The notes under the pieces are model-generated. The model was not told where the DNA came from. It did not search any database and saw only the letters and a list, made by a program, of their open reading frames with translations. Below are positions 1 through 52,324 of a stretch of DNA of 52,324 nt, piece after piece (positions within the stretch are counted from its first letter, which is position 1; each line of letters begins with the position of its first letter). The stretch lies in NCBI GenBank assembly GCA_964480475.1, contig CAYZPW010000009.1, positions 1 to 52,324 on the forward strand, written 5' to 3'. Made by a program: the position numbers and the translations under genes. The stretch comes from an uncultured bacterium. Its GTDB lineage: Bacteria; B130-G9.

Positions 1-63
1 AGCGCCTCGGCAGGACGTTGCTTGCGACCAACCACCTCGACTGGACGTCCGGGCGGGTCTGAG
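1..63 (+). pseudogene. Fragment of a DDE transposase gene (C-terminal region), cut short where a solo copy of the 27-bp palindromic repeat begins; about 90% identical to the inverted copy at 13955-14200
   Basis: In-frame translation reads ...ERLGRTLLATNHLDWTSGRV and then a TGA that lies inside the repeat sequence. The same stretch in the second copy (minus strand, 14052-14110) reads ERLARTLLVTNHLDWTSGRVIEAYRG..., which carries an IS4/IS701-like C-terminal motif. The fragment runs off the window start. Confidence 0.45.
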
Positions 64-76
64 ACACCGCCCCTAC
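50..76. repeat. Solo copy of the 27-bp GC-rich palindromic repeat (CGGGCGGGTCTGAGACACCGCCCCTAC), the same sequence that forms the terminal inverted repeats at 1205-1310
   Basis: Direct sequence match to 1284-1310 and to the reverse complement of 1205-1231 and 26275-26301. One CA/AC transposition at the gagacAccg position. Confidence 0.6.
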
Positions 77-134
77 ACAACCGCAACGACTTATGACCCA
101 GCCTCTTCTAGCCTGCCATCGCCCAAGCCGCTGG

Positions 135-1190
135 TCAGTTGGAGGTGCGTGGCTCGGCATAGATGGATTGATCGACGTAGAACGTCGGCTGCGCGAGGTC
201 TTCAGGCTCCAGCGATTTGCAGGCGGCGGCGAGTCGCCCATACAGCCTGACCATGCTGTATGAGTGCTCTATCTCCTCCACGATGGGGAACGTCTCGATG
301 TTGTAGCGGTCCGCAAATCCAGTCTCGTCGAGGTAAAGCGCCACGGCCTTGAGCGATTTGCTCTTAGTGCCCACGGCCGCTATGATCGTCGTGCCGTGAA
401 TCAAATCCTTCTGGTTCTCGCGGTCAGAGAGAAGAATCACATCTATTCGGGGCAGCAGTTCTGCGAGCTCAAGCGCCTCGTCCAGAGTGATCTGAGCGAG
501 CACGATGACGACGTTTGCGATGGTTGCGTGCGACGCCAACACCTGCTGAAGGGCGTCGGCCGGCTCCTCAAGCTCGATTGTCCGGTTCCCCTCGTCGTCC
601 CTCGTCCAGTCAACGATGAGCTCCTCGTCGTCCCTGGAGATGACCCCCGCAACAAAGACCGTCGCCTCGGTCGTCCCTTTGAGCATGAATCGGTCGAAGA
701 CAGCCTCGTGCGTCTCAACGTCAAGCAAGTTGGCGCAGAGGAAGCGGAATCGAGCCTCCTTCTGAAGCCGCTTGAGGTGGTTAAGGCCGAACGTGAAGTC
801 CTTGAGACCAAGCCCCAACGCATCGTAGGCCATCATGTTGAGCGCGGCTACTATGAACCACGACTTGAGCCTCTCAGGCTCGCAGTTGCCGTTGAAGAGG
901 TTGCCAGCGTCCAGAAGCAGCATATCATCCCGCCCGGATAGACACTGGAGGATGAAGGTTCTGCGCCTCTCGAAGCCCCCGAGCTGAGGGTCCGAGCAGC
1001 TGGACCGCCTCATCGTCCCGAACGTGTTGCCGGTAAAGAAGGCTACGACGCTAGGCGTCGCCTCGACCTCGAAATCAACCTTCACGCTGACGGGTTCGTC
1101 CTGGGCGAGACAGGTGGAGGCCAACATAACCAACAGAATCAGGGACAGCGGGACGGTTGTAGAGGTGAGGCGTGGAGGTTGGGTCAGCAT
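135..1190 (-). CDS. Secreted 5'-nucleotidase/calcineurin-like metallophosphoesterase homolog; the canonical metal-binding motifs appear degenerate
   Basis: The ORF listed as 135-1343 most likely starts at the internal Met (MLTQPPRLTSTTVPLSLILLVMLASTCLAQ), which gives a signal peptide. The longer N-terminus only arises by reading through the repeat element at 1205-1310. Motifs LLLDAGNLFNG and MAYDALGLGLKDF resemble the UshA-type DaGDqfqG and GNHEFD blocks, but with D-to-N and NHE-to-KDF substitutions. Confidence 0.5.
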   Translation of the reverse strand: MLTQPPRLTSTTVPLSLILLVMLASTCLAQDEPVSVKVDFEVEATPSVVAFFTGNTFGTMRRSSCSDPQLGGFERRRTFILQCLSGRDDMLLLDAGNLFNGNCEPERLKSWFIVAALNMMAYDALGLGLKDFTFGLNHLKRLQKEARFRFLCANLLDVETHEAVFDRFMLKGTTEATVFVAGVISRDDEELIVDWTRDDEGNRTIELEEPADALQQVLASHATIANVVIVLAQITLDEALELAELLPRIDVILLSDRENQKDLIHGTTIIAAVGTKSKSLKAVALYLDETGFADRYNIETFPIVEEIEHSYSMVRLYGRLAAACKSLEPEDLAQPTFYVDQSIYAEPRTSN

Positions 1191-1204
1191 TACGAAGGTG
1201 TCGC

Positions 1205-1310
1205 GTAGGGGCGTGGTCTCGGACCCGCCCGTTCTGATTGATTGCCGTTGCGAGAATGCCTTATCCGACAGGATTGATGTAAGCGGGCGGGTCTGAGACC
1301 ACGCCCCTAC
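1205..1310. mobile_element. 106-bp MITE-like element with 27-bp terminal inverted repeats (GTAGGGGCGTGGTCTCgGACCCGCCCG ... CGGGCGGGTCTGAGACCACGCCCCTAC) flanking 52 bp of non-coding sequence
   Basis: The two ends are reverse complements of each other apart from one mismatch. The same 27-mer recurs as solo copies at 50-76 and 26275-26301. The element sits immediately upstream of the 135-1190 gene. Confidence 0.65.
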
Positions 1311-1339
1311 ATGCCCGCGCGCGTGAGGTCTTCCCACGA

Positions 1340-3055
1340 TCATCCTCGGCCTTCGGTCTTGCTCAAGAGGAAATCGCTGATGATGAGGTCATCGATGCCG
1401 GTCGTGTAGAAGCACCGCAGCGCGTCCCTTGGCGTGCACACAATCGGCTCTCCTTCTATGCTCAACGACGTGTTTAGGACGACGGGCACGCCGGTCAGCT
1501 TCTCGAATTCGGCGATGAGGTTGTAGTAGAGCGGGTCCGTATCCTTCTCGACGGTTTGAACGCGGCCCGTGCCGTCAACGTGAGTAACCGACGGGATGAC
1601 GTCGCGCTTTTCGGGCAGCACGTTACAGACGAGCAGCATGAACGGCGAGGGGTATGAGAAATCGAAATACTCGGACACCTTCTCGGCGAGAATCGACAGC
1701 CCAAACGGCCTGAACGACTTGCGGCGCTTGACAAGCTCGTTCACGACGTCTTTCATCTTGGGGTCGCGTGGGTCTGCCAAGATGCTCCGCTTGCCGAGTG
1801 CGTGGGGGCCAAACTCCATCCTGTCCTGAAACCACCCGACGATGCGCCCTTGGGACACCAGCCTCGCGGCCTCAGCGGAGGGGTCCTTGACCTCCCGATA
1901 CGGGACCTTCGAGAGCTTCAGGAACGCCTCGATCTCGTCGTGGCTGTATTCCGGGCCCCAGAAGGCATGGTCCATCACGAAGTCGCGCTTGTTGCCCAGA
2001 AGACCGTTGTGGATGTAGAACGCCGCTCCAACCGCCGCCCCCGCGTCGTTGGCCGCCGGCTGGATGAACGTTTCCTCGAACCCGGCCTGCTTCAAGAGCA
2101 TCCCGTTGGCAACGGACTTAAGCGCGACGCCGCCGCTGAGGCAGAGCTTCCTGCTGCCCGTCACCTTGTGCAGATAGTTGGCCATGTGGACCAAGGCGTC
2201 CTCGAGCCGGCGCTGACCCCCCCGGGCGACCTCCGCGTGGCGGTCGGTTACCTCTTGGCCAGGCTTTCTGTCGGCGCCAAATGTCAGGAGAAACTTGTCG
2301 GAGTAGTAAGGAATCTCGCCATACTGATAATTGAAGAACGACATGTCCATCTCATATTCGCCGTCGGGGGCCAGCCTTATCACGCGCTTGAACTCGTTGT
2401 AGTACTTGTCAGTCTTCCCATACGACGACAGGCCCATCACCTCGTATTCATCGGAGTTGCGCTTGAACCCCAGGAACATCGTCAGCGTGGCGTAGAACGC
2501 GCCCAGCGAGAACGGAAAGTATATCTCCTTGAACTTGCTGATCTTGTTCCCGCGACCAGATGCAAGCAGCGTCGTCGTCCACTCGCCGATGCCATCTGCG
2601 CTCAGTATCGCCGCCTCATCGAAGGGCGAAATCGTGAAACAGCTGTATGCCTGCGCGATGTGGTGCTCGACGAACTGGAACTTGAACCGCGCTTGCTGGG
2701 GCTCGTAGCCCGGCAACTTCTTGAGATAAGACTTCGCGACCATCATCGACGGTATGCGGCTGGAGCACTCCGCCTGACCACGAAAGAAAGTGAGAGTCCT
2801 GGGGAAATGCCTCGCCAGGTGGAATATCTTGCGGTGGAGGTTCAGCCAGGGATTGACGCAGAAGCCGACCCACGCCACGTCGTTGATCGAGGCGCCGATC
2901 TCGTTGAGGCAGTAGCTGATTGCGCCGTACGGAAAGCCGCCATCGTGCTTCTTGCGTGTGAATCGTTCTTCCTCCGCCGCCGCCATGAGCTTACCATCGA
3001 CGAGCACACAGGCCGCGGAATCGTGCTGGAATGCAGTAATCCCGAGTATGATCAT
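1340..3055 (-). CDS. Carbamoyltransferase of the NodU/CmcH (HypF-like) family
   Basis: 571 aa. Sequence is typical of the family throughout (MIILGITAFQHDSAACVL..., the YEVMGLSSYG block, and a C-terminal ...HVDGTGRVQTV... region). Confidence 0.85.
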   Translation of the reverse strand: MIILGITAFQHDSAACVLVDGKLMAAAEEERFTRKKHDGGFPYGAISYCLNEIGASINDVAWVGFCVNPWLNLHRKIFHLARHFPRTLTFFRGQAECSSRIPSMMVAKSYLKKLPGYEPQQARFKFQFVEHHIAQAYSCFTISPFDEAAILSADGIGEWTTTLLASGRGNKISKFKEIYFPFSLGAFYATLTMFLGFKRNSDEYEVMGLSSYGKTDKYYNEFKRVIRLAPDGEYEMDMSFFNYQYGEIPYYSDKFLLTFGADRKPGQEVTDRHAEVARGGQRRLEDALVHMANYLHKVTGSRKLCLSGGVALKSVANGMLLKQAGFEETFIQPAANDAGAAVGAAFYIHNGLLGNKRDFVMDHAFWGPEYSHDEIEAFLKLSKVPYREVKDPSAEAARLVSQGRIVGWFQDRMEFGPHALGKRSILADPRDPKMKDVVNELVKRRKSFRPFGLSILAEKVSEYFDFSYPSPFMLLVCNVLPEKRDVIPSVTHVDGTGRVQTVEKDTDPLYYNLIAEFEKLTGVPVVLNTSLSIEGEPIVCTPRDALRCFYTTGIDDLIISDFLLSKTEGRG

Positions 3056-5487
3056 TGTGTAATTGTATCCTTTTTACGGCGCTTGCCCAGCTTATCAAGT
3101 ATATCACCCAACATCTTGTTGCTCGCAATGGAAACCAGCTCGCGGTTGTCTATCAGGAGCAAGATCGCCCCTCCTATCCGAAGCGCCTCACAGAGCTTCG
3201 CGTCCGACATCAGCTTCGATTGCACCGTCTCGGAAGTGGATAGCTGCTTTATCTTTGTTGGCTCAAAGCCCGCCTCCTCAATCGGCTCTTCCCAGTAGGA
3301 ATTGTCAGGCTTCTTACCGCGAATCAGAATGTATTTGTCGAACTTGGGCCCGTCCTGCATTAGCATTGCGACCTGCCGCTGCGCCTCCTGAAGCTCCGAA
3401 AGCCCCGTTGGCGCCAGAAGCTCGCCTTTGTCGTCCCGGTAGAGTATATGATGCACCTCAAAAGCATACGAGAGCTTGCCCGCGTCGCGCTGCTTGATCA
3501 TCTCGCCCAATCCCTCAAGGCCGGCCTTCATGGTCGCTGAGACAAACACGTCAACCTTGCCTCGTATCACGGGCCGAGAAGCCACGATCGTCGCGCCCGA
3601 CAGCTCGGACCGGAACACGAGTCTGTCCTTCACTTTCTTGAAGGCCGACTTCAGGTGCACGAAATTGCGAGCTCTTTTGGCCTCCATCCCGAATATATAC
3701 CCCGGCAAGTGCTCGATCTCGTAGGTCTCAAGCAGCCGCTTGCCCTCCTCGGTTGACGCCTCGACTTTCTCGACCTTGAGGCCGGGCATCATGACTTTGG
3801 TCGAATTGACTATTTTGTCCTCGTTAGTGGCGACGGAGTTCTCGTCGTAAACCACCCAGACGGGGACCTTGACCGCCTCGTCATAGACGCACTTGGCCTC
3901 CTTCGTGCCGGGGTTGAGGCACCGCGCGATCATGCCTTCTTTCTGCGGGCAGTCGTAATCGTGCAGGCATTTCGGAAGGTCCTTGCAGATCGGTATCTGC
4001 TCTGCTCGCGGCCCCAAGACCGTGCAGATGCCTCGCAAGAGCAGCGTCCTGTCGAGGCGCTCGTTGAACCGGCGGTTGTTGATGTAAAGCGTGGGCGATG
4101 CGTTCACCCGGAGCCTTGCGACCCTCGCGGCCATGCTCTTCAGCTCGCGCGCAGGATAGTCGCTGTTCAGGCAAGCCAAAAGCGACTCCGTATCGATGCC
4201 GACGCTCGAGGCGCACTCCTCCCAGCTGGTCCCCGCGACCGACGAATCTCGGCACGCCACGTAAGACAGAAACTTATCCTTCTGCGTCCTGAGAATGCAG
4301 ACGCGACGCATGTCCTCCTCGACCTCGTCATCGCCGTAAAGCGCATCAAGCTCGCCGTCGTCGTTGAATCGCACGATGTAATAGAGGTGAGGATCGATCG
4401 TGTCGCCGAGCGCTTTCTTGAGCTCAAATAGCGTCCGAAAGGCGGGTTTGGAGTGCGGGCAGAGGCTCATCATGTATAGGTCAAGCCGCACGGTTGGCGT
4501 GATGGCCCCGCCGTCCCTGAGCTTTATGAACTCGGTCACGAGCGCTGCCACATCAGCGGCGTCTGGGACCTCCTTGCTAAGCGGAATCTCCTCGATTGTG
4601 GTGCGCTCGGTGGCATCCTCAACTGCGGGCTTAATCCTCGCCAAAAGCAGGTTCTGGCCCTGATAGTCGAAGTTGACAAGATGAGTCGCCCCCACATCGA
4701 AGGAGCGCCTCGTTGAAGTCCGCCGGCCCGAGTTGAAGACCACGTCGATTCCGGGGACCTCCTGGGCGAGCTTCCCCGATTCCTCTTCGCCCAGGTGCGA
4801 CAGAAGAACCACGACGTCAACCTTGTCCTTCTGTTCTCTCAATAGCTTCGCGACGGACTGCTGCGGATCGAGCACAGAAAGGCCCTCAAATTGCTCCCAG
4901 TAGTCGCCCAGCGCGACCTCAGGTGTGCAAACGCCCGTGATCAATACTGTTCGCGTGCCGACTTCTTTCGTGATATATGGCGAGACGAACGGTTTTCCTG
5001 CCTCGGTCTGAACGTTGCAGGACAGGAAGACGAGGTCGAGCTCCTTCTCTGCCCACTTGATGGCCCCCTGGCCGAAAGCAAACTCGTCATCGCCGAGGCA
5101 GACAGCGTCGCATTTCATCTGAGCCATCGCCTTCAGCGCGACGAACGTCCGTTGCTTGTCAAGCTGGTCCCCCTGCGTGTATTCGTCGTAAATGCCCTTT
5201 GCGAAGCAACCGCCGCCGTCCAGAACCAACAGATTGCTAAACTCCTCGCGCAGAGCCCTGATCTGATGCGCACGACGCGCGACGCCACCTAGCAGCTCGA
5301 CAGGGCAGTTGCAGGGCTCGATCATCGCATGCGTCTCACCGGTATAGACAACTGCGATCTCAGCCGACACAGTTGGGGCACTGGCCAGCTGCTCCTGCGC
5401 CCAAACAGTCGCCGAGAAAGAGACCAGGCCTAGGAATAGTGCCCAGCCGACGATCAATAAACGCCCGCAATACTTAGGTTTCCTCAA
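3052..5487 (-). CDS. Secreted multidomain protein: an N-terminal 5'-nucleotidase/metallophosphoesterase-like domain with degenerate motifs, a DsbA-like thioredoxin domain with a CPHS active site, and a Cys-rich C-terminal region
   Basis: 811 aa with a signal peptide (MRKPKYCGRLLIVGWALFLGLVSFSATVWAQ). LVLDGGGCFAKG and CLGDDEFAFG stand where the canonical DaGD and GNHEFD motifs would be. The central block LDLYMMSLCPHSKPAF...LYINNRRF has a DsbA-like fold signature. Its 4-bp overlap with the carbamoyltransferase gene suggests an operon. Confidence 0.55.
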   Translation of the reverse strand: MRKPKYCGRLLIVGWALFLGLVSFSATVWAQEQLASAPTVSAEIAVVYTGETHAMIEPCNCPVELLGGVARRAHQIRALREEFSNLLVLDGGGCFAKGIYDEYTQGDQLDKQRTFVALKAMAQMKCDAVCLGDDEFAFGQGAIKWAEKELDLVFLSCNVQTEAGKPFVSPYITKEVGTRTVLITGVCTPEVALGDYWEQFEGLSVLDPQQSVAKLLREQKDKVDVVVLLSHLGEEESGKLAQEVPGIDVVFNSGRRTSTRRSFDVGATHLVNFDYQGQNLLLARIKPAVEDATERTTIEEIPLSKEVPDAADVAALVTEFIKLRDGGAITPTVRLDLYMMSLCPHSKPAFRTLFELKKALGDTIDPHLYYIVRFNDDGELDALYGDDEVEEDMRRVCILRTQKDKFLSYVACRDSSVAGTSWEECASSVGIDTESLLACLNSDYPARELKSMAARVARLRVNASPTLYINNRRFNERLDRTLLLRGICTVLGPRAEQIPICKDLPKCLHDYDCPQKEGMIARCLNPGTKEAKCVYDEAVKVPVWVVYDENSVATNEDKIVNSTKVMMPGLKVEKVEASTEEGKRLLETYEIEHLPGYIFGMEAKRARNFVHLKSAFKKVKDRLVFRSELSGATIVASRPVIRGKVDVFVSATMKAGLEGLGEMIKQRDAGKLSYAFEVHHILYRDDKGELLAPTGLSELQEAQRQVAMLMQDGPKFDKYILIRGKKPDNSYWEEPIEEAGFEPTKIKQLSTSETVQSKLMSDAKLCEALRIGGAILLLIDNRELVSIASNKMLGDILDKLGKRRKKDTITQ

Positions 5488-5680
5488 TAGATAATCTCCC
5501 GCTTCACGAAGCCGGCTCGCGACCGCCTGGTATCAGTTTTCACCGCCGCAATGGTGAGGCAATATAGGCAACATCGGCGCTTTCTGTCAACCTCGCCAGA
5601 CGAGGAGCTTTCGCAATCGCTGCGCTCCGGATTCTCACCTGGGCGGGGCTTAAGAGGCTGGGACAGAATTCGGTATTGGC

Positions 5681-5760
5681 GTTGTAGGGGCGGTGCTTGC
5701 CCCGCCCTAAAGGCAGACGGGTGCAGTTCGCCGCGCGGCGAACACCCCTACAGGACCATT
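5681..5760. repeat. REP-like cluster of GC-rich palindromes bounded by TGTAGGGG...CCCCTACA, including the perfect 18-bp palindrome GTTCGCCGCGCGGCGAAC
   Basis: Read directly from the sequence. It shares its GTAGGGGCG ends with the MITE-like family. It sits in the intergenic space between the methyltransferase stop and the start of the 811-aa gene. Confidence 0.5.
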
Positions 5761-5786
5761 CGCCCTGCCACGGCCAGCAGGCAGAC

Positions 5787-6599
5787 TTACGCTCTCTTCG
5801 TGCCGCAGAGAACCATCCGAAAGCTATCTGAATTGAGCGGCTTGCCGGTAGAGTGGTCGGCGAAGGCCGAGGTAACGTCAAGCCCGAAACGAACAAGGAT
5901 GCCGCTCATTTCCTCGCGAGTGTACAGCCGGACCCAACCGTGCGAACGATGGAACCGCCGTTCCATCCAGCGAAAGGACCAAACCTCTGTGGTCAAGCGA
6001 GATTCACGCCGGTCATAGCGGAAACGATAGACTCCGGCGGCGCCGGTGTCGAGCTGAAACTTCGTGCAAGGACACTTCTTGATCGCCCATCCCGCGTTTA
6101 TGACGCCAATCACGAACTTGCCGTCGTGGGCTAGCACTCTGGCCAGCTCCGCCAGCATACGTTCATTAGCCGCGTCCGTCTCCTGATAGCCGATACCACC
6201 CTCCGCCATAGCTATCACGCACTCAAAACTGTCGTCAGCAAAGGGCAAGGCAGCCACATCGGCTGTCAGGAAATCGGTCTTGATGTCCCAGGACTCTGCC
6301 TGCCTTTTGGCGAGGCGCGGCAGAATGCGCGAAACGTCAACACCCGCAACCACGAAGCCTTCTTTGGACAACAGCAGGCTATGGCGGCCAAAGCCGCACC
6401 CAGCATCCAGCAGCCGTCTTCCGTGTCCTGGCCCAAGGACATCAACTAAGAAATCAACTTCGCGTCTGGTTATCTTGGGCTTGGCCCACGGAGCGTAAAC
6501 GACCCCTTCGCCTAGCCTGTCCAGCTCCTTCTTCCACCAACCGGGTTCAATCCCCTTTGGTAAGCCCATTTCAGAGTAACGTAACCGAGGCTTCTCCAC
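5787..6599 (-). CDS. Class I SAM-dependent methyltransferase
   Basis: Motif I reads LLDAGCGFGRHS, and the protein has the overall Rossmann methyltransferase layout. Confidence 0.8.
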   Translation of the reverse strand: MEKPRLRYSEMGLPKGIEPGWWKKELDRLGEGVVYAPWAKPKITRREVDFLVDVLGPGHGRRLLDAGCGFGRHSLLLSKEGFVVAGVDVSRILPRLAKRQAESWDIKTDFLTADVAALPFADDSFECVIAMAEGGIGYQETDAANERMLAELARVLAHDGKFVIGVINAGWAIKKCPCTKFQLDTGAAGVYRFRYDRRESRLTTEVWSFRWMERRFHRSHGWVRLYTREEMSGILVRFGLDVTSAFADHSTGKPLNSDSFRMVLCGTKRA

Positions 6600-6620
6600 C
6601 TGAGTTCACGTCTCGGGGTT

Positions 6621-7217
6621 CTATTGCGATTCTGATGCGGTATAGTCCGCGTCATATTGGGCGATGCGCTCTTTGAGAGCCATGAATATGATGTGGTTGA
6701 GCATCGCGTGGATGTCCTCAATCTGTTGCATGTGGTCGCTCGGGACGAGGACATGCACCTTGGCAACCTCCTTTGCCTCGCCGCCGTTCCTGCCCGAAAA
6801 GAGGATAGATGTTGCGCCCGCCTCGTTCGCCGTTTTGAACGCGTTGATCACGTTTGGCGACATCCCGGAAAAGCTTAGGCCCAGGGCCACGTCGCCCCGC
6901 TGGACAAAGTTCTTGAGCTGCTCGCCGAACGTGTTCTTGTAGTCGGTGTCGTTGGCCCAGGCCGTGATTAGCGGCGCGTTGTCGGATAGGCACAGCGCCT
7001 TGAACCGACGCTTGTTGGGCGCCACCGTGCCTTTCGCCGCATCGCACGCGATATGTGATGCAGTGGCCGCGCTTCCACCATTACCGAAAACGAAGAGGCA
7101 CTTATTGTTCTTGTATGCCTCGAAGATTATGTCGAGGACCTCATGGATCTTCACGACGGGTATGTTGCCTATCGTCTCCTTTATCTGCTCCAGGTAGGCG
7201 TTAATGAAATCAAGCAT
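6621..7217 (-). CDS. gmhA: SIS-domain sedoheptulose-7-phosphate isomerase (GmhA/DiaA family)
   Basis: LFVFGNGGSAATASHIACD and the downstream ...LGLSFSGMSPNV... block are classic for GmhA. Confidence 0.75.
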   Translation of the reverse strand: MLDFINAYLEQIKETIGNIPVVKIHEVLDIIFEAYKNNKCLFVFGNGGSAATASHIACDAAKGTVAPNKRRFKALCLSDNAPLITAWANDTDYKNTFGEQLKNFVQRGDVALGLSFSGMSPNVINAFKTANEAGATSILFSGRNGGEAKEVAKVHVLVPSDHMQQIEDIHAMLNHIIFMALKERIAQYDADYTASESQ

Positions 7218-7239
7218 GGCAATCTCCCGTTTCTTACCA

Positions 7240-8781
7240 TTATCCGTAACTGTGTAGGCCGCTCAGTATGTAATTGACGCCTATGAACGTGAATAATACC
7301 GCAATGAACCCAACAATTGAAACAAGCACGAGTGTCGCGCGGTGCTTCTTTGCCGGAAGGCAAAGCCTCAAGTGCAAGAATATGCCATAGATGCACCAAG
7401 TGATGAGGCTCCAGCTCTCCTTGGGGTCCCAGCCCCAGTATCTTCCCCAGGCCTTGTCAGCCCATATAGCGCCCGTGATTATGCCCAGGCCAAGCAGGAA
7501 GAACCCGAGCCGCACGAGCGTGAGATTTGTCTCGTAGAGCCTGGAACGGAGCTCCGACTGCCGGTCTTCCTGGAGAACCAAAAACGCGATGCAGACGCCA
7601 AATGCAAGATACAAGACGCCATAACTGATCACCGCCGCGCCCACGTGATACGTCATCCAATCGCTCTTGAGGACCGGCGGCAGCTGCGAGACCGTCTCGG
7701 ACAGCGGTGATAGAAAGGTCGCGGCCAGTCCGACGCCGCACAGCGTGTCCCCGATAAGGCCGAAGGTCGGCTCCTTGAAGCGGACTTTCAGGACAAGAGC
7801 CGTGATTGCCGCCGCCGCCATCATCACCAATATGTATTCATACGTATTGCTCGCCATCGCCTTATTCGCGATGGTCCCTCTTAATGCAAGGGCAACGACG
7901 TGAAATGCCGCGACCGGATACAGCGCTGCGCTCGCTGCACGCACCAGTTTAGCGCCGCTCGTGACGCAGCCAAATGAGTGGATGAGCGCAATTGCCAGAT
8001 ACATGACAGCTAGCAGCCAGAACGGGCCGACGCGGTTGTAGTGGAACTCGAGCACGAGGCGCCATCGCGGCGGAAAGAGACCTTCATCGGTTGAGGATAC
8101 AATAGCAGCCAGCCGCGACGCGGCTTCATTGTATTGCCCTACGTCCAGCGTCTCAAGGGAGCTTGTCAGCGTCTGGTAGGCATCGCGCGCGCCGTCGATC
8201 TCAAGCGACGCCTCCTCATCCAGCGCTATCCAACCCTGGGGGCCGCCTCGCGGAAAGAGCCTCAGCTCGCTGGCCAGCGCGCGGAACTGCATCAGCCTCT
8301 TCTTCAGTCTTCGCCAGGCCCTTGACTTCTTCAGGTTGGTGGAAGCGGCCATCGCAGAACCAGCACGAGCATGGAGCCTCTCCCGCAGCTGCTTAGGCGA
8401 GATGTGCGTCGCGCTGATGGCTCCCTCGGCGCCAAAGAGCTCAGCGCTGAGCCCAGACTCCAGCTTGATTATTGGCTTCTCGGACCACCTGTCGGGGCAA
8501 AGCGCCCAGCTCAACACGACGAGCGTCGGCTTAAGTCCCGCGTAGCTGCGCTCGCCGAAGATGTCAAACAGCCGCTCGCGGGCAAACGAATCGAGGGCCT
8601 TGAGCCTACCCCCATTCTGAACCGCCAGCTTGCCAAGTATCTCCGTCGATGCGCGAACGTTGCAGTCGAAACGCTCAACCGTAGCCTCCGCCTCGCCGCT
8701 CGAAGCAAACCTGGCCCAAAATAGCGCGATTATCAGCCCCAGGAGCCCTACTACCCACACCCAACAGATGCGTCTGCTCAT
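7240..8781 (-). CDS. ccsA: System II cytochrome c biogenesis protein CcsA/ResC, with a roughly 200-aa N-terminal extension
   Basis: Carries the tryptophan-rich WWD heme-handling motif WGRYWGWDPKESWSL. Multiple transmembrane segments. A 4-bp overlap links it to the upstream ccsB. Confidence 0.85.
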   Translation of the reverse strand: MSRRICWVWVVGLLGLIIALFWARFASSGEAEATVERFDCNVRASTEILGKLAVQNGGRLKALDSFARERLFDIFGERSYAGLKPTLVVLSWALCPDRWSEKPIIKLESGLSAELFGAEGAISATHISPKQLRERLHARAGSAMAASTNLKKSRAWRRLKKRLMQFRALASELRLFPRGGPQGWIALDEEASLEIDGARDAYQTLTSSLETLDVGQYNEAASRLAAIVSSTDEGLFPPRWRLVLEFHYNRVGPFWLLAVMYLAIALIHSFGCVTSGAKLVRAASAALYPVAAFHVVALALRGTIANKAMASNTYEYILVMMAAAAITALVLKVRFKEPTFGLIGDTLCGVGLAATFLSPLSETVSQLPPVLKSDWMTYHVGAAVISYGVLYLAFGVCIAFLVLQEDRQSELRSRLYETNLTLVRLGFFLLGLGIITGAIWADKAWGRYWGWDPKESWSLITWCIYGIFLHLRLCLPAKKHRATLVLVSIVGFIAVLFTFIGVNYILSGLHSYG

Positions 8782-10520
8782 GATGCCTCAATCGTTCGTT
8801 TTCGGTTGGAGCGGAAATGAAGCAACATTCCAGCAACGAGGCAGGCCGAACCGATGTAGAACGCCGGGGTCCCGGGGTCGCGGCTCACGCCTAGTATCGA
8901 CACCATCGCGCCATCCTCCGCCTCATCGTAAGCGGATTGGAACAACTTGTAGCCGCCATAGTCGAGCGGGTTGTTTGGGCTGATCGTACAGGTGAAGGCC
9001 TCGCCGCCACGCGCCGTGACGGCCACGGTGCTGATATAGGCGGAGGGCATCATGCTGGACGGATACGTGCGCGCCTCGAACTTCTCCAGGAAAACCTCGA
9101 ATCCGAGCGGCACTCTAGGCCTTCTGAGGTCTAGCGTCATCCTGCCCTCCGGCGTGGGCAGGATGACGGCCTCACCCAGCGGGACCCATTCCCGGTGCAG
9201 GGCTTTGCCCGACGCATCTCGGACGCTCACCCGAACACATTCGGTTGTGGTCTCCCCCGACGCTGCGCCCTCGATGACCTCGTATCTTCTTGAGGCGCTG
9301 CCCCAGAAGTTCTCAACGGTTACGTGCACGCCGTCCGTGCCGGGGACCAGAAACGTGTCGCCGACCGCGGCCCTGGCCACGAGTTCGGCGCCTTTTACGA
9401 ATACAAAGGGCTGGCCGGGCGCGGCGAGGACAACGATCCTGCCTTTGTCTCGCGAAGGCTCCCCAGCATCAACGGCCTCAAACAGGTATTCGATCGACAC
9501 GCCGGGCGGCAGGGACGGCGCGTGAAACCCGCGCGACTTCCCAAACAGCCACATCGTGCTCGTCTGGCTCCCGAATTGCAGCTCAATCTGTATCGCGGGG
9601 TTGTTCGGCCCGCTAGACCGAGAACTCACCTGCATATCTTGGTCCATCACGAAGTCGGGCACGTATCTCAGTATCTTGAGGTGGCCCTTTTGACCGGCGA
9701 AGCTATGCGCGAGCCCCACTTTGGCCTCACCGGACTCGAGGTTGATGGTTTGCCTGCCCAACTCGGTCGTGATGACGAGCTGTTCCTTCGGCGGCCTCGG
9801 TAACTTGACGGCGGCCGCCGCGGCGGATTCGGTCAGCTCGGACAGGAATCCCGAATACTCGTCCCCATCCGCCGCGAAGATGAACTCGAAGTCAACAGCC
9901 CCGACGGCGCCCCGCGACTCGTCGGGAATGTTGGCGAACAGCGTGATATTGCCGCTTGCGTCCTTGTTGAAGACCGAAAGCGCAATCGCCGGCTCGCTGA
10001 ATCCTTCGTCAAGCGGCAGAATTCTCGGCAGGACCTCCTGCGGGTCGGGCACGTATCTTTCGGCTAGGACCGCGATTCGTCCGCCGGCGAGGCCGATCTG
10101 CCCGGTGAGGTCGGACCGCCTAGATTCGCTCGTTACGAGGCCACTTATCGAAACTGAGCGGCTGTCAGAGCCAAGAGTTGCCGTGAGGAAAAGCTCTTCG
10201 AGTTCAAACGAATCGCTTGAGCGCCCCTCCCGAAACGTGAGCGTCCCTCTTACCGCCAGGCCCCAGGTAAGGAACCCGCCCGCGATAACAATGAGCACGC
10301 CGAGGTGAATCAGGAGAAGCCCGAACCGCCCGGCGCGGGGACGCCTGCGAACGACCTGGGCCACAAGCGCGGCCGCAAGGACTGCGAAAATGCCTGCGAA
10401 CCACGCCCTCCCATAGACAAGCGCCATTGCCCGCTCATAAGGCAGGAAAGTTGCGGCGTAAATGACGACCACAACGATGATGCACAGGAGGATAACACCC
10501 AGCCAGGCGCCGGTTCTCAT
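8778..10520 (-). CDS. ccsB: System II cytochrome c biogenesis protein CcsB/ResB
   Basis: N-terminal transmembrane helices, a large periplasmic domain and a C-terminal transmembrane segment (YIGSACLVAGMLLHF). Operon partner of ccsA. Confidence 0.8.
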   Translation of the reverse strand: MRTGAWLGVILLCIIVVVVIYAATFLPYERAMALVYGRAWFAGIFAVLAAALVAQVVRRRPRAGRFGLLLIHLGVLIVIAGGFLTWGLAVRGTLTFREGRSSDSFELEELFLTATLGSDSRSVSISGLVTSESRRSDLTGQIGLAGGRIAVLAERYVPDPQEVLPRILPLDEGFSEPAIALSVFNKDASGNITLFANIPDESRGAVGAVDFEFIFAADGDEYSGFLSELTESAAAAAVKLPRPPKEQLVITTELGRQTINLESGEAKVGLAHSFAGQKGHLKILRYVPDFVMDQDMQVSSRSSGPNNPAIQIELQFGSQTSTMWLFGKSRGFHAPSLPPGVSIEYLFEAVDAGEPSRDKGRIVVLAAPGQPFVFVKGAELVARAAVGDTFLVPGTDGVHVTVENFWGSASRRYEVIEGAASGETTTECVRVSVRDASGKALHREWVPLGEAVILPTPEGRMTLDLRRPRVPLGFEVFLEKFEARTYPSSMMPSAYISTVAVTARGGEAFTCTISPNNPLDYGGYKLFQSAYDEAEDGAMVSILGVSRDPGTPAFYIGSACLVAGMLLHFRSNRKRTIEAS

Positions 10521-10613
10521 ATTTCGAGTATTCCAGCGATCAGGCAGGCATGGCGACCTGGCGTTACGCTATGAAGCAATCCTGGTATAGGCTGGCTAAA
10601 GAGGCAAAAGGGA

Positions 10614-11684
10614 TTATTCCTGCACAAGCTCCCAGACAGAGTTCATCAGCATCCGACCGGGCTGGATACCGCCAAAGAACAAGGCGCGATTCGCATTCGA
10701 ATCCCAGGTCGCGGCGGCGGACGCGAGCTGAAGCGTAACCGGCAGTTTCGTCTTAATCCGCGACCAAGTATATGTCTCAAGGTCTAGAGCCTGCACATCA
10801 GAGATGTATTTGTCTGCCAATGTCACGCCGCCGAAGGTGATCATCCGGTGCTTCGTGGGGTCGTAAACGGAGCAATGTGTGAGTCGCACTTCGACCTCGA
10901 TGCCCTTGACTTCGATTTTCTTCCATTCGAGCTTTGCGAGGTCGAGCGCCCAAACATCATTGAAGAGCTGCTCCTTGCCAGTCTTATCCGTCCCAATCCC
11001 GCCGAAAACGACGAGTGAGTGCGTCTTGGGATCATAGATTTGCGTATGCTGGTTTCGCGGGAACGGCGCCTCACCCTTGGTCTCCAGCTTCTTCCACTTG
11101 AAGTCCTTCAGAGAGAGAGCATACGCATTGCCGTAATAAACGATTCTGTGCCGCGTGTTGTCGGGGTTCTCCCACGCGGAGCCGCCCATGAAGACCATCG
11201 AATCGGCTTTGGGATCGTAGATGGGCGTCGAGATAACCTTGGGCACGTCCCCGGCCAGCGCTACCTTGCTCCATTTGTTCTCCGCAAAACTATACCAGTC
11301 GGTTTCGATCCCCTCACCTAGCATCTTGTGCACTATCACGACGAGTCGGTCTCGCTTCTTATCGTAGATGCCGACCGCCGCGACAATCTTCTTCAAATCG
11401 CCATTTGACGGCTTTATCTGCGACCACTCTTTGGTCTTGAGGTCAAGCGCCCACAGATCTCCTGGTGAGTTCATCGTCTTGAGCCTGCCGGCGCAAATGA
11501 TCATCTGGTTCTTCCGAAAGAACGTCACGGACAGGATGCGCGGCTCGGGACCCGCATTCTTAGTTGTCATCTCCGAGAATCTCGCGAGCTGAGCGTCTTT
11601 CTTCCCGGCCCACGCGAAGGAAAGACCCACGACAAAACACAAAACAACGAGCAAAGCCACCTTGCGCTTCAAGGACATAATCAC
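10614..11684 (-). CDS. Secreted Kelch-repeat beta-propeller protein
   Basis: Signal peptide followed by repeated Kelch-type blocks (..VVFGGIG.., ..MITFGGV.., W-containing blades). Confidence 0.7.
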   Translation of the reverse strand: MIMSLKRKVALLVVLCFVVGLSFAWAGKKDAQLARFSEMTTKNAGPEPRILSVTFFRKNQMIICAGRLKTMNSPGDLWALDLKTKEWSQIKPSNGDLKKIVAAVGIYDKKRDRLVVIVHKMLGEGIETDWYSFAENKWSKVALAGDVPKVISTPIYDPKADSMVFMGGSAWENPDNTRHRIVYYGNAYALSLKDFKWKKLETKGEAPFPRNQHTQIYDPKTHSLVVFGGIGTDKTGKEQLFNDVWALDLAKLEWKKIEVKGIEVEVRLTHCSVYDPTKHRMITFGGVTLADKYISDVQALDLETYTWSRIKTKLPVTLQLASAAATWDSNANRALFFGGIQPGRMLMNSVWELVQE

Positions 11685-11914
11685 ACCTCCTGAGTAAACG
11701 TTCTCAGCTACTAATACACCTATTAGAATCTAGACCCGCCCATTATGAAAGGCCACATTGCGCGTGTCAAGGTCTGCCGCGCTAATAGCTGCACCTTGCG
11801 ACAGGAGGTCCCGGCACAAGTGGAACTGATGCGACCTGGCCGCTCGTTCCAGTTGACAAGGCAACGCTGGTCGCCTAACTTGAGTCTCCGACTTAAGAGG
11901 GTGACTTAATACGA

Positions 11915-13489
11915 TTGGAGTGGTTTCAGAGCGACATTATGAGAACCTTTGTCTTCAGCATCAGAAGCTCGAAAGCTGGCCGACCGGTCTTCTGGCTCCT
12001 GCCGGCCTTTGCCCTCTCGCATCTTGCGGCGCATCTGTTGGGAATCGGCTTCTGTCGCGAGCCCGTCTGGGGGGCGGTGCAGCTGGTCAGTCCTGAACTT
12101 CTGAGACATAACCTGGCGGAGAGCCTCCTCTATTTGCACAGCCAGCCACCTCTATTCAACCTGTTCTTGGGGATAGTTCTCAAGCTCGCCTCCAGGCACT
12201 CCAGATTGATCTTTTACGCCATTTATCTAGTCTGCGGCCTATCGCTCTACTGCTCTCTCTTCCTGCTTCAGGTGAGACTGGGTGTAAAAAGGTGGCTCGC
12301 CTTCGCACTAGCCACATGGTTCATAATGAGCCCCACGTTTATCTGGCATCAGCACGGCGTGAACTATCCGATAGTATTGGCAACCGTTCTTCTGGTTTCT
12401 GCTCTCTTGTTGCATCAGTACCTGGTGAGGCATGGTCGCGCGGTGGCCTTCTGCTTTTTCTTCTGTCTCTTTCTTCTAGCAGGCATTCGATCACTCTATC
12501 ATCTGTCGTATTTCGTTCTGGTAGTTATAGCACTGCTTGCGCCATGTTGGCCCAACCGGAAGAGAATAGTGCTGGCGGCCCTCGTGCCGTTCCTCTTGAT
12601 CCTGTCGATTTACGTCAAGAATCTCGTCCTATTTGGCAAGTTCACGGCGAGCTCCCTGCTGGGGATGAACGTCTCTGTCGTGGCGACCGGCAACGTCACA
12701 ATAGAAGAGCGTCAACGATTGGTGCGCGAGGGGAAACTGTCCGAGTTATCATTGATTACGCGATTCTCAGATCTGGAGAGGTATCCTAAGAGATTTCGAG
12801 AACTGAAAGGGTACGAGGGTATCCCTGTTCTGACGCAGGTCAGAAAGCCGAGCGGTGCTCTCAATCTTAATCATCTGGCCTACATCGCGGTTTCAGACCA
12901 ATACCTAAGAGATTCTCTTTACATAGTGAAGAATCGCCCTAAGGCCTATGTCAAAGGCCTGATAAAGTCCTGGATGCTCTACCTCTTTCCGGGTCGAATC
13001 ATGATGCCCATGATGCCGCCTCCCTCTTTCTCAGAATATGACAACGTCCATCTCTATTCTAATGTTTTTCAGTCATTTTTCTTCTGCAAGATACCCTACG
13101 AGTTCTCAAAGACAGGCCTTCGCCCCTTCACCTTTATCCCCTCCTACCGGTTTCATCTCCTTTTGTTTTTGGGGCTACCGCTCCTGTTCATATACGGACT
13201 GACACTGTCTCTGAGAAAGCGTTCCGTAGCAGAAGACCGCGACCCAGCGATACTGGACCGCAGTCAGAGAATCGTCGTCGGTTACTTGTGCTTGACAATA
13301 GCCTACGTAGCAATCATAGGGAACGCACTTGAGACAGGCGAGAACATGCGCTTTAGATTCCAGACGGACCCGTTCTACGTGGTATTGCTGGGCCTCTTCA
13401 TACAGTTCTTTCTGATACCTCGTCTGGCCAGGGCACTGAATAGAATACGTCGGTCTGATGCCGCCCGAAGGCCCGAACAACTGCAATGA
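11915..13489 (+). CDS. Polytopic integral membrane protein of unknown function with GT-C glycosyltransferase-like topology; noticeably lower GC than the surrounding sequence
   Basis: 524 aa. Many transmembrane helices in the N-terminal 240 aa, a soluble middle region, then C-terminal transmembrane helices. Codon usage is AT-rich relative to neighbouring genes. Confidence 0.45.
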   Translation: MEWFQSDIMRTFVFSIRSSKAGRPVFWLLPAFALSHLAAHLLGIGFCREPVWGAVQLVSPELLRHNLAESLLYLHSQPPLFNLFLGIVLKLASRHSRLIFYAIYLVCGLSLYCSLFLLQVRLGVKRWLAFALATWFIMSPTFIWHQHGVNYPIVLATVLLVSALLLHQYLVRHGRAVAFCFFFCLFLLAGIRSLYHLSYFVLVVIALLAPCWPNRKRIVLAALVPFLLILSIYVKNLVLFGKFTASSLLGMNVSVVATGNVTIEERQRLVREGKLSELSLITRFSDLERYPKRFRELKGYEGIPVLTQVRKPSGALNLNHLAYIAVSDQYLRDSLYIVKNRPKAYVKGLIKSWMLYLFPGRIMMPMMPPPSFSEYDNVHLYSNVFQSFFFCKIPYEFSKTGLRPFTFIPSYRFHLLLFLGLPLLFIYGLTLSLRKRSVAEDRDPAILDRSQRIVVGYLCLTIAYVAIIGNALETGENMRFRFQTDPFYVVLLGLFIQFFLIPRLARALNRIRRSDAARRPEQLQ

Positions 13490-13686
13490 TGCTCTAGCGG
13501 CTCCGTGAGCCGCGCCTACTCAGTCTCCTTCACCTTCTCCGCTTCGGCCCTTTCAAGCCCGGCACGGTTCCGCTCGCTCTGGCCCCTGCTGATTAGCGCC
13601 ATTGCTAGGGCCTGAGTTTCCTAGTTATGTGATTGGCGCGGTCGTAATTGTCCCTTTAGAGCGGCATATTGGGGAATGGGTTTGTA

Positions 13687-13944
13687 TTACCCTGCGGTGA
13701 GTATCGCGGCGAGGTTTAAGGCTTCGGCAAGTTTGCGTTGCTTAGGTGACATGCGGCTGATCGCGATATGGTCTTTGGGGCGGGCAAGGGTTCCTCTTGG
13801 GTATATGACGGCGACTTCTCGAATCGCCGGAAGTTCCTTCAGCATTGCCGGGAGCGACAGGTCGATTCCCGCCTCGAATGCCTGCTTTCGGGCCAGCGTG
13901 GACAAAAGAAGCGCCAGCACACAGTAAAATCCATGAACCCGCAA
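13687..13944 (-). pseudogene. Short ORF, possibly a fragment of an IS transposase; uncertain
   Basis: 85 aa (…PRGTLARPKDHIAISRMSPKQRKLAEALNL…) lying next to the clear transposase C-terminal fragment. Its order relative to that fragment is scrambled. Assignment is weak. Confidence 0.2.
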
Positions 13945-13954
13945 CTTCTGGTCA

Positions 13955-14200
13955 GTCCAGTGTTAGACCGGCTGCCAACGTAGGAAAGCAACATTCTTCA
14001 TGCTCTTAAATGACTCCTCGACGCGGGTCAGGCCCCGATATGCCTCAATGACCCGCCCGGACGTCCAGTCAAGGTGGTTGGTCACAAGCAACGTCCTGGC
14101 GAGGCGCTCGTTCGTCAGTCGATTAAGCGCGGCGTGGTCCACTTCGTAGCAGCAGACGACGTGATACGCTCCTTGCTCAGCATCGAGGATTGTAGTTTCC
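13955..14200 (-). pseudogene. C-terminal fragment of a DDE transposase (IS4/IS701/ISH3-like) that disrupts the gene immediately upstream
   Basis: Translation ...LNRLTNERLARTLLVTNHLDWTSGRVIEAYRGLTRVEESFKSMKNVAFLRWQPV* matches the LxTN-x9-IxxY-xx-(R/x)xxxEExFKxxK C-terminal signature. Positions 14052-14110 are about 90% identical, in inverted orientation, to window positions 1-60. Confidence 0.55.
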
Positions 14201-14211
14201 GCGTCATCTCC

Positions 14212-14577
14212 CTACAGCGACACCCAGCTCTGCATGTTGAACGGAAACGCCTCGCCGTTGGTTGAGGCGGCATAAGTTCCTGCGGCAGCGTGGATTGTGT
14301 GCACATTTTCCTTGCTGCCAGGATTATTTGAGGCGATCCGATCGAGAGCGTGCGTGATAGTGAGCCAGGGCTGCCCCTGGCTCCCATCATTACTGTCATC
14401 CCCAGCATCGGCATCGACATAATAGTTTGACGCCGCGCTGAAACCGACAGCTCCCACAACCAAGAAAACAGAGACAAGAACCGCAAAAGGAAACTTACAC
14501 GTGATGGCAAAACCTCTATCTTTCACAGTGATGCGAGCGAAGCACTCTGGCTTTCCTAGCCTGCTTCGCCCGGTCAC
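14212..14577 (-). pseudogene. N-terminal fragment of a secreted right-handed beta-helix protein (pectate-lyase-like fold), interrupted by a stop codon and fused in-frame to transposase-derived sequence
   Basis: Signal peptide followed by YVDADAGDDSNDGSQGQPWLTITHALD...HAAAGTY, the typical start of beta-helix proteins. A TAG follows, after which the same frame continues with GDDAETTILDAEQGA and then runs into the transposase fragment. Confidence 0.45.
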
Positions 14578-15011
14578 AAGTGGATGGATTTATAGATCAT
14601 CTGTATCACCCAGCCGATTGCTGCCGCAGCAAGGGCAATCAATAGAACCGTGTTGACTACAGATATGGCATCCGAGCCGAGAAAGCCCCACATGATGACT
14701 GAGAGCCCACCACCAATAAATGCGCCGAAGATTGCACCTATTATCGCTATATCCGACCCCAAACCTGAAAGGCCACCAACGAGAGCGCCAAGTAATACCA
14801 TTAGAACCAGCAGACGGCGCTGGTCCGATGAGGCATCGTCGCTAACAAATGAGATCTTATTCTGCTTTCCGGGCGGTTCCACTGCGGGCTGGAGTTCTAC
14901 ACGGCAGGACTGGGCAGGCCAGCCTAACCGTTCGCAGGCATCTGAAGCGAGAGGGGCATCGATTTCAGCCGTCTCTCTGGTGATTAGATTAACAATGCGG
15001 TAACGCGGCAC
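14574..15011 (-). CDS. Hypothetical small membrane protein with glycine-zipper transmembrane segments
   Basis: 145 aa. A soluble N-terminus is followed by GxxxG-rich helices (GLSGLGSDIAIIGAIFGAFIGGGLSVIMWGFLG). Confidence 0.4.
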   Translation of the reverse strand: MPRYRIVNLITRETAEIDAPLASDACERLGWPAQSCRVELQPAVEPPGKQNKISFVSDDASSDQRRLLVLMVLLGALVGGLSGLGSDIAIIGAIFGAFIGGGLSVIMWGFLGSDAISVVNTVLLIALAAAAIGWVIQMIYKSIHL

Positions 15012-15783
15012 GGTTCCGCCTCCCCGGAATCGTCATTTGCGGCATCGAGACGTGTGGGATCAACAGCCAATAAGAAGATAGGAAGTCAGACAACAAACTT
15101 AGCCCTCATAGCAGTACCTCCGCCCTTACAGGAACTGATAGAATCCCCTGAAACTGATGATCCCCTGGCATCCGAATGCCCGTTCCCTCCCAAGAACCGC
15201 GCACACCTCAGCACGAATAACGCTCGTAACCAATCATCGAACCACAGATTTGCTCCTGTTTCAAGACCTTTCCCCATCTGTGCCATCTTGTCCGATTGCG
15301 CCCGCCAGCGACGTTTTCTACGTGTCAGAGAGGCAAAGCGATGTTATCGGTATCTGGGCAGTTGTGTATGTGTGTGTGCAGCAAGAGGGTGGAGTATGGG
15401 ATAGGGGATGAGGTTTTAGCGCTGAAAATGACAGCCGAATATTCAGAGGAACCGGGAGGGGACTAGACGTGCTCTATGCCACTGCGGGGAGAGATCTGGG
15501 GCGAGCAGTAATCGTGTTAAGAATGTTCTCGATTAAGCTGAGGAGTTGGCGATCTCCAGGAGTTTCCTTTCTTAGGGTTGGATGGGGCGCCCTTTCGAGG
15601 GCCCCCGAACTTGCGAAAAGGGTCTTTGAGGGCGTGGCCGACGTCGATGGGAGGGGAGAAGATGATGAGAAACAGACCGAAGCTACCTAACTAGAACTGA
15701 CACAGACAATGAGGGCGCCTTCAGCCGGAAAGGCGTTGTTGATGGCCGGGTCGATACGATTTGGCGCGGCTGATGCTGTCCGA

Positions 15784-16101
15784 TCAGCCCTTTTCGGATA
15801 CTGGAACGCCTTCCAGCCTGTCCAGCCTTTCCTCAATCCTTGTGAGGGTATCCATGACCGCCGGTTCCGTTTCTTCCTTACGTGTGAATGCCGGATTGTT
15901 GACCCACCAGTCCATTCCCATCTCTTTGGCCTTATCTACGGAACAAATGACAAGTCGCAGCTGAATCGTCAAGAGCTCGACATCCACCAAGCTTATGCGG
16001 ATATCACCGGCTATGACGATCCCCTTATCCAGGACGCGTTCGAGGAGGTCGGCGATATTGGTGCTTTGGATCGAATGGGTTGGTGCCCGCTGAATGGCCA
16101 T
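15784..16101 (-). CDS. gvpJ: Gas vesicle protein GvpJ (GvpA/J/M family with a C-terminal extension)
   Basis: Core motif DLLERVLDKGIVIAGDIRISLVDVELLTIQLRLVICSVDKAKEMG. Confidence 0.85.
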   Translation of the reverse strand: MAIQRAPTHSIQSTNIADLLERVLDKGIVIAGDIRISLVDVELLTIQLRLVICSVDKAKEMGMDWWVNNPAFTRKEETEPAVMDTLTRIEERLDRLEGVPVSEKG

Positions 16102-16353
16102 CCTAAGACCTCCGGTTTAGATTGATTATTACTGATTGCTTTCTATCTGTGCGGTTTTTCAATGTTGAGATGAAGATTGAAGATAGCTCATGCGCTTCAA
16201 TCGTCAATCATCAATCCATATAGTTGTCATTGCTCCGGCCACCTGTTTTTCCTCCGCCACCAGTAAATCACACAGAGTAGTATCCCTATAGCCACGGCCA
16301 GAATGGCCACGACTAAGACTCCTTCTGGTTCATGGCCATGCGCTGTGGATGAG

Positions 16354-16749
16354 TTATAGTAGTTTTCCAAGCGGCCCTAGATCGAGATTGAGGTCTTCGT
16401 CCTCGAGGCCGAACTCCTTACGAAGCCTTTCGATCTCCTGGGCTTGCTTCATCAGCGTTATCCCCAATTCTTCGATTTCATCATCATTCAGTGACTTTGC
16501 CTCGATGCGCCGGAGCGCCTGTCGCTCCAAAAGCTCATGCAGCAGTTTGACCAGTGTGAGCACCAGTTGGCCGAGGCCGTTTTTCACATCGTTCTGATTC
16601 AGGTTCAGGCGGCCCGCGCATTTGCGTTCAGATTCCGCACTTTTTTCCCCCTTTGCCGGGGAGCGTTGGAAAAAACCGCTGCTCTGCATCACCTTCGCGA
16701 AATCACCGAGCGCCTCTGACTCTATCTTTGAGTGTTTCTCAGAATACAT
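16354..16749 (-). CDS. gvpK: Gas vesicle protein GvpK
   Basis: LVLTLVKLLHELLERQALRRIEAKSLNDDEIEELG matches the GvpK signature. The start is taken at the internal Met (MYSEK) so the gene does not overlap the upstream one. The annotated ORF extends to 16806. Confidence 0.8.
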   Translation of the reverse strand: MYSEKHSKIESEALGDFAKVMQSSGFFQRSPAKGEKSAESERKCAGRLNLNQNDVKNGLGQLVLTLVKLLHELLERQALRRIEAKSLNDDEIEELGITLMKQAQEIERLRKEFGLEDEDLNLDLGPLGKLL

Positions 16750-16759
16750 GCCTATCCCC

Positions 16760-16999
16760 TTATGCCCGCCGTTCCCGTGCTGACTTTCTTCCCCAGCGGG
16801 AACCATCGGTATCGAAAGGGATCATCTCGCGGGCGGTTTCAATCGATGTCAGCACAACTTGAAGAGAGAGGTAGATCAGATCGATGTTCGCCACCGAAAT
16901 GGTCACCTCCCCCCTCACGACCGCACCTTTGTTGAGGATGCGATCGAGGGCCTCACATAAAGAGACCTGCTCGGTTTCTTCCAACGCATATTCGGGCAT
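16760..16999 (-). CDS. GvpA-family minor gas vesicle protein (GvpM/GvpS-like)
   Basis: 79 aa containing LCEALDRILNKGAVVRGEVTISVANIDLIYLSLQVVLTSIETAREM. Confidence 0.7.
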   Translation of the reverse strand: MPEYALEETEQVSLCEALDRILNKGAVVRGEVTISVANIDLIYLSLQVVLTSIETAREMIPFDTDGSRWGRKSARERRA

Positions 17000-17032
17000 A
17001 AGGCACCTTTTGATTCAATCCATAATCCATCG

Positions 17033-19003
17033 TCAATTGTACAGTGCTTCTCCCAGTTGTCCGAGCGCCTCGAGCCCTCGTGGCTCGCCCTGCTGATAGA
17101 CCAGGGTTTGATGCTGATCGGGAAATGCCCGCTTATACTCTTGCATGATTTCGTTTTCCCGCCGGCGAACAGCTGAACACAGGGGACATTCGCTGGGAGG
17201 GGCAGCCAGGTTGAGAAACAGCACCGGGATATGGATATGCATCCGTTGGCACGCCGCGACGAGGTCTTGGGTCTCTAGAAACGCCATCTCCGTCAGGACG
17301 GTCAGGCTGAAGAGCGCCGAGGATTCGTCGCTCTTCAACAGTTCTTGCAGCAGCTTGAGGGCTTTGGACATCTGCACCATGCGCTGTGAGATCTTGGGAA
17401 GTCTGAAGATGCGCTTGTATTTTAAGAAGAGATTAAAGAACGCTTTGAGCCACTGGTCAATGAGCTCGGGGGTCTCCAGGAGGCGCACCAGGTGCCCGGT
17501 TGGCGCCGAGTCGAGAATGAGGAGGTGGGACTTTTGTTGAGCAAGAAACTCCATGGCCTTCACGAGGGCCATGACCTCGTCAATGCCGGGCGGCGAGAGG
17601 TCCATGACCCGTTCCATTACGTCGCGGTCGAAGGTCAAATCAAGACTCGAAGAAATGTCGCTCAAGAATCTCTCCAACTCCTGCGCATATTGGTCTTTTA
17701 AGGTCTCAAACTCTGATTGGGCATCTATCTCCACGGCTGTCAGGCCGGGGCTTAAGCTGGTCGGCGTCGCGCCGATGGGCGTGTCCAGACAGGCTGAGAG
17801 AGACTGCGCCGGGTCGGTCGAAAAGAGAAGCACTTCCTTGCCGTTAAGTGCCCGTGCCATTCGGATGGCGGTGGCGCAGGCCATCGTGGTTTTGCCCACC
17901 CCGCCTTTGCCGGCAAACAGCAGAAGCTTGGTATCAAGCGCAGGTAACTTCGCCGGCCTTATGACTTCGGGCTGCCTGGTCGTTTGAGGAATACTTACCG
18001 AGGGCAGCGGATTCGGCAATACAAACGCATTCTCCCAGAACATCTGCAGGGCTTCTTGGCCGCGAATTTCCTGCGGGTACATGGGAACTGCCGACAGGAC
18101 ATATCCTGCCAATCCGGCATACCCTTTACCGATATTGACGATCTGCCGCGCGTACCGATCCGAACACTGCGGGCACGCGCTTTCCGGATACAGCCGGTTG
18201 ACAACGATGTCGCAAACAGTTATCTGCCGCCGCTCCAGCTCGTTTAACAGCAGCCGGGTCTCGTGGATGCTCAGCGCCTCGGCCAGCAGCACCGGCACAA
18301 AACGGCAGTGGGCCGAATCCGTTAAAAGGCGCCGCATACCCGTTACCGAGTTGGACAAATCCAGAAGAAAGTCATCGAGCGCATCGCGTTGATAGGACCC
18401 GGCAAACAGACGCAGCATGTAACGATGTGTGGCCAGCAATGCATCCAGCGCATCGAGCCATTCTTGGATCAATTTCGGCATGGCCAGAAGCCGTAATGTA
18501 TGACCGGTGGGAGCGGTATCCACCACAATGCAGTGGTATTTTCGACCTTCCACCCACTGTGTGATTTCCAAAAAGGCCATTAGCTCATCCAGTCCGGGAA
18601 GAGAGAGGTCCATGAATCGGCTGATGTCCTCATTATCTAAAAAGGTCCCGCGCGAAGCGATTTCCCTCAGTTTAGCATTGTGTTTGTTTTTAAAGTCGGC
18701 CAAGCAGCCCTGGGCATCAATTTCGAGTGTCTGTAAATTGTCCGGAAGGGATGAATCCTCCAGGCTGTCGCTCAGGGAGTGAGCCGGATCGGTTGAGACA
18801 ATGAGAAAACTCCGTTCAGGCTGATGGCGGGCGTAGTGGAGGGCTGTCGCCGCGGCGCACGTGGTTTTGCCCACGCCGCCTTTGCCGCCGAACAACAAAA
18901 GCTGCAAATCACCGTCATTTAGAAAAGAGGGCGCCGCGGCCACCGCGGCCCCACCGTGCGAAGGTCGTTCCAGAGTGTTTACGTTCTTATTACTCACCAT
19001 CAT
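17033..19003 (-). CDS. Tandem-duplicated (pseudo-dimeric) ArsA/GET3-family ATPase; each half ends in a CxxC motif
   Basis: Two deviant Walker A loops (FGGKGGVGKTT and FAGKGGVGKTT) and two DTAPTGH / DSAPTGH A-loops. CPQC sits in half 1 and CPLC in half 2. The start is placed at the internal MM to avoid an 80-bp overlap with gvpG; the ORF as listed reaches 19072. Confidence 0.8.
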   Translation of the reverse strand: MMVSNKNVNTLERPSHGGAAVAAAPSFLNDGDLQLLLFGGKGGVGKTTCAAATALHYARHQPERSFLIVSTDPAHSLSDSLEDSSLPDNLQTLEIDAQGCLADFKNKHNAKLREIASRGTFLDNEDISRFMDLSLPGLDELMAFLEITQWVEGRKYHCIVVDTAPTGHTLRLLAMPKLIQEWLDALDALLATHRYMLRLFAGSYQRDALDDFLLDLSNSVTGMRRLLTDSAHCRFVPVLLAEALSIHETRLLLNELERRQITVCDIVVNRLYPESACPQCSDRYARQIVNIGKGYAGLAGYVLSAVPMYPQEIRGQEALQMFWENAFVLPNPLPSVSIPQTTRQPEVIRPAKLPALDTKLLLFAGKGGVGKTTMACATAIRMARALNGKEVLLFSTDPAQSLSACLDTPIGATPTSLSPGLTAVEIDAQSEFETLKDQYAQELERFLSDISSSLDLTFDRDVMERVMDLSPPGIDEVMALVKAMEFLAQQKSHLLILDSAPTGHLVRLLETPELIDQWLKAFFNLFLKYKRIFRLPKISQRMVQMSKALKLLQELLKSDESSALFSLTVLTEMAFLETQDLVAACQRMHIHIPVLFLNLAAPPSECPLCSAVRRRENEIMQEYKRAFPDQHQTLVYQQGEPRGLEALGQLGEALYN

Positions 19004-19244
19004 CCTCGCTGAGCGTTCCTCTCGCCTCGATAGCATCCAGACGGTCCAGTAACTCTTTTTCACGCTGGTCAAACTCGGCCTCGGTCATCCGGCCGGTCTC
19101 AAGGGCCATATACAGTCCACTTAACTGTGTCGTCAGCGCCTCGGCCTCGTTGGTGATCTCCTCCTGCGTCGCGTTGTAGAGCTCACGGAAAATCCACAGG
19201 ATGCTGCGGGCCGGAAAAAGCAGAATATCGTCAACGATAAACAT
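18990..19244 (-). CDS. gvpG: Gas vesicle protein GvpG
   Basis: 84 aa. ILLFPARSILWIFRELYNATQEE...EAEFDQREKELLDRLDAIEA fits the GvpG pattern. Confidence 0.7.
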   Translation of the reverse strand: MFIVDDILLFPARSILWIFRELYNATQEEITNEAEALTTQLSGLYMALETGRMTEAEFDQREKELLDRLDAIEARGTLSEDDGE

Positions 19245-19279
19245 GGCTTGCGAAGTAGGTCCTTCCTAATTGAAGACCG

Positions 19280-20037
19280 TCAGTACTTCAGGTCGATCTC
19301 CACAAAGTTGTGCGGCGCCCAGGGCCCGTTGTAGTCCAATGCAAAATCGTTGTCGAACAGGCCGGCGGCCTGCAAGATCCCGGCTTCAAACCTGGCCTCG
19401 GCCTCCCTGGCCACCAGGCAGGCCAGATTCATGACCTCCCGTTCAGTGCGGCATTTATTCCGTTTGATCGCGACACAATGGCGGGATAGAACGTTAACGG
19501 CATCCTCGGTATGGTCCTCTCGGTCCTCGTTGAGGATGCGGTCGAACATCCTTCCCAGCTCGATCTTCTCCTCTCGCGTCGGTTCACGCTGGGTTCCGAA
19601 ATACGTGTCGCGGGCGGACCTTAGCGCCGGGTGAGTATCGATAAAATAATCGAAGATGTTTGGCACGTCCCAGGTGACGCGCAGCCCCATCTCCACCTTC
19701 CCCTGCACACGCTCAAATTGCTCTTGAAAGGCCTCTTGATTGAGGGAGAGTATCCGCTGAATGGCCGCCGGACCGTCGGCAATGATGCCGAAGGACATGG
19801 GCAGCGGCGTGCTCTCGGTCATCAGCTGTTTGAGGACGTTCTGGTGCGCGGCCAGATGGCGGCGCTCCGGACGAATCTTCTGGTTCAGAACATCGCTGAC
19901 GACCGCCGAGGCGCCACCGTTGGAAATCGTATAGACGTCGCCCCCCGTGATGCCGACAAGACCGTTTGTTTGGCTGCTGTCGCCTTCAACAATGGCATAC
20001 AAATAAAGTCCCTGATTGGGTGAGGTCTGTGCCGACA
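19280..20037 (-). CDS. gvpF: Gas vesicle protein GvpF/L family
   Basis: GLYLYAIVEGD near the N-terminus and DYNGPWAPHNFV near the C-terminus. The start is proposed at the GTG at 20037, which is preceded by AAGGCAGGTGG. This gives about 252 aa. The listed ATG ORF (to 20212) would overlap the zinc-ribbon ORF. Confidence 0.75.
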
Positions 20038-20054
20038 CGATTCCACCTGCCTTT

Positions 20055-20294
20055 TTAAGTTCTAGACGAGGATACACCGGCCTCCTCCGGCCGCTCGCTA
20101 GAATCGGTGGGGCCAGATAGGTCCAGCGGCGCGGCGGACGGGCTGTTTGCCAATTGTACCGAGCGGAGGTATCCATTTTCGGTTTTGATCTCAAGCAATG
20201 CCTGACAAGCAAAGCATTTGATTACACCGGTATAGTCGTCATACGCTTCGGATACGTCCACATTGTGTCCGCATGAAAGACAGTTAATCTTCAT
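20055..20294 (-). CDS. Small zinc-ribbon protein (CxxC-x17-CxxC) of unknown function inside the gvp operon
   Basis: 79 aa beginning MKINCLSCGHNVDV...IKCFACQALLEIK. It fits neatly between gvpF (GTG start) and the upstream ORF. Confidence 0.4.
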   Translation of the reverse strand: MKINCLSCGHNVDVSEAYDDYTGVIKCFACQALLEIKTENGYLRSVQLANSPSAAPLDLSGPTDSSERPEEAGVSSSRT

Positions 20295-20380
20295 TTCCGG
20301 TCCTCCCGTGTAAATGCCCTATGCGGGCACACGCTTTGCGGCCCTTGCGGCACCGTTTGACCCACCGCTCGAGGCCCACT

Positions 20381-20716
20381 CTAGTACTTGATTTTAAAGC
20401 TTCTCGGCGCATGAAGTCCCGAAGCATGCAACGGTTGATTCTCCGCGGTATTAAGGGTCTTGATGGTTTTGATGCCGCCAAGTCCTTTCAACAGGTAGGT
20501 TTTTTCTTTTTCGATTTCCCGGAAGCGTGCATCGATTTGCCTCACCCGCTGCATCGCACTGTCTCGTTCCTTGCCGCGGCGGGCCTTCTCCATCTCCAGG
20601 GCGCTGATTTGCATAAACGCCCGGTAGGGTTCCGAAAAAATATCCACCTTGCCTGAATTCGTACGTATGCTCTGCACACCACGGATCGTTCTTTTGGGTA
20701 TAGCCATCGTTGTCAC
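20381..20716 (-). CDS. Hypothetical basic/coiled-coil protein in the gvp operon
   Basis: 111 aa with no motif I can name. Supported by position only. Confidence 0.3.
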   Translation of the reverse strand: MTTMAIPKRTIRGVQSIRTNSGKVDIFSEPYRAFMQISALEMEKARRGKERDSAMQRVRQIDARFREIEKEKTYLLKGLGGIKTIKTLNTAENQPLHASGLHAPRSFKIKY

Positions 20717-20737
20717 CCTCTCTTTGTGAGGCGTCCT

Positions 20738-21745
20738 TCAAAGACACATCCGCGGTTCGCGCAGACTATCGTTGCCGGAAGCCTGATGCTTTTCACAGAC
20801 CGTTTGTATGATCTCTTCCATCTTGGGGAGCATGAGCGACCGCCCCTCACGGGTAACCTTGGCCGTGTCAAGGTTCAAAACATCGCGACAGACGCGCATG
20901 AATGCCGTGTCGCTCGCGCTTGCCCGGCCGCCCATGTGGGCGAGGATTTTGGCAACGGCAATACAGGTCCGGATCGTCGGCCGGTTGTTATTCACACCGA
21001 TCTGGCGCAGCTCCCGGATGATATCGACAATGATTTCGGAATCTGATTGGGGCAGGCCGGACTTGGCCTTGGTGATTTGAATTTCGGTGTTGCGATCGAA
21101 ATGGTCCACTTCGATGGTGATGAGCCGGTCCATGAGGGCATCCTGAACTTTGTGGACGCCTGCATATTCTTCCGGATTGGAGGTAAAAAGCGCCCGAAAG
21201 TTGGGATGCACCTCAATATACCCCATACCCGATCGGCGCAGCTTGGGCAGGTTGAGGATTTTCTCCTCCAAGACGCTAAGCAGGGCATTATTGGCTTCGG
21301 GTCGGGAACGCGTGAACTCATCATAAATCAGCGTGGACCCGTTTTGGCAGGCCCTGGTCAGCCGGTTATCTTCCCACATGGTATTATAATGTTCCTCGGT
21401 CTTTAATACCGAATGAATGTAATTATCGATGAGTTTATACTTGCGGTACCCCGAATCCCGGCCAATCAGATCGGAGCTCGAAAACTCGTCATCCCCATGA
21501 ATGAGTGTCACCGGCTGTCCCAGCTGCGCCGCCACATGGAACGCAAGCGTCGTTTTGCCGGTCCCGGCAGGCCCGGCGAAGTGTATCGGGTATCCGACTT
21601 CAAGGTAGGCGAGGGCACGGTCAGTCAGATCTTGCACATAGGGGGTAACGACGAAGTCTTCACTGGCCTCCGGTGTGACGTTGTCATCGGGAGCGGGGAC
21701 CATTACCCTATTATCGGATACAACTCTCAGACCTGTTTCATTCAC
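20738..21745 (-). CDS. gvpN: Gas vesicle AAA+ ATPase GvpN (CbbQ/NirQ/GvpN family)
   Basis: The P-loop region reads GYPIHFAGPAGTGKTTLA. The length and the rest of the sequence are typical of GvpN. Confidence 0.9.
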   Translation of the reverse strand: MNETGLRVVSDNRVMVPAPDDNVTPEASEDFVVTPYVQDLTDRALAYLEVGYPIHFAGPAGTGKTTLAFHVAAQLGQPVTLIHGDDEFSSSDLIGRDSGYRKYKLIDNYIHSVLKTEEHYNTMWEDNRLTRACQNGSTLIYDEFTRSRPEANNALLSVLEEKILNLPKLRRSGMGYIEVHPNFRALFTSNPEEYAGVHKVQDALMDRLITIEVDHFDRNTEIQITKAKSGLPQSDSEIIVDIIRELRQIGVNNNRPTIRTCIAVAKILAHMGGRASASDTAFMRVCRDVLNLDTAKVTREGRSLMLPKMEEIIQTVCEKHQASGNDSLREPRMCL

Positions 21746-21772
21746 TGTGACAACACCTATGTCCTTCCACGC

Positions 21773-22855
21773 TTAAACCAGTGCCTTGGCCTGCTCGATC
21801 CATTTCTCCGCGTCGGTCGCTTTGGCCATTTTGCCCAGGGCTTCCTCCAATGCCGCAGGCGTGCTCGCTGCCAGTTGTTGAAGCGTAAAAATACCGGCTG
21901 CGTTCAAACGACTTTGACGGCCGGGGCCGATGCCGCTGATTTGGGCAAGGTCGTCAGGCGCGCCTTCTCTTGCTTTCTCAACCGGCGCTTCTTCCTTCTT
22001 GCGCGGCGGTGCCGATGTTCTCGCCCAGGCACGATGCGCGTTTTCGATGTCGGTCGCAAATGTTACCCTCAGATCCCAGACCCGGTGTCTCAGGTCGCTC
22101 ACGGACTTTTTGACTTCGGACAGAAAAGTCTTCCGGTCAATTCGGCTTCCCCTCGCCATGCCGAGCCGGTCATCGCGAAAACTCGATTCCAGTTGCACGA
22201 CACTTTCCTTTAAGGCCGATACAAAACTGCCCAGGTTGTCCTTCATCAGGCGGGCCATTTCAGCGTGATCGGTCCGGAAACCGGTCCTAATGTTCCCAGC
22301 TTCACGCGACAACTCGCAGACGTCTTTTTTCAACCCGTTCATGAATGTCCTGAGATCGGCCTCGGTCTTCTCAGCGGTTTCAGCTCTATGGTTGAAAAAG
22401 CCTTCCACCATTCGGGTTACATCGACGGAAAGACCGGATGAAAAAGTCTGCAGTTCATCTGTCAATCGGCGCGCCATCGCCGCACGCTCGTCCCGAAAAC
22501 CTTCCTGCAAATCAAAGACCTCATCTGCCATCGCATTGACGTATTCTCTGATATCCGACGCGAATCCATCGAGCTCCGCTCGCAGCGTTTGCGCCATTTC
22601 AAACCTGTCGTTGCGGACTGTTTGGGTCATTCGCGATACGTCTGTTCTGAGATCCGAAACGAAAGCCCCGAGGTTATCGTTCATCCCGCGGGCCATCGCA
22701 CCGTGCTGGTCACAAAAACGCGAACGCATAGCTTCCACATCGTTCTGCAATGCGGCCGCATCCTGCTGCAACTGCCCCAGAAAAGCGAACCGGCTTTGCC
22801 TTAAGGCACCAATGTCATCACGCAGGCGGGTCATATCGTCAGTTAGGCTGCCCAT
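21773..22855 (-). CDS. Repeat-rich amphipathic protein, a candidate GvpC-like shell-associated protein, with a C-terminal helix-hairpin-helix motif
   Basis: At least five degenerate repeats of roughly 33-40 aa anchored on an MA..L...L..F.S.L...V..M pattern. The C-terminus reads ISGIGPGRQSRLNAAGIFTLQQLA, an HhH motif. Its position between gvpA and gvpN corresponds to gvpC in cyanobacterial clusters. Confidence 0.4.
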   Translation of the reverse strand: MGSLTDDMTRLRDDIGALRQSRFAFLGQLQQDAAALQNDVEAMRSRFCDQHGAMARGMNDNLGAFVSDLRTDVSRMTQTVRNDRFEMAQTLRAELDGFASDIREYVNAMADEVFDLQEGFRDERAAMARRLTDELQTFSSGLSVDVTRMVEGFFNHRAETAEKTEADLRTFMNGLKKDVCELSREAGNIRTGFRTDHAEMARLMKDNLGSFVSALKESVVQLESSFRDDRLGMARGSRIDRKTFLSEVKKSVSDLRHRVWDLRVTFATDIENAHRAWARTSAPPRKKEEAPVEKAREGAPDDLAQISGIGPGRQSRLNAAGIFTLQQLAASTPAALEEALGKMAKATDAEKWIEQAKALV

Positions 22856-22955
22856 GATGATTATCCTCTCTCCTATCGAAGACCTTCCGGGCGGGTTCTC
22901 CCATCCCGGCGGACTTCAATTATCCAATTTGTAGGTCTATCCACAATTATCTTTG

Positions 22956-22984
22956 CGTGAGAGGCCGCAGACCGGCCTCTCACG
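22956..22984 (-). terminator. 12-bp perfect stem-loop (CGTGAGAGGCCG-cagac-CGGCCTCTCACG) lying 15 nt downstream of the gvpA stop; a candidate attenuator or partial terminator
   Basis: Read directly from the sequence. No clean U-tract follows it on the transcript. Confidence 0.35.
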
Positions 22985-22998
22985 AAAGACTTCTCGCC

Positions 22999-23226
22999 TT
23001 ACGCCGGAGCAGCCGCTGCCGCGGTGAGGCCAATGGCCTCGGCGTACTTCAGATAAGTCTCGACTGAGGCGATCACAACTCTTGCCTCGATGGAGAGGAG
23101 CTCGATCCCAACCAGGGAGACCTTGGCCCAGGCATCGATCACGATCCCCTTATCCAGGATCCGGTCGACGACTTCGGCAAGGCTCGAGGAATCGGTTGAC
23201 TTCTGAATCTTCGCCCTTTCCGCCAT
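22999..23226 (-). CDS. gvpA: Major gas vesicle structural protein GvpA
   Basis: [54 protein letters not shown] is a near-canonical GvpA sequence. A strong ribosome-binding site (AAAGGAGGAcaatcATG) precedes the start. Confidence 0.95.
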
Positions 23227-23309
23227 GATTGTCCTCCTTTGCTGTTAAAAGTGACGTGGTGTAAAAACTCCGTCCATATCTAACCTTAGGCATGCCGCTA
23301 TACTTTATA

Positions 23310-23324
23310 GCAATATATGTGCCA
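23310..23324 (-). promoter_or_regulatory. Sigma-54 (-24/-12) promoter reading TGGCAC-ATATA-TTGC on the minus strand, about 85 bp upstream of gvpA
   Basis: The plus strand reads GCAAtatatGTGCCA. Its reverse complement matches the TGGCAC-N5-TTGCW consensus exactly. An NtrC-family sigma-54 activator is encoded in the same locus. Confidence 0.6.
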
Positions 23325-23520
23325 AACGCATGTGCGGACCGACAAATACACTATAGGCATGCCGGGCAATCGGGGTAGTTCCTCTGCTGCCGGGGCTTTA
23401 CGGGGCTGCACCCCAGAGCGCCTGAGACCCAAAACAAAGAAACCATACACGTCAGGAGCGAGGCGCAGAAGTCAATCGTCCTGAATTAGGGAATCGATAC
23501 TATGGCGGATACACCATATT

Positions 23521-23937
23521 TCAGCGGAACGAATTCCCCATATCGAGGGAGGAGGCCGGTAGTTGGGAGACGCTTCTGATGATCCTCAGAATCTCATCAT
23601 TTTTGAAGGGCTTGGACACGAAATCATCGATGCGCTTTTCCTGCAGCGCCCTCTCCACCATCGGGTCATTTTGATAAAAATAGCCGGAAACGACCACGAT
23701 CCGAATTGAGGGGTCCAGTCTCCGGATCTTTTTTGCCAATTCCAAGCCGTCGATGTCCGGAAGTTTGGCATCCAGAAAAGCCATTTGATAAGAACCTCTG
23801 CGCAGCAGTCCAAGAGCCTTCCCGCCGCTTAATGCGCTCCGGGCAGTCATTCCCACGCTTTCGATGATATGCTCGAGAGCCCAGCACATATCCGGTTCAT
23901 CATCTACGACGAGAAACATCGGAGTTTTCGCTGTCAT
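23521..23937 (-). CDS. Single-domain response regulator (CheY-like receiver)
   Basis: MFLVVDDEPDMCWAL...FLDAKLPDIDGLELAKKIR...VVVSGY. The start is taken at the internal Met (MTAKTPMF). The 5' extension in the listed ORF looks non-coding. Confidence 0.75.
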   Translation of the reverse strand: MTAKTPMFLVVDDEPDMCWALEHIIESVGMTARSALSGGKALGLLRRGSYQMAFLDAKLPDIDGLELAKKIRRLDPSIRIVVVSGYFYQNDPMVERALQEKRIDDFVSKPFKNDEILRIIRSVSQLPASSLDMGNSFR

Positions 23938-24004
23938 ATATGCTCGTAAACAGTTCGGTTCCCCCTTCTGCCATGCAGCGCCACGTACTTCGGTATTTAT
24001 CGAA

Positions 24005-25534
24005 TTACAGCATCGGCAGCATGATGGTAAAACTGGTTCCCCGGCCCTCAATGCTCTCCACCTCGATGGTACCGGAATGCTGCTCGATGATGGCGTAACA
24101 GATGGAAAGGCCCAATCCGACACCTTCTCCCACCGGTGAAGTCGTGAAAAAAGGGTCAAATATCTTATCGATGTTCTCTTCTACGATACCGTGGCCCGTG
24201 TCGGCCACTCGAATCAACGCGCTGCATTTCGTTTTCTGGACGGATACCGTTAGGTGCCCGCCGTCCGGCATCACTTTGAGCCCGTTCAGAAAGAGGTTGA
24301 TGAAAACCTGTTGCAGCAGACCGGCACTACCGTTGATGAACACCGGCTGCGCGGGGAAATCTGATTTGAGCTTGATTTTTTGGATGTTGATCTGGTTGGA
24401 AATGAGCGCAATGGTCTCTCTGATGATATCAAGAAGATTGACCTCCTCCCTGTTCGATCCCTCTGGAGGGCGCGCGAATTTTAGCAGATTCTCGATAACG
24501 ACGGATGCTCTCTCAATCCCCTCGTGGAGCTTCCTGGCGCATTCGATGCGGAAATCCGGGGAGATGTCATCCGCCAAAAGGAATTGGGCGGCTGAAGAAC
24601 AGATCGCCAGCGGGTTTCGAATCTCATGGGCGATCCCACCGGCCATCACGCCCAGCGCAGCAAATTTTTGCGACTGGCGAAGCTGCATCTCCATTTTGCG
24701 GCGCTCGGTATGATCTCTGCCCACGACCACGAATCCGGCTGTCTCCAACTGCTGGTCTTTCATCGGCGAACAAACCCAGGAAACATGGGTATCGAGCCCC
24801 TTTTTCGTGACGAGGTCCCACTCCCCGGTGACCGAATCTCTCCGAGTTCTCATCTCGGAAAATATCTTCCTCACGTTTTCCTGGTGATCCTTGGCGCATA
24901 ACCTGTAGAAAACCTGGTTTTTTACCTCAGTGAAACTGTATCCGGAGATTCTCTCCGCTGCCGGATTCCAAGAGAGTATCCTTCCGTCGGTGTCGGTGGA
25001 CAACATAATGTCACTGGCGCTGTCGAAGATACTCGCCAGATGGCGTTGAACGCGTTGAATCTCATCGCTCAATTGGATCTGTTCGGTTACATCATCCATT
25101 AAGAGCATTACGTTCTCAACGCTCCGCTGCCACTCAAACGGGACAATGCGATAATAGTAAGTCCGCATCGAAACGCCCGGAGATCGAAAGAACATCCGCT
25201 GCCCTTTGGTGGGCTGGCTCGAACGGAAGACCTGGCGAATCTGGCCGATGATATCCATCTTTTCGATAATCACGGCGGGAAAGATCTTCTGAAGCGGGAA
25301 ACCGATGGTGTCGGATGCCGACCGCCGGCTCTTCTTCAGAAAGTTCCGATTGGCAAGCACGACACGCATGTTCTGATCGATCATCAGAACCGAAGACGGT
25401 ATCGTATCCAGCAGCATGGCATACAGCTTCTGATGCCAGTCGGAGGCGCCGTCGAGTACAATTCCGGTCTTAGTTGAATCCGGCAAAGAGGCCTTTCGCA
25501 TTTCCGACGGATGGCCGTTGGCTTGATCTGTCAT
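24005..25534 (-). CDS. Sensor histidine kinase with PAS domains, a HisKA domain and a HATPase_c domain
   Basis: H-box HEIRNPLA. HATPase_c G-boxes (…DTGHGI…, …GLGLSI…). PAS-like repeats upstream of these. The start is proposed at MTDQANG so that it overlaps the upstream gene by 4 bp. Confidence 0.8.
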   Translation of the reverse strand: MTDQANGHPSEMRKASLPDSTKTGIVLDGASDWHQKLYAMLLDTIPSSVLMIDQNMRVVLANRNFLKKSRRSASDTIGFPLQKIFPAVIIEKMDIIGQIRQVFRSSQPTKGQRMFFRSPGVSMRTYYYRIVPFEWQRSVENVMLLMDDVTEQIQLSDEIQRVQRHLASIFDSASDIMLSTDTDGRILSWNPAAERISGYSFTEVKNQVFYRLCAKDHQENVRKIFSEMRTRRDSVTGEWDLVTKKGLDTHVSWVCSPMKDQQLETAGFVVVGRDHTERRKMEMQLRQSQKFAALGVMAGGIAHEIRNPLAICSSAAQFLLADDISPDFRIECARKLHEGIERASVVIENLLKFARPPEGSNREEVNLLDIIRETIALISNQINIQKIKLKSDFPAQPVFINGSAGLLQQVFINLFLNGLKVMPDGGHLTVSVQKTKCSALIRVADTGHGIVEENIDKIFDPFFTTSPVGEGVGLGLSICYAIIEQHSGTIEVESIEGRGTSFTIMLPML

Positions 25535-26373
25535 GTGATCCAGGCTACCTCGTCCGGTCGCTCGGGTGTAACGAAGTTGTACGGTGGCCACGGGCCGCTC
25601 AAAAGCAGTTTATGGGGCCCGCGCTTGCTGACACGCCGGAACGCTTGCCGAAATGATTCAACCGACGCTCGGCGGACGAGAAAATAGAGGGAGAGGACCC
25701 GATTGCTAAATGGGGACACCGTCTGACGTGTCGGACCTGTCAGACCCGTCGGAGCCAATTCCGATTTGAACCGGACAAAGAGCCCAGAAAACGCAGATCG
25801 AATCTGTGCGATTATGTGCTCAATCTCTTTTAGATTACGGTCCTCGCGGGAATAATGGGCTTTGCGTGCCGACAAGTACTGCTTGCCGGACCGCGGGAAT
25901 TGAGTATTCGGACCAGTCGGACGAGTCGGACGAGTCCGACGAGTCGGACCAGGAGGGCATTGAGCTTCTGACATCATGACCCGGATTCCCATCTCCACGC
26001 TGCCCTTGAGCTCGCTTAACAGGGACAAATAGTAGTGGGCACGCTGCCCCAAATACCGCCCGACCTCTTCCTTGTCCGGGAACAGACAGCCGTAGCGCAT
26101 CGGGATGACGGTGCGGTCGTGGTTAAAGCGTTCGATGATCCTTTGGTAAGCCTGAATGCGCGTGATATCCGGTGTCAGATTCGGATGGACAGATGGAGAG
26201 ACCGAGGCGCCGAGACCATTGTGCGATACAACCATAATCGGTTGGCCGTCAACCCCTGTGAGGCGGACGGTTGTGTAGGGGCGTGGTCTCAGACCCGCCC
26301 GCTGTGCCCCTGCAAGGCGGACGGCTGGCGACTTTTCCTCGTTGGCAAATATGCAATAAAGGAGGTATTTCAT
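25531..26373 (-). CDS. GvpF/L-family paralog that carries an in-frame insertion of the 27-bp palindromic repeat plus two 9-bp microsatellite tracts
   Basis: KYLLYCIF at the N-terminus and LSGPWPPYNFV at the C-terminus. Residues AGAQRAGLRPRPYTTVRL are encoded by the solo repeat at 26275-26301 together with an 18-bp direct duplication. PTRRTRPTRPTGP and PTGLTGPTRQT are encoded by GTCGGACNN 9-mers. Confidence 0.7.
   Translation of the reverse strand: MKYLLYCIFANEEKSPAVRLAGAQRAGLRPRPYTTVRLTGVDGQPIMVVSHNGLGASVSPSVHPNLTPDITRIQAYQRIIERFNHDRTVIPMRYGCLFPDKEEVGRYLGQRAHYYLSLLSELKGSVEMGIRVMMSEAQCPPGPTRRTRPTRPTGPNTQFPRSGKQYLSARKAHYSREDRNLKEIEHIIAQIRSAFSGLFVRFKSELAPTGLTGPTRQTVSPFSNRVLSLYFLVRRASVESFRQAFRRVSKRGPHKLLLSGPWPPYNFVTPERPDEVAWIT
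26275..26301. repeat. Solo copy of the 27-bp GC-rich palindromic repeat, flanked by a roughly 20-bp imperfect direct duplication (cccctgtgaggcggacggttgt / cccctgcaaggcggacggctgg), lying inside the coding sequence
   Basis: GTAGGGGCGTGGTCTCAGACCCGCCCG is identical to the reverse complement of 1284-1310. Confidence 0.6.
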
Positions 26374-26398
26374 CTGCCTGGTAAGCCTTATTTACCCT

Positions 26399-27271
26399 TC
26401 ACACCATTTCCAAGGTCGGGGAGAAGCTGTAGGGGGGCCACGGCCCGGAGAGCTCAAAGTGAAGTCCGTGCTCCGCCTGCGCGGCCTTTATTCGGTTGAG
26501 GCACGCCGCGAAGACATCCTGGGAGTCTCTGGAAAGCAGAAACGCCCAATTCAGAACCATGTCCACATCCAAGCCGGTGGCATCACGGGAAAGCACTTTG
26601 CGTTCGCAGAAACGCGCCGCATACTGCCCGAGGTCTTCCCAAACTGCGGTCAAGATCGCTTTCAATCTCTGGTTCAATTGCCGCTCAACTTCGGCCGCCA
26701 TCTGCCTCTGCATGAAATACTGCTTTCCGGGTGAGAAAGATGCGAGACGCTCCTTCTCACCGGCCATCAGGTCCGAATTCAGCGACCTGTGCGCTTGCGC
26801 CCTGTCCAAGAATCCTTTCAGCGCCCATTCCGCTTTGTTGTCCACCTCGCCTAAGAAACGCGAAATGGTGCCATGGTGACGGACACATAATCCCACCATC
26901 CGCTGGGATGAGGCAAAAATCGTCCCGAAGCCTGCTGGCAGCACCGGTGAGTGCCGCATCACAGCCTCCACCACTTCCTGGTGACGACAGGCCCGGGGGC
27001 CCACCCAGGCCAGGTCCTTGAGGTCCGTTTCGGCCGACGGCCCGCTGAAATCCGCAACCATCACCTTGCTGGCCACGGCCACGATGTCCTTGTACGTCCA
27101 TTGTGAGACGGGATAGCGGGCATCCATGCCGGCGACCTTCAGCAACGGCACTCTCGCGGCCTGCGCAAAACCATAAAGATAGACGCCTTGCGCTTCGCGC
27201 GGTTGTGCTGTCGAACCAGTCAGAGAGGTCGGACACGTCAGACTGGTCGGACATCTATTATCAACCATCAC
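26399..27271 (-). CDS. gvpL: GvpL/GvpF-family gas vesicle protein with an N-terminal PTSLT repeat
   Basis: GVYLYGFA near the N-terminus and ELSGPWPPYSF near the C-terminus. The N-terminus reads CPTSLTCPTSLTGST and is encoded by 9-bp GTCGGAC-type tandem repeats. Confidence 0.7.
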   Translation of the reverse strand: MMVDNRCPTSLTCPTSLTGSTAQPREAQGVYLYGFAQAARVPLLKVAGMDARYPVSQWTYKDIVAVASKVMVADFSGPSAETDLKDLAWVGPRACRHQEVVEAVMRHSPVLPAGFGTIFASSQRMVGLCVRHHGTISRFLGEVDNKAEWALKGFLDRAQAHRSLNSDLMAGEKERLASFSPGKQYFMQRQMAAEVERQLNQRLKAILTAVWEDLGQYAARFCERKVLSRDATGLDVDMVLNWAFLLSRDSQDVFAACLNRIKAAQAEHGLHFELSGPWPPYSFSPTLEMV

Positions 27272-29379
27272 ACCGCCTCCAGGGCGCTAAAAAGATCGTC
27301 TGACGTGAGGCACAGATCGGGAACGTCGTCGGCCCCCGCGTCCCGTCCGGCCTGCACCGCGCGTCGGAGCGCAGAAAGCGCTGCTTTGTGACAGATGCCG
27401 GCAATTTCGGCCCCGCTGAGACCCTCGGTCTTTGCCGCCAGATCGTCTGGGCGAATATCCGCTGCGAGTGGTTTGTTGCGCAGATGAATCGCAAAAATCT
27501 TCTCCCGGCCATTTTTATCCGGCATGGGGATCTCGATAATCTCGTCAAAACGTCCGGGCCTCAGCACCGCCGGGTCAAGCATATCGGCCCGGCTTGTCGC
27601 GCCCAGGACCAGGACCCCCTTGAGTTCTTCGATCCCGTCAAGTTCGGTCAGGATTTGACTGAGCACCCGTTCCGACACGTGCGCATCCGATGCGCCGCCT
27701 CGAATCGGAACCAGGGCATCGATCTCATCAAAGAAAATGATACAAGGGGCAGCCTGCCTAGCCTTTTGAAAGACCTCCCGGACGGCCCTTTCGGATTCGC
27801 CCACATATTTAGAGAGGAGTGCCGGCCCCTTGACGGAAATAAAGTTGACGTGAGTTTCATTAGCGATGGCCTTGGCCATTAGCGTCTTCCCGCAGCCGGG
27901 CGAACCGGACAGGAGAATCCCCTTGGGCGGCTTGATCCCGGCCTGATCAAAGAGACGGGGAAACTTTAGGGGCCATTCCACCGCTTCCACCAGACTCTCC
28001 TTAACCGCGTCCAGGCCGCCGACGTCCTCCCAGCGAACATTCGGTACCTCGACGAAGACCTCTCGAATGGCCGATGGCTCCACCTCCCGCAGGGCGGCGC
28101 GGTAATCGTCCATGTGGACTTCCAGGGCCGCGAGCTGCTCATAGGGGATGGATGTCAGCCCAAAATCGATATCCGGCATGATCCGTCGCAAACAGAGCAT
28201 GGCGGCCTCGCGGCAGAGGGCTTCAAGATCGGCGCCGACGAAACCATGCGTAATTTCGGCTAAGTGCGCCATGTCCACGTCCGGGGCCAGCGGCATGCCG
28301 CGGCTGTGGATGTCCAGTATCTCCAATCGGCCGAGGCGGTCCGGAATCGGAATGCGGATTTCCCGGTCAAAGCGGCCGGGGCGCCGCAAGGCCGGGTCCA
28401 GGGCATTGGGGATATTGGTGGCCGCAATGACGATGACATTTTGACGCTTGGTAAGCCCGTCCATGAGGGCCAAAAGCTGGGCGACCACCCGCTTCTCAAC
28501 GTCCCCCACAACTTTTTCCCTGGGCGGGGCAATGGCGTCGATTTCGTCCAGAAAGACGATGCTGGGCCCCTTGCGGCTGGCCTCATCAAAGATCTTACGC
28601 AGATGCGCCTCGCTTTCTCCATAGAACTTGTGGATAACTTCCGGGCCGCTGACGGAAAAAAACTGGGCCTCGGTTTCGTGGGCGATAGCCCGGGCAATGA
28701 GGGTTTTGCCGCATCCCGGAGGACCGTGCAGCAGCACCCCCTTGGGGGCTTCGATCCCGAGGCGGCTGAAAACCTCCGGATACCGCAGCGGCAGCTCGAT
28801 CATCTCGCGTATCCGCAAAAGCTGAGGCTTAAGCCCGCCGATGTCCTCGTAGGCTACCCGGCCCGCGGAGTCCGCTTCTTTCGTCTTGACGATGGCAAGT
28901 CGGGTGGTGGGATTGATGAGAACAGGGCCTTCAGGGACCGTATGCTGCACTTTGAAGTCGGCAGACCGGCTGCCAAATAGATTGGCCCGGATCCGGTCGC
29001 CCACCAAAACCGGCAAGCCGTCCAGAAGACTTCCGATGTACTTCAGATCACGCTCGCTCGGGGTGATGCTTGTCGGGGCTAATGATACTCTCTCCGCCGG
29101 GCTACAGGCCGTTTTGCGGATGTTCACGAACTCATCGAGGCCGGCGCCGACGTTCTCTCTGGTGAGGCCATCAAGCTGCACCCGGGACTGGCCGCGAATC
29201 TCCTTGTAAGCTGGCATGGCCTTACAGACGGTTCTGCGTTTGGCCTCGATCTCTACGATGTCACCGATAGCCAAATCCAGTCGCTTCATGTCTTCCGGGC
29301 CCATTCGGGCAAAGCATCTTCCAACGTCCTTGCTGAGGGCTTCCGTAACTTTCAGTTTAAGTCCTTCTTTCTCTTTCAC
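27268..29379 (-). CDS. Cdc48/VCP/VAT-like double-ring AAA+ ATPase (N-domain, D1 and D2)
   Basis: Two complete AAA modules (GPPGCGKTLIARAIA...DEIDAI and GSPGCGKTLMAKAIA...DEIDAL). The N-terminal domain resembles a double-psi barrel. Confidence 0.85.
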   Translation of the reverse strand: MKEKEGLKLKVTEALSKDVGRCFARMGPEDMKRLDLAIGDIVEIEAKRRTVCKAMPAYKEIRGQSRVQLDGLTRENVGAGLDEFVNIRKTACSPAERVSLAPTSITPSERDLKYIGSLLDGLPVLVGDRIRANLFGSRSADFKVQHTVPEGPVLINPTTRLAIVKTKEADSAGRVAYEDIGGLKPQLLRIREMIELPLRYPEVFSRLGIEAPKGVLLHGPPGCGKTLIARAIAHETEAQFFSVSGPEVIHKFYGESEAHLRKIFDEASRKGPSIVFLDEIDAIAPPREKVVGDVEKRVVAQLLALMDGLTKRQNVIVIAATNIPNALDPALRRPGRFDREIRIPIPDRLGRLEILDIHSRGMPLAPDVDMAHLAEITHGFVGADLEALCREAAMLCLRRIMPDIDFGLTSIPYEQLAALEVHMDDYRAALREVEPSAIREVFVEVPNVRWEDVGGLDAVKESLVEAVEWPLKFPRLFDQAGIKPPKGILLSGSPGCGKTLMAKAIANETHVNFISVKGPALLSKYVGESERAVREVFQKARQAAPCIIFFDEIDALVPIRGGASDAHVSERVLSQILTELDGIEELKGVLVLGATSRADMLDPAVLRPGRFDEIIEIPMPDKNGREKIFAIHLRNKPLAADIRPDDLAAKTEGLSGAEIAGICHKAALSALRRAVQAGRDAGADDVPDLCLTSDDLFSALEAV

Positions 29380-29459
29380 GCATCGCTTCCTTTCATTACC
29401 CGCCCGAAATACGCTCGGCCCTTGGCGGCCGTGGGACCGTCCTTTGATACCCTAAACGG

Positions 29460-29960
29460 CTACAGGGCGCACTTTATCTCCAAAATGCCGTTATTGCAGG
29501 ACATGTGCATCTTCTCTTTGGGATAACTTCTAGGCATCAGGACTTCTTTGCGGTATTTCTTCTCCCCGTGTTCAGCATATAGCGTCAGCAGATCGTCTTT
29601 GACGTCGATTTGGACATCATCTTCACTGATGCCCGGCATCTCGACCACAACTAGTGTATGGTCCTTCTCCTCGAAGACATCGGCAATGGGCTCGCGAATC
29701 TCCTGCACCACAGCTTCACCGGACTCTTCATCGCGGCGGATGTTTCCGAAAGGCTCAATCTTGACTTCATCCCCTCCCAAACCCACTTTGACGGAGAAAC
29801 CGTATATCCCCTTCAGGTCCTTTCCCTTTCGTTTGAAATCGATCTCTCCGGTTCTAGACAGCCGCTCCCCCTTTTCCGCGAGCTCGCCAAGCTTATCTAC
29901 CAGGTCCGCCAAACCTCCTAGAATCCCTCCGAAGCCGCCTCCGCTCTTCTTGTCACTCAT
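29460..29960 (-). CDS. Hsp20/alpha-crystallin family small heat-shock protein
   Basis: Gly-rich N-terminus. C-terminal alpha-crystallin domain (...VVVEMPGISEDDVQIDVKDDLLTL...ILEI). It overlaps the upstream activator gene by 8 bp. Confidence 0.7.
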   Translation of the reverse strand: MSDKKSGGGFGGILGGLADLVDKLGELAEKGERLSRTGEIDFKRKGKDLKGIYGFSVKVGLGGDEVKIEPFGNIRRDEESGEAVVQEIREPIADVFEEKDHTLVVVEMPGISEDDVQIDVKDDLLTLYAEHGEKKYRKEVLMPRSYPKEKMHMSCNNGILEIKCAL

Positions 29961-31368
29961 GGTTCCCTCCGCTATTCATTTGAATACCCAGTTTCTTGAC
30001 CTTAGTATGCATCGTTTTGTAGTCTATTCCGAGAATCCGCGCTGCTTTGGCCTTGTTCCCGCCTGTGGACTGTAACGTCCGGGTAAGAACTTCTCTTTCC
30101 ACTACCGCCGTGCTCTCACGCACGATGGTCTTCAAGGAGGCCTTCCCCAATAGTCCTCTCTTCATTTCAGGCCCCACGTCCCACGACACCGATGATCGCT
30201 TCCGGATATCCAGATGACCTTTGGTGATAATCTCGTCGGCTAGAAGAACCGCGCGGCGGACGGTGGACCGGAACTCACGCACATTCCCGGGCCATGGGTA
30301 ATCCAGCAGCGTTTCCAGGGCCTCTTCAGAGAACCCGTTCACGTTCTTGTTCAATTCTGCGTTGGCGATGTCCAGAAAACGCTTGGCCAGATAAGGTATA
30401 TCATCTCTTCGCTCCCGCAGGGGCGGTACTCTTATGGTAAACTCCTTCAGCCGGAAAAAGAGATCGCTGCGAAAAGCGCCTGCCTCGGCGAGGCTGTTAA
30501 GGTCCCGGTTGGAGGCGGTCAGCAGACGAACGTCTATCTTGGCAGGTTTGTTGCTGCCCACCGGCAAGACCTCTTTCTCCTGAATAACCCGTAGAAGTTT
30601 GGCTTGCGAAGATAGTGGCAGGTTGGTGACCTCATCTAACAACAGCGTCCCACCTTGGGCGGATACGAGTTTGCCAACTTTTCTCTGTCCCGCCCCGGTA
30701 AACGCGCCTTTCTCGTGACCAAACAGCTCGCTTTCCAGTAGTGCCTCCGGAATGGCCCCGCAGTCCAATGGAACAAAAGGCCCTTGGGAACGCAAACTGG
30801 CCTTGTGTATGGCCCGGGCAACAACCTCTTTTCCAGACCCTGTCTCCCCTTGGATCACCACAGTAAAATCGGACCGGGCGACTCGCTCGACCATCGCGAT
30901 AAGGTTGCCGACCGACTCGCTGGGTCCCATTGCCTCTCTCAGCGGGCCGTCCTTTCTGATCTGGCTGGTAAGGTTCTTCAGTCTCCGTTTGAGTTCTCTT
31001 TCTGAAAGCGCTCCGTGAACTGCACGAATCACATCGTCATGCTCAAAAGGCTTGGTGAGATAATCGTACGCACCGGCCTTTATCGCTTCAACCGCGCCGT
31101 GGATTTCGCCAAACGCCGTGATAATGACCACGGGAAGGTCGGGGTCCAGTTCTTTGGCGTGCACCAACACCTCTGAGCCATCCATGTTAGGCATTCTCAT
31201 GTCAAGTAACATGAGATCGGGCGAGGCGGAACGGATGGACTCCAGCGCCGGCTCGCCATCATTCGCCATAATGGCTTTGAATCCCTCGCGTTCTACGAGC
31301 GTTGCAAGCATCCGGCAGATATCCCTGTCGTCATCCACAATCAGAACTCGGACCTCGAGTTTCTCCAT
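29953..31368 (-). CDS. NtrC-family sigma-54-dependent transcriptional activator (receiver, AAA+ sigma-54 interaction domain and Fis-type HTH)
   Basis: Receiver motifs (VLIVDDD…LLDMRMPNMDG), Walker A GETGSGKE, a GAFTGA loop, and a C-terminal HTH (AARILGIDYKTMHTKVKKLGI). The start is taken at MEKLEV. Confidence 0.85.
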   Translation of the reverse strand: MEKLEVRVLIVDDDRDICRMLATLVEREGFKAIMANDGEPALESIRSASPDLMLLDMRMPNMDGSEVLVHAKELDPDLPVVIITAFGEIHGAVEAIKAGAYDYLTKPFEHDDVIRAVHGALSERELKRRLKNLTSQIRKDGPLREAMGPSESVGNLIAMVERVARSDFTVVIQGETGSGKEVVARAIHKASLRSQGPFVPLDCGAIPEALLESELFGHEKGAFTGAGQRKVGKLVSAQGGTLLLDEVTNLPLSSQAKLLRVIQEKEVLPVGSNKPAKIDVRLLTASNRDLNSLAEAGAFRSDLFFRLKEFTIRVPPLRERRDDIPYLAKRFLDIANAELNKNVNGFSEEALETLLDYPWPGNVREFRSTVRRAVLLADEIITKGHLDIRKRSSVSWDVGPEMKRGLLGKASLKTIVRESTAVVEREVLTRTLQSTGGNKAKAARILGIDYKTMHTKVKKLGIQMNSGGNHE

Positions 31369-31391
31369 GGCTCTTGCTCCGTTCAATCCCC

Positions 31392-32030
31392 TCACCGCCC
31401 CGCAGAGCCGGCGGGTTTCTCGATCAGATGCGCCAGATGAATATCTCCGTTGAGGAACGGCTCGGGTGAGTGAAGCATCCCCAAAAAAAGGACCCCAGTC
31501 TCCCCCGCACATAGGCTGTGATTGATGCGCTGCGCGATATAACGATCACGCGCTTTGAGTAACGATTCGGCCAATGTCTTTTGGTGTGTTTTCATCTTGG
31601 CCGTTCTGGACGCATTGCCGGTATCCAGGATGCATTTGGACAATTCGTATTCTCTGACCAGAAGTTCAGCCGATTCGGTTCCCATGAGGGCAGCGCCCTT
31701 TTCTATCAAACGCAGGAGAAGCTGATGATTGCGGCTGCCCGAAGTCGCCAGTTCCTGAACGATCTCCCGCTCACGCCCGCAAACAGGCAGACTATCTTGA
31801 TAGAGGCGGACTTTAGCGTAAACCAGGTCCAGCCGGTTGATAGCGGTTTCTATGTCCGCCCATATCTGATCTATGGCAGCCACCTTGCGCTTCAGAAGCG
31901 TTTCTCCCATCCTGTAAAGATGAGCCCGGCGAATCGATTTGCCCAGAAGGCCCATATCGGCCTGTGTGTGCACAATGGGCACGTAGGCCAAGGTCCTTTC
32001 GAATCCGCTAGCGTCTGCTTTCCCAATCAT
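31392..32030 (-). CDS. Hypothetical protein
   Basis: 212-aa ORF with protein-like composition but no motif I recognise. Confidence 0.3.
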   Translation of the reverse strand: MIGKADASGFERTLAYVPIVHTQADMGLLGKSIRRAHLYRMGETLLKRKVAAIDQIWADIETAINRLDLVYAKVRLYQDSLPVCGREREIVQELATSGSRNHQLLLRLIEKGAALMGTESAELLVREYELSKCILDTGNASRTAKMKTHQKTLAESLLKARDRYIAQRINHSLCAGETGVLFLGMLHSPEPFLNGDIHLAHLIEKPAGSAGR

Positions 32031-32130
32031 ATCCCGCGGTCAATACAGTGAATCCCATCTCGAAAGAATAAGTCCTATCCAGCCTCGGGCTGCAGTTCAT
32101 ACGCCAAACACCTCGAAACAAGACCGATGG

Positions 32131-32823
32131 TCACCGTCCGTCCAACACTCCCCGAACGGTCTCTGCAAATTGCTGTTCGGCGAAGGGCTTCACGATAAGG
32201 GCGCGAACACCTATATCCTTGGCCTTTTCCCCAGAGACCCTCTCACTGTGTTCAGCACTAAGGATGACCAACCTGTCCCTGAACACGGCGACAACGTTCT
32301 TAGGGCGACCGATAGAATCCCTCAGGATGGGAAGGACAGTACTCTCCGAAATCGCCTCTGGATACTTTTGCCGCGCACGGTACTCTGAGACTCTGATCTG
32401 CGCTCGGTCAGAGAGAAGGTCCTGCCAATGACGGGCGAATCCGGGCCGATCTTCCACCATGATGAATCGGGTGAGCCTAGTACCAACGAGCTCTTGTTCC
32501 TTGCGGCGTAGCTTTTCTGAAGCAATCCTATTAACGTCTAATGTGCCAGCATGTACATCTGTAACGACGAGGCCGTCCATTAACGCATCGGCAAGGGACG
32601 TGAACTGGTCAAACCCTATCCACGCCTTTTTCATCATGGCGCCATCGGCTATTCTTCGGCATGCCTGCGTGACATCGGTATGTGCTGCCTTCTTGCTTAT
32701 CACGGACAATCCTCGCCTCTTTACTGGATCAATTGTAGAAAGCTGGTAGTTGCTTAGCGTGAAGCGGCATAAATCGCAACTTTGAGGCAGTTTAGGCGTG
32801 ATGACTTCATTTACGTCATCCAC
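32131..32823 (-). CDS. Hypothetical regulatory protein: a PAS-like N-terminus and a degenerate receiver-like C-terminus
   Basis: The C-terminal ...IGVRALIVKPFAEQQFAETVRGVL resembles the alpha5 region of a receiver domain. Weak call. Confidence 0.3.
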   Translation of the reverse strand: MDDVNEVITPKLPQSCDLCRFTLSNYQLSTIDPVKRRGLSVISKKAAHTDVTQACRRIADGAMMKKAWIGFDQFTSLADALMDGLVVTDVHAGTLDVNRIASEKLRRKEQELVGTRLTRFIMVEDRPGFARHWQDLLSDRAQIRVSEYRARQKYPEAISESTVLPILRDSIGRPKNVVAVFRDRLVILSAEHSERVSGEKAKDIGVRALIVKPFAEQQFAETVRGVLDGR

Positions 32824-33087
32824 CGTTCCCAGCAGGTCACCCTCATAAACTACAGAGAATCATCTTAGCTGGTACCTCTTTCTTGTCAACCCCTTTTCTT
32901 GTACTGAAGTCAGTAGTTCTCTGAATACTCTATTACTCATCCCGGCCCATAAGCTCGACGGAGTGCGATAAAAACCCACAAATCCTCACGAATCTGATTG
33001 GTCGGTAGGCGAACAGATGTTGCTCAGCGTGGACGTGCTTGGCCTATTTAGGAGAGCAGAATGGCTGTCCGCATGAACTAGCAGAAT

Positions 33088-33309
33088 ATGGAAGGTGTAC
33101 TAGAGATGAGATGGCGCGCGGTGCTTGAGCAGGACCCGGGAACCGGCGATTGCGCCGTCTGGCGCCCGGAGCTCCCCGGCTGCACATCGGCCGGAGAAAG
33201 GCAAGAAGAGTCGCTTCAGAGCATCCGCGAGGCGATTGAGCTTCACCTTTCGCCCTCGCCTCTTGAATTGCCGCACGGGTCAATCACAAGAGAAGTGATC
33301 GCTGGATGA
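33088..33309 (+). CDS. HicB-like (UPF0150) antitoxin-fold protein, orphan and possibly truncated
   Basis: WRAVLEQDPGTGDCAVWRPELPGCTSAGERQEESLQSIREAIELHL matches the HicB N-domain pattern. No HicA gene is evident nearby. Confidence 0.5.
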   Translation: MEGVLEMRWRAVLEQDPGTGDCAVWRPELPGCTSAGERQEESLQSIREAIELHLSPSPLELPHGSITREVIAG

Positions 33310-33318
33310 GCCGGGGTA

Positions 33319-33579
33319 TTGGTTCCGAAGCCGAAGCTGCTTATGCTCGATGAGCCGTCTCTTGGCTTGGCGCCGAATCTGCTCGACGACGTCTTCGAGA
33401 CGATAGGCCAGATCAATCGCGAAACAAGTGTGGCCATCCTCATCGTGGAACAGAAGGTGCGCGAGATTCTGAAGGTCTGCCATCGCGTCTATTCGCTCAA
33501 GCTCGGCAAAGTGTCCTTCTCCGGCCTGCCGGATGAGCTCCAGCAGGACAAGGAAGCTCTGAAGCGGCTGTTCCTATAG
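33319..33579 (+). pseudogene. C-terminal fragment of an ABC-transporter ATP-binding subunit (LivF-like)
   Basis: PKLLMLDEPSLGLAP...ILIVEQKVREILKVCHRVYSLKLGKV covers the signature/Walker B/H-loop region only. The N-terminal 60% or so is absent. Confidence 0.6.
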
Positions 33580-33877
33580 GCGCTTCTACGCTCCTCAGAT
33601 AGAGCTTGCGCGACTCACCCCGGATCAGCACTGGAGGCACATTGGGACTAACAGCCCTGCTGAACCAGCGTTCGCAAGTATCCGTCTACGGACGAATGCA
33701 GCCAAACGCTTCAAGAAGGTCGAAAACGCAACGGCCGTCTTATGGAAGATGCTGATGATAGCCGAGAGGAGCTTCAAGCGCTTGAAGGCTTCGGAACTTG
33801 TGAAACCGGTCTGTGAGGGGGTAGTCTATGTCGATGGGAGAGAAAAAGAGCCTGAGAAAGGGGAACTAGTTGCCTAA
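33563..33877 (+). pseudogene. Transposase C-terminal remnant (IS256/mutator-like)
   Basis: The open frame reads ...IRLRTNAAKRFKKVENATAVLWKMLMIAERSFKRLKA..., which resembles the RTTNxIExxN...KLLYLA block of the IS256 family. There is no start codon and no N-terminal catalytic region. Confidence 0.35.
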
Positions 33878-34003
33878 CTTGAATTCACACGCTTAATGAG
33901 GGAGAAAACATACAGATTAAAGAGAAGTCAAAATAACAGCGAACAAGGCACTGTGTTGGACGGCGATTCCGCCGTGCTTCATTGCGGCCGGTCAGCTTGG
34001 TAG

Positions 34004-34103
34004 TTCTGCACAAAAGACTATGAATCAGATTAATAGATATGGTCTAATTGGTCGTTCCGCACGAAGGCTATGAATCATACTAATAGACATGGTCTAAGTA
34101 GGC
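34004..34103. repeat. Imperfect tandem duplication of about 50 bp (two units each containing CTATGAATCAnAnTAATAGAnATGGTCTAA) spanning the start codon of the HNH-domain gene
   Basis: Direct comparison of 34004-34053 with 34054-34103. Confidence 0.5.
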
Positions 34104-34816
34104 ATATCCCGGAGGCTATTGCCAGGAGTATCCGGAAGCGATGCGGGTTTGGTTGCGTGAAATGTGGCCGGGCCATTTATGAGTATCATCATTTCGATCC
34201 ACCATTTGAAGATGCCAAGGAGCATAGAGAGGATGGTATAACCTTATTATGCCCAAACTGCCACGCGGACCAGCAAAAGGGACTTCTATCGCGTGGTGCT
34301 GTTGAACAAAGCAATGAGAATCCAAAATGCCTCGAAAGAGGTTTCTCAAGTCGTTGGCTTGATCTCAAGGGCTCTCCTAACGTGGTCTTAGGACACATTA
34401 CCTTCATCAATACTCCTAATATGATAGAGGCTTTTGGAGAATCACTACTTGCTATTGAGGGACCAGGGGATAGTAATGCCCCTTTCAGTCTTAGTGCTGT
34501 GTTTCACGATGCATCGGGACGGGAGATCGCTAGAATCCGCAGGAACGAATGGCAAGGAAATGCCGAGAACTGGGATATAAAAAATGAAGGCAATAAGTTC
34601 ATTATAAGGGAGCGCCTTGGCAAAGCTTCTCTTGTCTTGAGAGTCAATCCGCCCAGTAGCTTGACTGTGGAACGTCTTGATATGTTCTACAGAGGTCTTC
34701 GAATTGTGGCCTCTCTGGGCGAAGACAGAACAGTCTTCTTGGTTAATGGGGAAGTGTGGTTCGAAACTCCGGGTATGCGCATCATCTCGAGTGCTCACGG
34801 CATTGTACTACGTTAA
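34070..34816 (+). CDS. HNH-endonuclease-domain protein with an uncharacterised C-terminal domain
   Basis: CGFGCVKCGRAIYEYHHFDPPFEDAKEHREDGITLLCPNCHADQ fits the C..C...H.H...N...C..CH HNH motif. About 170 aa of unknown sequence follow. The region is lower in GC. Confidence 0.55.
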   Translation: MNHTNRHGLSRHIPEAIARSIRKRCGFGCVKCGRAIYEYHHFDPPFEDAKEHREDGITLLCPNCHADQQKGLLSRGAVEQSNENPKCLERGFSSRWLDLKGSPNVVLGHITFINTPNMIEAFGESLLAIEGPGDSNAPFSLSAVFHDASGREIARIRRNEWQGNAENWDIKNEGNKFIIRERLGKASLVLRVNPPSSLTVERLDMFYRGLRIVASLGEDRTVFLVNGEVWFETPGMRIISSAHGIVLR

Positions 34817-35293
34817 AGAGCTATGGCTTGAACAGGCACGCCAAAGAGCGCGGCCGCTGTAAGACGGACGCGAACGTTGAGCGGGGGGTTGCCCACAACT
34901 ACTGGCTGGTTGACATCGACACGAGCGGCAACTGGACTGCCCACGCACCGGTTCAAACACGGTTCTCCCTGAGCACCAGCCCCCTCTCAGAGTGCGGCGG
35001 AGAAAGAGATCGAGGGGCGCAGAATGTCATCTCCCCGGATTAGTGTTCCCCGGTAGCAATCATCCCGGCTTGTCGAATTGCATGATCCAGAGTCTCAGAA
35101 GTTCCGAAATGCAGCCCCCCACTGTGCCCGCACGATATGCATCCCTATGCACTTATTATGGTGTTCACACAATCACACCAAAGAACAAATCAGCACTAGA
35201 TGGGGCAGTTGTGGAATCCGCAATCATCAAGGACCACTCGCCATTCCCAAGACCGACAATCCACACAACGGCGGCTAAACGGCTGGTGTGAAG

Positions 35294-35369
35294 TGGTCGG
35301 GGCGGGCGGATTTGAACCGCCGACCCCCGGTTCCCAAAACCGGTGCGCTACCGGGCTGCGCTACGCCCC
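35294..35369 (-). tRNA. tRNA-Pro (anticodon UGG), including the encoded CCA
   Basis: The reverse complement GGGGCGTAGCGCAGCCCGGTAGCGCACCGGTTTTGGGAACCGGGGGTCGGCGGTTCAAATCCGCCCGCCCCGACCA folds as a cloverleaf. The anticodon loop is TTTGGGA and the T-loop TTCAAAT. Confidence 0.85.
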
Positions 35370-35409
35370 GGAAAGAGTGGAGAAAGCCCGCCAGGTCAAG
35401 CGACCTGTG

Positions 35410-36315
35410 TCAGAAGGTGTAAGCCATGGAAAGGACTACGCCGGTTAGCTTGTCGTCGAAGACCGGGGCCTTCTTTGCCTTCTCTTCATCTGCCTTCGTC
35501 CTCTGAAGCCACCAGCCGACCTTGAACTCGAGCGGCGCCTCTTTGCAGACGTAGGCAAGTCCTAGCTCGGTCTTGAAGCTCTTGAGCCTTCCAGAAAAGC
35601 AGAATGAGTCGTCATTATCCTCAACGCCCGGGGTCTCATAGCGAAATCGCGACTCGCTTGCGTATTTGATATTCATGTTGGGCAACATCATACCAGTGGC
35701 CCACGCGTAGAACCCGGAGTACGATGGTGACTGAAGCGCAAGCCCATACAGGAACCCGTGCATGCGGTTCCTTTCTTCGTGCCTCATATCGTATTCGTGC
35801 ACTCCCACGGGAACATCAAAGTCTCCGTCGTATTCCGTCCAAATCCCATGGCCTCGACGATCAAAATTGTAATACTTCTGCCACTTATAGCCAAAAAGCA
35901 GAGAGGCGTATCTGAAGTAGGGAGTCAGGCGCAAAACGACTTCAACGTCCTCTCGTTTGACCTCAATTGTTCCGTTTTCGTCAGTCTCGTACCAGCCTTC
36001 GTACCTGCTGTTTCTTAAGCGATAGTCGCCGTCGAACTTGCCGACTAGGTATTGGGCCCCGATGCCGATATGGTCCTTGGCGAACGATGCCTCCACAAAT
36101 GGGCCGAATGGGCCAACTTCGGAGCTCATGTCGTATTTGCCTGTGATGTTTTTGTGCCACACCTCGCTGTTCTCGAAGCTCCAACTCCCATAAAAGCCCT
36201 TCAGCCCTACCTTGAACTTGATGGCTTTTTCGGCCTCTTCTTCTTGGGCCAGTGCAACGACTGTGAACAGGGCGGTAACCAACAACAGAACAATTGCGAT
36301 CGAAATGCGCTTCAT
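35410..36315 (-). CDS. Outer-membrane beta-barrel protein (porin-like)
   Basis: Signal peptide. Composition rich in alternating aromatic and glycine residues. C-terminal ...LSMAYTF ends in a terminal Phe. Confidence 0.5.
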   Translation of the reverse strand: MKRISIAIVLLLVTALFTVVALAQEEEAEKAIKFKVGLKGFYGSWSFENSEVWHKNITGKYDMSSEVGPFGPFVEASFAKDHIGIGAQYLVGKFDGDYRLRNSRYEGWYETDENGTIEVKREDVEVVLRLTPYFRYASLLFGYKWQKYYNFDRRGHGIWTEYDGDFDVPVGVHEYDMRHEERNRMHGFLYGLALQSPSYSGFYAWATGMMLPNMNIKYASESRFRYETPGVEDNDDSFCFSGRLKSFKTELGLAYVCKEAPLEFKVGWWLQRTKADEEKAKKAPVFDDKLTGVVLSMAYTF

Positions 36316-36510
36316 GCCTATCTCCTCTCAAAAAATGCGATTAAGGGTCTTTACAATTGTGCGTCAAGATACTGGTCGGCATTGATCGAGTCAAGGGTTT
36401 TGAGGAGAGTGGTTTCCCCAACGGGGAAACTCCTCACTCGGCGCACTTGACTTTGAGCTGCCGCAATTGCATTCTGTTTGACCGATTGATAGATTCGTTC
36501 TGGCCGGTGC

Positions 36511-36711
36511 GTGGCCGATTTCAGGGGCTCTGAGATGTATCTTTACATTGCTGGCATTGCTGTTGGGCTTGTGGGTCTGTTTTGGGGCTTTTACGCTTCT
36601 CAGGTCAAGGCTTTTCCGACCAACGTTGTGGGCGGAATCGTGTCAATTGGCTGTCTCTTGCTGACAATTGTGAGCGTAGTGCTGCTTTGCGTGCCGGGCT
36701 TTTTTGATTAG
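36511..36711 (+). CDS. Small two-helix membrane protein
   Basis: 66 aa with two hydrophobic helices. Its stop overlaps the start region of the next gene. Confidence 0.3.
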   Translation: MADFRGSEMYLYIAGIAVGLVGLFWGFYASQVKAFPTNVVGGIVSIGCLLLTIVSVVLLCVPGFFD

Positions 36712-36723
36712 GAGACAGGTTGT

Positions 36724-37542
36724 ATGGCTAGATGCGTCATCTGCGAACAGCGAAAAGGCAAGAGGCATTGCCCGCTCAAGAACGCAATGATCTGCTCACA
36801 GTGCTGCGGGTTGCTGCAAACTGAGGGCAACTGCCCGGGCGATTGCCCGTTCCTGAAGGAGAGCAAGCTTTTCGCGTCGGAGAAGCAGGAAGAGAGGGAA
36901 AACCAGCTCGGCGAGCGGTTCAAGCGTGATTTCGACGCCGAGAATGAGGAGGTCATGCAGACCTTCAACGCTGTCGCCACACCATTGAATGACTTGTTCG
37001 TCGCAGCTGCGGAGGAGGACGAATATCTCGTGGACAAGGACCTGGTCGAGGCGCTGGATGACTTGATAAAGGACACGAAGGAGGGCGTTGGCCAGGTTGT
37101 TAGTCCTGAGGATGTGAAGCTTAACCGAGCGGGCAATCTCGTGCCGCGGATGAAGGAGGCGCTTGAATCGTTCGATGCTGAGCCGCCGGTGCCGGACTAC
37201 TTGATTGTGCCGTGCCTGGAGATACTCAGGGGCCTTGTATCGCTTTCAACGAAGGAGGACGAGCCAAAAGCGTACCTTGACCAGCTGCTCAAGCAGAAGG
37301 AGGAAGAAGGGGCCGAGGAGGAAGAGGCAGTTGCGCCGGCCGGCGAGCCAGTGTTGGTTGACATAGACGCAGCCCAGGCCGAACTACCTCTAGAGGGTCC
37401 GGAGGAGCCCGAGCAACCCTCGGTTGCGGACCTGTTTGAGGAGGCGCCGGAGACGCCAACCGCAGGTGACCTGCTTGAGGAGGCGCCAACCACAGCTGAC
37501 CTGTTTGAGGTGGCGCCGGACGAATCAGACGAGAAGGAATAG
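36724..37542 (+). CDS. Cys-rich (probable zinc-finger) protein with an acidic C-terminus bearing DLFEEAP repeats
   Basis: MARCVICEQRKGKRHCPLKNAMICSQCCGLLQTEGNCPGDCPF at the N-terminus. The C-terminus reads ...DLFEEAPETPTAGDLLEEAPTTADLFEVAP.... Confidence 0.4.
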   Translation: MARCVICEQRKGKRHCPLKNAMICSQCCGLLQTEGNCPGDCPFLKESKLFASEKQEERENQLGERFKRDFDAENEEVMQTFNAVATPLNDLFVAAAEEDEYLVDKDLVEALDDLIKDTKEGVGQVVSPEDVKLNRAGNLVPRMKEALESFDAEPPVPDYLIVPCLEILRGLVSLSTKEDEPKAYLDQLLKQKEEEGAEEEEAVAPAGEPVLVDIDAAQAELPLEGPEEPEQPSVADLFEEAPETPTAGDLLEEAPTTADLFEVAPDESDEKE

Positions 37543-37655
37543 TGCATGCAACGTTTAGTATGTTGGGCGGCCATTCGCCGAACGCCGCGAGTTCCGAAAG
37601 AACGGCGAGCAGCGCCACACTAATAAACCATTCTTAAGGATCAAGAGGTAGGACG

Positions 37656-38660
37656 ATGTCTTTGAGAGTAGCAATTAACGGTTTTGGAAGGATTGGCAGG
37701 CTCTACTTCCGGGCGGCCTATAAGAGCCCCGAGCTGGAGTTTGTGCAGATCAACGATCTAACAGATTCGAAGACGCTTGCCCATCTTCTGAAGTGGGATT
37801 CGGCGCACGGCCCATTCCCGGGCGATGTCTCCTATGGCAAGGATTCGATCATGATCGGGAATAGGAAGATCAAGGTCTCGGCCGAGCGGGACCCGGCCAA
37901 TCTGCCGTGGGCGGATGAGAGAGTCGATATCGTCGTTGAATCGACTGGCATCTTCAAAGACAGGGCGGGGGCGACCAAACACCTCGACGCAGGTGCCAAG
38001 AAGGTCATCATCAGCGCGCCGGCCAAGGAGCCTGACGTTACGATCGTCATAGGCGTGAACCACAAAGATTACGACCCACAGCGGCACAACATAATCTCCT
38101 GCGCCTCGTGCACGACCAACTGCCTTGCGCCCATCGCCAAGGTGCTGCTTCAGACTTACGGCATCGAATACGGTTACATGACGACCATCCACTCGTACAC
38201 AAACGACCAGCGGACGCTCGATTTTCCGCACTCCGACTTGAGGCGGGCAAGGACTGCGGCTGTCTCGATGATCCCGACGACGACAGGCGCCGCGAAGGCC
38301 ACGGCGCTCGTTATACCGGAGCTTCAAGGCAAGATAGACGGTATGTCGATTCGTGTGCCGACGCCGAACGTGTCGCTCGTAGATTTCTCGTGCGTAGTCG
38401 AGCAGGAGACGAACAAGGATGACGTCAACAAGGCTCTGGAGAACGCGGCCCAGAACGAACTGAAGGGCATACTGGACGTCTGCGACCTGCCCTTGGTCTC
38501 TATTGACTTCAACGGCAACCCATTCTCCTCGATCGTCGACGCGCTAAGCACTGCCGTCGTTAAGGGCAAGCTCGTCAAGGTCATAGCGTGGTATGACAAC
38601 GAATGGGGCTACTCCAACCGCCTGGTCGATATGACCAAGCTGGTGGGTGAGGCGCTGTGA
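37656..38660 (+). CDS. gap: Glyceraldehyde-3-phosphate dehydrogenase
   Basis: INGFGRIGR near the N-terminus. The active-site block reads SCTTNCLAP. Confidence 0.95.
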   Translation: MSLRVAINGFGRIGRLYFRAAYKSPELEFVQINDLTDSKTLAHLLKWDSAHGPFPGDVSYGKDSIMIGNRKIKVSAERDPANLPWADERVDIVVESTGIFKDRAGATKHLDAGAKKVIISAPAKEPDVTIVIGVNHKDYDPQRHNIISCASCTTNCLAPIAKVLLQTYGIEYGYMTTIHSYTNDQRTLDFPHSDLRRARTAAVSMIPTTTGAAKATALVIPELQGKIDGMSIRVPTPNVSLVDFSCVVEQETNKDDVNKALENAAQNELKGILDVCDLPLVSIDFNGNPFSSIVDALSTAVVKGKLVKVIAWYDNEWGYSNRLVDMTKLVGEAL

Positions 38661-38661
38661 G

Positions 38662-39861
38662 ATGATCGCGGGACTGGGCAAAAAAACCGTCTCTGACGTC
38701 GAGATTTCCGGGAAGAAGGTCTTTCTGCGGGTCGATTTCAACGTGCCGATTGACTCGGGCGGTAATATCCTAGACGACACGCGCATCGTCGCTCATCTTG
38801 AGACCATCAATTACATACTATCGAAGGGCGCGAAGCTGGTCGTAGCCTCCCACTTCGCAAGGCCCAAGGGCAAGGTCGTCCCGTCGATGAGCCTCGCACC
38901 AGTCGCCAAGCGGCTCAATGAGCTGCTCAAAGGCAAGGTGAAGTTCGTCAATGACTGCGTTGGCCCGGAAGTCGAGAGCGCAGTTGCGCAGCTTAAAGAG
39001 GGCGAGCTTCTCCTGCTCGAAAACACGAGGTTCAAGCCCGGAGAGACGGAAAACGATCCCGAACTCGCCAAGCAGCTCGCGATGCTCTGCGACGTTTATA
39101 TTGACGATGCTTTCTCCGCGGCCCATCGCGCACACGCATCCGTGGCCGAAATCGCCAAGTACGTGCCGACCGCCGCGCAGGGCTTCTTGATGGAGAAGGA
39201 GATATTCTACCTCGGCAGACTTATTGAGGCGCCTCAGCAGCCGTTCGTGGTCGTGTTGGGCGGCGCAAAAGTCAAGGAGAAGATTGGCTTGATCGAGAGC
39301 CTTGTCGGCAAGGTTGACTCGATGCTGATCGGCGGCGGGATGTGTTTCACGTTCCTCAAGGCAAAAGGCCTTTCGATCGGCGAGTCGCTGCTTGACGAGG
39401 AACGTCTGGAGAGCGTGGCCAACGTGCTTGATGAGGCAGAGTCAATGGGAACCAGCATTCTCCTTCCGGTCGACGTGGTCGTGGCAGATGAGGTTACCGA
39501 TGACGCCGAAACAACCATAGTCCCAGTGGATAAGATTCCGGATGGCCAGATGGGACTTGACATCGGGCCGGAAACCACCAAGCTCTTCGCGTCCGTGATT
39601 GAGACTGCCGGGACTGTCTTTTGGAACGGCCCGATGGGTGTCTTCGAGAAACCGGCGTTTGCAGCCGGCACAATGGGAATCGCCAAGGCGGTTGCGGCGG
39701 TCAGCGCGATAACTGCCATAGGCGGCGGCGAGACGGTGTCGGCGGTGAAGATGGCCGGCGTTGCTGACTCCATTACTCATGTTTCGACTGGTGGAGGCGC
39801 CTCGCTTGAGTTCCTTGCTGGCAAGACGCTCCCAGGCATCGCGGCGCTAGACGACTTGTAG
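38662..39861 (+). CDS. pgk: Phosphoglycerate kinase
   Basis: KKVFLRVDFNVP. The start is taken at MIAGLGKKT, immediately after the gap stop codon. Confidence 0.95.
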   Translation: MIAGLGKKTVSDVEISGKKVFLRVDFNVPIDSGGNILDDTRIVAHLETINYILSKGAKLVVASHFARPKGKVVPSMSLAPVAKRLNELLKGKVKFVNDCVGPEVESAVAQLKEGELLLLENTRFKPGETENDPELAKQLAMLCDVYIDDAFSAAHRAHASVAEIAKYVPTAAQGFLMEKEIFYLGRLIEAPQQPFVVVLGGAKVKEKIGLIESLVGKVDSMLIGGGMCFTFLKAKGLSIGESLLDEERLESVANVLDEAESMGTSILLPVDVVVADEVTDDAETTIVPVDKIPDGQMGLDIGPETTKLFASVIETAGTVFWNGPMGVFEKPAFAAGTMGIAKAVAAVSAITAIGGGETVSAVKMAGVADSITHVSTGGGASLEFLAGKTLPGIAALDDL

Positions 39862-39873
39862 GGATTTACGAGG

Positions 39874-40650
39874 ATGACGAAGAACAGAAGGCCGCTCATA
39901 GCCGGCAACTGGAAGATGCACAAGACGATCATGGAATCGCTCGAACTAGTGGACGGGATCGTCAAAAAAATCACTGACCTGGGCGTCGCCGACGTTGATG
40001 TTCTGGTCTGCCCACCGTTCACGGCTCTTGAGAGCGTGTCAAACCGGCTTTCGCAGACGCGTGTTGCTCTGGGCGGCCAGAACTGCGCCCTTTTGAAGGA
40101 AGGCGCACGCACGGGTGAGGTCTCGCCACTGATGCTGCTCGACGTTGGCTGCGAGTTCGTTATCCTCGGACACTCGGAGCGACGGGCCCATTTCCACGAG
40201 ACGGACGAGGTTGTCAACGGCAAGGTCAAGCTCGCGCTCGAGTGCGGTCTTCTCCCGATCGTCTGCGTCGGCGAGACGCTTGACGAGCGGGAACAAGGCA
40301 AGACTTTCGAGGTGCTTAGGACGCAGGTTCAGGGGTGCCTGCACGGGCTCTCGGCCGAGCAGATCGCCAAGCTTACGTTAGCGTACGAGCCGGTCTGGGC
40401 AATTGGCACAGGGCGCACCGCGACTCCTGAAACCGCACAAGAGGCTCATCGGTTTATAAGAGGGCTGCTTGCCTCGCTCGCCAACGACGAGGTGGCGGAC
40501 ACGGTGCGGATACTGTATGGTGGCAGCGTCAAGCCGGAGAATGCGGCCGCTCTGCTGGCTCAGCCCGACCTAGATGGGGCGTTGGTCGGCGGCGCGAGCC
40601 TCGAGGCAGATGCTTTTTGTGATATTATCATCAGGGCGAGAAAGATATAG
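39874..40650 (+). CDS. tpiA: Triosephosphate isomerase
   Basis: IAGNWKMHKT near the N-terminus. The protein has the TIM-barrel signature sequence. Confidence 0.95.
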   Translation: MTKNRRPLIAGNWKMHKTIMESLELVDGIVKKITDLGVADVDVLVCPPFTALESVSNRLSQTRVALGGQNCALLKEGARTGEVSPLMLLDVGCEFVILGHSERRAHFHETDEVVNGKVKLALECGLLPIVCVGETLDEREQGKTFEVLRTQVQGCLHGLSAEQIAKLTLAYEPVWAIGTGRTATPETAQEAHRFIRGLLASLANDEVADTVRILYGGSVKPENAAALLAQPDLDGALVGGASLEADAFCDIIIRARKI

Positions 40651-40653
40651 ACA

Positions 40654-41043
40654 ATGTTGGCAGTGCTCGTTGTTATCCACGTTTTGCTGTGTATCGCCCT
40701 TGTGGCTATCATCCTGCTTCAGGGCGGGAAGGGCGCCGATTTGGCAAGCGTTTTTGGCGGGGGCACTTCCGGGACAGCATTCGGCGTAACGGGCGCCGCG
40801 CCATTCATCGCCAAAGCGACCACGAGTGTTGCTGTCGGGTTCCTGGTGATGTGTGTTATTCTCTCGTATTTCTACACCCCGAGTGGCTCGCGTTCGGTGA
40901 TACAGAAGCAAGGCGCAGCTCAAGAGAGCTCGCAGACGGCGCCGAGCTCTTTGGAAGAGGAACCAGCTGCGGCAGCTTCGGTCGGCACCGTCGGGACCGG
41001 GGCGACCGCGGGGCAGGTCGAGGACTTTCCAGCAACGCCGTAA
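40654..41043 (+). CDS. secG: Preprotein translocase subunit SecG
   Basis: The N-terminal transmembrane helix is followed by QGGKGADLASVFGGG. The gene sits in the conserved tpiA-secG-tRNA-Leu context. Confidence 0.85.
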   Translation: MLAVLVVIHVLLCIALVAIILLQGGKGADLASVFGGGTSGTAFGVTGAAPFIAKATTSVAVGFLVMCVILSYFYTPSGSRSVIQKQGAAQESSQTAPSSLEEEPAAAASVGTVGTGATAGQVEDFPATP

Positions 41044-41046
41044 CTG

Positions 41047-41177
41047 CCACGTGGGGCGGGCGTTCTAGCCTGCCGGTGTAGGGCGGGCTTTCCAGCCTGC
41101 CGGTGTAAGGCGGGCTTTCTAGCCTGCCGGTGTAAGGCGGGCTTTCTAGCCTGCCGGTGTAGGGTGGGCTTTCTAGC
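41047..41177. repeat. Non-coding tandem repeat of 27 bp in about 4.8 copies (unit TGCCGGTGTAAGGCGGGCTTTCTAGCC)
   Basis: Read directly from the sequence. The 12-mer TTCTAGCCTGCC also occurs at 106-117 next to the solo palindromic repeat. Confidence 0.8.
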
Positions 41178-41320
41178 CTGGCAAACATGTGCCTCGGGGA
41201 TTTGAGGAGCGCGCACAGTGATCGGTAGCTGGATTAGTCTCCGCCCGCTGGAAAACCGGAGGCGCCGGGCACCGAGATTAGACAGACCGGCGGCTTGAGC
41301 TGCCGCGAAGAACTACAGAT

Positions 41321-41405
41321 GCCGAGATGGTGGAACTTGGTAGACACGCTGCCTTGAGGGGGCAGTGGGCGAGAGCCTGTGGGGGTTCGAGTCCCCCTCT
41401 CGGCA
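41321..41405 (+). tRNA. tRNA-Leu (anticodon GAG) with a long variable arm
   Basis: GCCGAGA acceptor stem. The anticodon stem-loop reads CTGCC-TTGAGGG-GGCAG. A long extra arm is present. The T-arm is GGGGGTTCGAGTCCCCC. Confidence 0.85.
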
Positions 41406-41513
41406 TTTCCTTTATAGGCGGCTTTCCGGCGATCTCACCCCTCAACATCTGTCAAAATCCCCTCTCTTGTCTAATAGGCTTTTTTACGGTCTTTTCATTT
41501 CTTGTGTGCACAG

Positions 41514-41658
41514 TTATGGGCACAAATAGGGCACACTTTGGGCACGGCGTTCCGGAACGCGCCATTGGTGCCTTCTTTTTGCGGGTGCAAAATGCAATCT
41601 CCGGATCAGAAGCACTGCGGCTTGTATCACGACGATTATGGGCACAAATAGGGCACAC
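41514..41658. repeat. Two direct copies of TTATGGGCACAAATAGGGCACAC (41514-41536 and 41636-41658) spaced 122 bp apart, downstream of tRNA-Leu
   Basis: Read directly from the sequence. The unit contains the internal repeat GGGCACA. Confidence 0.4.
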
Positions 41659-42055
41659 GGGCAGTTTCACAGTTCCCCTGAGTCGGTCGATGAGACCCAC
41701 AGCGGCCAGAATAATTCCCTGACGGCGTTCCTGGGACTGGGGACTATGTGAGTAGTGTCAGACGGGGGGCACAACGTCTCTACGGGCGTCTGGCGGAATC
41801 GGGACTGTTTATTGCCAGGTGCCAGAAATGGTTCTGTAGCTGGGGATTGGATCTAGGATGTGTCGCCCGTTAGATCAGGCAATGCTCCGATGCGGGGGCT
41901 TCGTATCCGGCTGCTCTCCTATTCTACTCTGATGCTTGAGGCTCAAATTCTCAAAGGCAGCTTGTGTGGTGCGACTCATCTGCTCAGATTCATTCTCTTC
42001 CGCTAGATGCCGTAACGCCCCGGCGAATCCTATCGTCCCGTTCTGCCCTCGATCG

Positions 42056-45000
42056 TCATAGCCCTATCTCCATCGTGGTGGCATCAGGTTCCTTCCGAGC
42101 CTCTTCAGCACGGACTTGGTCATATACCTGCTTCAGAAGAGACCGCCTGACTTCGTCCTGAAAGTCCTTCTCATTCATGAACTTGGCGGTCATCTCCTCG
42201 TTCTGCTCCATGCGCTCGATGAAAAGCCCTTCGAGCGCCTTTGAGAAGACCCAGTTGAAGTTCTCCATCGTGTTTGCTAGAGCGGCCTGACGAAGTGCAG
42301 CATCGGCCAGCGCATCCTCTCGAATGGAGTCGAAGAACAATTGGTCTCCGAGCTTGAATTCGGTCCCGAATCTCTCGTTCAGTATGTCGATGAGCAGCGA
42401 AAGCTGGACGGTTTCATCGTGAGTCGTCCCGGTGCCGACCGAGGTGGGCCCGGAGACCTCGCCGCCCGTGCCCTTCTCCAGCCGGATGGAGCCCTCGCCG
42501 ATCTTCTGGAGCCGGTAGTATTTCAGGGCCACCTCGTCGTCGAAATCATAGGGAGGCCCGATGTCTCTCCTGGGTAACTTTGTGAGCAGGAGGCGTATAT
42601 AAGAGTAGAGCTTCTCGAGATCCGAATCCGTGAACGGGATCACCTGGGAAAGGAAGGCGTAGAGGTTACGATAAGCGACCAGGACCTTCCGAAATTCGTC
42701 GCGAGTTTCGGCATCGAGCTGGTTGTAACGGGCCACCGCCGGGTCTATGCAGGCATTCATTTTCGCGTGGTCGCCCTGAGTGTGGCGCCGCCTGGGCTTG
42801 TAGAATACTCTGCAGAACTCCTCGACCTCCGGCCTGTAATAAACCTGCTGAGCATCAAGGCGCGCCTGCAGTTCATAGAGCTGTTTCGCCTCGGCGCGCT
42901 CACCAACCAGGGTCTGCTCATAATATGGCTGAAAGGCGTCGAGGATCTCCTCGGGCTCGTTGACGAAATCAAGGATGAAGGTGTCCTCTTTGCCGGTGTG
43001 GGTCCTGTTGAGACGGCTGAGGGCCTGCACGGCCTGCAGCCCGGCGAGCCGTTTGTCCACATACATCGTGTGCAGCAGCGGCTGATCGAAGCCAGTCTGA
43101 TACTTCTCGGCGACGAGCAACACCTGATATTCATCCCTCGCGAACCGCGCGGGGAGTTCCTTCTCCCTAATCCCCTGATTCATCCTGACCTCGGTGTATT
43201 CAACATCGGGAATGTCAGGGTCGATGACCGTGCCGGAGAACGCCACGAGTGCCTTGATGCTGTAACCCCTCTTCGCAATGTACTTGTCGAAAGCCTGTTT
43301 GTACCGGACGGCGTGCAGCCGGCTTGCCGTCAGGACCATTGCTTTTGCCTTGCCGCCGATCCTATGACGTGTGAAGCGCTGGAAATGCTCAACCATGACC
43401 TCGGTTTTCTGCGCGATGTTATGCGGGTGAAGGCTCATAAAACGGGCAAGGGCGCGACCTGCCTTCTTCTTGTCCACATCCGGATCGTCCTCTATGGACT
43501 TCACGAGGCGATAGTAGGCTTTGTATGTAATGTAGTTCATTAGAACGTCGAGGATGAAGCCCTCCTCAATCGCCTGACGCATGCTGTAAAGATGAAATGG
43601 GCGGGGCTTGTCATCCGGTCCAAGCACCCCGAACACCTCGAGGGTCTTGTATTTGGGCGTAGCGGTGAAAGCGAAGAAGCTGATGTTGGGCTGTTTGCCC
43701 CGCTTGGCCATCGTGCGGAGGATCTCCTCCTCGTGGTCCGGCAGAACCTCATCAATCCCGCGTTCTTCGGCCTCCTCTCGCATCGCGGCTCCCGCAAGCA
43801 CGCCCTTCAGCTCCGTGGCCGATTGCCCGCCCTGGGAGCTGTGCGCCTCGTCAATGATCACCGCGTACTTGCGCTTCGGCAGGTCTCCTATTTTCTCCGT
43901 CACAAACGGGAACTTCTGGAGCGTCGTGATCACAATTGGTGAGGCCGAAGCGAGCGCGTCCGCAAGTTGGGTGGAGTTTATGTCTATCTTCTGAACGACG
44001 CCCTGTTTATGCTCGAACTGGTAGATCGTGTTCTGCAGCTGCTGATCGAGCACGAGCCGATCCGTCACGACGACAACGGAATCGAAGACCTTCTCATCCC
44101 TGTCGTCATAAAGGCTTGCCAGACGGTGCGCAAGCCACGCGATGGAGTTGGATTTGCCACTTCCCGCCGAGTGCTGCACCAGGTAGTTGGTGCCAGCTCC
44201 TTTGTCGTGCGCATCGCGCACAAGTTTGCGCACGCAGTCGAGTTGGTGATACCGTGGGAAGATCATCGTCTCCCTCTTGACCAACTTGCTTCCGAACCTT
44301 TTCTCCTCGACCTGGAGGTGGATGAAACGCGCGAGGATGTCGAGGAAGCTATCCCGGGCCAGAACCTCTTCCCAGAGATACGCTGTCTTGTGACCGCCAG
44401 GATTCGGGGGATTTCCCGCTCCAAATCCATCGCCACGGTTGAAAGGCAGGAAGAAGGCGCTCTTCCCGAGGCGAGTCGTCATGTGAACTTCATCAGGGTC
44501 CACGGCGAAATGAACGAGTGCCCGTCTCTTAAACTGAAAGATGAGGTCCCTGGAGTCACGGTCGTTGCGATACTGGCGGACTGCATCCTTCCAGGTCTGC
44601 CCCGTCATCGGGTTTTTCAGTTCGAGCGTCGCTACGGGTATGCCGTTCAAACTCAGAACAACATCGAGCGTGTTACCATGCTCTCTGCTGTATTTGACTT
44701 GCCGCGTCACGGTCAACCTGTTTGCGGCATATAGCTCCTGAGTATCCGGATTGAGCCCGCTGGCCGGCGCGAAGAAAGCGACGCGGAAGAGCTTGCCGAA
44801 ACACTTGAATCCGTGCCGCAGCACACTGAGGCACCCCTCGTGCTCCGAATTCAGCGCACGGCAGAGGTCTTCAATGAGCGTTACCCGCGCCTTGTCTTTG
44901 TGCAGGCTCTCAAGATAAGACCACTCCTCGGGCTGGGTCTTCCGGATGAAGGCGATTACATCATCGGGAAAGAGCGCCACGTCAGGATCAAAGGCACTTG

Positions 45001-45106
45001 GATCGCCCTTTTCATAGCCGCCGGTAAAGAGTAGGTGATCCTCAATCGCGGTCTCGAAACTGTATTCTGTATATCCCCAGGCATCAGGAAATCGCTTTCC
45101 ATTCAA
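42056..45106 (-). CDS. hsdR: Type I restriction enzyme R subunit (HsdR)
   Basis: 1016 aa. Contains an SF2 helicase/DEAD-like ATPase region and the general layout of an EcoR124-type R subunit. Confidence 0.85.
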   Translation of the reverse strand: MNGKRFPDAWGYTEYSFETAIEDHLLFTGGYEKGDPSAFDPDVALFPDDVIAFIRKTQPEEWSYLESLHKDKARVTLIEDLCRALNSEHEGCLSVLRHGFKCFGKLFRVAFFAPASGLNPDTQELYAANRLTVTRQVKYSREHGNTLDVVLSLNGIPVATLELKNPMTGQTWKDAVRQYRNDRDSRDLIFQFKRRALVHFAVDPDEVHMTTRLGKSAFFLPFNRGDGFGAGNPPNPGGHKTAYLWEEVLARDSFLDILARFIHLQVEEKRFGSKLVKRETMIFPRYHQLDCVRKLVRDAHDKGAGTNYLVQHSAGSGKSNSIAWLAHRLASLYDDRDEKVFDSVVVVTDRLVLDQQLQNTIYQFEHKQGVVQKIDINSTQLADALASASPIVITTLQKFPFVTEKIGDLPKRKYAVIIDEAHSSQGGQSATELKGVLAGAAMREEAEERGIDEVLPDHEEEILRTMAKRGKQPNISFFAFTATPKYKTLEVFGVLGPDDKPRPFHLYSMRQAIEEGFILDVLMNYITYKAYYRLVKSIEDDPDVDKKKAGRALARFMSLHPHNIAQKTEVMVEHFQRFTRHRIGGKAKAMVLTASRLHAVRYKQAFDKYIAKRGYSIKALVAFSGTVIDPDIPDVEYTEVRMNQGIREKELPARFARDEYQVLLVAEKYQTGFDQPLLHTMYVDKRLAGLQAVQALSRLNRTHTGKEDTFILDFVNEPEEILDAFQPYYEQTLVGERAEAKQLYELQARLDAQQVYYRPEVEEFCRVFYKPRRRHTQGDHAKMNACIDPAVARYNQLDAETRDEFRKVLVAYRNLYAFLSQVIPFTDSDLEKLYSYIRLLLTKLPRRDIGPPYDFDDEVALKYYRLQKIGEGSIRLEKGTGGEVSGPTSVGTGTTHDETVQLSLLIDILNERFGTEFKLGDQLFFDSIREDALADAALRQAALANTMENFNWVFSKALEGLFIERMEQNEEMTAKFMNEKDFQDEVRRSLLKQVYDQVRAEEARKEPDATTMEIGL

Positions 45107-45609
45107 ATCGGATATCCAACTCCCTCAGCATGGAGAAAGTATCGCTGGGGGGCAACATTGAACTGAGCGCACACATCGGGAAGTAGAATGCGGTTGCGGG
45201 ATTGCGGGCGAGGCTGCTCATTCGTCACAATAGTAGCGCGATTCGCCATAGCGTAGGCCACCAGCCAGCCATCCGCCTCGGTCGCGAATTTCGCCTTCGC
45301 CTGGTCGAAATACTGCGAGTTTCGCTGCGCCCAAAGCATGATCTCCTCATAGGCGGATATCACGCCTTCGTCAACCGTGGTGATGAAGAATCCTGCCGGC
45401 AGATTATTCTTGACCCATTGAAAAAGGTCTTCGGTCTGCCGTCCGGCAAGCAGTTCGGCTCTAACTCTGTCGATGCTGCAAACGTTTCGCGCTTCATGAT
45501 GGTGAATTAGGCTGTCCCAGAAGCCCGGACATAAAGAAAAGGCGTAGTAGCTGTTCTTCGCCGCAATAAACACGTCAGAGTCCAGGATATAAGGGCGATT
45601 TGCGCTCAT
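45103..45609 (-). CDS. DUF4411-like (PIN-like fold) protein, the partner of the HTH/ImmA gene
   Basis: 168 aa beginning MSANRPYILDSDVFIAAKN. Overlaps both neighbouring genes by 4 bp. Confidence 0.55.
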   Translation of the reverse strand: MSANRPYILDSDVFIAAKNSYYAFSLCPGFWDSLIHHHEARNVCSIDRVRAELLAGRQTEDLFQWVKNNLPAGFFITTVDEGVISAYEEIMLWAQRNSQYFDQAKAKFATEADGWLVAYAMANRATIVTNEQPRPQSRNRILLPDVCAQFNVAPQRYFLHAEGVGYPI

Positions 45610-46757
45610 GGCAGACCAAGCCCCAGACGGTAGGCGTATTCCTGAAAAGCGCCCCCACGCAGGCCGGTAAGGTCATAGGCTTCCTTGAAGCTCACGCGGC
45701 CGCTCTTGGCGGCAAAAATGACGTGCTTGGCGAACATCTCGCCCACGCGAGTATTCTGGTTGTTATAGAAGTTTCCCCCAGCGCCGGCGGAACTTCGCCT
45801 GCGCTCTCTCGCAATATACTCCTTGTAGAATGCGAAAAAAGCCTCCCGCTCGATTAGACGCAAATCCATCGCGCGACGTCCCGCGACGATTGGGCTCACT
45901 TTGAAATGTCGCCCGATGGCTTCAAAAGGCGACCGTTCGCGCCTGACTTGGGGCCAGAGAGTTTTCAGTTCTTGTGCCGGAACAAGGAATTCTGCCGCCG
46001 CCCGATCGCACCATGACTCGACCTTCTCTGATGCGCGAGGCGCCAGACCGACATCCGTCAAAGCGCTCTTCCCAAGCCAGATGTGCGCCAGTTCATGGGA
46101 TAGAGTGAACATCTGGGCCGATTTTGCGTCGGCACCGTTGACGAAAATGAGCGGAGCGTATTCATCACTGAGCGCGAAACCACGAAACTCCTCGACGTCC
46201 AGCTTACGACTCGTGTTGTTTCCAACAACGCCATTGATAATAGCCATAACATTCAGCTTTTCGATAACGCGGCGCAGGGCGCCGAGCGCCTCCTGCCAAG
46301 TCCGCACCTTGGCGGCCCACCGATCCTCCAGGCCCATTATGCGCCGCATTTCGCGTCCCACGGCCTCCGCCTCATCTGTCAAGCGGGCGCTTCCCACGAA
46401 TTCCAGCGGCTCCGCTTCGCATTCGATCAGCGTTTCCCGCAACCAGGCCTGACGGCGCTGCATTGTGTGGACGGTGTCCAGTAGATTAGGGCTCGGGCGT
46501 TCCATATATTGATTGCCGACCGTGCGCAGGTCGGGAATAGGAATTGACTCCTTCGGAGGCGCAGCAAGGAAGAGGTATCCAAACGGCGTATGGGTCGCCT
46601 TGGCGAACTTCTCGAGCTGTCTGAATGTCGGACGTTCCTCGCCACCAAGCCAGGCAGGCAACTTGCCGAGGTCCTTTTGCTGCGCCAGATCATGGACGCT
46701 TCGGCGGGCGCGATCACAGGCCCATAAAAGCAAATCGGGTTTGACGTCAACGCGCAT
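45606..46757 (-). CDS. XRE-type HTH fused to an ImmA/IrrE-family zinc metallopeptidase
   Basis: HEXXH motif within FTLSHELAHIWLG. The N-terminus has the pattern of an HTH domain. Confidence 0.7.
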   Translation of the reverse strand: MRVDVKPDLLLWACDRARRSVHDLAQQKDLGKLPAWLGGEERPTFRQLEKFAKATHTPFGYLFLAAPPKESIPIPDLRTVGNQYMERPSPNLLDTVHTMQRRQAWLRETLIECEAEPLEFVGSARLTDEAEAVGREMRRIMGLEDRWAAKVRTWQEALGALRRVIEKLNVMAIINGVVGNNTSRKLDVEEFRGFALSDEYAPLIFVNGADAKSAQMFTLSHELAHIWLGKSALTDVGLAPRASEKVESWCDRAAAEFLVPAQELKTLWPQVRRERSPFEAIGRHFKVSPIVAGRRAMDLRLIEREAFFAFYKEYIARERRRSSAGAGGNFYNNQNTRVGEMFAKHVIFAAKSGRVSFKEAYDLTGLRGGAFQEYAYRLGLGLP

Positions 46758-46807
46758 GATGCTGACCTTCTGGCATGTAGGTTGTCATCGGAGCTAACGC
46801 CTGTACT

Positions 46808-48052
46808 TTATTCATTGAATGCCTCCCGCACGTCTATCTTGCCGGTCACCGCAGCGGAGATCAGGGCCGTGCGGTATTCTTCTAGAAGTTGCACTGACCT
46901 TGCGATAATCCGCTCAATCTTTCGCTCAGAATACACATGATTCGAGACACATGCTTGTGCCTCCATTGGTGGTACAGGTATTGGCTCTTTTAGTAGAGTG
47001 CCTGCGTTGAGTGGGCGATTACGGCCTGCGGCTCCCCGTGAGTGTTGGTTTAGCAAAAAGTCCCCGGTCTTCGTGGTAAAGAAAGCAAACAGATATGCTG
47101 TCTCCATAAGGTTGGGTTTCCCGCGAATAATCGGGTAGCGGTGCGAAACAACACAACCCGCTTCTTCCTCGCTGGCGACGGCGACAGCGCCCTCCCAAGC
47201 GAATTGCCCACTTAGAATCAGGTCATCATTTTCTATCCAGAAGAAATTGGAGTCGCCAAGATCTGCGCCGATAGTCGGCTCCTTGGGGAAGATTCCGCGC
47301 CCTCGGTTATATAACCCAACTGGGATGTACACGTCATCGTCCCTTCGGGGAATAGGACGGAAGATCTGGTCCGCAACATGCCCTATCCGCATAGTCTGAG
47401 TTGATGCATCCCGGACAGCATCATGAATGAGAGCGGCCCGTTTTTCTCGAAGGAGCTCGATCAGCCGCTCCTTCTTCGCGATCAACACGTCAATCTTCGC
47501 CGTCTCTCGGTCGAGGAACGAGGCGATCGCGCGTTGTTCGGGGAGTGGGGCGACCCAGACAGGTACGCAGCTTAGCTGGCTCTGGTTGATTGCTGGATAA
47601 ACCACTCCTTGGGAACAAGCAACAATAGTCTCGATGACGGCGCTTGACTGAATCATCCTGAAAAGGAACTTAGGTAGAATAGCAGAGCGAGGTCGAAGCA
47701 CAGCAAAACCGGTCGAGACGATCAAGTTATTCGCTGGATCCGGCAGATGTGCAACTGCCCTTAAGTACGTCCGCACAGTGGAGACAATTGTATCCCCATA
47801 TCTGACAATTCGGCGAGCACGGCTCGGAGCGCTTTGGAAGTCAATAACCTGGGGTTGGGCGATTCTCGAATTCGAATCCACGGTGGCTATGTCCAAGTAT
47901 TGCATCTCATATCGTGGTGCAGTGTCTTCGGATAGCGCTTCATTATTGATCTCACAGATGTCTTTTAGTCGCTTAACCTCCCAATGTCTTGGTATCTCGC
48001 CCAGCCAGTCGATGCCGGAGTCGTTGTATTCGGGATAGGGCGGCCAGGTCAT
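46808..48052 (-). CDS. hsdS: Type I restriction-modification specificity subunit (HsdS) with two target-recognition domains
   Basis: Typical organisation of two target-recognition domains plus conserved central and C-terminal helices. Confidence 0.85.
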   Translation of the reverse strand: MTWPPYPEYNDSGIDWLGEIPRHWEVKRLKDICEINNEALSEDTAPRYEMQYLDIATVDSNSRIAQPQVIDFQSAPSRARRIVRYGDTIVSTVRTYLRAVAHLPDPANNLIVSTGFAVLRPRSAILPKFLFRMIQSSAVIETIVACSQGVVYPAINQSQLSCVPVWVAPLPEQRAIASFLDRETAKIDVLIAKKERLIELLREKRAALIHDAVRDASTQTMRIGHVADQIFRPIPRRDDDVYIPVGLYNRGRGIFPKEPTIGADLGDSNFFWIENDDLILSGQFAWEGAVAVASEEEAGCVVSHRYPIIRGKPNLMETAYLFAFFTTKTGDFLLNQHSRGAAGRNRPLNAGTLLKEPIPVPPMEAQACVSNHVYSERKIERIIARSVQLLEEYRTALISAAVTGKIDVREAFNE

Positions 48053-49122
48053 TCGGTCTTTCTCCCGACCGATTTCGAGCCGGTCTTCGGCTTGTTTCTT
48101 GCGGATTTTAGCTGCTTAGCGGAGTTTCGAAGATCATCGAAGTACCGCTTTTCAGCGTCGTCTTCCGCCGCGAGCCGCCGGCGTTCCGCAAAAGCCTCAT
48201 ATTGCTGATCAGCCCATTTCTGAGCGGTCTCATGGCTGGTTGAGCCGGAGCCACCGAGCACGGGGAGTTCCGTATCCCTCAAGAATTTGTCAAGAAACAC
48301 CTCCCAATCGCGCATGCGGATATCCTGCCGCCGCTGGGCGCGGAACTCGGCCTGGTCCAGGAACATGACCGTAATCCGATTGAGCGTGTCGATTTCCTTC
48401 GCGTCCAAGTAGTTTTTCGCTGTGATGATGTCTCGCTTGAGCACACGACTGCCCTTCCACGAGGTCAGGCCCATGTTGGCCTTGTGCGCGTCGGCGCGAC
48501 GCCGAACGATCTCCGCCGCGGTCATGCCCGTTGCCGCGTAGTGAATCTTGTTCTGCGTGGTGGCGAAAAAGATCTGTGTCTCCTGGTCGCCCTCCCGGTA
48601 GTCGATAGCGAGTGCAAAAATCTCCCGTATGCGTTGGTAAACCCGCGCCTCGCTTGCGCGAATCTCGCGGATCCGTGCCAGCAACTCGTCAAAATAATCA
48701 GCTAGCTGGTTATGACCCTTGAGGCGTTCGTCATCTAGCGTAAAGCCTTTGACGAGGTATTCGCGGAGGCGTTCGGTAGCCCACTGGCGAAACATTACAC
48801 CCCGTGGCGACCGCACCCGGTAGCCAACGGCCAGAATCATGTCAAGATTGTAGTATTTGACCGGACGCTGGACCTGCCGAGAGCCTTCCTGTCGAACCAT
48901 TAAGTATTCCTTAATAGTTGCCTCGGCGCGCAGCTCGTTTTCTTTCAGTATGTTACGAATGTGGATGTTGATGTTGGGGACAGAAGTTTCGTAAAGATCA
49001 GCCATCATTGCCTGTGTCAGCCAGGCCGTCTCGTCCTCGAGTCTGACAAGAATCCGATTACAGCCGTCATCGGTCTGGTAAACGACTACTTGGCTGCCAG
49101 GTTCATTCTCTTTCTCGGTCAT
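48049..49122 (-). CDS. RhuM-family protein, a common passenger of hsdM-hsdS loci
   Basis: The block KYYNLDMILAVGYRVRSPRGVMFRQWATERLREYLVKGF is characteristic of the family. Confidence 0.7.
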   Translation of the reverse strand: MTEKENEPGSQVVVYQTDDGCNRILVRLEDETAWLTQAMMADLYETSVPNINIHIRNILKENELRAEATIKEYLMVRQEGSRQVQRPVKYYNLDMILAVGYRVRSPRGVMFRQWATERLREYLVKGFTLDDERLKGHNQLADYFDELLARIREIRASEARVYQRIREIFALAIDYREGDQETQIFFATTQNKIHYAATGMTAAEIVRRRADAHKANMGLTSWKGSRVLKRDIITAKNYLDAKEIDTLNRITVMFLDQAEFRAQRRQDIRMRDWEVFLDKFLRDTELPVLGGSGSTSHETAQKWADQQYEAFAERRRLAAEDDAEKRYFDDLRNSAKQLKSARNKPKTGSKSVGRKTE

Positions 49123-51131
49123 TCGGTCATCTCCCCGAGCATATCGGCGATCTCCTTCTCGACCTGGCTGATATCGGCCTCAATCGCGTCAAGCGGCCTG
49201 GGCGGCTTGTATTTGTAGAAGTAGCGGTTGAAGTTAATCTCGTAGCCGACCTTCGTCTTCGATTCGTCGATCCAGGCGTCGGGCACGTGCGGCAGGACTT
49301 CCCGCTTCACGTATTCTTCGACGTCCTCCTTAAGCGGTACGTTCTCGTGGTCGCGGATCTCCGGGTCCGGCTCAGGATTGCCCTTGGAGTCGAGGCAGAC
49401 GTCGGCAGTCTCGTCGCGCTCCGCAAGCGCCATCAGGACCGCCTTAAATAGCGAAGCTGGAGCCTTGATACCGGCCGCTCTGAATGCTTGCTTAAGGAGA
49501 CTGCTGAACTCATCCCGGTTCTTGATTGAGCCTCTATCCGAGAGCGTCGAGAGAGCTTCGAGGATCGCCTGCTGCTGGAGTCTTCCCGCCTCAATCTCCA
49601 TCTCGATCAAGGCCTCGTCCCTCCGCTTCTTGCTCGTGGCTAGCGCGACGAAGGCTTTGGCCTCCTTCACACTGGCGAGGCGCTCCTCAGTAACCGCGAA
49701 GTTGAGCCTCAGCGGGCGTTCAACCGTTACTCGCCGGTAGCCGAAATGCTCGTTTTCAAAAATGCGCACGAACTCCCCCTCTCTGAAGTCACCGTAGAGG
49801 CGGGTTATCTCATCCCGCTGCCCCTCGCAGATCTCGTTGCGCTTGTTGCCCAGGCTCTTTCGCATCTTCTTGAAGAAGGAAGTCGCGTCAACGAGTTGTG
49901 TTTTGCCCCGGCGCTCGGTGGGCTTGCGGTTGGTGACAATCCAGAGGTAAGTGCTGATCCCCGTGTTGTAGAACATCTGGTCTGGAAGGGCGACGATCGC
50001 CTCCAGCCAGTCGTTCTCGATGATCCACTTCCGGATCTCGCTCTCGCCCGAGCCGGCGGAGCCGGTGAAGAGCGGAGAGCCATTGAAGACAATCGCCAGG
50101 CGTGTCCCTCCGTCGGAAGGGGCCTTCATCTTGCTGATCATGTGTTGAAGGAACAGAAGAGAGCCGTCGTTGATGCGAGGCAGTCCCGCCCCGAAGCGAC
50201 CGCCGAAGCCCTGCTCCTCGTGTTCCTTCTTGACGATGTTCTGCTGCGCCTCCCACTTCACGCCGAAGGGTGGATTGGCGAGCATGTAATCATATCTGCC
50301 AGCCGCAAAGTAGTCCTCCGTGAAGCTGTCACCAAGCCGGATGTGCTCGATGTCCTGTCCTTTGATCATCATGTCCGAGCCGCAGATAGCGTACGCCTGC
50401 TCGTTGTAATCCTGGCCAAATGCCTCGAGGCGCGCGTCGGGATTCAGCTCTCGCACAAACTCTTCGGAAACCGAGAGCATGCCGCCCGTCCCACAGGCCG
50501 GGTCAAAGAGGGTCTTGATGATGCCCCTGGTGGTGAGGATGTCGCTGTCGGGCAGGAATATGAGATTGACCATGAGACGAATGACCTCGCGTGGGGTGAA
50601 GTGATCTCCAGCCTCCTCGTTGCTCGCCTCATTGAAGCGGCGGATGAGCTCCTCGAAGATGTAGCCCATCTCGATGTTGGAGACGGTGTCGGGGTGCAGG
50701 TCGATCTCGCAGAACTTGGAGACGAGGAGAAAGAGGCGATTGGCCTTCTCCAGTTTGCCGATGTGCTCCTCGAAGCCGAAGTTGTCGATGATGTCGCGGG
50801 CGCGGCTTGAAAAGCCCTTGATGTAATGCGTCAGGTTGGCGGCGATGTTGTCTGGCTCTCCCTTGAGCTTCTGGAACGTGAAGCGACTCGTGTTGTGAAA
50901 CGCGTGGCCAGACACCTTGTTGAGGACTGGCTCGACGTTCTTGAACATGCCGCCCTCAAGGCTCTTGAGTCTTGCGAGGACCGCGTCCTTCGTGGGCAAC
51001 AGGACCCAGTCAAGGCGACGCAGGACGGTCATCGGTAGCATGACGTCTTTGTACTGGTTCGGGCGATACGGGCCGCGAAGCAAGTCCGCCACCGACCAGA
51101 TGAAACTGACTTTCTCTCCGAAGTTATTCAT
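49119..51131 (-). CDS. hsdM: Type I restriction-modification N6-adenine DNA methyltransferase (HsdM)
   Basis: Catalytic motif NPPFG within LANPPFGVKWE. An N-terminal HsdM-N region is present. Length 670 aa. Confidence 0.9.
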   Translation of the reverse strand: MNNFGEKVSFIWSVADLLRGPYRPNQYKDVMLPMTVLRRLDWVLLPTKDAVLARLKSLEGGMFKNVEPVLNKVSGHAFHNTSRFTFQKLKGEPDNIAANLTHYIKGFSSRARDIIDNFGFEEHIGKLEKANRLFLLVSKFCEIDLHPDTVSNIEMGYIFEELIRRFNEASNEEAGDHFTPREVIRLMVNLIFLPDSDILTTRGIIKTLFDPACGTGGMLSVSEEFVRELNPDARLEAFGQDYNEQAYAICGSDMMIKGQDIEHIRLGDSFTEDYFAAGRYDYMLANPPFGVKWEAQQNIVKKEHEEQGFGGRFGAGLPRINDGSLLFLQHMISKMKAPSDGGTRLAIVFNGSPLFTGSAGSGESEIRKWIIENDWLEAIVALPDQMFYNTGISTYLWIVTNRKPTERRGKTQLVDATSFFKKMRKSLGNKRNEICEGQRDEITRLYGDFREGEFVRIFENEHFGYRRVTVERPLRLNFAVTEERLASVKEAKAFVALATSKKRRDEALIEMEIEAGRLQQQAILEALSTLSDRGSIKNRDEFSSLLKQAFRAAGIKAPASLFKAVLMALAERDETADVCLDSKGNPEPDPEIRDHENVPLKEDVEEYVKREVLPHVPDAWIDESKTKVGYEINFNRYFYKYKPPRPLDAIEADISQVEKEIADMLGEMTE

Positions 51132-51905
51132 GAGGGTTCCTGCTCATAACATTATCGCGCAGCTCCTCGAGGCTGTCCCCGTAGCAGAGCGTGTTCTTGG
51201 AAGGTCGATCGTATCTCGCACTGCTCTATTCGCGCGCCTGCTCCTTCCCAGGACCCTCGAGAAGTAGCCCTGTTCATAGCGCCTTAACTCCCCGATTGGT
51301 TACGAGGACATCATCTCCACGTTCAGGAGAAGATACATGAGGTCATTGGTGTGGTAAAGAGGAATGGTGAGCCTAGTATGGACCGAGACGAGAAAATATG
51401 TGGGTTGCGGGGCGCGTAATCGAGTATGCCTTGGGGGATGTTTGATGGCTCTATTGCTGGTGGTGGGCGGGCGCGGTGCTATTGATGCGGCAGACGTTCT
51501 CCGACTGCCCCTCGGGCCGGGAGGACTCACGGTCTGTGCTGGCATAGGGGGCAGCCGACCATTGCTCTATTGCCACTCGGCTGATGCCAGCACCCCTGCA
51601 AGAAACGCGGGCTGAAATCTGATAAATCAGGTTCCCGACTCACCGCAGCAAGAGCGTGGGGGAAACTATTGAATTAATGATGGCCAGACGTATGGTCTGC
51701 GTCCATGCTGCCGGTCAATTCGGCGGATTGCATAGGTTGCACGGTGTGTATCCCCTGCGTTTAGCCTGAGCCAGGCTGATCGTTATCTTGCTTTTGCTTG
51801 AGTCCTGTCAGGTCGCTCGATGGTGTTTTTTGCCGGTTCTCGTGATGTAAACCGTCGATGATGGGTGGCGTGGTGTGTGGTGGGCCGGGGCTGTAGTGTA
51901 GTGTG

Positions 51906-52324
51906 TTATGCGGCTTCGGGGAGAGTCTTTGCTTCGCGGATGATGGCCTTCAGGACCTTCTCGATGGTGTTCAGGAGTTTGACCACCTGGGTCGCTGGGT
52001 TCTTGGTGTGTTGTAGGAGGTGGTCATGGACTTTACGGGCTGATTCAAGTTTGACGCCGAAGAGGGAGCCGATGGCAACTGCGACTATGTCAGCTATGAC
52101 TTCGCGCTGGTTCTTGCTGCGCATTCTGTGGTCGGTTGGGAGGGCGTGCTTGTGTTTTGCGTGCGCTAGTTCGTGCCAGAAGACCACCTCGTCAGGGCTG
52201 GCGAGGCCTATTCGCTTGCCGAGCATGCCCTGCTGGTAGTAGCCGATGATGCGATTCTGATATGGGACATTCTCGACCTCTACTCCGAGGCGTTCTGCGA
52301 CATCGAGAAGCCTGTGTTTGGGCA
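51906..52324 (-). CDS. ArdC-like antirestriction/zincin-like protein (partial; the 5' end lies beyond the window)
   Basis: The frame remains open to the window edge. It reads ...VVFWHELAHAKHKH...REVIADIVAVAIGSLFGV...VHDHLLQ, which resembles the ArdC C-terminal HEXXH metalloprotease region. Confidence 0.45.
   Translation of the reverse strand, partial: PKHRLLDVAERLGVEVENVPYQNRIIGYYQQGMLGKRIGLASPDEVVFWHELAHAKHKHALPTDHRMRSKNQREVIADIVAVAIGSLFGVKLESARKVHDHLLQHTKNPATQVVKLLNTIEKVLKAIIREAKTLPEAA

Follow-up and report, generated by a model that had tools for sequence, protein, structure and literature searches.

VapBC52 of M. tuberculosis, for which crystal structures are available (PDB 9vzy and 9vzz; Singh et al., NAR 2026, PMC13273310), is a PIN tRNase toxin with its antitoxin in a 1:2 complex, in which single-stranded DNA (ssDNA) induces self-cleavage of the antitoxin and which provides defence against phage D29 (PMC13273310). 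The antitoxin VapB52 consists of an HTH domain and an IrrE-type peptidase and holds the toxin, its N-terminal domain superposes on the restriction-modification (R-M) controller protein C.Csp231I, and VapBC52 works in M. smegmatis without any R-M system (PMC13273310). A 'three-component' toxin-antitoxin system of HTH-DUF955 and DUF4411 was predicted earlier from gene neighbourhoods (Matelska et al. 2017, PMC5499597), and PIN-like partners of the ImmA node have been noted (Ernits 2023, PMC10440598). Most genes found inside Type I R-M systems have defence roles, and the 'guilt-by-embedding' PDC/HEC candidates include RhuM, as PDC-S05 (Payne 2024, bioRxiv 10.1101/2024.01.29.577857). For a RhuM/PDC-S05 representative, the protection obtained was about 1000-fold with T7 and T5 and about 10-fold with T4 (PMC12881386, 2026). 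The preliminary description of the locus analysed here called such passengers poorly characterised experimentally, which is out of date, since this representative and the homologous VapBC52 have now been studied (PMC12881386, PMC13273310).

The locus lies in a 52,324-nucleotide stretch of DNA from an uncultured bacterium (the window; contig CAYZPW010000009.1, assembly GCA_964480475.1). Six genes, hsdM, rhuM, hsdS, HTH-ImmA, DUF4411 and hsdR, are all on the minus strand and span 42056-51131, and they are not chance ORFs because they are long and have strong family matches. The six co-oriented genes were placed correctly in the preliminary description, and profile searches upheld each of its domain calls. 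Read from the DNA, the hsdM/rhuM, rhuM/hsdS and ImmA/DUF4411 junctions are ATGA overlaps, while the DUF4411/hsdR overlap is TTGA. Four 4-bp overlaps had been reported; the three ATGA junctions stand, but the fourth results from two 1-nt indels and is not how the family joins these genes. The reported 50-bp gap from hsdS to the ImmA gene (46758-46807, minus strand) is present in the DNA, and promoter-like sites and inverted repeats were looked for in this spacer and none were found; the hsdS ORF of several relatives reaches its end no more than about 15 nt from where the ImmA match begins. Searching of the coding strand revealed no convincing internal promoter or terminator. A tRNA-Leu(GAG) gene detected by ARAGORN at 41320-41406 on the plus strand, 650 bp past the hsdR stop, is a possible insertion site of the island, and a second copy of its 3' end was sought within the window and not found.

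The R-M genes are readily recognised. The hsdM gene (49119-51131, minus strand) encodes a Type I methyltransferase subunit of 670 aa with Pfam N6_Mtase (7e-54) and HsdM_N (2e-23), a PADLOC MTase_I match of 2.8e-293 and the motifs DPACGTGG and NPPF, and related operons encode HsdM proteins with 72-76% identity to its product. A sigma-70-like match (GGGACA-17-GATAAT, 51151-51179, minus strand) 20 nt 5' of the hsdM ATG is weak evidence and a candidate promoter only, because such sites are fewer in the region than expected from shuffling. The specificity subunit gene hsdS (46808-48052, minus strand, 414 aa) has two target-recognition domains (two Pfam Methylase_S stretches), each half matching PADLOC Specificity_I; identity of its product to the HsdS proteins of related operons is only 25-35%, as a swap of recognition domains would predict. 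The restriction/translocase subunit gene hsdR (42056-45106, minus strand) encodes 1016 aa from a TTG at 45106, with Pfam HSDR_N, SWI2_SNF2, ResIII and T1R_D3-like domains, a TIGR00348 match of 4e-61 and the motifs GSGKS, DEAH and D...ELK. It is 57-78% identical to the HsdR encoded directly 3' of DUF4411 in at least 18 loci.

The first passenger, rhuM (48049-49122, minus strand, 357 aa), occupies the slot between hsdM and hsdS, is ATGA-coupled at both ends and matches Pfam Virulence_RhuM (2.8e-107) and PADLOC PDC-S05 (1e-142). It recurs in four relatives: L003, L013 and L015 have it in the same slot, and in the fourth, the short contig L014, it lies 5' of ImmA. A search for a relative of rhuM with a solved structure found none.

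The second passenger is a pair of genes between hsdS and hsdR. Its first gene (45606-46757, minus strand) encodes an HTH-ImmA/IrrE (M78) peptidase of 383 aa, the predicted antitoxin and sensor, with Pfam Peptidase_M78 at 2.7e-12. Residues 24-349 match VapB52 (PDB 9vzy_A) with E=1.4e-18, and the match to IrrE (PDB 3dte) has E=0.055. Among 26 ImmA homologs H221-E-x-x-H225, E247 and P73-I-P-D-L-R78 are invariant. An XRE-type HTH had been described as fused to this protein; a Pfam search of the window's own protein did not detect it, but the call holds at the family level, with HTH_3 matched in 14 of the 26 homologs and with homology to the VapB52 N-terminal domain. The N-terminal 60 residues form five helices in the AlphaFold model (pLDDT 77-88). 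The second gene, DUF4411, as assembled (45103-45609, minus strand, 168 aa; Pfam DUF4411 3.6e-42), encodes a PIN-like toxin matching VapC52 (PDB 9vzy_D) with E=4.7e-5, its acidic residues D10, E52, D113 and E131 aligning with VapC52 D6, E48, D99 and E117. Both AlphaFold models of the pair are of low confidence (pLDDT 57 and 45), so that sequence homology is the sole basis for assigning a PIN fold and the layout of domains. With PADLOC-DB v2.0.0, DUF4411 had no match and the peptidase matched weakly (capP 3e-10, RmrA 3e-9), thus the pair is apparently not among its catalogued candidates.

The recurrence of the pair was surveyed in 73 related genome loci. ImmA lies directly 5' of DUF4411 in 68 of 71 loci, the two overlap by ATGA in 50 of the 57 loci where this could be tested, and the pair is 55-81% conserved across many phyla. 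Of 41 loci with long flanks, 11 have the pair embedded between hsdS and hsdR; hsdR of the same family, or its start, follows the pair directly in 25 of 62 intact copies (~40%). The order hsdM-rhuM-hsdS-ImmA-DUF4411-...-hsdR is shared by L003, L015 and, as far as its contig extends, L013. Other copies are inside a Type III system, in a second Type I family and in a locus with an Eco57I-methylase, where the pair is upstream of a large T5orf172 protein; about half of the copies are free-standing without an adjoining R-M system.

Two single-nucleotide changes mark the window copy. At the CCCCCC run at 45147-45152 (minus strand; DNA alignment and three-frame translation), the window and its sister contig L079 carry one base more than the relatives L080, L081 and L001. 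Residues 155-168 of DUF4411 are consequently out-of-frame sequence, and the conserved C-terminal tail SDTFSMLRELDIRFEWKAIS, followed by a stop, is found out of frame at 45084-45146 (minus strand, translation frame 0), where it agrees with P0241, an intact close relative of 174 aa (...RDTFSMLMDLEVRFEWKAIS) and the family consensus. By extrapolating the alignment, this tail would correspond to the alpha-8 dimer helix of VapC52, and the +1 frameshift swaps out the last 20 residues, among which the dimerisation helix probably lies. The ImmA/DUF4411 module may therefore not work in the window copy. The second change concerns the start of hsdR. In relatives the DUF4411/hsdR junction is TGATG and HsdR begins with M-P-G. 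Alignment with them places the canonical start, ATG-CCT-GGG-G followed by a single A, at 45074-45084 (minus strand); ATG-CCT-GGG is kept at 45084-45076 but lies 1 nt out of the reading frame of hsdR proper. Where the window has a single A, at 45074, L079, L080 and L081 have AA; these three read GG(G/A)GAATAT and give the in-frame M-P-G-E-Y-T-E-Y-S-F-E-T-A-I-E, whereas the window reads GGGGATAT. The 4-bp DUF4411/hsdR overlap exists because the TTG start at 45106 arose from this 1-nt deletion. Both the frameshift and the deletion had been overlooked in the preliminary description. With the toxin frameshifted and the canonical hsdR start out of frame, the pair may work poorly or not at all in the window copy as assembled, and the same possibly holds for restriction.

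We consider, with a probability of about 0.65 for the explanation as a whole, that the six genes form one co-oriented, largely translationally coupled and presumably co-transcribed operon that stacks three defence functions, namely Type I R-M, RhuM and a VapBC52-type pair. The analysis established gene content, order, coupling, homology, catalytic-residue conservation and recurrence across phyla; the working of the operon is proposed as follows. HsdM2-HsdS would methylate the host's own sites, and HsdR would join it for translocation along unmethylated DNA and then cutting. RhuM would act as a single-gene defence protein, and the slot between hsdS and hsdR would hold a toxin-antitoxin/abortive-infection pair. 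DUF4411 would be a PIN-fold RNase, most likely a tRNase, which the ImmA protein binds and keeps inactive. By homology with VapB52 and CapP, ssDNA from phage replication intermediates or DNA breakdown products may switch on the HEXXH peptidase, which would cut the antitoxin at the invariant PIPDLR|T, the putative cleavage site at the junction of the HTH and peptidase domains, freeing the toxin and shutting down translation.

The strongest competitor, to which we give somewhat less than an even chance, is that the locus is decaying: both indels would be real, toxin activity and most HsdR translation would be lost, and the methyltransferase (M2S), RhuM and an orphan antitoxin would be left. The C6 frameshift is in two separately assembled contigs, toxin-disrupted copies with intact ImmA recur elsewhere (L056, L057, L065, L070, L073 and the fusion remnant P0133), and at the nearest relative locus, L001/L006, hsdR is fragmented and hsdM and hsdS are missing. 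However, the out-of-frame tail is a near-perfect match to intact relatives and the upstream invariant residues and the antitoxin are intact, so the frameshift arose very recently if it is not a sequencing error; the sister contig also lacks the hsdR deletion, and an in-frame TTG start is available at 45106.

The remaining explanations reassign the role of the pair. It is unlikely that it mainly stabilises the R-M island by post-segregational killing rather than sensing phage, even though its toxin-antitoxin architecture with the antitoxin first and an ATGA overlap, an operon that adjoins a tRNA gene and moves between phyla, and the free-standing copies would suit such addiction. Strong addiction is not known from Type I R-M systems, and the strong bias of the pair towards R-M loci fits defence better. 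The VapBC52 homolog defends against phage, and what releases its antitoxin is a specific ssDNA signal, not simple instability (PMC13273310). A C-protein-like or SOS-/ssDNA-responsive switch for the downstream hsdR/res, with DUF4411 secondary, appears still less likely. The pair is always directly 5' of the R gene in Type I systems (two families) and in a Type III system, and 5' of the T5orf172 protein at the Eco57I-methylase locus, the R-gene junction is often a conserved TGATG, and the C.Csp231I superposition of VapB52 and the PHROGs label 'transcriptional regulator' for the family would also agree with control. Against this, an operator-like inverted repeat was sought upstream of the pair and not found, many copies have no R gene nearby, and the family conserves all four DUF4411 catalytic residues, indicating a toxin under selection. 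Least probable is a PrrC-like guard that watches over the Type I enzyme and is triggered once a phage anti-restriction protein blocks that enzyme. The embedded position equals that of prrC in EcoprrI, the RNase effector of the VapBC52 homolog hits tRNA, and in L039 the neighbouring slot holds a PrrC/RloC-like AAA_13 protein; yet the pair has no homology to PrrC (an ABC ATPase fused to an anticodon nuclease), VapBC52 functions in M. smegmatis without R-M (PMC13273310), and about half of the copies adjoin no R-M system.

The single operon of a Type I R-M system with two embedded passengers, as first described, was supported by our tests and fits Matelska 2017 and Payne 2024, and the toxin/abortive-infection-type reading of the pair gains support from homology to VapBC52 and agreement with Matelska 2017. 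With VapBC52 the pair shares the four acidic residues of its DUF4411 PIN toxin and the layout of its antitoxin, in which an HTH-like domain at the N-terminus meets, at a conserved x-R motif, an IrrE/M78 HEXXH peptidase whose third ligand is Glu. It differs in having Thr234 instead of the Cys-switch C229, LR instead of FR in the cleavage motif, and a C-terminal domain of ~35 aa, not alignable with the ~59 aa that plug the toxin active site there; it is a distant branch of low identity that HMM searches can still match, sits within a Type I R-M operon, and in the window has its toxin C-terminal helix frameshifted away. The pair and its order, DUF4411.1 downstream of a fused DUF955-HTH gene, equal the purely computational prediction of Matelska 2017 (PMC5499597), although hsdS/hsdR embedding is absent from that paper. 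RosmerTA (RmrT/RmrA; Millman 2022; Ernits 2023, PMC10440598) is also a two-gene defence system whose antitoxin is an HTH with an M78 Zn-peptidase, but RmrA matches are weak (best E=3e-9), DUF4411 is not a catalogued RmrT, as it has no PADLOC match, and 58% of pairs in the NetFlax ImmA/Rosmer node are toxin-first (PMC10440598) while ours is antitoxin-first. CapH/CapP, ImmR/ImmA and DdrO/IrrE share the M78 family (PF06114) and cleavage of an HTH protein upon a DNA signal (damage or ssDNA); there a separate repressor is cut and transcription is turned on, whereas here HTH and peptidase are fused and toxin release is expected, as in VapB52. PrrC/EcoprrI, TgvAB (V. cholerae VPI-2, PMC11411939) and the PDC/HEC candidates (Payne 2024) likewise place co-oriented defence genes between hsd genes, but belong to protein families other than ImmA/DUF4411. 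Both passenger modules are of already known kinds, and the find is real but fairly ordinary.

Six long ORFs were found in one orientation on the minus strand at 42056-51131, in exact agreement with the span given in the preliminary description: hsdM (49119-51131), rhuM (48049-49122), hsdS (46808-48052), an ImmA/IrrE-type peptidase gene (45606-46757), a DUF4411 gene (45103-45609) and hsdR (42056-45106). As claimed there, 4-bp overlaps at hsdM/rhuM, rhuM/hsdS and ImmA/DUF4411 (each an ATGA stop/start overlap) and a 50-bp spacer between hsdS and the ImmA gene were all read from the DNA. A fourth overlap claimed at DUF4411/hsdR is literally present and reads TTGA; two 1-nt indels created it as a by-product, and the relatives have TGATG. 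Pfam searches, which had been proposed as a check, matched all three families DUF4411, Peptidase_M78 and RhuM. The only promoter-like site noted for the operon is a weak one upstream of hsdM, and nothing convincing was found as an internal promoter within 42056-51131.

By the domain content of HsdM, HsdS and HsdR, the locus is a predicted Type I R-M system. HsdM matched N6_Mtase (7e-54) and HsdM_N (2e-23) in Pfam and MTase_I in PADLOC (2.8e-293), and its translation shows DPACGTGG and NPPF, in line with motifs I and IV (NPPF) of an N6-adenine methyltransferase domain. HsdS contains two target-recognition domains, with two Methylase_S stretches and PADLOC Specificity_I matches at residues 5-213 and 165-411. 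HsdR matched HSDR_N (3.7e-17), SWI2_SNF2 (9.5e-26), ResIII and a T1R_D3-like domain in Pfam and REase_I in PADLOC, these domain matches comprising an N-terminal PD-(D/E)xK nuclease and an SF2 translocase; its match to TIGR00348 (E=4e-61) falls under that model's curated cut-off. NCBIfam matches agreed with the Pfam and PADLOC identities of the operon proteins, and NCBIfam has no model for RhuM or for DUF4411.

RhuM showed a full-length family match to PF13310 (Virulence_RhuM, E=2.8e-107; 358 bits, with the cut-off at 33.7), and its residues 1-342 matched the PADLOC candidate system PDC-S05 (1e-142); a search against solved structures returned no significant match. One RhuM/PDC-S05 representative lowered the plating efficiency of T7 and T5 by ~1000-fold and of T4 by ~10-fold (PMC12881386). 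Two identical copies of the 12-mer GACCGAATGACC (49117-49128 and 48047-48058, minus strand) cover both ATGA overlaps around rhuM and resemble a short direct repeat bracketing this 1.07-kb gene. Its use as a general cassette-insertion footprint was rejected, because the rhuM 3' ends differ in the related loci L003, L013, L014 and L015. The hsdM 3' end is conserved in the relatives' loci regardless of the next gene.

The operon is 650 bp from a tRNA-Leu gene downstream of tpiA-secG, and the contig ends 1.2 kb past hsdM. To delimit an integrated island, the window was searched for a repeat of the tRNA-Leu 3' end, and none was found. Within the 650 bp that separate tRNA-Leu from the hsdR stop, an exact 23-nt direct repeat, TTATGGGCACAAATAGGGCACAC, occurs at 41514-41536 and 41636-41658 (122 nt apart); it could represent arm-type sites of a recombinase or what is left of an island end. 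Between the secG stop and tRNA-Leu, at 41055-41189, a 27-nt unit (GGCGGGCTTTCTAGCCTGCCGGTGTAA-like) is present in five tandem copies. Upstream of the operon, a small minus-strand ORF with an HELAH motif (51906-52226), whose frame may reach the contig end, gave only a sub-threshold match to Peptidase_M78 (E=0.11).

The ImmA protein matched Pfam Peptidase_M78 (2.7e-12), with PADLOC matches resembling capP and RmrA, and its residues 24-349 matched chain A (VapB52) of PDB 9vzy with E=1.4e-18. The H221-E222-x-x-H225 motif and E247 are invariant among 26 homologs and aligned to H216, H220 and E245 of VapB52. The fusion to an XRE-type HTH, as previously described, has some support at the level of the family: no Pfam HTH was matched in the window's own ImmA protein even at E<=1, while 14/26 homologs matched HTH_3 (best 1.2e-6) and 11/26 matched HTH_31. 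Alignment with the N-terminal domain of VapB52 begins at residue 24. The N-terminal 60 residues were modelled as five helices with pLDDT 77-88. The DUF4411 protein matched PF14367 (E=3.6e-42) and 9vzy chain D (VapC52, E=4.7e-5); D10, E52, D113 and E131 aligned with D6, E48, D99 and E117 of VapC52, and within the family the last three are invariant and D10 almost so. No PADLOC model matched DUF4411. Overall AlphaFold2 confidence was too low for fold searches (pLDDT 57 for ImmA and 45 for the closest intact DUF4411 homolog), because the alignments held only homologs more than 66% identical, and the fold claims therefore rest on sequence homology.

PDB 9vzy, in which an 'HTH cro/C1-type domain-containing protein' is bound to a 'DUF4411 family protein', is the toxin-antitoxin VapBC52 of M. 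tuberculosis (PMC13273310). VapC52 is a PIN tRNase (D6, E48, D99 and E117) whose C-terminal alpha-8 helix makes an unusual open dimer, while VapB52 consists of an N-terminal five-helix HTH-like toxin-binding domain, an IrrE-type HEXXH peptidase in the middle and, at the C-terminus, a helical plug that sits over the active site of the toxin (PMC13273310). Single-stranded DNA switches on the VapB52 peptidase, VapB52 is then cut at a conserved FR motif, and the system protects M. smegmatis from phage D29 (PMC13273310). The earlier statement that such passenger pairs are poorly characterised is thus outdated, given the structures and mechanism of VapBC52 (PMC13273310) and the phage assay of RhuM/PDC-S05 (PMC12881386).

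The toxin gene of the window copy is probably damaged. Nearly all DUF4411 homologs have 174 aa, against 168 aa with an unrelated tail in the window, where residues 155-168 of the ORF as assembled are frameshifted sequence. Three-frame translation placed the conserved tail SDTFSMLRELDIRFEWKAIS* in another frame, directly after a CCCCCC run at 45152-45147, and DNA alignment with the related loci L080, L081 and L001 revealed one extra base in this run. The intact 174-aa relative P0241, from the same 90%-identity protein cluster as the window's DUF4411, ends in ...RDTFSMLMDLEVRFEWKAIS. The JGI sister contig L079, a separate assembly with 99.96% identity over 2393 bp, has the same C6 run, and the frameshift is therefore reproducible. 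Extrapolating from the alignment, the lost segment would be the counterpart of the VapC52 alpha-8 dimer-interface helix. Programmed +1 ribosomal slippage (tRNA-Pro on the CCC-C run, 45147-45152) restoring 174 aa was considered unlikely, because C6 occurs only in the window lineage and close relatives are in frame.

The hsdR start of the window copy is possibly damaged as well. Relatives have the TGATG junction and an HsdR start of M-P-G-x-x-T-E-x-x-F-E-T-A. The window keeps ATG-CCT-GGG and has a single A at 45074 where L079, L080 and L081 have AA; the canonical ATG (45084-45082), in frame in those three loci, is therefore 1 nt out of frame here, leaving the TTG at 45106 as the sole in-frame start. 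This window-only deletion may be a true variant or an assembly error. Elsewhere in the family, DUF4411 is truncated or interrupted in L056, L057, L065, L070 and L073, with the upstream ImmA gene still matching over nearly its full length, and in protein P0133 a remnant of DUF4411 is joined to an ImmA protein. Loss of the toxin seems recurrent in the family of the pair, and toxin-disrupted copies with an intact antitoxin gene fit selection against active toxin.

One genome per species was scanned, and 73 loci were returned from many phyla, including Planctomycetota, Acidobacteriota, Nitrospirota, Desulfobacterota, Myxococcota, Chloroflexota and Gemmatimonadota. Both proteins showed 55-81% identity to those of the window. 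DUF4411 was directly preceded by ImmA in 68 of the 71 loci with enough flank, with the ATGA overlap in 50/57 testable loci. PHROGs holds both families, so the pair is also present in phage or prophage genomes. The hsdM...hsdS-ImmA-DUF4411-hsdR operon of the same Type I family was found in 11/41 loci with long flanks, and among the copies with an intact-length toxin (n=62), hsdR was directly downstream in 18, its start lay at the contig end in 6, and just a decayed hsdR 5' remnant followed in 2. The order hsdM-rhuM-hsdS-ImmA-DUF4411-...-hsdR recurred in L003 and L015, and in L013 up to the contig limit; on the short contig L014, a fragment of rhuM precedes the pair. The identity of ImmA or DUF4411 to the window correlated with that of HsdR and HsdM (r ~0.87-0.91, by a crude measure), and HsdS identity in the relatives' operons stayed within 25-35%. 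These values indicate a common history of the pair and the R-M core, with swapping of the specificity domains.

Outside this family, the pair was located between Type III Mod and Res (L010), within another Type I family (L064), and, in L021, with an Eco57I-type methylase on one side and a T5orf172-domain protein on the other, the latter carrying helicase-like motifs in its sequence that were not called by Pfam. Neighbouring slots of the same operon family held Abi_2, a PrrC/RloC-like AAA_13 ATPase, an OLD/Gabija-like AAA ATPase, two DUF488 proteins with DuOB, and several proteins without a family match. In L003 (10507-12558), DUF4411 is followed by a 108-aa ORF duplicating the HsdR N-terminus (MPGRHTEHAFETAIQHHL...), two DUF488 genes, DuOB and a full hsdR; this layout suggests cassette exchange through recombination at the conserved 5' end of hsdR. 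In the free-standing pairs of L020 and L024, the DUF4411 stop is directly followed by a decayed 5' remnant of hsdR that is interrupted by in-frame stops, and therefore at least some free-standing copies descend from embedded ones. The pair most similar to that of the window (80-81% identity) belongs to the locus at 8853-13351 of L001/L006, a Desulfosudis oleivorans MAG, with IS (DDE_Tnp_1) and dynamin-like GTPase genes upstream; there hsdR is broken into about five ORFs and hsdM and hsdS are missing, which makes this locus a degraded form of the operon.

A layered three-part defence operon is the best-supported reading of the locus, with a probability of about 0.65; the same interpretation in the preliminary description was judged correct, and both the parts and their arrangement are of known kinds. 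Type I restriction would act on unmethylated DNA, RhuM would serve as a second defence layer, and an ssDNA-activated peptidase-antitoxin would cleave itself and free a PIN tRNase as an abortive-infection backup. We infer co-transcription, as well as the trigger, cleavage site and RNA target of the pair. A decaying locus is compatible with layered defence and hinges on the indels being real, the C6 frameshift being shared by L079 and the hsdR deletion being private to the window; we hold it tentatively, at somewhat under even odds, and the backup may be crippled in this copy.

Other readings concern the role of the pair. A selfish addiction module is unlikely in our view. A guard of the PrrC/RloC type is highly improbable, the likeness being positional only and the fusion of ABC-ATPase and anticodon nuclease being absent from all six operon proteins. 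Control of R-gene expression agrees with the constant placement of the pair upstream of the restriction gene and with the resemblance in fold between the N-terminal domain of VapB52 and C-proteins; the hsdS-ImmA spacer was searched for an operator-like inverted repeat and a promoter and neither was found, and we rate this role as quite improbable. It is also doubtful that the pair is a backup functionally coupled to restriction and not an independent passenger. In that case, ssDNA or DNA fragments from translocase-nuclease engagement, or from escaping phage replication, would trigger the self-cut of the peptidase, and the released tRNase would turn failed or overwhelmed restriction into abortive infection. 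In two Type I families and one Type III system the R gene follows the pair directly, and at the Eco57I-methylase locus the large T5orf172 protein lies downstream of it; the pair/R-gene junction is often a conserved TGATG, and the pair co-diverges with HsdR and HsdM.

Under the layered-defence reading, the locus is a well-documented added case of Type I R-M operons as carriers of other defence genes in the defined slots M|S, S|pair and pair|R. Payne et al. (2024) state explicitly that most genes lodged within Type I R-M, BREX and DISARM loci serve defence, with TgvAB and PrrC as illustrations. This branch of the newly characterised VapBC52-type system shows high conservation across phyla, and about half of its occurrences are in R-M loci, where its slot, in the contexts resolved here, is directly upstream of the restriction subunit. 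This placement raises the testable question of whether an abortive-infection module is triggered by, or coordinated with, restriction activity. For the window genome the message is smaller, a standard layered defence island with a probably damaged toxin gene. The present analysis adds the link to VapBC52, the quantified cross-phylum tie to the slot upstream of restriction genes, and the damage in the window copy.

Among known systems, Matelska et al. (2017) predicted from neighbourhood that the PIN-like DUF4411.1 downstream of a fused HTH-DUF955 (ImmA) is TA-like (PMC5499597). RosmerTA uses an HTH/M78 peptidase as antitoxin against diverse toxins (Millman 2022, Ernits 2023), and Ernits et al. 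noted PIN partners. The ImmA protein matched 14 PADLOC RmrA models, the best only with E=3e-9 and over part of the protein, and DUF4411 matched none of the catalogued RmrT families. Compared with VapBC52, several features differ. The self-cleavage motif FR, at the junction of the N-terminal domain and the peptidase in VapB52, aligns with L77-R78 within an invariant PIPDLRT, keeping Arg and replacing Phe by Leu; the Cys-switch C229 on the Zn-site-occluding loop is absent and replaced by Thr234 (family consensus S-A-L-T-D); the plug domain of ~59 residues contrasts with only ~35 non-aligning residues (pLDDT 51-56) past the aligned region; and the probable counterpart of the VapC52 alpha-8 helix is missing from the window's DUF4411 ORF as assembled, whereas intact family members have this tail. 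The HEXXH Zn site with Glu as third ligand is shared. By homology, the pair is a distant branch of the VapBC52 kind and probably works as VapBC52 does, with differing details of auto-inhibition and plug.
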